Virus record (IMG/VR): IMGVR_UViG_2778261122_000008
Direction: 5' to 3' (one strand)
Length of the DNA: 8,652 nt
DNA from: a virus
Lineage: Duplodnaviria > Heunggongvirae > Uroviricota > Caudoviricetes
Shown: one piece after another, positions 1-8,652 of the stretch
Layout of the letters: each line of letters begins with the position of its first letter
Position numbering within the stretch: the first letter of the stretch is position 1
Made by a program: the position numbers and the translations under genes
Notes under the pieces: model-generated
What the model was told of the DNA's origin: nothing
Seen by the model: the letters and a program-made list of their open reading frames with translations, nothing else
The model's database searches: none

Positions 1-120
1 CAGATAAAGCAAGTACAGCACTTCCTGCTTTACGGGTAGAAGATTTGAATAAGATGATTGGACTTCCTTCCGAGGTCGCATAATCGTCCTTTATTTTTGG
101 CATAAACAACAGAGGCGAAG

Positions 121-318
121 ATGTTGACAGTTGGTAAGTCATATTCAACTAAAAATGGAAAGATATTTAGTTGTGAAAAAGATATTGGAGAAATAGACAC
201 TATCTTTCCATTTGGTGGATGGGTATACAATTCTGATGGAAGCAAAGACAGATTTGCATATTACACCAGAGGAGGTACTTATAAACTAACCAAATCAGAA
301 TATGATTTAATTATTTAG
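121..318 (+). CDS. Hypothetical small protein (65 aa) in a low-GC cassette
   Basis: ORF with GAGG 8 nt upstream of the ATG. GC is about 32% by hand count, against about 47-50% in neighbouring phage genes. Followed by a hairpin and a terminator. No family recognised. Confidence 0.45.
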   Translation: MLTVGKSYSTKNGKIFSCEKDIGEIDTIFPFGGWVYNSDGSKDRFAYYTRGGTYKLTKSEYDLII

Positions 319-330
319 CACAGAGAAGCA

Positions 331-362
331 CTGTGTATTCATTCCAACGAGTGAATACACGG
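331..362 (+). repeat. Perfect 9-bp inverted repeat (GTGTATTCA / TGAATACAC) with a 10-nt spacer; no T-tract
   Basis: Read directly: arms at 333..341 and 352..360, extendable by C331-G362. It is followed by GGAGCAATG rather than a U-run, so it is not a canonical intrinsic terminator. Confidence 0.45.
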
Positions 363-422
363 AGCAATGTCGCTCGTAACTAAACAGGAGCCGACTTGTT
401 CTGATTATTGGAAATCTTCTTT

Positions 423-448
423 GCCCTCCAGTGTGAGGGCCTTTTTAT
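423..448 (+). terminator. Rho-independent terminator candidate
   Basis: GCCCTC (423..428), loop CAGTGT, GAGGGC (435..440), then CTTTTTAT. It lies inside the N-terminal part of the track ORF 408..683, which argues that gene really starts at 513. Confidence 0.6.
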
Positions 449-512
449 ATGCATACCAATAACGCTTCACTCGAGGCGTTTTCGTTATGCAATCAAACAG
501 AAGGAGCATCCT

Positions 513-683
513 ATGCAACAGTTCGCTATTGCAGGGGCGGCATCGGTTCGCCCTTTCAACCCGATTTTATCGGTACAGCATTCACGAAAAAATATTTTAA
601 CCGGAGCAGACTTTAAACAACCAAGAATGAAAAGTTTGCTCGAAAAGCTTTGGGATATTTTGAAACAACAAGGCCGTCCATGA
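513..683 (+). CDS. Hypothetical small phage protein (56 aa)
   Basis: Internal ATG of track ORF 408..683 with AAGGAG 6 nt upstream. Lies downstream of the terminator at 423..448. Its stop overlaps the next start (ATGA at 680..683). Confidence 0.45.
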   Translation: MQQFAIAGAASVRPFNPILSVQHSRKNILTGADFKQPRMKSLLEKLWDILKQQGRP

Positions 684-787
684 GTTTTACAGATAACTGG
701 TCAGACGAAGAATTCATTCGTCAGATGAACAAAATGCTCAATCAGCACAAAGAACAGGAGAAAGATGATGATTCTGACTCTGAATGA
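680..787 (+). CDS. Possible very small acidic protein (35 aa)
   Basis: Hand-translated ORF MSFTDNWSDEEFIRQMNKMLNQHKEQEKDDDSDSE. Its start is ATGA-coupled to the upstream stop. It is below the ORF-track size cutoff and overlaps the start of the next gene by 23 nt. Confidence 0.25.
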   Translation: MSFTDNWSDEEFIRQMNKMLNQHKEQEKDDDSDSE

Positions 788-1076
788 TAAGCGTGAAATA
801 TCGCAAATAATCGCAAGTTTTACTGAGGAAGATTACGAACGAATCAACAGTGAAGTTGATCGCCTCTGCAAACGTTGCGACCCAATAAGCGAAATGCTTC
901 GCTCATATAAACCAGATGAACACACTAAGGACGCTATCGACTGGCTGGAAGATGATGACTGTAACTATCAGGAAAAAGCCGCTGAATGGTTCTGGGATGC
1001 AATAACCGAAAGAGTTAAGGCTGAATATGCCTTCGCAATATTCAAACGCAGACACATTTATGGAGAAGCAGCATGA
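765..1076 (+). CDS. Hypothetical acidic phage protein (103 aa) immediately upstream of recT
   Basis: AGGAG upstream (start could be ATG 765 or 768). Stop overlaps the recT start (ATGA at 1073..1076). Rich in Asp/Glu, net negative by hand count. No family recognised. Confidence 0.6.
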   Translation: MMILTLNDKREISQIIASFTEEDYERINSEVDRLCKRCDPISEMLRSYKPDEHTKDAIDWLEDDDCNYQEKAAEWFWDAITERVKAEYAFAIFKRRHIYGEAA

Positions 1077-1984
1077 GCAATATCGTTGAATTCGTTAAAC
1101 AGCAGGAGCAGTTATTCTGCGGGGCATTGACTGAACAGACGGTGACATGGGCTAAGGAAAGCCAGTTTGCAATTCAGTATTTCCAGAAAAATGATTACCT
1201 GGCTAAAACGGCACTGGCAAATCCAACCAGCGCACAGAACGCCATCATCAATGTTGCGGCGATCGGCATCACCTTAAACCCGGCTAGCAAACTGGCTTAT
1301 CTGGTTCCGCGCGACGGCATGGTGTGCCTTGATATCAGTTATATGGGATTGCTCCATATTGCAATGGAGTCTGGTGTTATCTCATGGGGTCAGGCAAAAC
1401 TTGTTCATGCTAACGATACCTATGAGTCAAACGGGCTTGATAAAGCACCAACCCATAAATACAACGCCTTCGGTGATCGTGGTGATATCGTTGGCGTTTA
1501 CTGCACAGTTAAGACGCCAGCAGGTGATTATCTAACGGAAGAGATGAGTCTGGCTGAAATTGAGGCTGTAAGGAAAACAAGCAAGGCGGCATTCAGCGAT
1601 AAAGGACCATGGGTAAATCACTGGAATGAGATGGCGCGAAAGACGGTCGTAAAGCGTGCAAGCAAGTATTGGCCTAAGGCATCACGTCTTGATAGTGCTA
1701 TTCACGTACTAAACGAAGAAGAAGGTGTGTGGACTGAACCAGTTATGCCGCACAAATCAGAGGAAGATATCCGCGAAGATGAACGGAAACGCCAGCAGGA
1801 AATAACGGATAAAGCACAACTTCTTTGTGATGAAATGGCTCAGGCTGAAAACATGGATGATTTGAAGCGATATTTTGCAGAAGCATATCGCCTGACATCT
1901 GGAATGAAATTGCAGCAGAACGTACAAGCCATTTACATAGAATGCAAAGCGAAACTGGAGGTTGCCAGTGAGCAAACTGTATGA
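1073..1984 (+). CDS. recT: RecT-family single-strand annealing protein (phage recombinase)
   Basis: 303-aa translation. The segment GPWVNHWNEMARKTVVKRASKYWP closely resembles the conserved RecT core as I recall it from Rac RecT (GPWVTHWEEMAKKT...KYLP). GGAG 7 nt upstream of ATG. Confidence 0.85.
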   Translation: MSNIVEFVKQQEQLFCGALTEQTVTWAKESQFAIQYFQKNDYLAKTALANPTSAQNAIINVAAIGITLNPASKLAYLVPRDGMVCLDISYMGLLHIAMESGVISWGQAKLVHANDTYESNGLDKAPTHKYNAFGDRGDIVGVYCTVKTPAGDYLTEEMSLAEIEAVRKTSKAAFSDKGPWVNHWNEMARKTVVKRASKYWPKASRLDSAIHVLNEEEGVWTEPVMPHKSEEDIREDERKRQQEITDKAQLLCDEMAQAENMDDLKRYFAEAYRLTSGMKLQQNVQAIYIECKAKLEVASEQTV

Positions 1985-2450
1985 AATAGCCAATGAATAC
2001 GCAAAGCTGATGGATTCAGATTTAGAGCCAGAGATGATTGCTGACACAATAGAAGGAATGGAAGGAGAATTTACCGATAAAATAGAGCAACTTCTTGCCA
2101 TTATTAAAAATGAATCTGGTTATGCTGAACGCCTCAAGGACGAGGCAAAGTCACTGAATGAACGAGCAGCAGTAATTCAAAATAAGATTGACAGCATTAT
2201 GGCGTATATAGCGTCATCGCTTGAAATGGTTGGCAAGAAAAAGATTCGAGCAGGTATTCACCAGGTAACAATCCGCAAACCGTCAGAAACTGTAGAAATA
2301 ATCGACTCAAGCGCCCTTCCTCCTGAATACGTTGAGTTTGAAACGACAATTAAAGCTGACAAACTGGCAATCAAACACCAACTAAAAGCAGGAATAAATA
2401 TCCCCGGCGCTCAACTCAAAGTTGGGAAACCTTCACTTCTTATCAAATAA
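1968..2450 (+). CDS. Sipho_Gp157-like protein (recombination-module accessory protein)
   Basis: GTG start with GGAGG 6 nt upstream (the track begins at TTG 1962). N-terminus (M)SKLYEIANEY and C-terminus ...NIPGAQLKVGKPSLLIK match my recollection of the Gp157 family, which often sits beside RecT/Erf genes. Confidence 0.6.
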   Translation: MSKLYEIANEYAKLMDSDLEPEMIADTIEGMEGEFTDKIEQLLAIIKNESGYAERLKDEAKSLNERAAVIQNKIDSIMAYIASSLEMVGKKKIRAGIHQVTIRKPSETVEIIDSSALPPEYVEFETTIKADKLAIKHQLKAGINIPGAQLKVGKPSLLIK

Positions 2451-2461
2451 CGGTATCTCCT

Positions 2462-2776
2462 ATGAAAAAGACTCCATGGGAGAAATGGGAAGTCGATTTC
2501 TTGCGCGAAGTGGCGGCGACAATGCCAGTTGAAGTTATCGCTGAAAAACTGGAAAGGACTGAAAAAGCAGTAATGGCGAAAGCAACAAGGATTGGCGCTG
2601 ACATTGTTAGCCGACTTCGTGGAAGACGCTGGACAAGAGCCGAAGTATCACTTTTCGGTAAGTTCTCCGCAGAAGAAATAGCAATTGCAACCTGCCGCTC
2701 AATTTATTCAGTAAGAGCTATGCGATACAAGCTAAAAAAACTCGATGAAGAAAGAGCAGGCATACGAATAAATTAA
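2462..2776 (+). CDS. Hypothetical DNA-binding protein with two tandem HTH-like repeats
   Basis: 104 aa. Internal duplication: WEKWEVDFLREV..PVEVIAEKLERTEKAVMAKATRIG versus RRWTRAEVSLFGKF.AEEIAIATCRSIYSVRAMRYKLKKL. The E-x-I-A...R-[ST]-x-x-[AS]-V pattern resembles sigma-70 region 4 / LuxR / Myb-type HTH. Confidence 0.6.
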   Translation: MKKTPWEKWEVDFLREVAATMPVEVIAEKLERTEKAVMAKATRIGADIVSRLRGRRWTRAEVSLFGKFSAEEIAIATCRSIYSVRAMRYKLKKLDEERAGIRIN

Positions 2777-2792
2777 CATGGAATAATTAACA

Positions 2793-3074
2793 ATGAAGCT
2801 AAACATCGACCTCGGCAAATACGTTATTACCGGAACCAAACACGACCTGATTCTTAATGAAAGAGGAATTATCAAAGAAGGTGAGAATGCAGGGAAAGAA
2901 ACACTAAGCCGTATCGGTTATTACAGCAAGTTTGAGCATCTGGTTAAAGAGTTATGCAACCGTGAAATCCTGTTATCTCAGGCGCAGACGCTACAGGATA
3001 TTCAGCAGCATATCGAGACTTTAGGTGTGTCACTTAGCATGGCTATTGACCAGTTCGTGGAGAGTAAATCATGA
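2793..3074 (+). CDS. Hypothetical phage protein (93 aa)
   Basis: ORF in the co-directional operon. Its stop overlaps the next start (ATGA at 3071..3074). No family recognised. Confidence 0.55.
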
Positions 3075-3235
3075 GAGGACTTGCATACAATCCCGGCATT
3101 CTTCCGGCAGAAATGATTATTCGCCAACGCGTAAAGCCAATGCCATCGAGAGAGGAATTGCTTAAGAGAAATAGTTTCGGTTATGTTAATGGCAACAAAT
3201 ATCTGAATGCGATGTGGCGGAGTGGGAAGAAATGA
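3071..3235 (+). CDS. Hypothetical small phage protein (54 aa)
   Basis: Hand-translated [61 protein letters not shown]-coupled at both ends (3071 and 3232). Below the ORF-track cutoff. Confidence 0.4.
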
Positions 3236-3762
3236 AACAAATGTCACTAATTGAGATGGATGGATTTCTGAAAGGTAAATGCATCCCAAGTGATTTAAAG
3301 GTTAACGAAACAAACGCTGAATATCTGGTGCGTAAATTTGCTGAAGCGCAGGCCAAATGCGCGGCGCTGGCGGCGGAGAATGCTGGGCTGAAACATGCAA
3401 TGGCTGTAACTCTTGAGCATGTGTCGGTCACGGATGCAGGGCAGGCCGGAGTTGCTGCAATGATTATCAACGATGCCCTGCACCACAGCGAAACTCCAGC
3501 CACCGATGCTTTTCTGGCTGAAATTCGTGCGGCGGCTCGCAACGAGGGGATTAACTATACCGCAAGCCGTCTTGCTGCTGCTTTCAACCACGGATTTATC
3601 AATAAGTCTTTACGTGAAGTTTTCGACGTTACGCGCATGATTCTGTCAGCGAAAGAAGAGTTGGCTAATGAAGCGCATCCGATTGATGGCCTGTCTGGTG
3701 AATATGCGGAGAAATCCCTTGAAGAATGGGCGGAACAGATTCGCAAAGGAGGCAAGCAGTGA
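3232..3762 (+). CDS. Hypothetical phage protein (176 aa)
   Basis: In-frame ATG at 3232 within track ORF 3214..3762, overlapping the upstream stop (ATGA). No confidently recognised domain. Confidence 0.6.
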
Positions 3763-4082
3763 GCAAAATGACAATCACAAAACAACGAGTAGAAAAAATC
3801 ATATATCGCCATGAAATGGGATTGAACAGCGATGTCACTTCCGAAGAGGTTTATGACCTGGCTGTACTGGCGCTGAATTTATCAAATATCGTAAACCTCA
3901 AGCGATACGAGCTTGATATGGATGGTTGTGACTCGTTCGGTCAGGATTGTGGCGCTGACATGACTGAAGATTCTGATGGTGCTTACGTCCTGTTTGATGA
4001 CGTGGTTAAGTTGTTTGAGTTTGATACAACCACTCAGAAGCCAGAAAGCCCAGCAAAGGAGGCAACCAGTGAGCAAGATTGA
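3759..4082 (+). CDS. Hypothetical phage protein (~107 aa), GTG start
   Basis: AAGGAGG 6 nt upstream of GTG 3759, which overlaps the upstream stop (GTGA). An alternative in-frame ATG is at 3768. Shares the junction motif CAGTGAGCAA with the starts at 1968 and 4069. Confidence 0.55.
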   Translation: MSKMTITKQRVEKIIYRHEMGLNSDVTSEEVYDLAVLALNLSNIVNLKRYELDMDGCDSFGQDCGADMTEDSDGAYVLFDDVVKLFEFDTTTQKPESPAKEATSEQD

Positions 4083-4578
4083 CTATCAGGCACTGCGTGA
4101 AGCGGCACAGAACGCGAAAAATTTAGGTGGGATTAAGAATTACAAGCGAGGCGAGCAAGCTGTTGCCGAATTTAAGTCCTTGATAACGCCACATATTGTG
4201 CTGGCGCTTCTGGAAGAACGGGAAAGAAACCAGCAATACATCAAACGCCGCGACCAGGAGAACGAGGATATTGCGCTTACGGTAGGGAAGCTGCGTGTTG
4301 AGCTTGAAGCCGTGCAGAAGACATCAGCGGCACGAATCGAAGCTATAGACCGCACTCACAAAATGTTCCAGCGTGAAAAAGACCGAGCCGATGCCGCAGA
4401 GAAGTGCATAGCAGAACTGTCTGCTAGCCACAGCAAATTGCGCGACACAATGGCTGGCATCCACAACACAATCCGAATGGATGGCGGCTATACGCCACTG
4501 GCAGCAATCCTTAACGCTGCTAAACGCGCATATGAAGAATCAGCAAGCGCAGCTGGCATTCGCATCAAAGGAGAGTGA
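4069..4578 (+). CDS. Ea22-like (Ead/Ea22 family) protein, coiled-coil rich
   Basis: GTG start with AAGGAGG 6 nt upstream. N-terminal IDYQALREAAQNA and ITPHIVLALLEERE resemble motifs I recall from enterobacterial Ead/Ea22-like proteins. Position between the recombination module and xis matches lambda ea22. Confidence 0.55.
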   Translation: MSKIDYQALREAAQNAKNLGGIKNYKRGEQAVAEFKSLITPHIVLALLEERERNQQYIKRRDQENEDIALTVGKLRVELEAVQKTSAARIEAIDRTHKMFQREKDRADAAEKCIAELSASHSKLRDTMAGIHNTIRMDGGYTPLAAILNAAKRAYEESASAAGIRIKGE

Positions 4579-4579
4579 T

Positions 4580-5011
4580 ATGACCACTATAACCGATAAG
4601 AAACAGTATCCAGGCGAGCAATATCTTAATGAGCTGATCACCAACATAGAGTTTGCTGCAAGGGCACCAGTTGAAGTCGTGAGAGCGATGGCAGCAGAGC
4701 TACAGAAGCGGCGCGAAGCTGATAGTGCCGAACCTGTAAGCCAAACTTACAAGTTGAACGAGCTATCTGGCAACTCTCCGGTAACTCCGGATAGTTGGAT
4801 AAGCTGTAGTGAGCGAATGCCGAACGATAAACAGTATGTTTGGTGTTGGGGTAAGTCTTACGGCTGGACTGAGTGCAATACCTTCGAAGGGTATTACGAT
4901 TGGTCGAGAAACAAATGGTGGGCAGTTACTGACGATGGGGAAGAACCGGCATCGAAAGTAACTCACTGGATGCCGCTACCAGAACCGCCGCAGGAGGTTA
5001 ACCGTGGCTAA
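4580..5011 (+). CDS. DUF551-domain phage protein
   Basis: ATG with GGAG 6 nt upstream. The C-terminal WISCSERMPNDKQYVWCW...KVTHWMPLPEPP matches the DUF551 hallmark (W..ERLP...THWMPLPEPP) as I remember it. Confidence 0.7.
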   Translation: MTTITDKKQYPGEQYLNELITNIEFAARAPVEVVRAMAAELQKRREADSAEPVSQTYKLNELSGNSPVTPDSWISCSERMPNDKQYVWCWGKSYGWTECNTFEGYYDWSRNKWWAVTDDGEEPASKVTHWMPLPEPPQEVNRG

Positions 5012-5110
5012 CCTGCAACTTGCCGTTAAAGGTAAATAACAATCCTCGCACTCGCGGGGATTTCTTTTATCTGAACTCGCTACGGCGGGTTTTGTTTTGT
5101 GGAGATGATT

Positions 5111-5410
5111 ATGGCCTGTTCAACATTCAACCCTCTAACGTTACAGAAATACCAGCCAGACCCTGAAGATTTATGCTCACTGTGTGGCGGAATTCATGGT
5201 AAAGCCGCCATGATCGAATGTAAGGACAAAATCCACATATGCCTTAATTGCGTTGATGTCCTCGTTGATATCAAAAATGAGAGAGAAGATAAAAAGCGTA
5301 GCGAGGCTGTTCGTGCCTTAGATTCATGGATGCGAGATGGGTATAGTGCTGCGCAAATTTATGACTTAGCAATATCAAAAGGCGAAATACCTGGAGTACG
5401 CATCGAATAA
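5111..5410 (+). CDS. Hypothetical Zn-ribbon protein (CxxC...CxxC), positional analogue of lambda ea8.5
   Basis: ATG 5111 with GGAG 6 nt upstream (the track begins at GTG 5099). Cys pairs CSLCGG and CLNC. Followed by a strong terminator. Confidence 0.6.
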   Translation: MACSTFNPLTLQKYQPDPEDLCSLCGGIHGKAAMIECKDKIHICLNCVDVLVDIKNEREDKKRSEAVRALDSWMRDGYSAAQIYDLAISKGEIPGVRIE

Positions 5411-5450
5411 GACATAACCGATATTCGAATTGAAGAACTGAAAGAACACC

Positions 5451-5473
5451 AAGCCGCCTGATGGCGGTTTTTT
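5451..5473 (+). terminator. Rho-independent terminator
   Basis: CCGCC (5454..5458), loop TGAT, GGCGG (5463..5467), then TTTTTT (5468..5473). Confidence 0.7.
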
Positions 5474-5487
5474 ATTGGGGGTAGTAG

Positions 5488-5703
5488 ATGGCTGCAATTC
5501 ACATTGCATCAATAACATGCAATGCAATTCAGATAGTTGCTTGCATTATCTTTGTTTTCCAAACCCTTCGCTCCCGACGATATTCTCCAGCAATTAACCG
5601 ACATCCTGCACAGGTTGAAGCCGTCAGGATGGCTATAGAGTTACGAAATGAGATGAATAAGGCATTAATGGAGATAGAGAAACCATTCACTGACAAACAT
5701 TAA
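5488..5703 (+). CDS. Questionable small ORF (71 aa, hydrophobic N-terminus); may be a regulatory region instead
   Basis: ORF flanked by terminators at 5451..5473 and 5726..5754. Weak RBS (GGGGG). Its first 60 nt carry a dense TGCAAT/ATTGCA inverted-repeat array, so coding status is uncertain. Confidence 0.3.
   Translation: MAAIHIASITCNAIQIVACIIFVFQTLRSRRYSPAINRHPAQVEAVRMAIELRNEMNKALMEIEKPFTDKH
5493..5528. promoter_or_regulatory. Candidate protein-binding array: four TGCAAT/ATTGCA hexamers forming two overlapping inverted repeats
   Basis: Read directly: TGCAAT 5493..5498, ATTGCA 5503..5508, TGCAAT 5518..5523 and 5523..5528. Inverted repeats are TGCAAT-tcac-ATTGCA and CATTGCAT-caataac-ATGCAATG. 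Confidence 0.35.
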
Positions 5704-5725
5704 GAGTGGAAATAGAAATCACACC

Positions 5726-5754
5726 GCCTCACACTCGATGAGGCATTTTCATTT
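5726..5754 (+). terminator. Rho-independent terminator candidate
   Basis: GCCTCA (5726..5731), loop CACTCGA, TGAGGC (5739..5744), then ATTTTCATTT. Confidence 0.5.
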
Positions 5755-5809
5755 ATCAAGATATCCAGACCTACCGCAATAATACCAACTCAATAAATGG
5801 AGATTCCAG

Positions 5810-6157
5810 GTGGAAGAAGAAATCTTCACTCGTGAAGAAGCAGCGTCGTATCTGAAGGTAGACAAAGGAACTATCACGCAGTGGATACGAAGTGGACGAC
5901 TTCAGGCCGCAAAGATAAATCCAGATAAACCTAAAAGCCCATATCGCATTTGCAAGTCAGACTGCATTGCGGCGCTTAAGTCTGTGAGACACAATAGCGC
6001 GGTGAATGCGGTTGATGTGCAGGAGGTTAAAGCATGTCAATCAAACTACGCGGTGGCACGTGGCACTGCGATTTCGTCGCGCCAGATGGATCAAGAGTTA
6101 GACGCTCTCTTGAAACATCGGACAAGAGGCAAGCGCAAGAACTTCACGATCGTCTGA
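5810..6157 (+). CDS. xis: Excisionase-like DNA-binding protein (HTH, Xis/AlpA type)
   Basis: GTG start with GGAG upstream. N-terminal FTREEAASYLKVDKGTITQWIRSGRLQAAKI is a typical excisionase-family HTH. Sits immediately upstream of int and overlaps it by 124 nt; the true C-terminus is uncertain. Confidence 0.6.
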   Translation: MEEEIFTREEAASYLKVDKGTITQWIRSGRLQAAKINPDKPKSPYRICKSDCIAALKSVRHNSAVNAVDVQEVKACQSNYAVARGTAISSRQMDQELDALLKHRTRGKRKNFTIV

Positions 6158-7194
6158 AAGCAGAAGCGTGGAGAGTAAAAAATCTCGGAGAATCACCGAA
6201 AAAGCTATTCAAGGAAGCCTGCATACGGTGGCTGCGTGAGAAATCGGATAAGAAGTCCATTGATGATGACAAGAGCATTATATCGTTCTGGATGTTGCAC
6301 TTCAGAGAAACCATTCTCTCTGACATAACAACAGAAAAAATAATGGAGGCGGTAGACGGGATGGAAAACCGCCGCCATCGCCTGAACTGGGAAATGAGCC
6401 GGGACAGGTGTTTGCGGCTTGGCAAGCCAGTGCCGGAGTATAAACCAAAGCTGGCAAGCAAAGGAACGAAGACGCGGCATCTGGCAATACTTCGCGCTAT
6501 TCTCAATATGACTGTTGAATGGGGATGGATTGACAGGGCACCCAAAATATCAACACCACGCGTTAAGAATGGACGAATCAGATGGCTTACAGAGGAGGAA
6601 TCTAAGCGCCTGTTTGCAGAAATTGCTCCTCATTTCTTCCCTGTGGTCATGTTTGCAATCACGACAGGCCTTCGCCGTTCCAACGTTACAGACCTTGAAT
6701 GGTCACAGGTCGATCTGGATAAGAAAATGGCATGGATGCACCCTGATGAAACAAAAGCTGGCAATGCGATCGGAGTTCCTCTTAACGAAACCGCATGCCA
6801 GATATTAAGAAAACAGCAGGGTCTCCATAAGAGATGGGTATTTGTCCACACCAAACCTGCCTACCGAAGCGACGGAACAAAAACAGCAGCGGTAAGGAAG
6901 ATGAGAACCGACAGCAACAAGGCATGGAAGGGAGCGTTAAAGCGGGCAGGCATTAGCAACTTCCGCTTCCATGACCTGAGGCATACCTGGGCAAGCTGGC
7001 TGGTTCAGTCCGGTGTCTCTCTTCTTGCACTTAAAGAGATGGGAGGATGGGAAACTCTCGAAATGGTTCAAAGATACGCCCACCTTTCAGCCGGGCATCT
7101 CACCGAGCACGCTAGCAAAATCGATGCGATTATAAGTCGCAATGGCACAAATACGGCACAAGAGGAGAACGTGGTTTACTTAAATGTGAGGTAA
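6034..7194 (+). CDS. int: Tyrosine-type site-specific integrase
   Basis: 386 aa with AGGAGG 7 nt upstream. C-terminal catalytic signature TGLRRSNV...HDLRHTWAS...LEMVQRYAHL (R...HxxR...Y). Ends 14 bp from the tRNA 3' end. Confidence 0.9.
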   Translation: MSIKLRGGTWHCDFVAPDGSRVRRSLETSDKRQAQELHDRLKAEAWRVKNLGESPKKLFKEACIRWLREKSDKKSIDDDKSIISFWMLHFRETILSDITTEKIMEAVDGMENRRHRLNWEMSRDRCLRLGKPVPEYKPKLASKGTKTRHLAILRAILNMTVEWGWIDRAPKISTPRVKNGRIRWLTEEESKRLFAEIAPHFFPVVMFAITTGLRRSNVTDLEWSQVDLDKKMAWMHPDETKAGNAIGVPLNETACQILRKQQGLHKRWVFVHTKPAYRSDGTKTAAVRKMRTDSNKAWKGALKRAGISNFRFHDLRHTWASWLVQSGVSLLALKEMGGWETLEMVQRYAHLSAGHLTEHASKIDAIISRNGTNTAQEENVVYLNVR

Positions 7195-7225
7195 CTTATT
7201 GATTTAAATGGTGCCGATAATAGGA
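7195..7225. other. Probable prophage attachment junction (att core overlapping the tRNA-Thr 3' end)
   Basis: Inferred from the int-tRNA arrangement. The core cannot be delimited without the other prophage end or an empty-site sequence. Confidence 0.3.
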
Positions 7226-7284
7226 GTCGAACCTACGACCTTCGCATTACGAATGCGCTGCTCTACCAACTGAGCTATATCGGC
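7209..7284 (-). tRNA. thrW: tRNA-Thr (anticodon CGU)
   Basis: The reverse complement reads GCCGATATAGCTCAGTTGGTAGAGCAGCGCATTCGTAATGCGAAGGTCGTAGGTTCGACTCCTATTATCGGCACCA (76 nt). It has a 7-bp acceptor stem GCCGATA/TATCGGC, a D-arm, the anticodon loop TTCGTAA (CGT), a T-arm GGTTCGACTCC and an encoded CCA. Matches E. coli thrW as I recall it. Confidence 0.93.
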
Positions 7285-7398
7285 CCTGAAAGGACATGTT
7301 CACGAACGTGAATCACGGTGGACAAGGTTAAAACTAACCGGGCGATGCGTCAATGGCCTTGTGAATCAAATGGCTACTTTTGCATCACCCGGTTTTAT

Positions 7399-8652
7399 TT
7401 ACGCACGAATGGTGTAATCACCAATGCCGATCCACTTATAAGTGGTCAGAGCTTCCAGCCCCATTGGGCCGCGCGCGTGGAGTTTTTGTGTGCTTACCGC
7501 AACTTCCGCCCCCAGTCCAAACTGGCCGCCGTCGGTAAAACGCGTAGAGGCGTTAACGTAAACAGCGGAGGAATCCACTTCGTTAACAAAACGCTGGGCG
7601 TTGCGCATATCGCGGGTCAGGATCGCATCGGAGTGTTGCGTGCCGTGTTCACGAATATGGGCAATGGCGTCATCCAGATCGCTAACGATTTTGACGTTCA
7701 AATCTAATGACAGAAACTCATCGTCATACTCTTCGGCTTTAACAGCCACCACCTTCGCGGGGCCTGCCTGCAACTGCGCCAGCGCGGCTGCATCAGCGTG
7801 TAACGTCACGCCGCTTTCCGCCATTTGTTTGCTTAATGCGGGCAGGAAGCTATCAGCGATGTTTTTATTCACCAGCAACGTTTCTACCGTATTACATGTG
7901 CTCGGACGCTGAGTTTTCGCGTTGACAATTACTTTCAGGGCTTCAGCGATCTCTGCACTTTCATCAACGTAAATATGGCATACGCCTATACCGCCTGTGA
8001 TCACCGGGATTGTCGACTGCTCGCGGCACAGTTTATGCAAACCAGCCCCACCGCGCGGGATCAGCATGTCGATGTATTTATCCATACGCAGCATTTCACT
8101 GACCAGCGCACGGTCAGGATTATCAATTGCCTGCACGGCACCCGCCGGTAAGCCGCAGGATTTCAGGGCGTCCTGAATCACCGCTACCGTTGCAGCGTTA
8201 GTGCGACAGGTTTCTTTGCCGCCGCGCAGGATCACCGCGTTACCGGTTTTCAGGCACAGGGAAGCAACATCAACCGTCACGTTCGGGCGCGCTTCATAAA
8301 TCACGCCAATCACCCCCAGCGGTACGCGACGACGCTCAAGACGCAGGCCGCTGTCCAGTACGCCGCCATCGATTACCTGCCCCACCGGATCGGCGAGATT
8401 GCACACCTGGCGCACATCGTCGGCAATGCCTTTCAGCCGTGCGGGCGTCAGTGCCAGACGGTCAAGCATCGCTTCGCTAAGGCCATTGGCACACGCGTCT
8501 GCAACATCCTGCGCGTTAGCGTTGAGGATACTTTCGCTTTGTGCTTCCAGTTCATCGGCGATTTTTTCCAGCACACGATTTTTTTCGCGGCTGGAGAGTT
8601 GCGCTAATTTATACGAGGCTTGCTTCGCGGCAATGCCCATTTGTTCCAGCAT
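7399..8652 (-). CDS. proA: Gamma-glutamyl phosphate reductase (glutamate-5-semialdehyde dehydrogenase)
   Basis: The 417-aa translation starts [21 protein letters not shown] and ends DYTIRA, recognisable as enterobacterial ProA. The start codon is at the window edge and the stop is TAA at 7399..7401. Confidence 0.95.

Follow-up and report, generated by a model that had tools for sequence, protein, structure and literature searches.

The 8,652-nucleotide stretch of Caudoviricetes DNA analyzed here (IMG/VR record IMGVR_UViG_2778261122_000008; hereafter the window) carries close to its left edge a short AT-rich open reading frame of 65 codons (ORF65, 121..318, + strand), which is followed by an inverted repeat and a terminator. 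The original prediction, made from the letters alone, regarded this segment as a laterally acquired cargo insert, or moron, that was closed by the hairpin and the terminator and probably truncated by the edge of the window. The locus raises the questions of where the insert begins and ends, whether the structured elements belong to it, and when and for what purpose its small protein might be made.

The window covers the N-antiterminated early-left (pL) operon of a lambdoid prophage at thrW/proA. ORF scans and family searches indicated that its + strand reads toward the attachment end of the prophage. A contig of assembly GCA_932750705.1 matched positions 1..8318 with 100% identity, and a 99.97%-identical contig extended leftward with cI, a P63C-domain gene, N, Nmad5 (207 aa) and ORF65 in that left-to-right order, followed by PreS/tL2a (an sRNA and its terminator, described below), a second terminator, cIII and the recT module. 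Between cIII and a 103-aa ORF, the position of Kil is taken by a small ORF (680..787); genes for RecT, Gp157, DUF5405, Ead/Ea22 and DUF551 proteins then fill the stretch before the integrase (6034..7194), which is followed by tRNA-Thr(CGU) (7209..7284, − strand) and, beyond it, by proA, also on the − strand. The 311-aa P63C-domain gene (locus L029, 5584-6519) sits between cI and N, at the position of rexAB in lambda; it could be a lysogen-expressed cargo gene.

The base composition of ORF65 was deviant, as had been claimed. The frame 121..318 contained 30.8% GC (GC3, 21%), compared to about 32% in the earlier estimate, and a windowed scan reproduced the drop: it was the lowest-GC 198-bp window in 1..7300, the prophage part, with equally low windows making up 0.06%. 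The estimate for the surroundings was correct for proA (55.0%) but too high for the neighboring phage genes, which had been placed at 47-50% and measured 42-46% (cIII, 42.7%; the 103-aa ORF, 42.0%; recT, 46.1%).

The open frame that runs in from the left edge, from position 3 to a TAA at 81..83 (+ strand), had been interpreted as a sign that the cassette was cut by the window. The frame exists, and it corresponds to the final 26 codons of a gene for an Nmad5-family "nucleotide modification" protein: its translation matched Pfam PF18757 (Nmad5) at profile positions 186-206 of 206 (E = 3e-5), phrog_1965 also matched, and leftward extension yielded the full gene of 207 aa and 39.7% GC, located directly after N (L029:7340-7963) and also present in locus L001. 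This gene is a separate module, and the left end of the cassette lies inside the window, at 113/114. Phage mutations that escape the Tmn defence system are reported to map to Nmad5 (2025 conference report, PMC12908700). A terminator-like hairpin with two alleles spans the Nmad5 stop codon (72..91); with its U-U mismatch, the window allele GGTCG/CGTCC is weak (−4.9 kcal/mol, z = −0.27), and L001, L026, and L027 share a stable allele, GGCCG/CGGCC (−11 kcal/mol).

The boundaries of the insert were obtained by alignment with the prophage of E. coli H22 and with lambda. The H22 prophage, otherwise near-identical and without ORF65, matched window positions 1..113 and 328..729 at 99%, and both H22 and lambda contained 9 nt, ATAAACACT, where the window has 114..327. 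The mobile unit is thus 114..327 (+ strand), a cassette of 214 bp and 32.7% GC that comprises the tail of a Shine-Dalgarno sequence, ORF65, and 9 nt. Its left flank, a conserved 26-nt segment (88..113, + strand), was 96% identical to the lambda sequence just downstream of ral and was common to empty-site prophages and to ORF65 copies located after Ral, Nmad5, or an 83-aa ORF. Lambda represents the empty configuration, in which 88..113 and 328..450 together form the ral-ea10 intergenic spacer at 96-98% identity. The empty junction was found in at least 1293 of the 5426 complete E. coli genomes that formed the base of the survey.

In L026 and L027, two further E. coli prophages in which the Nmad5 gene is the same, other two-gene cassettes occupied the identical slot with identical junctions; their ATG stands at the same position, after a conserved GAGGnnAAnATG, and their stop codon abuts GCACTGTGTATTC. 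The alternative cassettes (L026:1621-1943 and L027:1621-2117) encode 44 plus 62 aa and 98 plus 67 aa, respectively, all of them hypothetical proteins. The slot is located 34 nt upstream of the PreS sRNA gene. Its two conserved flanks, the 26-nt segment before it and the PreS region after it, probably provide the homology through which lambdoid phages swap cassettes. The ORF65 locus is a single-gene modular exchange between conserved flanks, and we hold this anatomy of the locus with high confidence. The view of a laterally acquired, compositionally deviant insert was therefore borne out, since near-identical prophages precisely lack ORF65 and the gene occurs behind three different upstream genes.

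The comparison with insert-less prophages gave a divided result: the ORF65 segment was not core sequence, but the hairpin and the terminator were kept as backbone without the insert. Both structures lie outside the indel, in a segment (328..450, + strand) that was 97.6% identical over 123 nt to the lambda ral-ea10 region and was present in cassette-less prophages, so they do not close the cassette as had been proposed. The structures themselves had been correctly recognized. The perfect 9-bp inverted repeat, GTGTATTCA (333..341) and TGAATACAC (352..360), extends to a conserved 12-bp stem (333..344 with 349..360, one G.U pair) with a CAAC loop (hairpin 333..360, + strand), and it ends one base before the 5′ end of PreS. 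The hairpin was identical in lambda; the one variant, C344T in L027, keeps the pairing as G.U. The region 319..450 folded with a z of −5.35. The terminator was recovered by a terminator scan at 423..446 (+ strand), with a stem at 423..440 of six pairs, five of them G-C, a 6-nt loop, and a C followed by TTTTT at 442..446. The scan returned 2 sites against 1.0 ± 1.2 expected, a count that alone is not above chance; the site at 423..446 was taken as real because it is homologous to tL2a of lambda, where the U-run is GA plus six U compared to C plus five U here. The record of phage mEpX1 also annotates a rho-independent terminator at the tL2a position.

The segment 362..448 (+ strand), whose 3′ end is formed by this terminator, corresponds to an sRNA of lambda. 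The gene for LPR1, an RNA since renamed PreS, lies between ral and ea10, with tL2a, a terminator of the pL operon, as the 3′ end of the transcript. PreS depends on Hfq, has a length of about 88 nt before and about 68 nt after processing, and is produced in the lytic cycle and not in the lysogen (bioRxiv 10.1101/2024.10.31.621285). The same study demonstrated that PreS activates dnaN translation and represses alaS, and that its deletion cuts the yield of lambda two- to four-fold. With the limits of lambda PreS set by the cloning primers P1107 and P1108 of that study, the window copy was identical at 85 of 88 positions with no gaps, and so belongs among LPR1 homologues as defined there (at least 92% identity to lambda, few gaps). 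The three mismatches are all confined to the tail that follows the terminator stem; the body is identical, and the seed TTGTTCTGATTATTGGAAATC, which contains the M1/M2 mutation sites (around 399..414), is unchanged in the window. By this similarity, the window copy is a homologue of lambda PreS; Hfq binding, lytic expression, and dnaN activation are known for the lambda RNA only and would apply here by homology. A PreS homologue was detected in 2233 of the 5426 E. coli genomes (about 41%), at 3191 places, and was unannotated among the matches listed. A search of Rfam 15 gave no match in the PreS region at E ≤ 1, and only a chance snoRNA match in 1..1200. A 31-codon ATG frame that opens inside PreS (367..462), with GGAG 2 nt before the ATG, is probably untranslated.

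Downstream of tL2a, the window continues with a homologue of the lambda ea10-cIII spacer (451..512, + strand; 79% identical to lambda), which holds a second terminator and the cIII leader. The second terminator was found by the scan as a stem at 461..480 with a T-run (fold z = −4.07), and we take it to be tL2b of the lambda map. The ea10 gene is absent from the window, and tL2a for this reason runs directly into the ea10-cIII spacer. A second exchange slot is located directly after tL2a (450/451), at the position of ea10 in lambda; it is empty in the window and is occupied elsewhere (L003, L006, L007, L009, and L028) by Ea10/DUF2528, a 322-aa "TolA" gene, a 103-aa superinfection-exclusion gene, or a 138-aa hypothetical gene. 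The cIII gene itself (513..683, + strand) encodes 56 aa, matched phrog_550 "CIII" at E = 1e-22, and is annotated at this place in related prophages. In mEpX1 (L005, 2582-2857; window 408..683), a 91-aa "putative cIII" starts upstream of tL2a and runs through it; this call looks over-extended because the 56-aa frame matches the cIII family.

ORF65 is a genuine gene. Its start codon is preceded by a GAGG ribosome-binding site at 112..115, five bases before the ATG, and its close copies differed by nine synonymous codon variants against four non-synonymous ones at three residues; compared to a 69%-identical homologue, the dN/dS was 0.19. An exhaustive profile-free search recovered about 25 small homologues of 53-89 aa and 33-69% identity, whereas a word-indexed protein search returned one 90%-identity cluster only. 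In the family alignment, Y8, R44, G52, and Y54 were invariant and G13, G33, G40, A46, and D62 were near-invariant. The long matches of the exhaustive search, to Rib, SPRY, and leucine-rich repeat proteins, added up weak repeats and were discarded. The Shine-Dalgarno sequence, the codon variation, the low dN/dS, and the conserved small-protein family together indicate a true coding gene. The very short length and the missing annotation in four of six intact E. coli copies might suggest that the frame arose by chance in AT-rich spacer DNA, but the purifying selection, the retention of motifs in homologues down to 33% identity, the good Shine-Dalgarno sequence, and the confident fold described next leave that reading extremely improbable and effectively refuted.

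The phrog_15499 profile matched ORF65 over residues 1-65 of 65 (E = 4.4e-48), and all 26 aligned homologues matched it as well. ORF65 is thus a full member of a family that has no annotation, Pfam model, or solved structure. With the 26-sequence alignment, AlphaFold predicted an SH3-like small beta-barrel at a pLDDT of 97.6, compared to 50 from the single sequence. The superfamilies considered for it were the SH3-like, Tudor, and KOW small beta-barrels; Foldseek of the model gave no significant match in the PDB, and the matches in BFVD were uncharacterized phage proteins only. No family match for ORF65 was obtained in Pfam or NCBIfam, a Pfam scan of all 26 family members returned noise only, and when the PDB was searched by sequence, with ORF65 alone or with the profile, only chance matches came up. 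None of the PADLOC-DB defence models matched ORF65, Nmad5, or N at E ≤ 1. The defence, anti-defence, or toxin function that had been suggested for the cassette was accordingly not matched by any such family in Pfam, PHROG, PADLOC, or NCBIfam. A literature search with the protein accessions, phrog_15499, and mEpX1/ECOR found nothing on ORF65, and a Genome Research paper on lambdoid phages did not include this gene.

The insert lies close to the 5′ end of PreS, and it could in principle act at the RNA level, by altering the processing, stability, or seed availability of PreS with the ORF being incidental. In the minimum-energy fold, 322..328 at the cassette tail pairs with 416..422, just before the terminator stem, and an 8-nt match to the PreS seed exists. 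However, the duplex energy between seed and ORF was matched by 30% of shuffles, the protein is under purifying selection, and the family is present in phages without PreS; we consider an RNA-level role very improbable. The 8-nt complementarity between the seed and the 3′ end of ORF65 was rejected on the shuffling result. The pairing of AGAGAAG (322..328) with CUUCUUU (416..422) in the fold of 319..450 is impossible in empty-site phages and may be due to chance.

The ORF65 cassette was rare. It was found in 8 of the 5426 E. coli genomes, intact in 6 and 5′-truncated in 2, and also in two distinct cultivable phages, 2G7b and PhiR11_1 with its derivative (4 phage records). In 4 of the 6 complete genomes with an intact copy (H51, H52, H55, and H56), the 65-codon gene was left unannotated by NCBI PGAP. 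The two truncated genomes, CE10 and N32, keep only the 3′ 130 bp of the cassette with the same truncation; in CE10 (L010, 2001-2130), the one examined for this, an IS3-family element abuts the truncation point.

The genes on either side of the cassette varied. Intact ORF65 was preceded by Ral (four loci), by Nmad5 (the window and its relatives), or by the 83-aa ORF (two), and it was followed directly by cIII, or by Ea10/DUF2528, the 322-aa TolA-like gene, or a superinfection-exclusion (Sie) gene. Clustering of the neighboring ORFs over 13 loci revealed no recurrent partner gene; only the backbone genes N, cIII, and kil recurred, and ORF65 is therefore without a dedicated partner, unlike a toxin-antitoxin or other two-gene module. 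The 69%-identical homologue is likewise located between N and cIII. More distant homologues occupied equivalent places: after the repressor gene of a Pseudomonas fulva prophage, beside cro-like genes, and, in larger phages, in early regions of small ORFs near Lar, DNA methylase, or nucleoside deoxyribosyltransferase genes. The last of these settings, together with the position of ORF65 directly after Ral in four loci and after Nmad5 in several, would be consistent with a modulator or specificity factor of the upstream restriction-evasion or DNA-modification gene. Such a partnership is improbable in our estimate: the upstream gene changes among Ral, Nmad5, and the 83-aa ORF while the 26-nt flank stays constant, which indicates that adjacency reflects the slot rather than a gene pair, and no neighbor beyond N, cIII, and kil recurs.

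The expression of ORF65 bears on whether the insert is a classic moron, that is, an autonomous unit with its own promoter and terminator that is expressed from the prophage and provides a defence, exclusion, or toxin function. The atypically low GC, the presence/absence polymorphism at a precise site, and the location in an operon region that also holds lysogen-expressed exclusion genes such as sieB agree with this description. The layout expected of it was not recovered. A simple consensus scan, which could miss a weak or atypical promoter, detected no sigma-70-like promoter on the + strand in 1..120; no terminator lies inside the indel 114..327, and the one downstream is the backbone tL2a/PreS, which is present in empty-site genomes and in lambda. 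ORF65 is moreover co-oriented with pL, and the PADLOC search was without a match. With no PADLOC match, no partner gene, and no sign of expression in the lysogen, a defence or toxin role is unsupported. On this evidence, a classic moron has a low probability.

With no promoter-like site of its own and only a backbone terminator downstream, ORF65 would instead be transcribed from pL after induction or infection, and we infer a pL-driven lytic expression. As a gene downstream of N, it would belong to the delayed-early class and require N read-through of upstream terminators, and its regime would equal that of the adjacent PreS, for which it has been demonstrated experimentally in lambda. Since a promoter-like site, a terminator, and a partner of its own were all missing, the product is probably a delayed-early accessory protein and not a classic moron product.

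The products of this operon interval that have been studied, Ral, cIII, Kil, and Gam, each bind and modulate a host protein. By analogy with these neighbors, an argument from position only, the most likely role of ORF65 is to bind and modulate a host or defence protein; it would then be a solitary early binder and serve as a host-takeover or anti-defence accessory. We give this role a chance slightly short of even. The explanation as a whole, in which a cassette in a mosaic slot stands beside a PreS/tL2a backbone and ORF65 is expressed from pL as a binder of a host or defence protein, seems to us somewhat more probable than not. A broader version, in which phrog_15499 would be a new class of single-domain SH3-like early proteins, carried as a rare exchangeable cassette, that neutralizes a specific host immunity or housekeeping factor and the slot beside PreS would be an anti-defence cassette site, is speculative and rather unlikely. 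Should ORF65 turn out to be an anti-defence factor, further such factors could usefully be sought in the slot. The cultivable phages 2G7b and PhiR11_1 carry ORF65, and a knockout or host-range test is therefore straightforward.

Two consequences follow for the reading of this DNA. By homology, the structured RNA elements do not punctuate the cassette but form a copy, so far without annotation, of a phage sRNA that has been described recently and reprograms DnaN synthesis in the host. The cassette-exchange slot beside PreS is defined to the base, and a rare protein family with a well-folded predicted structure has been identified in it. The RNA elements (PreS/tL2a) were already known, and the protein comes from a catalogued family; the arrangement is an ordinary feature of mosaic phage genomes.

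Compared to lambda, the window is collinear with the ral-ea10 region and shares with it the PreS body, the seed, the 5′ hairpin, and the GC-rich stem with its U-run. The two differ in that the gene upstream of the slot is ral in lambda and Nmad5 in the window, that lambda has 9 nt where the window has the 214 bp with ORF65, and that lambda has ea10, which the window lacks. Among the genes between N and cIII in lambda, ral, ea10, sieB, and orf28 are non-essential accessory genes, and ORF65 resembles them in being located in the same interval, small, dispensable-looking, and variably present; it assorts independently between lambdoid phages and, like ral and ea10, would be co-transcribed from pL. 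It has no sequence or family relationship to these four genes, however, and is much rarer (8/5426) and much more AT-rich.

A moron in the sense of Hendrix and Juhala is reportedly an autonomous, lysogen-expressed cargo unit of lambdoid phages. ORF65 shares with morons the precise absence from close relatives and the deviant base composition. It differs from them in that the insert showed neither a promoter nor a terminator of its own and that the terminator next to it is already there in empty sites; ORF65 is therefore not expected to be expressed while the prophage is repressed. A more fitting description of the insert is an exchangeable accessory gene of the delayed-early class in the lambda N-cIII interval.

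Follow-up and report, generated by a model that had tools for sequence, protein, structure and literature searches.

The window analyzed here, an 8,652-nt stretch of phage DNA, corresponds to the left arm of a prophage of the P22-like/lambdoid type, and the gene of interest lies in its early-left operon. On the plus strand, a RecT single-strand annealing protein is encoded at 1073-1984 (phrog_148, E 3.7e-92), followed at 1962-2450 by a Sipho_Gp157 protein, also labeled 'Mu Gam-like end protection' protein (Pfam PF05565, E 1.5e-36; phrog_253, E 3.7e-53), and the two ORFs share 23 nt (1962-1984). The Gp157 gene is the immediate upstream neighbor of the target ORF at 2462-2776 (+), which encodes a tandem helix-turn-helix (HTH) protein of 104 aa. 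A DUF5405 protein follows at 2793-3074 (+); it is a variable neighbor, present in 36 of the 80 loci that carry an identical target protein. Beyond it, the plus strand holds several ea-type genes, an Ea22-like protein and DUF551, and then the excisionase (xis, 5810-6157, +) and integrase (int, 6034-7194, +) genes, with the last 124 nt of the xis ORF lying within int, an overlap also seen in P22. A tRNA-Thr(CGT) gene on the minus strand (7209-7284) lies 15 nt past the integrase stop codon and adjoins host proA (7399-8652, -). The location of this tRNA gene between integrase and proA places the prophage at a thrW-type attachment site.

The target ORF and the protein sequence quoted for it in the earlier note match the window exactly: positions 2462-2776 (+) hold an ATG-started frame of 104 codons plus a stop codon, and both the coordinates and the translation check out. 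The computed pI of the protein is 10. Compared with the copy in phage SEN22, the gene shows 91% identity at the protein level and 84% at the DNA level with a dN/dS of 0.07, which identifies the ORF as a real gene under purifying selection. A promoter and terminator scan found neither element belonging to 2462-2776, and the target ATG lies only 11 nt past the Gp157 stop codon; the gene is thus read from the early-left transcript. A Shine-Dalgarno-like sequence is absent upstream of the ATG (window 2448-2464, TAACGGTATCTCCTATG), and the 11-nt gap suggests translational coupling or re-initiation. An antisense ORF of 53 aa (2443-2604, -) covers the 5' half of the gene. It is most likely a by-product of coding-strand composition, and nothing marks it as a gene.

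An AlphaFold2 model built on a 16-member alignment (mean pLDDT 84.9) predicts two separate three-helix bundles. The first HTH unit (residues 4-46; 2471-2599, +; helices 8-17, 23-30, and 34-44) is delimited by the model, by alignment of the two halves with hhalign and by the hhalign match of the unit profile to the GcrA DNA-binding domain (97.5%). Its conserved first tryptophan is W6, and its predicted recognition helix, assigned from the model and the GcrA alignment, comprises residues 34-44 (EKAVMAKATRI; 2561-2593, +). A basic linker (residues 47-55, DIVSRLRGR; 2600-2626, +), recognized by its charge and by a dip in pLDDT, leads into the second unit. Extended by one residue (47-56, DIVSRLRGRR), it has a pI of 12, and pLDDT falls to 73 in residues 51-60. 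The pTM of 0.48 suggests that the two bundles have no fixed mutual orientation. The second unit (residues 56-99; 2627-2758, +; helices 59-66, 70-77, and 81-99) is supported by the half-against-half alignment, by the model and by an HMM of the C-terminal half. It carries the motif W57-T-x-x-E61, and its predicted recognition helix, assigned from the model and its charge, is rich in basic residues (81-99, IYSVRAMRYKLKKLDEERA; 2702-2758, +). The two units differ in charge: the first is nearly neutral (pI 8.1), with a third helix poor in basic residues, while charge calculation shows the second to be basic. Nothing follows the second HTH beyond the C-terminus at residue 104.

When the model was searched with Foldseek, no whole-chain match in the PDB reached E ≤ 1e-3, and the top entries, all short of this threshold, included two-HTH DNA binders, e.g., Cbp1, the Pax paired domain, Myb2, and Tc3. 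The same search of a viral structure library returned 22 small phage proteins at E ≤ 1e-3, and matches labeled 'GcrA cell cycle regulator' and 'D5 protein' appeared at E ~3e-3. The earlier note had described a tandem HTH protein without any other domain, and the model agrees with the fold and unit profile matches in bearing this out. Its proposed check on a predicted structure likewise returned a helix-turn-helix fold, with three-helix units of Myb/sigma-4 type. The same note had assigned the segment E-x-I-A...R-[ST]-x-x-[AS]-V-x-x-[KR] to a recognition helix; the HTH itself stands, but in the model the segment takes in helix 2 and the turn together with the beginning of helix 3 and is not the recognition helix alone. 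The predicted fold class is two three-helix HTH units belonging to the continuum formed by Myb/SANT, the GcrA DNA-binding domain (DBD) and sigma region 4.

That the two units arose by duplication is not apparent from the single sequence. When halves or units were compared by Smith-Waterman or global alignment under four gap settings, with 5000 shuffles as control, z ranged from -0.1 to 0.83, and neither local nor global alignment under any of the four parameter sets rose above the shuffles. The register proposed earlier has identical residues in 9 of 41 columns. The repeats had been said to align convincingly, and a self-alignment score no better than shuffled controls had been named as the outcome that would speak against them; for the raw sequence, this is what was found (z ≤ 0.83). 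At the level of profiles, however, the claim holds. With a family alignment of 16 two-unit homologues (35-90% identity), hhalign of residues 1-50 against 51-104 gave a probability of 95.5%, E 1.5e-8 over 41 columns, in the very register of the earlier note (W6~W57, E10~E61, I26A27~I73A74, R32~R79). The observed score of 38.9 compares with a mean of 8.7 and a maximum of 17.7 for 200 column shuffles of the C-half profile, and an HMM of the C-terminal half detects the N-terminal half of the query itself (E 1.6e-6). A phmmer search of 1.84 billion representatives recovered 532 relatives at E ≤ 1e-3, many of them 200-900 aa long with 3-10 separate matched stretches at a period of ~50 aa. In these long relatives, the motif W-T-x-x-E-[DE]-x-x-L...E-I-A-x-x-L-G-R-[ST]-x-x-[AS]-[VC]-x-x-[RK]...L-G recurs in near-perfect tandem at this ~50-aa period.

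One could argue that the two halves are alike by chance, without true duplication, as the failure of single-sequence self-alignment to separate from shuffles would allow. The half-against-half profile alignment with its column-shuffle control, the detection of one half by the HMM of the other, the relatives with many repeats and the two matching three-helix bundles of the AlphaFold2 model all speak against this, and make it exceedingly improbable. The internal duplication in this 104-aa protein is real at the profile and structure level and leaves no single-sequence signal.

Other members of the wider group carry the unit in larger numbers. Five enterobacterial proteins of 144-154 aa (P0030, P0032, P0052, P0054, and P0056) have a third HTH unit as well as a conserved C-terminal tail, …RLQxNIERNGWDxxDPE…, and repeat number thus varies even among close relatives. 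Four further proteins (P0057, P0059, P0061, and P0065) are built almost wholly of 5-10 HTH units, and in P0055 (807 aa) a ResIII/Helicase_C helicase is joined to a tandem array of eight near-identical copies of this HTH unit.

Pfam and NCBIfam scans of the query returned only a sub-threshold HTH_12 match and noise, with no Pfam sigma or Myb match even at E ≤ 10. A profile of 50 HTH units, compared with PDB sequences, matched c-Myb (8.7e-8), Cbp1 (2lvs, a tandem-HTH CRISPR-repeat-binding protein; 1.1e-6) and GcrA (1.6e-5), gave weak sequence matches to NarL and RcsB, and aligned with the GcrA DBD in hhalign at 97.5%. Taken singly, 14 of the 50 units reach Sigma70_r4_2 in Pfam, 11 reach Myb and 6 reach GcrA. 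Eukaryotic Myb R2R3/SANT proteins (PF00249, PF13921) consist, like the window protein, of tandem ~50-aa three-helix repeats starting W-[ST]-x-x-E-[DE], and the multi-repeat relatives of the window protein pass Pfam Myb thresholds. Myb repeats have three regularly spaced tryptophans, however, of which the window protein keeps only the first (W6, W57), the later positions being I26/I73 and aliphatic residues. Myb R2R3 proteins are moreover eukaryotic, whereas the window protein comes from a bacterial virus and has no Pfam Myb match of its own.

The GcrA DBD (5YIU; PF07750 N-terminus) has the fold common to the units of the window protein, and both proteins contain W-T-x-x-E ... I-A-x-x-L-x-x-T-x-x-A-V-x-x-K-x-x-R-[LI]-G. 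The GcrA sequence aligned here agrees with the residue numbers in the published structure paper. In that structure, K39 and R42 contact the DNA backbone, while R33 and N34 (also I37 and G38) serve methyl and base reading (PMC5887438). The backbone contacts are kept in the window protein as K40 and R43, but R33, N34, I37, and G38 are replaced by E34, K35, M38, and A39; with E34/K35 in place of R33/N34, an m6A-reading function is not to be inferred. Furthermore, GcrA has one DBD, a long linker and a C-terminal domain that interacts with sigma-70 domain 2, whereas the window protein has two DBD-like units. Full GcrA membership was rejected, as the sigma-interacting domain is missing and the methyl/base-reading residues are replaced. 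In a degraded prophage (L009:5001-6952), Dam-family and C5 DNA methyltransferase genes directly follow a 39%-identical homologue (P0078), an arrangement that is intriguing given the likeness to m6A-reading GcrA, although the window protein has not kept the methyl-pocket residues of GcrA.

Sigma-70 region 4 and LuxR-GerE have an HTH sequence pattern in common with the window protein. For this protein, sigma-70 region 4 ranks structurally below Myb and GcrA, and neither the other sigma regions nor a receiver domain is present; for Pfam sigma region 4, where the cut-off is 25.7 bits, the three-unit relatives reach 21-25. Membership in the sigma-70 family (PF04545 / PF08281) was rejected, since there is no region 4 match and the 104 aa leave out sigma regions 2 and 3. 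The GcrA paper notes a structural likeness of its DBD to sigma-4 (PMC5887438), and the earlier description of the repeats as 'sigma-region-4 / Myb-like' was thus in the right neighborhood, with Myb and GcrA being closer.

The earlier note did not recognize the protein as belonging to a named family, and here the picture has changed. The best PHROG match of the query is phrog_11492, annotated as unknown function (E 4.6e-23), followed by phrog_323, 'transcriptional regulator, D5-like' (E 2.8e-20), to which P22 Abc1 also belongs (E 1.3e-23). In addition, the record of phage Gally already labels an identical protein 'Anti-RecBCD protein 1, similar to P22gp35_Abc1'. The 'D5-like' label derives from D5 of phage T5. 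According to McCorquodale (1979), as cited elsewhere, and a record note, D5 was shown by experiment to bind DNA and is required for replication as well as late transcription. D5 is a more distant relative that has several HTH units of the same type as the window protein and matches the unit profile weakly (hhalign probability 83%). It differs in its length of 255 aa, its larger number of units, its alanine-rich linkers, its origin from a virulent phage and its genomic context.

The kinship with P22 Abc1 is remote. BLASTP of the query against Abc1 gives no alignment at E ≤ 100, whereas hhalign of the two families against each other yields a probability of 95.8% (E 7.2e-9), with 77 collinear columns extending across both units, a signal that is partly generic and much of which could come from the HTH unit of any tandem Myb-like protein. 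Both proteins are small (Abc1, or gp35, has 94 aa), and the AlphaFold2 prediction for a member of the Abc1 family (pLDDT 81.8) has the same 3+3 helix layout as the query, so that both are predicted to contain a pair of three-helix HTH units arranged in the same order. Their genes also occupy the same place in the early-left operon of a P22-like phage, immediately behind the genes for recombination, with the order erf-abc1-abc2 in P22 and recT-gp157-target in the window. The two proteins also differ. The first unit of Abc1 lacks the W-x-x-x-E start found in the window protein, Abc1 reaches the Sigma70_r4_2 threshold (27.0 vs 25.7 bits) and the window protein does not, and Abc1 is partnered with Erf and Abc2, while the window protein accompanies RecT-Gp157 or a RecE-like module. 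Erf, Abc2, and Abc1 are absent from the window and from the 80 related loci, and Abc1 and the window protein were never found together in one genome among the phage records and loci examined. Taken together, these comparisons identify the window protein as a member of the phrog_323 'D5-like' tandem-HTH group that is remotely homologous to P22 Abc1 and holds the equivalent genomic position. With no abc2 or erf present, the anti-RecBCD role is not simply transferable to it.

The sigma match of Abc1 has left its mark on annotation. P22 abc1 (L003:26970-27254) and its RefSeq homologues (P0192-P0207) are named 'sigma-70 family RNA polymerase sigma factor', which is an over-annotation, given that it goes back to the one Sigma70_r4_2 match of a 94-aa protein with no other sigma regions. 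This name, the Sigma70_r4_2 matches of Abc1 and of 14 of the 50 units, and the sigma-4-like nature of the GcrA DBD could all be taken to mean that the window protein mimics sigma region 4 or serves as the decoy suggested in the earlier note, binding the beta-flap of RNA polymerase or a sigma-4-docking factor and competing with sigma-70. We regard this as very unlikely: the query itself has no Pfam sigma match within the E ≤ 10 range, sigma-4 ranks low structurally, and sigma regions 2 and 3 are absent together with the sigma-interacting domain of GcrA. Affinity purification of Abc1 with mass spectrometry (AP-MS) also gave host proteins without a discernible pattern, and no RNA polymerase link was reported (PMC12373910).

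Of 5426 complete E. coli genomes, 299 carry the gene, in every case on the chromosome and under the annotation 'hypothetical protein'; it is also present in 16 phage records that include Gally, mEpX1, HK140, Kapi1, and SEN22. An identical protein is encoded by phages Gally, mEpX1, Louie, and vB_EcoP-683R2, and a 99% identical one by HK140, Dewey, and Kapi1. Synteny was assessed in 80 IMG/VR loci, all with the identical target protein. The order RecT > Gp157 > target is kept in 79 of them and Gp157 > target in the remaining one, and tblastn locates RecT and Gp157 somewhere in all 80, while the genes downstream of the target vary. These 80 loci probably represent one prophage lineage and, sharing an identical protein, do not count as independent evidence. 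In SEN22 (91%), and likewise for homologues at 39-46% identity, the gene follows a RecE-like exonuclease (phrog_412) and a phrog_11517 protein. These cases, with their different upstream module, provide more independent evidence of linkage than the 80 loci do. The gene is thus co-inherited with recombination modules.

The phrog_11517 protein itself (189-199 aa; L011:1932-2501 in SEN22, L006:4414-4998, L004:513-1112) has no match in Pfam or in a PDB sequence search. Its gene, between the RecE-like exonuclease and the tandem-HTH gene, occupies the slot expected for an annealing protein, and it may be an unrecognized single-strand annealing protein.

Several lines of published work bear on what a protein of this kind might do. 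Abc1 aids P22 recombination without being essential (PMC9836394; PMC12315714). More recently, it has been described as an HTH protein that triggers P4-satellite-dependent cell death when expressed alone and that renders several wild strains of E. coli sensitive to phages (bioRxiv 10.1101/2023.04.06.535777; PMC12373910). It was proposed to disturb P4 transcriptional control (bioRxiv 10.1101/2023.04.06.535777), and the host proteins it bound in AP-MS followed no discernible pattern (PMC12373910). The published findings on Abc1 agree with a DNA-binding regulator no less well than with a RecBCD inhibitor. The sequence of the window protein is absent from the supplements of the study that screened accessory genes such as orf126 (PMC12373910), and a literature search on 'phrog_323' found no paper.

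In light of these data, the window protein is probably a two-copy basic HTH protein of the early-left operon that acts as an Abc1-type DNA-binding accessory and/or regulator. DNA binding is plausible from its pI of 10, its basic linker, the placement of K40 and R43 at the backbone contacts of GcrA and its distant kinship with D5, and we infer a two-part binding mode and a biological role along the following lines. Upon prophage induction or phage infection, the protein would be made from the same transcript as RecT and Gp157 and would bind duplex DNA in monomeric form. Helix 3 of each unit (34-44 and 81-99) would enter a major groove and the flexible, arginine-rich linker (SRLRGRR) would lie on the DNA backbone, a two-part binding that may be likened to that of Myb R2R3, the Pax paired domain and the bipartite domain of Tc3. 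As an outcome, phage DNA transactions would be assisted or regulated, as by an Abc1-type recombination accessory, and/or the transcription of the host or of a rival element would be reprogrammed.

The units need not both contact DNA. Eukaryotic SANT domains of this fold bind proteins, and with its pI of 8.1 and without the base-reading residues of GcrA, unit 1 could do so as well, like many SANT domains. One or both units might accordingly serve as a SANT-like adaptor that binds RecT, Gp157, RecBCD or another host factor in place of DNA. The near-neutral charge of unit 1, the few basic residues in its third helix, the lack of conservation of the GcrA base-reading residues, the example of the eukaryotic domains and the tight linkage of the gene to recombination proteins are all in keeping with such an adaptor. 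The overall pI of 10, the basic linker and basic unit 2, the conservation of the backbone-contact residues K40 and R43, and the fact that each of the closest relatives of known structure binds DNA point the other way, and we consider the adaptor quite unlikely.

The main alternative to an Abc1-type accessory and/or regulator is that the protein regulates transcription on its own, at promoters of the phage, the host or rival elements, and has no role in recombination; the position of the gene after the recombination module would then reflect nothing but the gene order of the early-left operon. The HTH fold, the PHROG label 'transcriptional regulator', the transcription-related functions of GcrA and T5 D5 and the proposed disturbance of P4 transcriptional control by Abc1 are compatible with this possibility, as is the location of the gene at a mosaic boundary beyond which the downstream genes vary. 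Against it, the gene keeps its place behind the upstream recombination module across three module types, the promoter scan gave the target no promoter of its own, and P22 genetics link Abc1 to recombination efficiency. It is possible but the less probable reading.

This analysis brings a 'hypothetical' protein of ~5% of complete E. coli genomes together with P22 Abc1, the product of a 35-year-old recombination-module gene that has lately been tied to satellite-triggered death and phage sensitization. The window protein is an ordinary addition to the known Abc1/D5-like tandem-HTH phage proteins and not a new kind of protein. What it contributes is a view of Abc1-like proteins as tandem Myb/GcrA-type HTH proteins that travel with three types of recombination module, and with it the hypothesis that they act by DNA binding rather than by RecBCD binding. 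Gally, HK140, and mEpX1 offer a second, easily handled E. coli model for these proteins. A bolder and rather unlikely extension is that the Abc1-type tandem HTH is the exchangeable last part of recombination modules (Erf, RecT-Gp157, RecE-like) and that its members are DNA-binding reprogrammers of the host or of rival elements, with surface-polysaccharide expression and satellite-phage repression as example targets, as hinted for P22 Abc1. If true, these proteins would make up a distinct class of phage host-takeover and counter-defense regulators, and not recombination factors.

Follow-up and report, generated by a model that had tools for sequence, protein, structure and literature searches.

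The five consecutive genes g1 to g5, at positions 2462-4082 of an 8,652-nucleotide stretch of Caudoviricetes DNA (IMG/VR record IMGVR_UViG_2778261122_000008; the whole stretch is called the window below), are best explained as independently shuffled accessory genes of the early operon of a lambda-like prophage and not as one functional unit, with g4 a plausible Oad2-like inhibitor; we put the probability of this reading at about 0.7. On this reading, 2462-4082 is an arbitrary cut of five genes from the non-essential accessory segment that a lambdoid prophage carries in its early-left (pL) operon; the equivalent segment is the 'ea' region in P22 and the 'exo-xis' region in lambda. The prophage itself is probably HK140/HK446-like and integrated at thrW next to proA: int, xis and the thrW tRNA-Thr adjoin proA in the window, and xis and int are 99% identical to their HK446 counterparts. 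The original prediction had assigned the interval to the accessory-gene part of a lambdoid genome, which agrees with this placement, and had described that part as a reservoir of accessory genes, anti-defence among their roles. That guess pointed in the right direction, since g4 belongs to the EaE family of Oad2, although the lead concerns one gene and not a five-gene unit. Five genes forming a hidden functional module would have been of interest; the evidence points instead to a familiar lambdoid mosaic accessory region.

Gene content and operon packing

All five open reading frames were confirmed on the + strand (Table 1), in the co-directional arrangement originally described, and their products (104, 93, 54, 176 and 107 aa) have the same lengths in independent gene calls on identical contigs. 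Each of the five proteins matches a PHROG family (E 5e-23 to 3e-84), and dN/dS against other alleles is 0.07-0.5, with a single comparison each for g4 and g5. The family matches in PHROG and Pfam, the dN/dS values and the matching gene calls together establish g1 to g5 as real genes. Apart from the tandem-HTH protein, which is g1, none of them had been recognised at first, and this overstated their novelty: the homologues are annotated genes of HK140, HK446, HK97, Sf6 and P22. Profile searches gave a PHROG family for all five and a Pfam family for g2 and g3, with g5 falling outside Pfam. NCBIfam and PADLOC profile searches with g1 to g5 returned no meaningful match; for PADLOC, whose library covers defence and not anti-defence and therefore says little here, there were 0 matches at E<=0.1. 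Sequence searches of solved structures with g1, g2, g4 and g5 gave a best E of 0.3. In Rfam and tRNA scans, thrW was the sole RNA gene, and it lies outside 2462-4082.

Table 1. Features of the five-gene interval and its neighbours (window coordinates)
Feature	Position	Strand	Description
RecT gene	1073-1984	+	Pfam RecT, E 3e-32
Sipho_Gp157 / Mu-Gam-like gene	1962-2450	+	Pfam Sipho_Gp157, E 1.5e-36
Recombination module	1073..2450	+	RecT + Sipho_Gp157; upstream context
g1	2462..2776	+	104 aa, basic, pI 10; two GcrA/Myb-like three-helix HTH units; first slot after recombination genes
g2	2793..3074	+	93 aa, DUF5405; relatives: Sf6 gene 24, HK446 gp29, P2 Orf83
g3	3071..3235	+	54 aa, basic, DUF2737; relatives: HK97 gp38, Sf6 gp23, HK446 gp28, P22 Orf56
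g4	3232..3762	+	176-aa EaE-family protein, HK446 gp27 (Oad2) homologue; anti-defence candidate
g4 N-terminal 'handle'	3232..3345	+	aa 1-38; travels with g3, joined to many different protein bodies
g4 hinge motif	3490..3531	+	aa 87-100; invariant across EaE-family proteins (alignment columns)
Junction ('boundary') sequence, copy 1	3743..3769	+	GCAAAGGAGGCAAGCAGTGAGCAAAAT; holds Shine-Dalgarno site, g5 GTG start and g4 stop
g5	3759..4082	+	107 aa, acidic, pI 4.2; free-standing copy of a domain serving elsewhere as N-domain of EaE, Ea22 and DUF551 mosaic proteins
g5 conserved core	3903..3992	+	R49-L78; invariant CX6C: C57, D58, C64, A66, M68, G74 (alignment columns)
Junction ('boundary') sequence, copy 2	4053..4079	+	holds Shine-Dalgarno site and GTG start of Ea22-like gene
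Ead/Ea22-like gene	4069-4578	+	Pfam Ead_Ea22, E 7e-20; downstream context
DUF551 gene	4580-5011	+	Pfam DUF551, E 8e-17; downstream context

The stop/start overlaps reported at 3071, 3232 and 3759 can be read in the sequence as ATGA (3071-3074 and 3232-3235) and GTGA (3759-3762). The third hinges on the choice between two candidate starts of g5: an AAGGAGG 6 nt ahead of GTG 3759 gives that codon the better-spaced Shine-Dalgarno site, and most database homologues use an ATG equivalent to 3768 (MTITK...). For g4, the ORF list offers GTG 3214 as an alternative; HK97 gp37, HK446 gp27 and the independent gene calls all have the start equivalent to ATG 3232. Overlaps of the same kind occur at four operon junctions outside the five genes, and every gene junction from 650 to 5011 is either an overlap or a gap of at most 16 nt; the Ea22-like gene, for instance, starts at GTG 4069 with a 14-nt overlap with g5. 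Tight packing is thus a property of the whole early-left operon (650-5011) and is not peculiar to g1 to g5. No terminator-like site was found on the + strand between 480 and 5041, nor any promoter-like site within 2462-4082, and the two ends of the five-gene block carry neither kind of signal; terminator-like hairpins at 5041-5092 close the operon after the DUF551 gene. The five genes would share a transcript with the whole run of genes between cIII and DUF551, these two included, and their overlaps are probably ordinary phage-operon compaction, possibly permitting translational re-initiation. Near the start of the same stretch, a small ORF (680-787) has its N-terminus in common with Gp33, a reported OLD trigger.

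Independent assortment and homology breakpoints

The five families do not travel together. At a threshold of at least 80%, the block 2462-4082 is found in one place in none of 50,697 phage records and none of 5,426 complete E. coli genomes, and the individual families occur in 16, 164, 686, 314 and 63 phage records (g1 to g5), a spread of more than 40-fold. Pooling about 400 related loci gave 19 presence/absence patterns, with all five families in only 4 loci; these keep the same order and carry a g4 allele only 48-58% identical to ours. When loci were anchored on one gene at a time, g1 was accompanied by g2 in 31 of 62 loci and g2 by g1 in 10 of 58, g3 by g1 or g2 in 0 of 62, and g4 and g5 stood alone in 35 of 44 and 23 of 49, respectively, in samples of the 80 closest IMG/VR relatives per query that are redundant and skewed to E. 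coli and Salmonella prophages. Flanking sequences fell into 8-20 clusters. Individual phages likewise hold subsets of the families: only g3 and g4 in HK97, only g2, g3 and g4 in HK446, and, in Sf6, g2 and g3 with an unrelated gene behind them. Co-occurrence above the individual frequencies, as expected of a module at the level of the operon, was therefore not found among these patterns. The original prediction had taken the overlaps to imply a co-translated unit with a shared function, and had named independent occurrence across genomes as the observation that would speak against it; independent occurrence is what the record counts, the frequencies and the patterns amount to. The exact arrangement does persist in one lineage (6 of the 6 places listed, and at least 6 contigs among 24 read), so that lineage-specific cooperation of g1 to g5 is still conceivable.

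Homology breakpoints mark every internal junction of the interval and the inside of g4, instead of only its two ends as a single module would have it. They cluster at 2760-2804, 3060-3074, 3210-3224, 3345-3374, 3750-3779, 4050-4064 and 4095-4124. Two of the junctions share a sequence: 3743-3769 and 4053-4079 form a 27-nt direct repeat (93% identical), and the 3' part of the second copy, with the ensuing ea22 codons, matches a 'bsq3 boundary sequence' annotated in the Sf6 record. The concept of mosaic boundary sequences was reportedly introduced with the genomes of HK620 and Sf6. The joints inside the coding sequence of g4 indicate that protein domains have been shuffled and not genes alone, and domain shuffling at a few conserved joints is the pattern expected of arms-race loci. 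The five genes would accordingly be separate cassettes of fixed order, exchanged independently by recombination at junction sequences and intragenic conserved motifs.

An Oad2 relative and its exchangeable parts

Of the five genes, g4 is the sole one from a family with a tested member. Alignment identifies it as homologous to EaE and Oad2: it matches phrog_614 (E 3e-84), HK446 gp27 (BLASTP E 2e-35, 38% identity with 31% gaps), P22 EaE (35% identity, tblastn E 1e-22; 43% in the C-domain) and HK97 gp37 (39% identity), and many members of its family in phage records are annotated Eae or EaE-like. Invariant columns in an alignment of g4, HK446 gp27, HK97 gp37, HK140 gp36 and P22 EaE define a handle, a coiled coil, a hinge and a Q-x-RKGG tail; P22 EaE lacks the handle and retains the other shared elements. 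The position of the EaE/Oad2 gene directly downstream of a DUF2737 gene, where the recombination locus has its distal end, holds in P22, HK97, HK140 and HK446. The hinge is the joint between exchangeable N- and C-domains, and in proteins P0023, P0025, P0034 and P0051 it joins g5-like N-domains to EaE C-domains.

HK446 gp27 is reported to be Oad2 (OLD anti-defence 2), an inhibitor that binds OLD, the abortive-infection nuclease of P2 (bioRxiv 10.64898/2026.07.10.737580, a July 2026 preprint that is not peer reviewed). According to the same preprint, Oad2 keeps this ABC-ATPase/TOPRIM tRNase inactive when phage recombination functions disturb RecBCD, gp27 alone is enough for inhibition, and a homologue 54% identical to it shows no OLD inhibition (bioRxiv 10.64898/2026.07.10.737580). 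Activity against P2 OLD specifically is thus unlikely to carry over to g4, at 38%. The Oad2-specific body, in which active Oad2 and its inactive 54% homologue differ, is not conserved in g4: residues ~100-165 of g4 pair with the C-domain of P22 EaE, and against gp27 they fall in gaps. By analogy with Oad2, it is nevertheless plausible that g4 is an anti-defence gene. It may be a protein that inhibits, stoichiometrically, an immune effector of the host or of a prophage; the target would be a nuclease of the OLD type or some other sensor of recombination and RecBCD interference, with the exchangeable body probably setting specificity. As a divergent EaE/Oad2 protein encoded near a RecT/Gp157 module and the ORF at 680-787, g4 is a concrete, testable candidate.

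The gene just upstream, g3, is the commonest of the five families. It matches Pfam DUF2737 over profile positions 1-52 of 53 (98.5 bits against a gathering threshold of 25) and is 94% identical to HK97 gp38, 96% to HK446 gp28 and 72% to P22 Orf56; a literature search on DUF2737 yielded an incidental mention only. The sole tight linkage in the interval is that of g3 to codons 1-38 of g4: g3 ends at most 30 nt upstream of 196 of 223 handle copies, and a handle follows 197 of 275 g3 copies, about 28% of g3 copies being followed by something else. The bodies borne by the handle include EaE-type, HNH-like and DUF551-tailed forms (read by eye) as well as HD-phosphatase forms (from annotation). We suggest that g3 and these 38 codons form one conserved unit, a constant 5' handle that receives different bodies by recombination.

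This linkage also allows a functional reading, in which g3 is a chaperone, adaptor or co-inhibitor of handle-bearing proteins and g3-g4, possibly with g5 as a specificity subunit, form one anti-defence device with a swappable head. Such a device is possible though unlikely. The reciprocal adjacency just described, the retention of the pair from P22 (Orf56-EaE) to HK97, HK140 and HK446, a 4-nt overlap that could fix the translation ratio and the occurrence of the g5 domain fused to EaE C-domains are all consistent with it. However, gp27 alone sufficed for OLD inhibition (bioRxiv 10.64898/2026.07.10.737580), more than a quarter of g3 copies precede something other than the handle, and adjacency within a conserved block of ~280 nt (3060-3345) is equally explained by a recombination handle.

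Downstream of g4, g5 matches phrog_3126 (E 9e-61) and nothing in Pfam, NCBIfam, PADLOC or PDB; its AF2 model (pLDDT 54) is too poor for a fold search. Its core matches 82 representative clusters, in which the fusion partners are DUF551, Ead_Ea22, ASCH/DUF3850 and dATP/dGTP pyrophosphohydrolase, and the stand-alone forms are the abundant ones. In P0051, residues 1-93 are g5-like (80%) and residues 94-181 are 87.5% identical to residues 78-165 of P22 EaE. Homology of g5 to the middle of Oad2 was considered and rejected: the apparent 37% match that fused g5-like proteins show to gp27 stems from the hinge, and g5 alone gives E 1.5 against gp27 and a profile-profile probability of 0.6%. We take g5 to be a free-standing copy of one exchangeable domain of the mosaic bodies.

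These elements can be combined, tentatively and at low confidence, into a broader scheme. The block of g3 and the handle, the hinge and the SD-GTG repeats would make up a recombination scaffold on which 'heads' are swapped while the context of expression and translation stays constant, the heads including EaE-type C-domains, the g5 CX6C domain, Ea22, DUF551, HNH, ASCH and nucleotide-hydrolase domains. The locus would then serve as a cassette exchange for fast-evolving immune inhibitors, in which g4 and g5 would represent two specificities against OLD-family or other recombination-sensing abortive-infection systems and g3 would be a required cofactor.

The fold of g1 opens another line of interpretation. 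Its three-helix HTH units superimpose on the GcrA DNA-binding domain and on Myb repeats. In Pfam, neither GcrA nor Myb_DNA-binding matches, the only hit being HTH_12 at 20.7 bits, below the cut-off of 21.4; some 152-aa homologues bear a precomputed Sigma70_r4_2 match. GcrA reads m6A-methylated DNA. Its C-terminal sigma-70-binding region is absent from g1, which is a tandem repeat and not a single domain. We take g1 to be a putative sequence-specific or modification-reading DNA-binding protein occupying the slot behind the recombination genes. It lies beside RecT/Gp157 in 62 of 62 close loci; its upstream flanks all fall into one cluster (80 of 80), and close relatives show no homology breakpoint between 1900 and 2760. 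That g1 is inseparable from this module is true for close alleles only: divergent homologues (51-63% identical) directly follow Gam/YqaJ, DUF3799 and Erf modules, so that g1 homologues come after four different recombinase types and the slot is conserved while the partner is not. In two of these three contexts the next gene is a methyltransferase (Dam or C5+D12).

A role of g1 in serving the recombination or DNA-modification machinery, as a positional analogue of P22 Abc1/Abc2 or as partner of a phage DNA methyltransferase, is quite unlikely, even with the constant neighbourhood of close alleles, the recombinase and methyltransferase contexts of divergent ones and the resemblance to GcrA in its favour. 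Linkage among close alleles may reflect recent ancestry only, the divergent contexts examined number just three, and no methyltransferase follows g1 in the window. Phage Gally does label g1 'Anti-RecBCD protein 1', a label that is positional and appears unsupported; as a candidate Abc1, g1 was rejected when BLASTP gave no alignment at E<=100.

The label attached to g2 fares no better. The protein matches Pfam DUF5405 (27.3 bits against a gathering threshold of 21.6, E 5e-6, 72 of 88 profile positions) and phrog_154 (E 6e-32), is 96% identical to Sf6 gp24 and 99% to HK446 gp29, and has ~34% identical homologues in P2-like early operons, between a TraR/DksA-like gene and gene A. 'Replication initiation protein', the label of PHROG 154, traces to small ORFs beside P2 gene A; no replication family in PDB, NCBIfam or Pfam matches g2, and the label appears unsupported for DUF5405, on which a literature search found nothing.

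Modulation of development (lysis-lysogeny, induction or host physiology), in which g1 would control transcription and the coiled-coil proteins would be regulators, would suit a region in the position of exo-xis, a set of genes with effects on lysogenisation and induction (PMC7093339, PMC3824215, PMC10789677); ea22, orf60a, orf61 and orf63 of lambda and Stx phages would be the models. The DNA-binding fold of g1 would fit this role, as would the one family, phrog_368, that g4 shares through its C-domain with the Ea22-like neighbour, Ea22 being reported as pro-lysogenic (PMC7093339, PMC10834534). None of the five, however, is homologous to a characterised lambda exo-xis protein, and Pfam Ead_Ea22 (PF13935) matches neither g4 nor g5 at E<=0.1, against 7e-20 for the neighbour at 4069-4578. 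With the nearest tested relative of g4 an immune inhibitor (bioRxiv 10.64898/2026.07.10.737580) and an extreme allelic turnover of bodies that is more in keeping with an arms race than with conserved regulation, we consider such a role rather improbable.

Least tenable is a single co-translated module with one joint function (host takeover, exclusion or anti-defence): co-directional genes, three 4-nt overlaps, an arrangement kept in one lineage and four other loci with all five families in the same order speak for it, but it is largely refuted by independent assortment, with breakpoints at every junction, subsets of the families in HK97, HK446 and Sf6, and overlaps that extend both upstream and downstream of the five genes, and we give it very little credence.

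Comparison with known phage regions

The preferred reading of five separately exchanged accessory genes has close parallels. In HK140, gp39, gp38 and gp37 are 99%, 99% and 96% identical to g1, g2 and g3 and stand in the same order after RecT and Gp157; in HK97, gp38 is the 94% counterpart of g3, and gp37 (176 aa) has the handle in common with g4. HK140 gp36 and HK97 gp37 differ from g4, at 39% identity, because the bodies differ, and both phages lack g5, HK97 also lacking g1 and g2. All of these genes (HK140 gp39-gp36, HK97 gp38-gp37) are annotated hypothetical, and a literature search on HK97 gp37 and gp38 found nothing relevant.

HK446 shares the gene order DUF5405, DUF2737, EaE-like. Its Oad2 (175 aa, against 176 for g4) has in common with g4 the handle, an AKC..LAAENAG coiled coil, the hinge and a Q-x-RKGG-x-Q tail; it too lies directly behind a DUF2737 gene in the early-left operon, and its phage has a 99%-identical thrW integrase. 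The likeness is concentrated in these four elements, and xis directly follows the gp27 gene in HK446, whereas g5, ea22, DUF551 and a 99-aa gene intervene here.

More distantly, the P22 ea region (Orf56, EaE, EaF, EaD, EaI, EaA, EaG, EaC) and the exo-xis region of lambda and Stx phages resemble the interval in lying between recombination genes and xis in the pL operon and in consisting of small, tightly packed genes; the exo-xis/ea region is poorly characterised and affects lysogeny and induction (PMC7093339, PMC3824215, PMC10789677). Orf56 and EaE are the P22 counterparts of g3 and g4, and P22 has none for g1, g2 or g5; lambda orf60a, orf61, orf63, orf73 and ea8.5 are not homologous to any of the five. 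The recombination genes are Erf/Abc or Exo/Bet/Gam there and a RecT/Gp157 module here.

Finally, the junctions recall lambdoid boundary sequences, short conserved sequences at which homology between phages starts or stops: the ea22 start matches Sf6 bsq3, and the junction sequence ahead of it recurs at the g5 start, where breakpoints pile up. They differ in the presence here of extra joints inside coding sequence, at the end of the g4 handle (3345-3374) and at the hinge.

Gene content and packing of the early-left operon

The five co-directional genes predicted between the recombination module and ea22, here g1 to g5, are all present: the ATGA overlaps at 3071 and 3232 and the GTGA overlap at 3759 can be read in the sequence, and gene callers report the same five products on identical public contigs. 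Every one of the ORFs matched a PHROG family in profile searches (see table), with g2 and g3 also passing the Pfam threshold for DUF5405 and DUF2737, respectively, and dN/dS is below 1 for all five when compared with other alleles. For g5, most database entries use an alternative start at ATG 3768, while GTG 3759 has the better Shine-Dalgarno (SD) spacing. The Ea22-like gene overlaps g5 by 14 nt.

Features of the window and clusters of match ends
Feature	Position	Strand	Remarks
Arf/Gp33-like ORF, 35 aa	680-787	+	upstream of g1-g5
RecT	1073-1984		upstream of g1-g5
Sipho_Gp157	1962-2450		upstream of g1-g5
g1	2462-2776	+	phrog_11492, 5e-23
Breakpoint cluster	2760-2804		g1/g2 junction
g2	2793-3074	+	phrog_154, 6e-32
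Breakpoint cluster	3060-3074		g2/g3 junction
g3	3071-3235	+	phrog_1117, 6e-36
Breakpoint cluster	3210-3224		g3 end
g4	3232-3762	+	phrog_614, 3e-84
g4 handle	3232-3345	+	residues 1-38
Breakpoint cluster	3345-3374		within g4, past codon 38
g4 hinge	3490-3531	+	residues 87-100
Breakpoint cluster	3750-3779		g4/g5 junction
g5	3759-4082	+	phrog_3126, 9e-61
g5 core	3903-3992	+	R49-L78
Breakpoint cluster	4050-4124		g5/ea22 junction and end of conserved ea22 N-terminus
Ead/Ea22-like gene	4069-4578		GTG start, inside g5; downstream of g1-g5
DUF551 gene	4580-5011		ATG start; downstream of g1-g5
Two terminator-like hairpins	5041-5092		downstream of DUF551 gene
Cys-rich gene, 99 aa	5111-5410	+	flanked by hairpins 5041-5092 and 5451-5470
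xis-like HTH gene	5810-6157		
Integrase (int)	6034-7194		
thrW tRNA-Thr(CGU)	7209-7284	-	
Host proA	7399-8652	-	

The tight coupling on which the original prediction relied is genuine but not peculiar to these genes. Since all junctions between 650 and 5011 are either overlaps or gaps of at most 16 nt, and a site scan of the window found no promoter-like or terminator-like site delimiting g1-g5, the coupling belongs to the whole early-left operon. This operon also includes, upstream of g1, a cIII-like stretch and a 103-aa ORF. The start of the DUF551 gene is ATG 4580, not the ORF's first ATG (4481); in the long ORF, residue 34 is where the PHROG match begins. Among related loci, one (L409, 2262-2793) has g4 broken into ORFs of 61 and 100 aa on an otherwise identical contig, and four (L405-L407 and L409) have g1 called as 84 aa with a larger gap after Gp157, again on otherwise identical contigs, suggesting that these genes are occasionally inactivated or acquire a different start site.

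A lambdoid prophage sits at thrW beside proA, and the window is its left arm. The prophage xis and int show 99% identity to their counterparts in phage HK446, in whose record attP is annotated at thrW. As in P22 and HK446, there is a 124-nt overlap between int and the xis-like gene; the attachment site is marked by thrW, which lies 15 nt past the int stop. The 99-aa Cys-rich protein shares 97% identity with the product of Sf6 gene 19 and weakly matches (E 0.007) the NCBIfam model of the zinc-binding region at the ClpX N-terminus; with hairpins on both sides, its gene has a moron-like arrangement.

Independent assortment and mosaic junctions

The overlaps had been taken to imply co-translation and a likely shared function. 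A co-occurrence analysis went against this: the families assort separately. By megablast, 277 phage records and 2,144 of the 5,426 complete E. coli genomes contain parts of 2462-4082, and none of the phage records and none of the 5,426 genomes has at least 80% of it in one place. The families also differ in abundance, with tblastn retrieving 16 (g1), 164 (g2), 686 (g3), 314 (g4) and 63 (g5) of 50,697 phage records.

We then scored all five proteins on every one of the 80 closest IMG/VR loci per gene; these being nearest relatives and redundant, the counts show independence rather than population frequencies. Around g1 (62 loci with at least 2.5 kb on either side), g3 was found in 62, g2 in 31, g4 in 15 and g5 in 3. 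Loci anchored on g2 held g1 in 10 of 58 cases, those anchored on g3 held neither g1 nor g2 (0 of 62), and the other four families were all absent from 35 of 44 g4-anchored and 23 of 49 g5-anchored loci. The pooled loci display 19 presence/absence patterns; all five families coincide in only four, where the g4 allele is just 48-58% identical. The 500-nt flanks of each gene fall into up to 20 sequence clusters. The exact arrangement is kept in one narrow lineage, at all six places listed, of 24 contigs, one of them at proA-thrW.

When the window is compared with about 400 loci by blastn (at least 88% identity), the match ends cluster at six places, and none falls within 1900-2760. A 27-nt direct repeat, GCAAAGGAGGCAA(G/C)CAGTGAGCAA(A/G)AT, which includes an SD and the GTG start, is present at both the g4/g5 and g5/ea22 junctions; the 3' portion of the downstream copy, together with the first ea22 codons, matches an Sf6 stretch annotated 'bsq3; boundary sequence'. 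Such a mosaic architecture is classical for lambdoid genomes and is reportedly so classified in the HK620 and Sf6 genome papers. A shared function of the five genes is not supported. Their arrangement is an ordinary mosaic; all five belong to catalogued families and are themselves present at 93-100% identity in sequenced phages.

Families of g1, g2, g3 and g5

Close alleles of g1 always adjoin RecT and Gp157, whereas homologues at 51-63% identity are placed directly after Gam/YqaJ, DUF3799 or Erf modules. These divergent homologues come from three loci (L410, 3501-4507; L413, 1301-4218; L411, 3501-3949); in two of the three the next gene encodes a DNA methyltransferase, either Dam or a C5+D12 fusion. 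A GcrA-like fold and these neighbours hint at a link between g1 and DNA methylation. The label 'Anti-RecBCD protein 1', which g1 carries in phage Gally, has no support from sequence similarity.

The g2 protein shares 96% identity with Sf6 gp24 and 99% with HK446 gp29. In the P2-like early operon, homologues at about 34% identity occupy the place between a TraR/DksA-like gene and gene A (for example 2501-2776 of locus L403, P2-like phage 899). DUF5405 homologues thus occur both in the pL operons of lambdoid phages and in the early operon of P2-like ones, there in the Orf83 position upstream of gene A. The label 'replication initiation protein' is unsupported and appears to stem from that place beside P2 gene A. 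Counterparts of g3 are HK97 gp38, Sf6 gp23, HK446 gp28 and P22 Orf56.

The acidic g5 protein (pI 4.2) had no match in Pfam, NCBIfam, PADLOC or the PDB, and its AlphaFold model (pLDDT 54) is unusable. Its core holds invariant C57, D58, C64, A66, M68 and G74; the CX6C motif C57/C64, invariant across 40 diverse homologues, could form a metal-binding or dimer knuckle.

Domain shuffling and the relation of g4 to Oad2

The first 38 residues of g4 are its handle. Of 223 handle copies, 196 have g3 directly upstream; of 275 g3 copies, 197 lead into a handle; and among 110 copies of the g4 C-domain, a handle lies upstream in only 57. At least 10 kinds of body are joined to the handle, including, as read by eye, EaE-type, HNH-like and DUF551-tailed ones; in some phages the handle-bearing feature is annotated as an HD-type deoxynucleotide phosphatase. 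The g5 domain in turn is fused to EaE C-domains via the same hinge motif as in g4: in one such protein (P0051), residues 1-93 are 80% g5-like and residues 94-181 are 87.5% identical to P22 EaE 78-165. The g5 core was found in 82 clusters in a search of 1.84 billion representative proteins, some of them fused to DUF551, Ead_Ea22, ASCH/DUF3850 or dATP/dGTP pyrophosphohydrolase. It follows that g4 and g5 both come from a single network of domain-shuffled 'Ea' proteins. No similarity was found between g5 alone and Oad2.

It is reasonable to see this as an accessory and possibly anti-defence region, and where g4 is concerned a tested homologue backs this view. Oad2 (HK446 gp27) is reported to relieve P2 OLD toxicity in recB-deficient cells, to abolish the defence that OLD provides and to bind OLD in a stable complex, and an HK75 homologue 54% identical to it is reported not to inhibit OLD (bioRxiv 10.64898/2026.07.10.737580, July 2026 preprint). 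The same preprint reports RecBCD inhibitors and the small protein Gp33, from the same locus, as OLD triggers. The 35-aa ORF at 680-787 (MSFTDNWSDEEFIRQMNKMLNQHKEQEKDDDSDSE) is identical to HK446 Gp33 over residues 1-16, and its SDEEFI motif is also present in P22 Arf; given this resemblance, the locus may carry a trigger-like as well as an inhibitor-like gene. That the g3-handle scaffold underlies a cassette-exchange locus for immune inhibitors strikes us as unlikely.

Phage-record matches of g4 carry Eae/EaE-like annotations. Its counterparts are HK97 gp37 (39% identity to g4), HK140 gp36 (39%) and P22 EaE (35%). Against HK446 gp27 g4 aligns at E 2e-35 (38% identity, 31% gaps). As the reported specificity of Oad2 is narrow, we consider g4 a candidate protein inhibitor of some immune effector and draw no such inference for P2 OLD itself. 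HK446 has the order abc2, gp29 (DUF5405), gp28 (DUF2737), gp27 (Oad2), xis, int. Because g4 has the same N-terminal 38 residues, coiled coil, hinge and Q-x-RKGG tail as Oad2, whereas its C-domain is of the P22 EaE type, it is a member of the EaE/Oad2 family that occupies the same genomic slot with a different body.

Follow-up and report, generated by a model that had tools for sequence, protein, structure and literature searches.

The short motif that recurs at three gene starts in the DNA analysed here (a virus-derived stretch of 8,652 nucleotides, hereafter the window) is the ribosome-binding and start signal ahead of Ea22-like prophage genes, and it overlaps a known lambdoid boundary sequence, bsq3. 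Its recognition here is a correct rediscovery, not the discovery of a new element; the principle that it illustrates is likewise not new, since bsq3 was described in 2001. In that year, Clark, Inwood, Cloutier & Dhillon reportedly described seven boundary sequences in J Mol Biol 311:657. An earlier note on this DNA had read the motif as a DNA-level linker of the kind that mediates module shuffling, a reading already published and supported here for two copies, both at mosaic boundaries and one overlapping bsq3. What was observed directly is the make-up of the junctions, their identity to bsq3, the way in which flanks reassort and where the breakpoints lie. The explanation as a whole, in which the cassette and bsq3 act together as a start signal on the mRNA and a homology block on the DNA and in which the two near-identical copies have separate native origins, is probably correct.

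Genomic setting

The window holds a lambdoid early-left operon, from a prophage that lies integrated next to tRNA-Thr and proA, with a gene context given by Pfam as RecT, Gp157, DUF2737 and Ead_Ea22. The genes referred to below are the following.

1073..1984, + strand: recT, single-strand annealing recombinase (Pfam PF03837, E = 2.9e-32; annotations)
1968..2450, + strand: Siphovirus Gp157-family gene (Pfam PF05565, E = 1.4e-36)
3232..3762, + strand: gene A, 176 aa, no Pfam match, with a homologue named YfdS family by PGAP
3759..4082, + strand: gene X, a small family-less gene of 107 aa (from GTG 3759) or 104 aa (from ATG 3768)
4069..4578, + strand: Ead/Ea22-like gene, 169 aa (Pfam PF13935, E = 7e-20)
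6034-7194: prophage tyrosine integrase, the sole integrase in the window

The Ead/Ea22-like protein belongs to PF13935, which it matches over residues 2-115 with 72.5 bits against a cut-off of 27, and the genes at 3232-3762 and 3759-4082 returned nothing from Pfam or NCBIfam. Gene A is itself mosaic, and its C-terminal domain and tail also terminate some Ea22-like proteins; gene X is immediately followed by an Ea22-like gene in most of the other phages that were examined. RefSeq gives the Gp157 gene the same GTG start (1968) in HK140 and E. coli TUM9803. A consensus scan of the + strand from 480 to 5041 found no promoter-like or terminator-like site, and by that scan the stretch reads as one polycistron, with its genes on a single predicted transcript.

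Anatomy of the start signal

The motif GGAGG-N4-CAGTGAGCAA occurs at 1957, 3748 and 4058 and in none of the shuffled sequences, in agreement with the coordinates and sequences first given for it.

3743..3769, + strand: copy 1, with Shine-Dalgarno (SD) GGAGG at 3748-3752, GTG at 3759-3761, the upstream TGA at 3760-3762 and a native ATG at 3768-3770
4053..4079, + strand: copy 2, with SD GGAGG at 4058-4062, the Ead/Ea22-like GTG at 4069-4071 and the gene X TGA at 4080-4082
1957..1976, + strand: copy 3, the SD and GTG (1968) of the Gp157-family gene, inside the recT 3' end (stop 1982-1984, a 17-nt overlap)

Exact + strand matches to GGAGGNNNNCAGTGAGCAA lie at 1957-1975, 3748-3766 and 4058-4076, and no match of this kind arose in any of 200 dinucleotide shuffles. 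The 27-mer at 3743-3769 recurs at 4053-4079 with two mismatches (25/27, as had been claimed), a repeat that 0/200 shuffles reproduced. These two copies have exact runs of just 13 and 10 nt in common. A chance origin of the motif is ruled out by the shuffles, which never gave either the motif or the 27-mer repeat.

The GTG codons at 1968, 3759 and 4069 each lie 6 nt downstream of GGAGG, and the observation of the earlier note on reading frames also proved right. At copy 1 the stop of the upstream open reading frame (ORF) is the TGA within GTGA (3760-3762), whereas at copies 2 and 3 the upstream ORF runs in the other frame, reading AGT GAG CAA across the GTG, and stops 11 nt (4080-4082, at 4069) or 14 nt (1982-1984, at 1968) after the G of GTG. 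All three copies thus place an SD 5-9 nt before a start codon on the same strand as, and at or near, an upstream stop. The motif is conserved whichever frame the upstream gene uses, and it is therefore best described as a DNA-level junction element.

The motif, with the consensus AAAGGAGG-CAACCA-GTGA(GCAA), is probably the junction cassette of the ea (exo-xis) part of the lambdoid early-left operon. On the mRNA, it would supply a strong Shine-Dalgarno sequence 6 nt ahead of a GTG start. Since the upstream stop either overlaps this GTG (as GTGA) or falls 11-14 nt past it, neighbouring genes are likely to be translationally coupled across the cassette.

Copy 2, bsq3 and the conserved block

Copy 2 comprises the Shine-Dalgarno sequence, the GTG start and the first codons of the Ead/Ea22-like gene, and it leads directly into two further features.

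4070..4100, + strand: bsq3, TGAGCAAGATTGACTATCAGGCACTGCGTGA, encoding the conserved N-terminus SKIDYQALRE of Ea22-like proteins
4053..4115, + strand: widely shared block of cassette plus bsq3 with reassorting flanks, delimited by BLAST ends, partial E. coli matches and column conservation

Positions 4070-4100 are 31/31 identical to 19844-19874 of Sf6 (NC_005344.1), a misc_feature labelled 'bsq3; boundary sequence', the link to bsq3 being drawn from the annotation of the Sf6 record and a secondary citation. This identity belongs to copy 2; copies 1 and 3 each share just TGAGCAA(A) with bsq3. The hkaH/hkaG junction of HK620 carries cgcaaaggaggcagccaGTGagcaagattgac.

The extent of the block was delimited in several ways. 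BLAST alignments between the window and fetched loci start mainly at 4050-4059 (161) and end mainly at 4100-4119 (143). An 81-nt query (4040-4120) matched 252 phage records (Escherichia, Stx-converting, Salmonella and Shigella phages), most of them in the centre only, showing that the block is conserved across otherwise divergent lambdoid phages of several hosts. Among 5,426 complete E. coli genomes, 1,462 gave a match and 391 of these 1,462 held the 3999-4139 junction intact; most of the remaining matches cover only ~4053-4115 (query ~55-117), next to genes for YfdS, DUF2737, DUF7446, DUF4752 or other Ea22 proteins. The flanks fall into 37 left and 23 right classes, of which 84 combinations were seen, which is the pattern of a mosaic boundary.

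In the column profile, conservation spans ~-14 to +50 relative to the GTG, and the spacer CAACCA is conserved at 0.80-0.95 versus 0.58-0.89 for synonymous sites of the adjacent ORF; the loci were partly ascertained through the motif itself, so the apparent conservation is inflated. An empirical background value for GTGAGCAA at SD-bearing gene starts was derived from the fetched loci and discarded, because these loci had been selected through the motif. When loci were collected by their Ea22 proteins, independently of the motif, aaaGGAGGC[AG][AG]CCAGTGAGC was present at ~40 of 57 distinct starts. The GGAGG cassette is found in 20 of 26 upstream gene classes, and the classes use both frames, 17 stopping at +1 and 9 at +11. 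Some Ea22-like genes, including that of Sf6, have unrelated leaders, so expression does not depend on the cassette.

At the DNA level, the cassette and the first ~31-45 nt of the Ea22-like ORF together form a ~60-nt block (4053-4115) that contains bsq3, is near-identical among otherwise dissimilar phages and has freely reassorting flanks.

Copy 1 as a hybrid joint

Copy 1 consists of the tail of the gene at 3232-3762 and the same cassette up to GTGAGCAA, joined to the native ATG of gene X at 3768. No complete E. coli genome spans 3690-3830, alignments breaking at 3759-3764, and an exact search for the left joint, CAGTGAGCAAAATGACRATCACAAAAC, gave no match in GTDB species representatives or IMG/VR; the joint was recovered in draft assemblies via an exact-protein look-up. 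In one draft assembly (L296), a different, Lar-like gene precedes the identical 27-mer and gene X; homology of this assembly to the window begins exactly at 3743, and the crossover between the two is confined to at most 13 nt of identity left of 3756. Elsewhere, the gene A tail with GGAGGCAGCCAGTGA is joined to a methyltransferase, DUF4752 or Ea22 gene, and homology stops directly after the GTGA.

These joints suggest how the window came to hold two near-identical copies. Gene X (3768-4082) would natively end in the cassette in one reading frame, and it would have been joined behind gene A, which has the same cassette, read in the other frame, as the native end of its own tail; two copies would be present because both tails end in this way. 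The left joint would be a crossover within GTGAGCAA|AATGAC, where the Ea22 leader resembles the gene X leader (GGTGAGCAAAAATGAC in other phages). The runs shared there (at most 13 nt) are below the reported pairing minimum, so the exchange at this joint would have been on the scale of microhomology.

The earlier statement that all three downstream proteins begin (M)SK is not established, since gene X homologues begin at the codon that corresponds to ATG 3768, and public gene calls for this very prophage disagree, some giving a 107-aa (GTG) and others a 104-aa (ATG) gene X. At homologous junctions, PGAP annotates GTG starts with a 4-nt overlap. Inconsistent calling of start codons, as with the 107 or 104 aa of gene X, is thus a consequence of hybrid joints for annotation.

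Copy 3 at the RecT/Gp157 junction

The RecT/Gp157 junction is intact in 292/292 E. coli genomes that carry it, and its flanks are invariant in every locus examined. Copy 3 is a fixed coupling junction of the RecT-Gp157 module and is never mosaic; the linker reading fails here, and the expectation that the motif would mark module boundaries in related phages and prophages holds for the other two copies and not for this one. As an ungapped repeat, copy 3 is 18/23 identical, within the range of chance repeat families of this window (by analytic estimate, chance alone would give ~9 shared exact 11-mers over 8.6 kb), and its significance therefore rests on its position, i.e., the SD spacing, the start codon and the first two codons.

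Copy 3 may share the cassette through old common descent or through convergence. It is quite possible that its likeness to the Ea22 cassette is fortuitous, or arose by convergence on a favourable start context, with no common ancestry behind it, and we lean only slightly against this account. Both the chance-range identity and the absence of mosaicism fit this account, as does the start of RecT, which begins ATGAGCAA (1073) after GGAG, so that this operon commonly combines MS[KN] starts with a start/stop overlap. However, copy 3 is 18/19 identical to a natural Ea22 cassette variant, GGAGGCTGCCAGTGAGCAA, with equal spacing and start codon, and a chance match at one of ~17 gene starts was put at ~1e-4 or lower by a rough, purely analytic estimate. 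A search for diverged Gp157 homologues returned only sequences of at least 97% identity.

Exchange at the block and alternative explanations

The boundary-sequence model is credited to Clark 2001 and Susskind & Botstein 1978, and the boundary sequences are given a proposed role as a focus of homologous recombination that reassorts modules (PMC3029335). The reported lower limits for efficient pairing are 23-27 bp with Red-beta and 31-34 bp with RecA, and short diverged homology is enough for exchange driven by phage recombinases of the Rad52-like type (PMC3945230). For pairs whose flanks differ, the shared exact run in the block has a median of 23 nt; it is 23 nt or longer in 57% of these pairs and 31 nt or longer in 25%, and in a four-gamete test all four gametes were present in 494/703 site pairs inside the block. 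Patterns of this kind suggest, indirectly, that the block may be a focus of homologous recombination. The likely route would be that lambdoid genomes resident in one cell recombine through their homology in the block, with assistance from phage annealing recombinases, of which the RecT of this operon is an example. Breakpoints are also common within genes (3340-3400, 3490-3530, 4190-4209 and 4300-4329), and the cassette is thus not the sole point of exchange. The motif may act as a cause of exchange, beyond marking the viable joints that survive.

An alternative to this causal role is the Hendrix model, in which illegitimate recombination makes joints anywhere and selection keeps those with a working RBS and start. 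The motif would then be only an efficient initiation or coupling signal and, because selection retains functional joints, its conserved sequence would mark survivors and cause nothing. The breakpoints inside genes fit this model, and so do the joints of gene X with its various upstream genes, which differ at the nucleotide level, and the joint in the window, which involves just ~8-13 nt of shared sequence; moreover, most mosaic boundaries have no findable boundary sequences (PMC3029335), and ~70% of recent mosaics show no trace of flanking homology (PMC3945230). However, this model does not readily account for the same ~60-nt block at 84 flank combinations, for the four-gamete patterns within it or for exact runs that often attain the Red-beta pairing minimum. 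A generic RBS requirement is also insufficient because CAACCA is more conserved than synonymous sites of the neighbouring ORF, and stays so in either upstream frame. On balance, the Hendrix model is the less likely account of the motif.

A recent local tandem duplication, copying the junction and possibly a gene within the prophage, was the second reading offered in the earlier note, and two 93%-identical copies do lie 310 nt apart in direct orientation. No repeated unit that includes the flanks was found: the similarity covers ~27-45 nt only, ending within ~45 nt, and the genes downstream of copies 1 and 2 are unrelated. Each left flank is found separately in other phages with other partners, the gene A tail being already on the cassette in L047, L052, L136 and L187, of which the last two have a joint of gene A to Ea22; for the gene X tail this holds in L006, L062, L069 and L144. 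These occurrences refute the suggestion, and a duplication is now highly improbable. A cis-regulatory RNA or a binding site for a protein or sRNA, e.g., a structured Ea22 leader or an operator, could also impose nucleotide conservation beyond the demands of the upstream coding frames, and a 5-bp hairpin, ACTGG-N6-CCAGT (1954-1969), does overlap the SD at the RecT/Gp157 copy. However, the three junctions fold no more stably than shuffled sequences (z = +1.28, -0.13 and +0.01), Rfam matches are to tRNA only, and third-codon positions in bsq3 vary as protein-level constraint predicts, all of which makes a regulatory element very unlikely.

Comparison with known systems

The correspondence with bsq3 extends beyond the identity to Sf6, as both sequences lie at the start of an ead/Ea22-like gene in an early-left operon and have flanks that vary between phages. 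However, the motif as first reported is centred ~10-20 nt upstream of bsq3, on the SD/GTGA cassette, which is missing in Sf6 and present in HK620 and at most Ea22 starts. In addition, copy 1 retains just the opening 8-9 nt of bsq3, after which another gene is joined on, and copy 3 is not at an Ea22 gene.

Start/stop overlaps of the form ATGA are typical of lambdoid nin genes (PMC8022706). As there, a downstream start in the window overlaps an upstream TGA, within a long stretch in which the consensus scan found no internal promoters or terminators. In contrast, the overlap here is GTGA with a conserved SD and spacer, and at two of the three copies the upstream ORF continues across the GTGA in the other frame to a stop 11-14 nt on.

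De Paepe et al. 2014 (PMC3945230) studied relaxed homologous recombination of lambdoid phages with prophages, carried out by Rad52-like recombinases. Short and partly diverged homology islands flank the exchanged segments there, as they do here, and the operon of the window has its own gene for a RecT-family recombinase 1.8 kb upstream. However, those exchanges were measured over hundreds of bp of homology, whereas the island here, deduced from sequence, is ~60 nt, and the joint in the window itself has only 8-13 nt.

A single small gene (3768-4082) between two repeated junction copies resembles a moron or an integron cassette. Both were rejected. Around 3759-4082 no promoter or terminator was found, so gene X does not have the signals of its own expected of a moron; there is no attC-like folded site, as the junctions fold no better than shuffles, and the only integrase is the prophage tyrosine integrase and not an integron integrase. 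The repeats here are, instead, the native tails of two neighbouring genes.

Broader implications

The ~60-nt block doubles as an RBS with start codon and as a homology island, and because it offers stops in both alternative frames, any upstream gene may be joined to it. The site is compact and experimentally tractable for asking whether short boundary sequences drive phage mosaicism.

A wider reading is offered tentatively, as one that we consider rather doubtful. The core AAAGGAGGCAACCAGTGA(GCAA) would be a portable start-and-crossover cassette and, together with ATCAAAGGAGAGTGAKATG (the 'KGE' tail of Ea22 3' ends), would make up a junction grammar for swapping single accessory genes. At least six unrelated families could use the portable cassette, namely Ea22, gene X, the genes with products beginning VSNRFYMMCL, VSNSARLQLG and VSNYLYWSGL, the methyltransferase, DUF4752 and possibly Gp157. 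Annealing recombinases would exploit such a grammar in a frame-tolerant fashion. If this were true, the old dispute over linker-mediated versus illegitimate recombination could be settled with such sites as a defined substrate. The 3' side of the Ea22-like gene provides one further feature of this kind.

4564..4582, + strand: second recurrent junction cassette, ATCAAAGGAGAGTGATATG, at the 3' end of the Ea22-like gene

This second cassette supplies the KGE* tail of the Ea22-like protein, the TGA stop and, for the gene that follows, both SD and ATG, and it is present at 63 of 105 distinct Ea22-like 3' ends, with diverse genes downstream. For annotation, this means that C-terminal 'motifs' of the KGG-N-Q or K/RGE kind probably reflect the RBS of the next gene and are not functional peptide motifs.

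Prophage setting and gene content

The stretch is the early-left (exo-xis, 'ea') region of a lambdoid prophage, IMGVR_UViG_2778261122_000008, with the following features:

1073-1984, RecT
1968-2450, Sipho_Gp157
2793-3074, DUF5405
3071-3235, DUF2737
3232-3762, gene A, without a Pfam match; homologue assigned to the YfdS family by PGAP
3759 or 3768 to 4082, gene X, of no known family
4069-4578, Ead_Ea22 (PF13935, E = 7e-20)
4580-5011, DUF551
6034-7194, tyrosine integrase, end of the prophage
7212-7284, minus strand, tRNA-Thr, adjoining the integrase end
next after tRNA-Thr, proA

The closest phage relatives (HK140, mEpX1, Kapi1 and others) each align to under half of the query, in multiple segments, showing that the relationship is highly mosaic. 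Gene junctions in the early-left stretch are mostly 4-nt ATGA or GTGA overlaps, and a scan of the plus strand from 480 to 5041 found no promoter-like or terminator-like sites. About 17 nt separate the end of the integrase gene from the tRNA-Thr gene, with proA next; the arrangement is that of a thrW-type attachment site, a position occupied by varied prophages among E. coli genomes.

A recurrent junction motif and its identity with bsq3

The sequence GGAGGNNNNCAGTGAGCAA has exact plus-strand matches at 1957-1975, 3748-3766 and 4058-4076, i.e., within copy 3 (1957-1976), copy 1 (3743-3769) and copy 2 (4053-4079) of the motif, and was matched in 0 of 200 dinucleotide-preserving shuffles, which rules out a chance origin. 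As the earlier note had described, the 27-mer of copy 1 returns in copy 2 with two mismatches, and a GTG lies 6 nt past GGAGG in all three copies. Its description of the frames was also accurate: the ORF before 3759 stops at the TGA within GTGA (3760-3762), while those before 1968 and 4069 run in another frame, AGT GAG CAA, and stop at 1982-1984 and 4080-4082. As a plain repeat, copy 3 shows 18/23 identity, a level that many chance repeats here also reach; it is distinctive by its register with the Shine–Dalgarno (SD) site, the start codon and the first two codons. The sequence itself shows the layout of the cassette: an SD, a spacer and GTGA, the upstream genes stopping at +1 or at +11 to +14. 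A structured RNA was rejected on fold z-scores of +1.28, −0.13 and +0.01 for the junctions, and a known RNA family because the only Rfam match in the window is the tRNA.

A search of phage records with 4040-4120 reached the Sf6 feature 'bsq3; boundary sequence' (NC_005344.1, 19844-19874), TGAGCAAGATTGACTATCAGGCACTGCGTGA, which is identical at 31/31 positions to window 4070-4100; bsq2 to bsq7 are annotated in the Sf6 record. The hkaH/hkaG junction of HK620 carries cgcaaaggaggcagccaGTGagcaagattgac. Clark et al. 2001 is the HK620 paper, and its abstract reportedly describes seven boundary sequences in the metabolic domain of lambdoid genomes. The proposal that boundary sequences are homologous-recombination sites making mosaic junctions is credited to Clark et al. 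2001 and Susskind & Botstein 1978 (PMC3029335). The motif is real but not of a new kind, copy 2 being bsq3 as annotated in Sf6. Given the identity in Sf6 and the HK620 junction, the idea of a DNA linker for module shuffling, reached in the earlier note, is an independent rediscovery of bsq3 plus its common upstream SD/GTGA extension, the latter going beyond the annotated feature.

A second published boundary sequence is present at 328-440, which is identical at 113/113 positions to the Sf6 'bsq4; boundary sequence' and contains a tL2A-type terminator hairpin (423-440). BLAST alignments of the window to phages and E. coli often start at 326-328, and bsq4 thus behaves as a boundary here.

Two of the three junctions are boundaries

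Each copy was placed at the centre of a 141-nt query, and the three queries were compared with 5,426 complete E. coli genomes, a junction being called intact when at least 80% of the query was matched.

Table. Motif junctions in complete E. coli genomes
RecT/Gp157 (copy 3), query 1898-2038: 292 genomes match, 292 intact, never broken
Gene X/Ea22 (copy 2), query 3999-4139: 1,462 genomes match, 391 intact
Gene A/gene X (copy 1), query 3690-3830: 849 genomes match, 0 intact

Most partial matches to the gene X/Ea22 query are limited to its positions 55-117 (window 4053-4115), where they adjoin YfdS-family, DUF2737, DUF7446, DUF4752 or other Ea22 genes, and the gene A/gene X matches end or begin at 3759-3764. 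Local BLAST against the fetched loci agrees, with HSP starts clustered at 4050-4059 and ends at 4100-4119; 4053, the left end of the second 27-mer, is the left edge of a common block of ~60 nt holding the cassette and bsq3. Flanks reassort combinatorially, with breakpoints clustered at this block. Thus, the motif marks module boundaries in related prophages at copies 1 and 2 but not at RecT/Gp157, a look-alike that provides a clean internal control, and the reading of the motif in the earlier note was largely right.

Breakpoints relative to related loci also cluster inside gene A and the Ea22-like gene (3340-3400, 3490-3530, 4190-4209 and 4300-4329), which indicates domain-level shuffling within both. 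Proteins called ead/Ea22-like by PGAP can likewise end in the gene A C-terminal domain (locus L204).

Conservation at Ea22-like gene starts

An exact-pattern scan of IMG/VR returned two large match classes: the RecT/Gp157 junction, with flanks that never vary, and Ea22-like gene starts, GGAGGCAACCAGTGAGCAAGATTGACTATCAGGCACTGCGTGA, behind many unrelated upstream sequences. In a second sample, gathered by protein sequence to escape selection on the motif, aaaGGAGGC[AG][AG]CCA-GTG-AGC was found at ~40 of 57 distinct Ea22-like starts, the remainder having unrelated leaders with an ATG start. The GGAGG cassette occurs in 20 of 26 upstream gene classes. Of the 26, 17 have an upstream ORF ending at +1, as an NTGA overlap, and 9 have one ending at +11 (GATTGA). 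The cassette is therefore conserved as DNA whatever the upstream frame, which bears out the key argument of the earlier note. The block holds stops for both alternative frames, cagTGA and gatTGA, so that an upstream gene of either frame ends inside it.

Over 84 flank combinations (37 left × 23 right classes), the columns between about −14 and +50, counted from the GTG, are highly conserved, and those beyond are at background level. The spacer CAACCA, outside the coding frame, scores 0.80-0.95. Third codon positions are the least conserved within the Ea22 ORF (0.58-0.89), a pattern suggesting that the N-terminal peptide SKIDYQALRE is constrained at the protein level.

Copy 1 as a hybrid joint

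Gene X homologues start at an ATG equivalent to window 3768 (AAAAATGAC[AG]ATCACAAAACAACG), behind five distinct joints in other phages:

tatatcggagtgaagagaaaaATG
cgcaaaggaggagggcaaaaATGA
cgcaaaggatgtgatcaaaaATGA
cagggaggtgagcaaaaATGA
caggaaggtgagcaaaaATGA

The gene A tail (…gaagaatgggcggaacagattcgcaaaGGAGGCA.CCAGTGA) is elsewhere fused directly to other genes, with homology stopping just past GTGA; its partners are Ea22-like genes (loci L047, L052, L136, L187 and others), a methyltransferase gene (L203) and a DUF4752 gene (L204). Copy 1 is therefore a hybrid of the gene A tail, the cassette through GTGAGCAA and gene X's own ATG, joined at a point of resemblance between the leader of Ea22 (GTGAGCAAGATTGAC) and that native to gene X (GGTGAGCAAAAATGAC). 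GTG 3759 shares the frame of this ATG solely through a run of four A's in the window, the other leaders having five. Lying 6 nt from GGAGG, compared with 15 nt for ATG 3768, this GTG is the better placed start in the window, while the homologues use ATG instead; the truncated-bsq3 joint would thus shift the likely start of this small gene. Public calls on the identical prophage differ accordingly between 107 aa from GTG, with a 4-nt upstream overlap, and 104 aa from ATG (L289 versus L295/L297, window 3759-3770), an inconsistency that the hybrid joint creates.

The gene A/gene X joint was not found in IMG/VR or among GTDB species representatives; it occurs in draft assemblies with the same prophage (100% identity over 5.3 kb). 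In L296 (GCA_027176025.1), the identical 27-mer and identical gene X follow a Lar-like gene, with homology starting exactly at 3743. Copy 1 has therefore been an exchange site as well, its crossover falling within the 13 nt that precede the C/G difference at 3756.

Local duplication, which the earlier note had offered as an alternative, is rejected because each copy's flanks are found on their own in other phages, and because the genes that follow the copies bear no relation to each other. A moron is rejected for lack of its own promoter or terminator, and an integron cassette for lack of an attC-like fold.

In IMG/VR contig 2609459797_000004 (L029, ~7284-7620), a gene X homologue contributes its N-terminal ~95 residues, which run in frame into a gene A-type segment corresponding to residues ~88-100 of gene A, which reads as a natural fusion of gene X with a gene A-type C-terminal domain.

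Copy 3 and the recT start

Copy 3 is the start of the Gp157-family gene, within the last 17 nt of recT, and RefSeq annotates the same GTG in HK140 and E. coli TUM9803. Its flanks are invariant across all loci and genomes examined, and the Gp157 relatives retrieved are all at least 97% identical. Its 18/19 identity to the natural cassette variant GGAGGCTGCCAGTGAGCAA makes a shared origin with the cassette plausible; convergence on a good start context is possible.

An inverted repeat at 1954-1969 (ACTGG-AGGTTG-CCAGT) forms a 5-bp hairpin covering part of the Gp157 SD, which could tie Gp157 translation to the completion of recT by ribosomes; the overall fold stability of this region is no higher than that of shuffled sequences. 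The recT start (1062-1080) reads GGAGAAGCAGCATGAGCAAT, with an ATGA overlap with the upstream gene and a protein beginning MSN. It resembles copy 1 (GGAGGCAAGCAGTGAGCAAA) once two small gaps are allowed, and may be a degenerate fourth copy.

Exchange at the block

By analogy with the ATGA overlaps of nin genes (PMC8022706), neighbouring genes would be translationally coupled along the polycistron. The block would act as the segment on which partners pair in homologous exchange. In support of this, the exact runs shared between sequences that differ in their flanks have a median of 23 nt (57% reach 23 nt or more, 25% reach 31 nt or more), and all four gametes occur in 494 of 703 polymorphic site pairs inside the block. 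Efficient pairing takes a minimum of 23-27 bp with Red-beta and 31-34 bp with RecA, and where homology is short or diverged, exchange is dominated by Rad52-like phage recombinases, RecT proteins included (PMC3945230). However, several observations argue against a purely homology-driven view: breakpoints are frequent within genes too, the window's own joints show just 8-13 nt of identity, some Ea22 genes have unrelated leaders, and the sample was partly gathered via the motif itself.

A second cassette and a neighbouring ORF

The Ea22-like gene ends (4564-4582) in ..IKGE*, encoded on ATCAAAGGAGAGTGATATG, and atcAAAGGAGAGTGA[tg]ATG occurs at 63 of 105 distinct Ea22-like 3′ ends, followed by diverse genes. 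The 'common K/RGE motif' that PMC7093339 describes for the C-termini of Ea22 would thus probably represent the following gene's SD site, and with it another recurring junction cassette, and the conserved C-terminal 'motifs' KGGNQ* and KGE* are probably footprints of next-gene ribosome-binding sites.

Downstream, a 99-aa ORF (5111-5410) with paired cysteines (CSLCGG...CLNC) gives weak matches to the ClpX N-terminal zinc-binding region (E about 0.006, far below family cut-offs) and is flanked by terminator-like hairpins at 5041-5092 and 5451-5470, a moron-like layout.

Follow-up and report, generated by a model that had tools for sequence, protein, structure and literature searches.

A ClpX-type zinc finger predicted in a small early protein of lambdoid and Shiga toxin phages, and its possible role as a decoy of the ClpX N-domain

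A small early gene found in lambdoid prophages and in several Shiga toxin phages codes for a 99-residue Cys4 zinc finger protein, whose finger is very probably a relative of the zinc-binding domain (ZBD) that ClpX carries at its N-terminus, i.e., the domain that serves for substrate docking. The gene (positions 5111-5410, plus strand) takes the place that is held by orf55 in phage lambda. The explanation that we tentatively favor as a whole is that this early-left ClpX-type finger protein acts as a decoy of the ClpX N-domain. Sequence comparison gives a new placement, among the ClpX-type fingers, to the subfamily represented in Shiga toxin phages and in phage Sf6. All coordinates refer to the window, which is the complete 8,652-nucleotide stretch of DNA analyzed in this study (IMG/VR record IMGVR_UViG_2778261122_000008).

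A lambdoid/P22-like prophage is inserted at thrW, and the window covers its left end, with tRNA-Thr(CGU) at 7209-7284 and proA at 7399-8652, both on the minus strand; this tRNA was the sole match in the Rfam scan. The plus strand carries, in this order, genes for RecT, Gp157, DUF5405, an Ea22-like protein (3976-4578), a DUF551 protein (4481-5011) and the zinc finger protein, followed on the 3' side by a 71-codon ORF, the HTH_17 excisionase gene xis (5810-6157) and the integrase gene int (6034-7194). The zinc finger gene is a member of the early-left (PL-type) operon, and its location between the Ea22-like/DUF551 genes and xis, given in the initial annotation, is confirmed. The prophage is a mosaic, in which a P22/Sf6-type int-xis module is combined with a RecT/Gp157 recombination module; each segment of the window (1-8652) is common, yet none of the complete E. 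coli genomes has 80% or more of it in one place. Two neighboring ORFs deserve comment. The DUF551 ORF, as listed (4481-5011, plus strand), shares about 100 nucleotides with the Ea22-like gene; translation probably begins at an internal ATG near 4580 (M34, beginning the sequence MTTITDK), just past the Ea22-like stop at 4578, and the match to PHROG 6847 starts at residue 34. The 71-codon ORF (5488-5703, plus strand), which lies 3' of the terminator and 5' of xis, gives a full-length match to PHROG 15342 (E 5e-49, no assigned function). The N-terminal half of its product is hydrophobic, and the ORF may encode a small membrane protein.

The ORF at 5111-5410 is a genuine, conserved coding gene, with the stop codon TAA at 5408-5410, and corresponds to L0063 of phage 933W, gene 19 of Sf6, and PHROG 3680. 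The profile of the latter matches the product (MACSTF...GVRIE) along its entire length (residues 1-99 of 99, E 3e-68), and at the protein level identity amounts to 99% with 933W L0063 and with VT2-Sakai H0073, and to 97% with Sf6 gene 19; the differences from the 933W copy consist of seven synonymous codons and a single non-synonymous one. Translation from ATG 5111 is served by a GGAG ribosome-binding site at 5101-5104, six nucleotides 5' of this codon, whereas the other upstream starts, GTG 5099 and ATG 5105, are without comparable ribosome-binding-site spacing, and the 99-residue form is the commonest among database members of the family. At codon 28 (5192-5194), just after the first CxxCGG knuckle, the window has Ile, while at least 90% of close relatives, 933W and Sf6 included, have Asn.

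The two Cys pairs reported in the initial annotation, in an ORF of about 99 codons, are indeed present: the first, C22-S-L-C25 (5174-5185), forms a putative zinc knuckle, and the second, C44-L-N-C47 (5240-5251), stands at the start of a predicted helix spanning residues 45-75. In the alignment of 29 full-length family members, which extends down to 26% identity with the query, C22, C25, C44 and C47 are the sole invariant columns, so that a Cys4 metal site in this zinc finger protein is well supported by sequence conservation; C37 is either Cys or Gly among the same 29 relatives and is not a ligand. One Zn ion would be bound through these four residues.

Several lines of evidence connect the finger (residues 17-60, 5159-5290, with the spacing CxxC-x18-CxxC) to ClpX. 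When the single sequence was used as a query, the best PDB match was the ClpX ZBD (2ds7, E 0.13), the best NCBIfam matches were two ClpX equivalog models, aligned at the N-termini of the models (E 0.006), and the best Pfam match was zf-C4_ClpX (PF06689), with 10.2 bits and E 0.72, below the gathering cut-off of 27 bits. All five matches of the family profile in the PDB were ClpX (best E 0.026). Full-length relatives of about 100 residues that have the same architecture exceed the zf-C4_ClpX cut-off (28.4 bits for P0041, 31.7 for P0044, which is also an end-to-end match of PHROG 3680, 43.3 for P0046 and 29.5 for P0053), and the same Pfam family is the top match of every other tested relative except P0052. 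Some distant relatives already had a precomputed zf-C4_ClpX match, and the weakest matches in the profile search were bona fide multi-copy ClpX-type finger proteins. Profile-profile comparison with hhalign gave 97.1% probability for the close family against ClpX-type fingers plus residues 1-55 of E. coli ClpX, and 98.1% when the wide family was compared with such fingers, E. coli ClpX among them. In these alignments, residues 17-56 of the query are superimposed on residues 10-49 of ClpX, with C22, C25, C44 and C47 falling on ClpX C14, C17, C36 and C39 at identical spacing. Moreover, the query has L24 and I54 at the positions equivalent to ClpX F16 and I46, and among the 29 relatives the former position is always L or F and the latter is always I, M or L. 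The finger, including these hydrophobic patch positions, is the most conserved part of the protein, rather than the C-terminus; this conservation of L24 and I54 could be due to folding alone.

Structure prediction is in agreement with these assignments. An earlier AlphaFold2 model, built from close relatives alone, was poor (pLDDT 62), and a Foldseek search of the PDB with it returned only zinc finger matches, none of them significant. The model made from a wide alignment with distant relatives (pLDDT 81.6) consists of a loop with C22 and C25, a hairpin of strands 34-36 and 42-44, the helix 45-75 and a further helix 80-88, and fingers of the treble-clef or RING-like kind rank first among the structural relatives. 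Foldseek gave no match at E<=0.001 among the BFVD viral structures. The predicted fold is a treble clef, with a knuckle, a β-hairpin and the second CxxC at the helix N-terminus. The initial annotation proposed a Zn ribbon; of that proposal the Cys4 site stands, and the ribbon does not, since the arrangement is the treble-clef one seen in the ClpX ZBD. A classical zinc ribbon would have both CxxC motifs on β-hairpins of a three-stranded sheet, and in the model the second CxxC (residues 44-47) opens a 30-residue helix.

The position of the gene was established by comparing the flanks with lambda, 933W and Sf6 (BLASTN and MAFFT). In lambda, ea22 and xis are separated by two genes, namely ea8.5 and orf55. 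On the left, the flank at 5033-5109 shares 96% identity with lambda 29288-29364, a spacer that separates ea8.5 from orf55, and on the right the flank at 5410-5483 shares 93% identity with lambda 29096-29169, which includes the 3' end of orf55 and its terminator; no DNA similarity of lambda, 933W or Sf6 to the window was found by these methods past about 5483. The GGAG, which serves also lambda orf55, and the start codon match those of orf55 within one base, and right after the TAA, in the same frame, there is a remnant of orf55 that consists of its last 16 codons and stop (5411-5461; DITDIRIEELKEHQAA). The shared flanks, GGAG, start and remnant indicate that the gene fills the orf55 slot as a cassette, and that its exact positional counterpart in lambda is orf55. 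The initial annotation had assigned the gene to the ea8.5 position; DNA alignment does not bear this out, as ea8.5 lies upstream of a conserved pair of hairpins (see below). Lambda Orf55 (29118-29285, complement) has the same upstream hairpin pair, GGAG, start within one base and downstream terminator, but its protein is unrelated, with 55 residues, a single Cys and no CxxC; between orf55 and the zinc finger gene the coding cassette has been swapped within conserved flanks. Phage 933W has been noted to keep "a portion of orf55" near xis (PMC8614690). Read-through of the TAA would append 17 residues from the orf55 remnant; the zinc finger protein ends in ...VRIE, and the remnant includes ...IRIEE.

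The 501-bp stretch between 5000 and 5500 is matched by 361 phage records, of which about 50 carry the zinc finger gene, and in other E. coli prophages ASCH or DUF4752 genes are found in the neighborhood of the slot; taken together, these observations define the orf55 slot as a variable site of accessory gene and cassette exchange. The conserved flank that bears the hairpins appears to be the junction at which the cassettes are exchanged.

Both flanks have terminator-like elements. Upstream of the gene, at 5041-5062 (-13.1 kcal/mol, z -5.5) and at 5073-5092 (-11.0 kcal/mol, z -3.2), there are two hairpins on the plus strand, each followed by a T-rich run and each kept in lambda, 933W and Sf6. 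Downstream, an intrinsic-terminator-like hairpin at 5451-5470 (plus strand) has an 8-bp stem with five G-C pairs, followed by TTTTTTATT, which agrees with the terminator originally proposed after the gene; the stop of the orf55 remnant (TGA) is located in the loop of this hairpin. No sigma-70-like promoter was found in the interval 4400-6200, and so there is no sign of a promoter belonging to the gene itself. Transcription from PL would pass the upstream hairpins only with antitermination, from which we infer that the gene is transcribed early after infection or induction and that it would be silent in a repressed prophage.

The family is small, and its setting is conserved. An exhaustive profile search of 1.84 billion representative sequences yielded just 30 proteins at E<=1e-3, and full-length ClpX was absent among these 30, which argues that the finger is old and diverged and was not copied from host clpX in recent times. 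The close relatives are found in Escherichia and Enterobacter. The gene is found, at 95-99% identity, in 317 of the 5426 complete E. coli genomes (about 6%), and in all 317 it is annotated as "hypothetical protein". In the window and in eight other contexts (933W, Sf6, a Hafnia phage, two Enterobacter prophages at proA-thrW, and three further prophages or contigs) the family gene has the same orientation, is found among small early-left ORFs, and lies 0.1-1.3 kb upstream of an excisionase or integrase gene. In two relatives, P0002 (146 residues, encoded on a 983-nucleotide contig) and P0037 (257 residues), the protein, or its part from residue 33 on, is fused to other sequence; P0002 has a PF02061 match, and P0037 has a long unrelated N-terminal part, and both fusions are probably frameshift or assembly chimeras.

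The phage protein differs from the known ClpX ZBD (PF06689; PDB 1OVX, 2DS5-2DS8) in several respects: it stands alone, with 99 residues and without the AAA+ module; its finger is preceded by a conserved YxPDP motif and followed by a helical module, neither with a counterpart in ClpX; and, as mentioned above, its own score is below the Pfam cut-off. Other phage proteins share this type of finger. Residues 1-60 of E. coli ClpX and bona fide ClpX-type fingers match PHROGs 6797, 12435, 5259, 20296 and 2945, which are likewise small phage proteins with ClpX-type fingers, one of them labeled "protease" and the others without assigned function. These are, however, separate families with separate architectures (in phrog_6797 the finger is C-terminal), and PHROG 3680 has diverged further from ClpX. 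Stand-alone phage proteins resembling the ZBD may represent a wider theme.

Via the N-domain of ClpX, ClpXP determines how long lambda O, MuA, sigma-S and many other regulators last. This domain is dimeric and serves as the docking site of SspB, RssB, trigger factor and lambda O, and its hydrophobic patch for ligands includes F16 and I46; degradation of lambda O needs the ZBD (PMC7804408). The isolated ZBD is a dimer, and, when supplied in trans, the purified domain inhibits the breakdown of sigma-S by ClpXP that RssB mediates (PMC7226468). We propose a decoy function on the basis of this known behavior of the ZBD and of the retention, in 29 of 29 family members, of hydrophobic residues at the positions equivalent to F16 and I46. 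The patch formed by L24 and I54 might bind short peptide motifs, as that of the ClpX ZBD does, and the phage protein, being a free ZBD-like decoy or an anti-adaptor, would then compete with the N-domain of ClpX for substrates and adaptors that depend on it, candidate ligands being O-type replication initiators, SspB and RssB. Chosen proteins would in this way be spared from ClpXP during early phage development, in the same manner as the purified ClpX ZBD acts in vitro. We regard this mechanism, drawn by analogy, as possible rather than probable. The fold alone does not imply any link to ClpXP, because ClpX-type fingers are found also in proteins that have nothing to do with proteolysis, such as kinase fusions and multi-finger proteins. 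No functional studies of L0063, of phage ClpX-type fingers or of zf-C4_ClpX proteins were found in the literature.

The main rival to the decoy, and one that has to be taken seriously even if it is itself uncertain, is that the finger is a generic Zn-stabilized scaffold for dimerization or protein binding, and that its target, set by the variable helical module at the C-terminus, is something outside ClpXP, such as a host defense, recombination or cell-division factor, as in the case of many accessory genes adjoining att sites. Fingers of the PF06689 family indeed occur in many unrelated architectures, the orf55 slot is a cassette site with unrelated genes in other phages, and the family has both a YxPDP motif and a C-terminal module of its own. 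The C-terminal module (residues 61-99, 5291-5407, plus strand), which by alignment and model comprises the rest of the long helix and the helix 80-88, is variable; it ends in a semi-conserved tail, G(K/E)IP(H/G)(I/V)R(I/V)(D/E), and the family has two subfamily tails, ...GKIPHIRID and ...LYDAGYRK. The C-terminal 40-50 residues of relatives P0035, P0041 and P0046 (corresponding to 5288-5407 in the window) give weak matches to the C-termini of the larger PHROGs 7798, 3483 and 1376, a hint that a mobile module may be shared at this end. What speaks against the scaffold is that the finger with its hydrophobic patch positions is better conserved than the C-terminus, and that no match points to another target (PADLOC had no match for the gene). 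The scaffold reading names no target and is less testable than the decoy.

A profile search for other carriers of this C-terminal module retrieved only fragments of the same family. A relationship to the C-terminus of the adjoining Ea22-like protein was rejected (hhalign probability 0.8%). The tail ...VRIE was considered as a mimic of the SspB XB, or "LKxh", motif that binds the ZBD (PMC7226468); the fit is poor, the tail is missing in the LYDAGYRK subfamily, and this is a weak lead.

We consider it improbable that the protein is a zinc finger regulator that binds nucleic acid or RNA polymerase, akin to DksA/TraR/Orf73 or to a small transcription factor, and tunes early or int/xis expression. 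Such a role would suit the proximity of the gene to xis and int and the long charged helix behind the finger, which is rich in K, R and E. It would also suit the precedent of other exo-xis proteins that have been modeled as RNA polymerase or DNA binders, in a study that does not include the zinc finger protein, and of lambda Orf73, a C4 homolog of TraR (PMC8614690). However, no match to Pfam zf-dskA_traR (PF01258) or to a DNA-binding family was found at E<=1, in the Enterobacter prophages zf-dskA_traR is encoded by a gene of its own within the same operon, and all sequence and fold links lead to the ClpX ZBD, which is a peptide binder. A restriction-alleviation protein of the Lar/Ral type is very unlikely: Sf6 gene 20, directly upstream of the Sf6 ortholog, is annotated as Lar-like, and two multi-finger ClpX-type proteins match Lar_restr_allev very weakly (E 0.3-0.55), but these matches are not significant, neither the query nor its family has any Lar match, and the Lar-like gene of Sf6 is a gene separate from the ortholog.

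Finally, the idea that the protein is a homolog or structural analog of lambda Ea8.5, which has a hybrid homeodomain/zinc finger fold, has virtually nothing left to recommend it, being already refuted by sequence, predicted fold and position. The two are alike in that Ea8.5 is a small zinc-binding protein of the exo-xis region (for the query, binding is predicted), of similar size (93 versus 99 residues), with Cys pairs, and encoded, like the query, somewhere between ea22-like genes and xis. Comparison with the Ea8.5 sequence (J02459, 29374-29655) gave BLASTP E 0.27 and hhalign probability 3.7%. Neither the zinc finger protein nor its profile matched 2M7A and 2M7B, the solved homologs of Ea8.5, at E<=10, although Ea8.5 itself matches them with E 2.5e-18 and 9.5e-4, respectively; there is no match by fold either. 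The order of structural elements is reversed, with the CxxC of Ea8.5 found at residues 84-87, behind its helical part, and ea8.5 occupies a different slot, upstream of the conserved hairpins, while the zinc finger gene replaces orf55. The comparison of predicted structure with Ea8.5 that was suggested initially revealed no structural similarity, and the Cys4 site, the absence of which had been named as the other ground for abandoning the proposal, is retained.

Some consequences of these results are independent of the decoy: a fold is assigned, by prediction, to a gene labeled "hypothetical" in hundreds of genomes; the presumed link to Ea8.5 is corrected; and the orf55 slot is defined as a site of cassette exchange with conserved flanks that bear terminators. 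Phage inhibitors of Lon are known, and we are not aware of a phage protein that mimics the N-domain of ClpX; none was found in the literature. A broader reading, speculative and on balance rather unlikely, is that lambdoid and Shiga toxin phages, such as 933W, VT2-Sakai and Sf6, possess a free protein that mimics the N-domain of ClpX and that, as a decoy or anti-adaptor directed against ClpXP, would shield the replication initiator or other N-domain substrates, or would stabilize sigma-S via RssB, in early development, and that this is one of several unrecognized phage families using the same strategy, along with PHROGs 6797, 5259 and others. A decoy function, if true, would offer the phage a new and simple means of host take-over, borne by clinically important Shiga toxin phages, in which toxin output follows the level of replication.

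Follow-up and report, generated by a model that had tools for sequence, protein, structure and literature searches.

A probable attL junction of a lambdoid prophage in thrW: a 46-bp tRNA-derived core and candidate sites of the P′ arm

We analysed a window of 8,652 nucleotides (the whole stretch of DNA considered here), and saw that its interval from about 7140 to 7284 is, with little room for doubt, the attL site (B-O-P′) of a lambdoid prophage that Int inserted into thrW through site-specific recombination. The junction goes far past what chance would give, and as a feature it is familiar: it is the ordinary, well-described left end of a lambdoid prophage in thrW, and the junction as originally posed has annotation value only, as it sets the exact left prophage boundary (7254/7255). 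The features of the window that enter the argument are as follows.

5810..6157, plus strand: xis, excisionase/recombination directionality factor, 115 aa (HTH_17, identity to P22 Xis)
6034..7194, plus strand: int, 386-aa tyrosine integrase of the P22/SfX lineage (Pfam PF00589, identity to P22 Int, motifs)
7144-7150 and 7155-7161, plus strand: two tandem GGCACAA, candidate P′1/P′2 arm-type Int sites (P-arm recurrence, conservation)
7180..7186, plus strand: TTAAATG copy 1, int codons Leu383-Asn384-Val385
7192..7204, minus strand: IHF-consensus site AATCAATAAGTTA = WATCAANNNNTTR, candidate H′ bend site (consensus match, conservation)
7204..7210, plus strand: TTAAATG copy 2, the TTGATTTAA flank of the IHF-like site plus TG of the tRNA CCA end
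7209..7254, minus strand: att core/identity block, 46 bp, tRNA positions 31-76 (published core, phage break at 7254, second copy in relatives)
7225..7247, minus strand: equivalent of the 23-bp attP core of the P22 genome record (P22virB-3 annotation)
7209..7284, minus strand: thrW, intact tRNA-Thr(CGU) (ARAGORN; 76/76 nt as in K-12 thrW)
7255..8652, minus strand: host chromosome, comprising the 5′ part of thrW, an intergenic region and proA (identity to H22 and K-12; RefSeq)
7399..8652, minus strand: proA, 417 aa (ORF list)

ARAGORN found one tRNA gene in the window, tRNA-Thr(CGU) on the minus strand; its 76 nt (7209..7284) are identical to K-12 thrW, and the gene is intact, as the original prediction had it. 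Transcription of int runs towards the tRNA; thrW and int are convergent, an arrangement that has already been classified (thrW-intH of EDL933, PMC2951348). The int stop codon is TAA at 7192-7194 and the CCA end of the tRNA lies at 7209; the predicted spacing of 14 bp (7195-7208) is thus correct. Beyond the tRNA gene, positions 7285-8652 show 99.3% identity with E. coli H22 and 96.3% with K-12, and RefSeq labels proA and tRNA-Thr in the related genomes. A promoter/terminator scan of positions 6900-7450 returned no promoter-like sites and two terminator-like hairpins, both weak.

The 46-bp block at 7209..7254 is the exact reverse complement of the published SfI/SfII/SfV/SfX/P22 core, ATTCGTAATGCGAAGGTCGTAGGTTCGACTCCTATTATCGGCACCA (PMC3636060). 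Exact copies of it stand in the attP sites of free phages and at the distal end of related prophages, and shuffles gave 0 matches. The proposal that an att core regenerates the tRNA 3′-end is upheld. The genomes of HK542, HK446, HK75, mEp043, mEp213, ECP1 and mEpX2 follow the window as far as 7254 exactly, beyond which each has its own P arm; this puts the host/phage breakpoint at 7254/7255. HK542 and others annotate attP as ‘similar to thrW and ptwF’.

The same int-thrW-proA junction was present in the lysogens TUM9803 and H22 (the int junction of E. coli H22 is 99.2% identical to the window). Both carry an exact second copy of the 46 bp about 38-40 kb away, followed by an HK542-type P arm; the direct repeat that the original prediction had expected at the other prophage end was therefore found, exactly, in these relatives. 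The core duplication is a result for relatives only, because the window stops short of the far end of its own prophage. An uninterrupted proA-thrW-yagP-paoD site exists in 948 of 5426 complete E. coli genomes, and an int of this type lies beside thrW in 120 of the 5426. Such empty sites, which had been proposed for alignment, allowed a three-way comparison that bracketed the crossover within 7207-7254: position 7206 is phage-type (A; T in the empty attB) and the sequence is host-type from 7255 onward.

A prophage-chromosome junction at thrW is hence supported by complete genomes of relatives, by the genomes of free phages and by published work, and the same three sources bear out proA-thrW as an integration hotspot; the occupancy of K-12 thrW by CP4-6 was confirmed as well. 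Different right-hand flanks do occur beside the phage-like region in complete genomes, an outcome that had been thought to speak against the junction; we rejected them as a refutation of integration at thrW, because the tandem prophages share the common 46-bp core. At least 80% of the window was covered by no complete genome in the collection searched.

Under site-specific integration, attP would carry a 46-bp copy of the 3′ part of the tRNA (tRNA positions 31-76), and strand exchange within the block would join the host 5′ part of the tRNA (7255-7284) to the phage copy (7209-7254), with the consequence that the tRNA stays intact and int ends 14 bp past the CCA end. The displaced original 3′ segment (TGGTGCCGATAATAGGAGTCGAACCTACGACCTTCGCATTACGAAT) should form a 46-bp direct repeat at attR, beyond the window, where the core copy would be adjoined by the P arm (CTGTAGCACCAATCATAAC...GGCACAAAC...GTCACAAATACGGCACAA). 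The junction shows that thrW stays functional. The window holds the catalytic domain, the P22 Int homology, the overlapping xis and the 46-nt core by which a P22/SfX-type thrW module is recognized; a module of the HK542/SfX/P22 thrW type predicts where the other end is located and offers a way to detect excision.

As to the place of strand exchange, the P22virB-3 record annotates an attP core whose counterpart in the window is 7225-7247, with identical bases. If this annotation can be transferred to an Int of 54% identity, an 8+7+8 reading of it would put the 7-bp overlap region at 7233-7239, in the variable loop/T-stem. One could speculate that strands are exchanged instead in the anticodon loop (7-bp overlap TTCGTAA, about 7247-7253); the symmetric anticodon stem-loop is used by many tRNA-integrating phages, and the block of phage/host identity starts exactly at the 5′ edge of this loop (tRNA position 31, window 7254). 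We regard this as improbable: the curated P22 record has its 23-bp core at the equivalent of 7225-7247, and the 5′ half of the anticodon stem is not conserved in attP (ACAGA vs GCGCA), so that the loop there has no flanking inverted repeat; within the 46 bp no polymorphism able to map the exchange was found.

Considering the recombination proteins, we saw that the catalytic domain of Int matches PF00589 (Pfam, E 9.5e-35) and that its motifs are present: GLRR(214), HDLRH(313-317), GGW(339) and RY(348)AH, with R214, H313, R316, W339 and Y348 sitting in conserved motifs aligned to P22 Int. Identity to P22 Int is 54% over 380 of 386 aa (E 1e-156), the alignment starting from residue 1 and including the N-terminal region; the near-identical gene of HK542 is annotated ‘integrase, similar to SfX’. 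At a permissive Pfam E-value the N-terminus gave a sub-threshold match to DUF6538 only (E 0.0036); for this reason we relied on the homology to P22 Int, by which an N-terminal arm-binding domain would be expected. A PDB sequence search with Int returned only distant matches (XerC-like, HP1 Int and XerA), none informative on this domain. Directly upstream, xis overlaps the start of int (6034); its product matches Pfam HTH_17 (E 1.4e-8), shares 42% identity with P22 Xis across 113 aa (E 7e-31) and has an excisionase annotated at the same position in HK542 and HK75. Xis (5810-6157) would direct excision.

Could the attL be real and yet belong to a defective or stranded prophage, unable to excise? 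Its far end could be deleted, rearranged or a hybrid att in a tandem array, and the window ends inside the prophage. Tandem and decayed elements are common at thrW: CP4-6 in K-12 is one example, arrays of a P22-like prophage and a P4-like satellite exist in TUM9803 and H22, STK78-E has a hybrid junction (HK-type P′/SfII-type P) and a 69-bp int fossil is found at ‘empty’ thrW sites. Nevertheless we think stranding unlikely, as int and xis are full-length with intact catalytic motifs, the P′ arm agrees with its counterpart in viable phages at 97-99% identity, and the early-left operon upstream contains many intact ORFs matching viable phages such as HK140 and Kapi1. To judge from these sequence features, this prophage copy would still be active at present.

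The likely P′ arm Int sites are two tandem GGCACAA motifs with an 11-bp period, situated within int codons 371-377 (G-T-N-T-A-Q); the P′ arm would overlap the last ~50 nt of int. Three more copies of the motif, all oriented alike, are found on the P arm, both in free-phage attP (HK542, HK75) and in lysogen attR, at +112, +153 and +164 from the core start. Together these make five same-orientation hexamers (-65, -54, +112, +153 and +164, counted from the start of the core); their sequence is GGCACA/GTCACA in HK-type phages, and the P22-type phages have GTCCCA at the five equivalent positions. The sites at 7144-7161 would presumably be bound by the N-terminal domain of Int. The interval 7173-7290 given in the original prediction did contain the junction, but the likely arm sites lie partly outside it and had gone unnoticed.

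Between the core and the arm sites lies a match to the IHF consensus, which includes the int stop codon (7192-7194). The window has two such matches where 0.5 are expected; the consensus at 7192-7204 is at the identical position in all 10 of the 10 att sites compared, while its NNNN bases vary. We therefore list 7192-7204 as a candidate IHF bend site. At the level of sequence, then, candidate arm-type sites on both arms (the P arm being that of free relatives) are accompanied by an IHF-consensus site between core and arm.

A pair of TTAAATG repeats had been noticed here, and both of its positions (7180..7186 and 7204..7210) are correct; the 7-mer is found at 7180 and 7204 and nowhere else in the window. 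The original prediction left it between coincidence and a part of the att/arm architecture, and we favour the former, because the pair is not conserved in the family, is not on the P arm and is not statistically unusual. In the window 36 direct-repeat pairs of 7-mers with spacing 8-40 were counted, against 23.5 ± 6.6 in first-order Markov simulations, and when 118-bp regions were simulated with the local composition, about 16% contained such a pair. Copy 1 would be merely the Leu-Asn-Val codons and copy 2 the conserved flank of the IHF site meeting the tRNA end.

It is very improbable that the two copies are functional att sites (arm-type sites of Int, or sites of Xis, Fis or another accessory protein). 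They share the P′ arm at a distance of 24 bp (about 2.3 helical turns), they extend to a 10/12 match (TTTACTTAAATG/TTGATTTAAATG), the 7-mer is unique to these places in the window, and close relatives (HK542, HK75, STK78-E) keep the pair. These points are outweighed by the comparative data. Copy 1 is present in close HK-type relatives only and is absent in P22, SfII, ES18 and ENT47670; the position of copy 2, itself accounted for by the conserved IHF-like flank and the tRNA end, reads TTAACTG in P22, ES18 and H22 (the int of H22 being 99% identical) and TTAATTG in ENT47670. Both copies thus occur only in near-identical HK-type sites; SfII has a single copy, a single SNP breaks the pair in H22 (7208 A to C), and it is likewise broken in P22, ES18, ENT47670 and the K-12 fossil. 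No attP examined has TTAAATG on its P arm, in contrast to the classic five-site, two-arm pattern of GGCACA/GTCCCA. As an arm-type site TTAAATG was rejected on these grounds (chance frequency, lack of conservation, no copy on the P arm). For att engineering and annotation, the architecture is not to be sought in the conspicuous AT-rich 7-mer repeat; the att sites are probably the GGCACAA pair hidden in the int coding sequence and the IHF-consensus site with the stop codon.

A close parallel is seen in the Int/Xis/attP module by which Salmonella phage P22 (also ES18, ST64T and ST104) integrates into thrW. It has the identical 46-bp tRNA-derived block, the order xis-int-attP, an int that stops about 14 bp short of the tRNA-like CCA, an IHF-consensus site containing the stop codon, and five same-orientation arm hexamers at -65, -54, about +100/112, +154 and +165; the Int and Xis identities to the window proteins were given above (54% and 42%). 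The arm hexamer of P22 is GTCCCA, whereas the window type has GGCACA/GTCACA, and the C-terminal tails of Int encoded over the hexamers differ correspondingly (SVPNMSH in P22, NGTNTAQ in the window). The hosts differ too (Salmonella vs E. coli), and the cargo of the P arm varies among the relatives examined.

The E. coli lambdoid phages HK542, HK446, HK75, mEp043, mEp213, mEpX2 and ECP1 share 97-99% identity with the window from the 3′-end of int through the P′ arm and core, as far as 7254; the integration module is the same, with both TTAAATG copies and both GGCACAA sites. Their free attP runs into the P arm and a tail-fibre gene, whereas the attL of the window runs into the 5′ part of thrW and proA; the rest of the prophage is another mosaic, and no record covers at least 80% of the window. 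The serotype-converting Shigella flexneri phages SfI, SfII, SfIV, SfV and SfX share the published 46-bp core and the thrW site beside proA (PMC3636060). The int 3′-ends of SfII and SfIV align at about 69% nucleotide identity, also ending at 7254; the SfII type differs in its GTCCCA/GTCTCA arm hexamers and in the gtr cargo of the P arm.

The cryptic prophage CP4-6 of K-12 (thrW ... intF-ptwF) likewise occupies thrW, and direct copies of the tRNA 3′ part delimit it. Its repeat, however, is 49 bp long (CGC + the 46), and IntF is encoded, in another arrangement, at the far end beside ptwF; IntF was not among the matches to the int of the window.

The lambda attP comprises the sites P1, P2, H1, X, F, H2, C-O-C′, H′ and P′1-3. 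The window would follow the logic of lambda: Int is heterobivalent, each arm carries arm-type sites, an IHF site lies between the core and the P′ arm, int is transcribed towards attP, and xis lies upstream and overlaps int. Lambda has a 15-bp core unrelated to tRNA and a P′ arm downstream of int, whereas the window has a 46-bp tRNA core and a P′ arm that overlaps the int coding sequence. This logic of the lambda attP is drawn, for a part of it, from PMC2951348.

The GGCACAAATACGGCACA element stays unchanged even in distant bacteria. The 17-mer GGCACAaatacGGCACA (7144-7160, in the last int codons) is exactly kept beside distant Int homologues: the tandem element adjoins homologues of 42-61% identity in Vogesella, Ewingella and Rickettsiales, beta-proteobacterial and other MAGs. 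Mostly it lies 63-67 bp from the CCA end of the targeted tRNA (Thr-CGU, Thr-UGU); larger spacings were seen for Thr-GGU (77 bp), Met (89 bp) and Val (111 bp). In two cases (L034 and L078) an Asn-like tRNA fragment adjoins the element, and one intact viral attP has the element on both sides of the core. Among 29 genome matches of the 19-mer, about 8 had neither a tRNA nor an Int homologue nearby, against about 4 expected by chance; these were left uninterpreted. Searches of the searchable literature (the motif string; GGCACA with arm-type) yielded no paper printing the arm motif.

Possibly, and we put this tentatively, the tandem GGCACAaatacGGCACA could act as arm-type site in a very widespread clade of integrases, exactly conserved as DNA while nearly all of its surroundings change. 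Lambda and HK022 have the same arms and different cores; if the proposal is true, the P22-type GTCCCA with the same thrW core would be their mirror image, a natural swap of arm specificity. The 17-nt element could also make a cheap DNA marker for locating attL/attP across a large clade of integrases, and a natural test case for the evolution of arm specificity.

A separate observation concerns the ‘empty’ E. coli thrW sites: they retain 69 bp of the P′ arm as a fossil (the int fossil mentioned above). This fossil P′ arm, at every ‘empty’ thrW, may still bind Int and IHF, and may add to the hotspot status of thrW.

The junction of prophage and chromosome in the window belongs to a thrW integration module already known from HK-type coliphages. 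Since the module is known and a convergent arrangement of thrW and int is on record for EDL933 (thrW-intH; PMC2951348), the finding is not new. An intact tRNA-Thr(CGU) with the int stop 14 bp away, as the original prediction had it, was correct on both counts by ARAGORN and ORF coordinates (the gap to the tRNA CCA end is 7195-7208). Features at the junction are as follows.

6034..7194, + strand: int, tyrosine integrase of 386 aa, TAA at 7192-7194 (ORF list)
7144-7150 and 7155-7161, + strand: candidate P' arm-type pair GGCACAA, within int codons 371-377
7180-7186 and 7204-7210, + strand: TTAAATG (from sequence), no further copy in the window
7192-7204, - strand: IHF-consensus site AATCAATAAGTTA, fitting consensus WATCAANNNNTTR, between arm-type sites and core
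7209..7284, - strand: tRNA-Thr(CGU), thrW (ARAGORN), the sole tRNA found, identical in sequence to K-12 thrW
7399..8652, - strand: proA, 417 aa

The int product matched PF00589 (E 9.5e-35), contained motifs R214, H313-x-x-R316, W339 and Y348, and was 54% identical to P22 Int across its whole length; a 115-aa HTH protein preceding and overlapping int was 42% identical to P22 Xis. The host flank showed 99.3% identity to E. coli H22 and 96.3% to K-12. The early-left operon (window 1-6030) is a mosaic, with a RecT-type recombinase, a Gp157-family protein, Ea22-like, DUF551 and other small ORFs, and had only piecewise matches to HK140, Kapi1, mEpX1 and others.

In a megablast search against phage genomes, the int end of the window was 97-99% identical in the viable E. 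coli lambdoid phages HK542, HK446, HK75, mEp043, mEp213, ECP1 and mEpX2, with every alignment stopping at exactly 7254; past this point the multiple alignment runs into the phages' own P arm and, in the window, into the 5' part of thrW. Alignments to the int 3' ends of P22, ES18, SfII and SfIV (∼68% nucleotide identity) likewise ended at 7254. For SfI, SfII, SfV, SfX and P22 a 46-bp att core has been published (PMC3636060); the block 7209-7254, tRNA positions 31-76, matches its reverse complement exactly. The attP label for the matching segment in the records of HK542 and its relatives reads 'similar to thrW and ptwF'. The junction proposed at thrW, with an att core regenerating the tRNA 3' end, was thus confirmed. 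CP4-6 does come after thrW in K-12, as the original prediction stated; its boundary repeat (K-12 loci L005 2399-2447 and L006 5207-5255) is 49 bp long, CGC plus the same 46 bp, so this P4-type IntF element and the P22/HK-type phages have essentially one tRNA segment in common.

No collected phage genome or complete E. coli genome covered at least 80% of the window; as the window also begins inside the prophage, its far end was examined in related lysogens, TUM9803 and H22, which have the same xis-int-thrW-proA junction. Both carry the anticipated second copy of the tRNA 3' segment: an exact 46-bp copy at the opposite end of a P22-like prophage, where it leads into an HK542-type P arm. A synthetic empty-site query (proA-thrW joined to K-12 sequence beyond ptwF) was matched in one piece in 948 of 5426 complete E. 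coli genomes, e.g. ATCC 8739; the int of the window adjoined thrW in 120. Comparison of attP, empty attB and the window bracketed the exchange to 7207-7254, with a phage-type base at 7206 and host-type sequence from 7255 on. In the curated P22 record a 23-bp attP core maps to the equivalent of 7225-7247; read as 8+7+8 and transferred from P22, it would place the overlap region at 7233-7239, and we consider an overlap in the anticodon loop instead improbable.

The original prediction had counted phage sequence contiguous with different flanks against integration at thrW. Such cases exist: in some genomes (H18-H20) the phage sequence enters a different right-hand flank after 7254. In STK78-E this flank is the SfII-type P arm of an SfV-like myovirus prophage; the different-flank genomes are therefore tandem prophages with one common core, we rejected them as a refutation, and the thrW reading stands.

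In STK78-E (L011/L139) an HK-type lambdoid prophage abuts the SfV-like prophage via a hybrid site of HK-type P' arm, core and SfII-type P arm, the P-arm cargo being a type ISP R-M enzyme. thrW is a hotspot of tandem arrays: P22-like prophages, then P4-like satellites, then more islands. In the arrays of TUM9803 (L004 7600-21300) and H22 (L014 5100-18540), a satellite with integrase, TOPRIM/DUF927 primase, psu and ogr/delta comes after the P22-like prophage and before further remnants or the vat island; the one in H22 carries Drt3a/b defence genes.

A repeat search of HK542 attP returned two sequences, ATGGCACAAATACGGCACAA within the 3' end of int and ATGTCACAAATACGGCACAA beyond the core. Hexamers GGCACA/GTCACA occur, all in one orientation, at -65, -54, +112, +153 and +164 from the start of the 46-bp block (HK542, HK75 and the attR sites of TUM9803 and H22), and GTCCCA at -65, -54 and +100 in P22, ES18, SfII and ENT47670, in some also at +154 and +165. 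Judged by sequence, the five-hexamer arrangement is the classical two-arm pattern of putative arm-type Int sites. The IHF consensus had two matches in the window versus 0.5 expected; the one at 7192-7204, which includes the int stop codon, recurs at the same position in 10 of 10 att sites compared, while its four N bases vary. Together with the GGCACAA pair it likely constitutes the P' arm.

The P22/Sf-phage module is a sister of the HK-type one: core, geometry and gene order are shared, the arm hexamer is not. HK542 (L001 5663-5898), P22 (L007 1017-1252) and three further loci (L008, L009, L010) do not differ in the 46 bp of their thrW core, and their five arm sites are laid out alike; GGCACA/GTCACA is replaced by GTCCCA in the P22 type, and the Int C-terminal tail over the P' sites changes with it. 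Lambda and HK022 present the mirror image, as their arms are alike and cores different. A TGCAAAG...TGCAAAG repeat or imperfect palindrome (CACAAAGCCTTGCA / TGCAAAGATTTGTG), outside the window, is kept on the otherwise divergent P arms of both types (HK542, L001 5936-5969; P22, L007 ∼1200-1235); it may be a site for Xis or another accessory protein.

These sequence relationships, observed directly, underlie a model in which phage attP, made up of a P arm, a tRNA-like core of 46 bp and a P' arm that overlaps the 3' end of int, would recombine with thrW, with Int monomers bridging from arm to core sites along DNA bent by IHF. Exchange inside the identity block would leave an intact hybrid thrW at attL, the junction in the window, and at attR a tRNA fragment of 46 bp; Xis would reverse the process. 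Protein binding and present activity are suggested by homology to P22, whose att site is listed in the literature as fully characterised.

A 69-bp fossil of the int 3' end and P' arm is present at the 'empty' sites and, in K-12, in the flank past ptwF:

7140-7208 (window equivalent); K-12 L006 5256-5323, - strand in K-12: fossil P' arm by sequence homology, also in ATCC 8739

It is identical to the window at 60 of 69 positions, with a 1-bp deletion, keeps the IHF consensus and the two GGCACAA sites, and its homology breaks off abruptly at 7139/7140. On this evidence the canonical attB is a relic attL in its own right, and a new integration there would create an attR resembling a nearly complete attP.

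The two TTAAATG copies are where the original prediction placed them; a role in att/arm architecture did not hold up, and we rejected the pair as a meaningful repeat. The window has 36 pairs of exact 7-mer direct repeats spaced 8-40 apart, versus 23.5 ± 6.6 in first-order Markov simulations, and such a pair arises in ∼16% of 118-bp regions simulated with the local composition. Among the att sites compared, both copies are confined to near-identical HK-type sites: H22, with a 99.2% identical int junction, has TTAACTG in place of copy 2, SfII has the tRNA-proximal copy only, P22, ES18, ENT47670 and the K-12 fossil have neither, and TTAAATG was absent from the P arm of every attP examined. Copy 1 encodes Leu383-Asn384-Val385 of int; copy 2 is the conserved TTGATTTAA flank of the IHF-like site, abutting TGG of the tRNA end.

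The tandem element GGCACAaatacGGCACA (window 7142-7160) is exactly conserved beside tRNA genes and Int homologues in very distant bacteria (12 genomic and five IMG/VR loci). The exact 19-mer ATGGCACAAATACGGCACA was found in 29 species-representative genomes versus ∼4 expected by chance. Apart from Enterobacterales, its bearers include Vogesella, Ewingella and MAGs of Rickettsiales (one) and other proteobacteria, in which it sits at or just past the 3' limit of genes for Int homologues with 42-61% aa identity. The motif is printed in no paper of the searchable literature, which is weak evidence of novelty. Its distance to the tRNA CCA end is usually 63-67 bp, at tRNA-Thr (CGU or UGU), and larger at Thr-GGU (77 bp), Met (89 bp) and Val (111 bp). 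On an IMG/VR contig with intact attP (L129) an identical 17-mer flanks the tRNA fragment on both sides; as it is non-coding there, coding constraint does not explain the conservation. Another IMG/VR locus, L078, has a triple tandem of the element.
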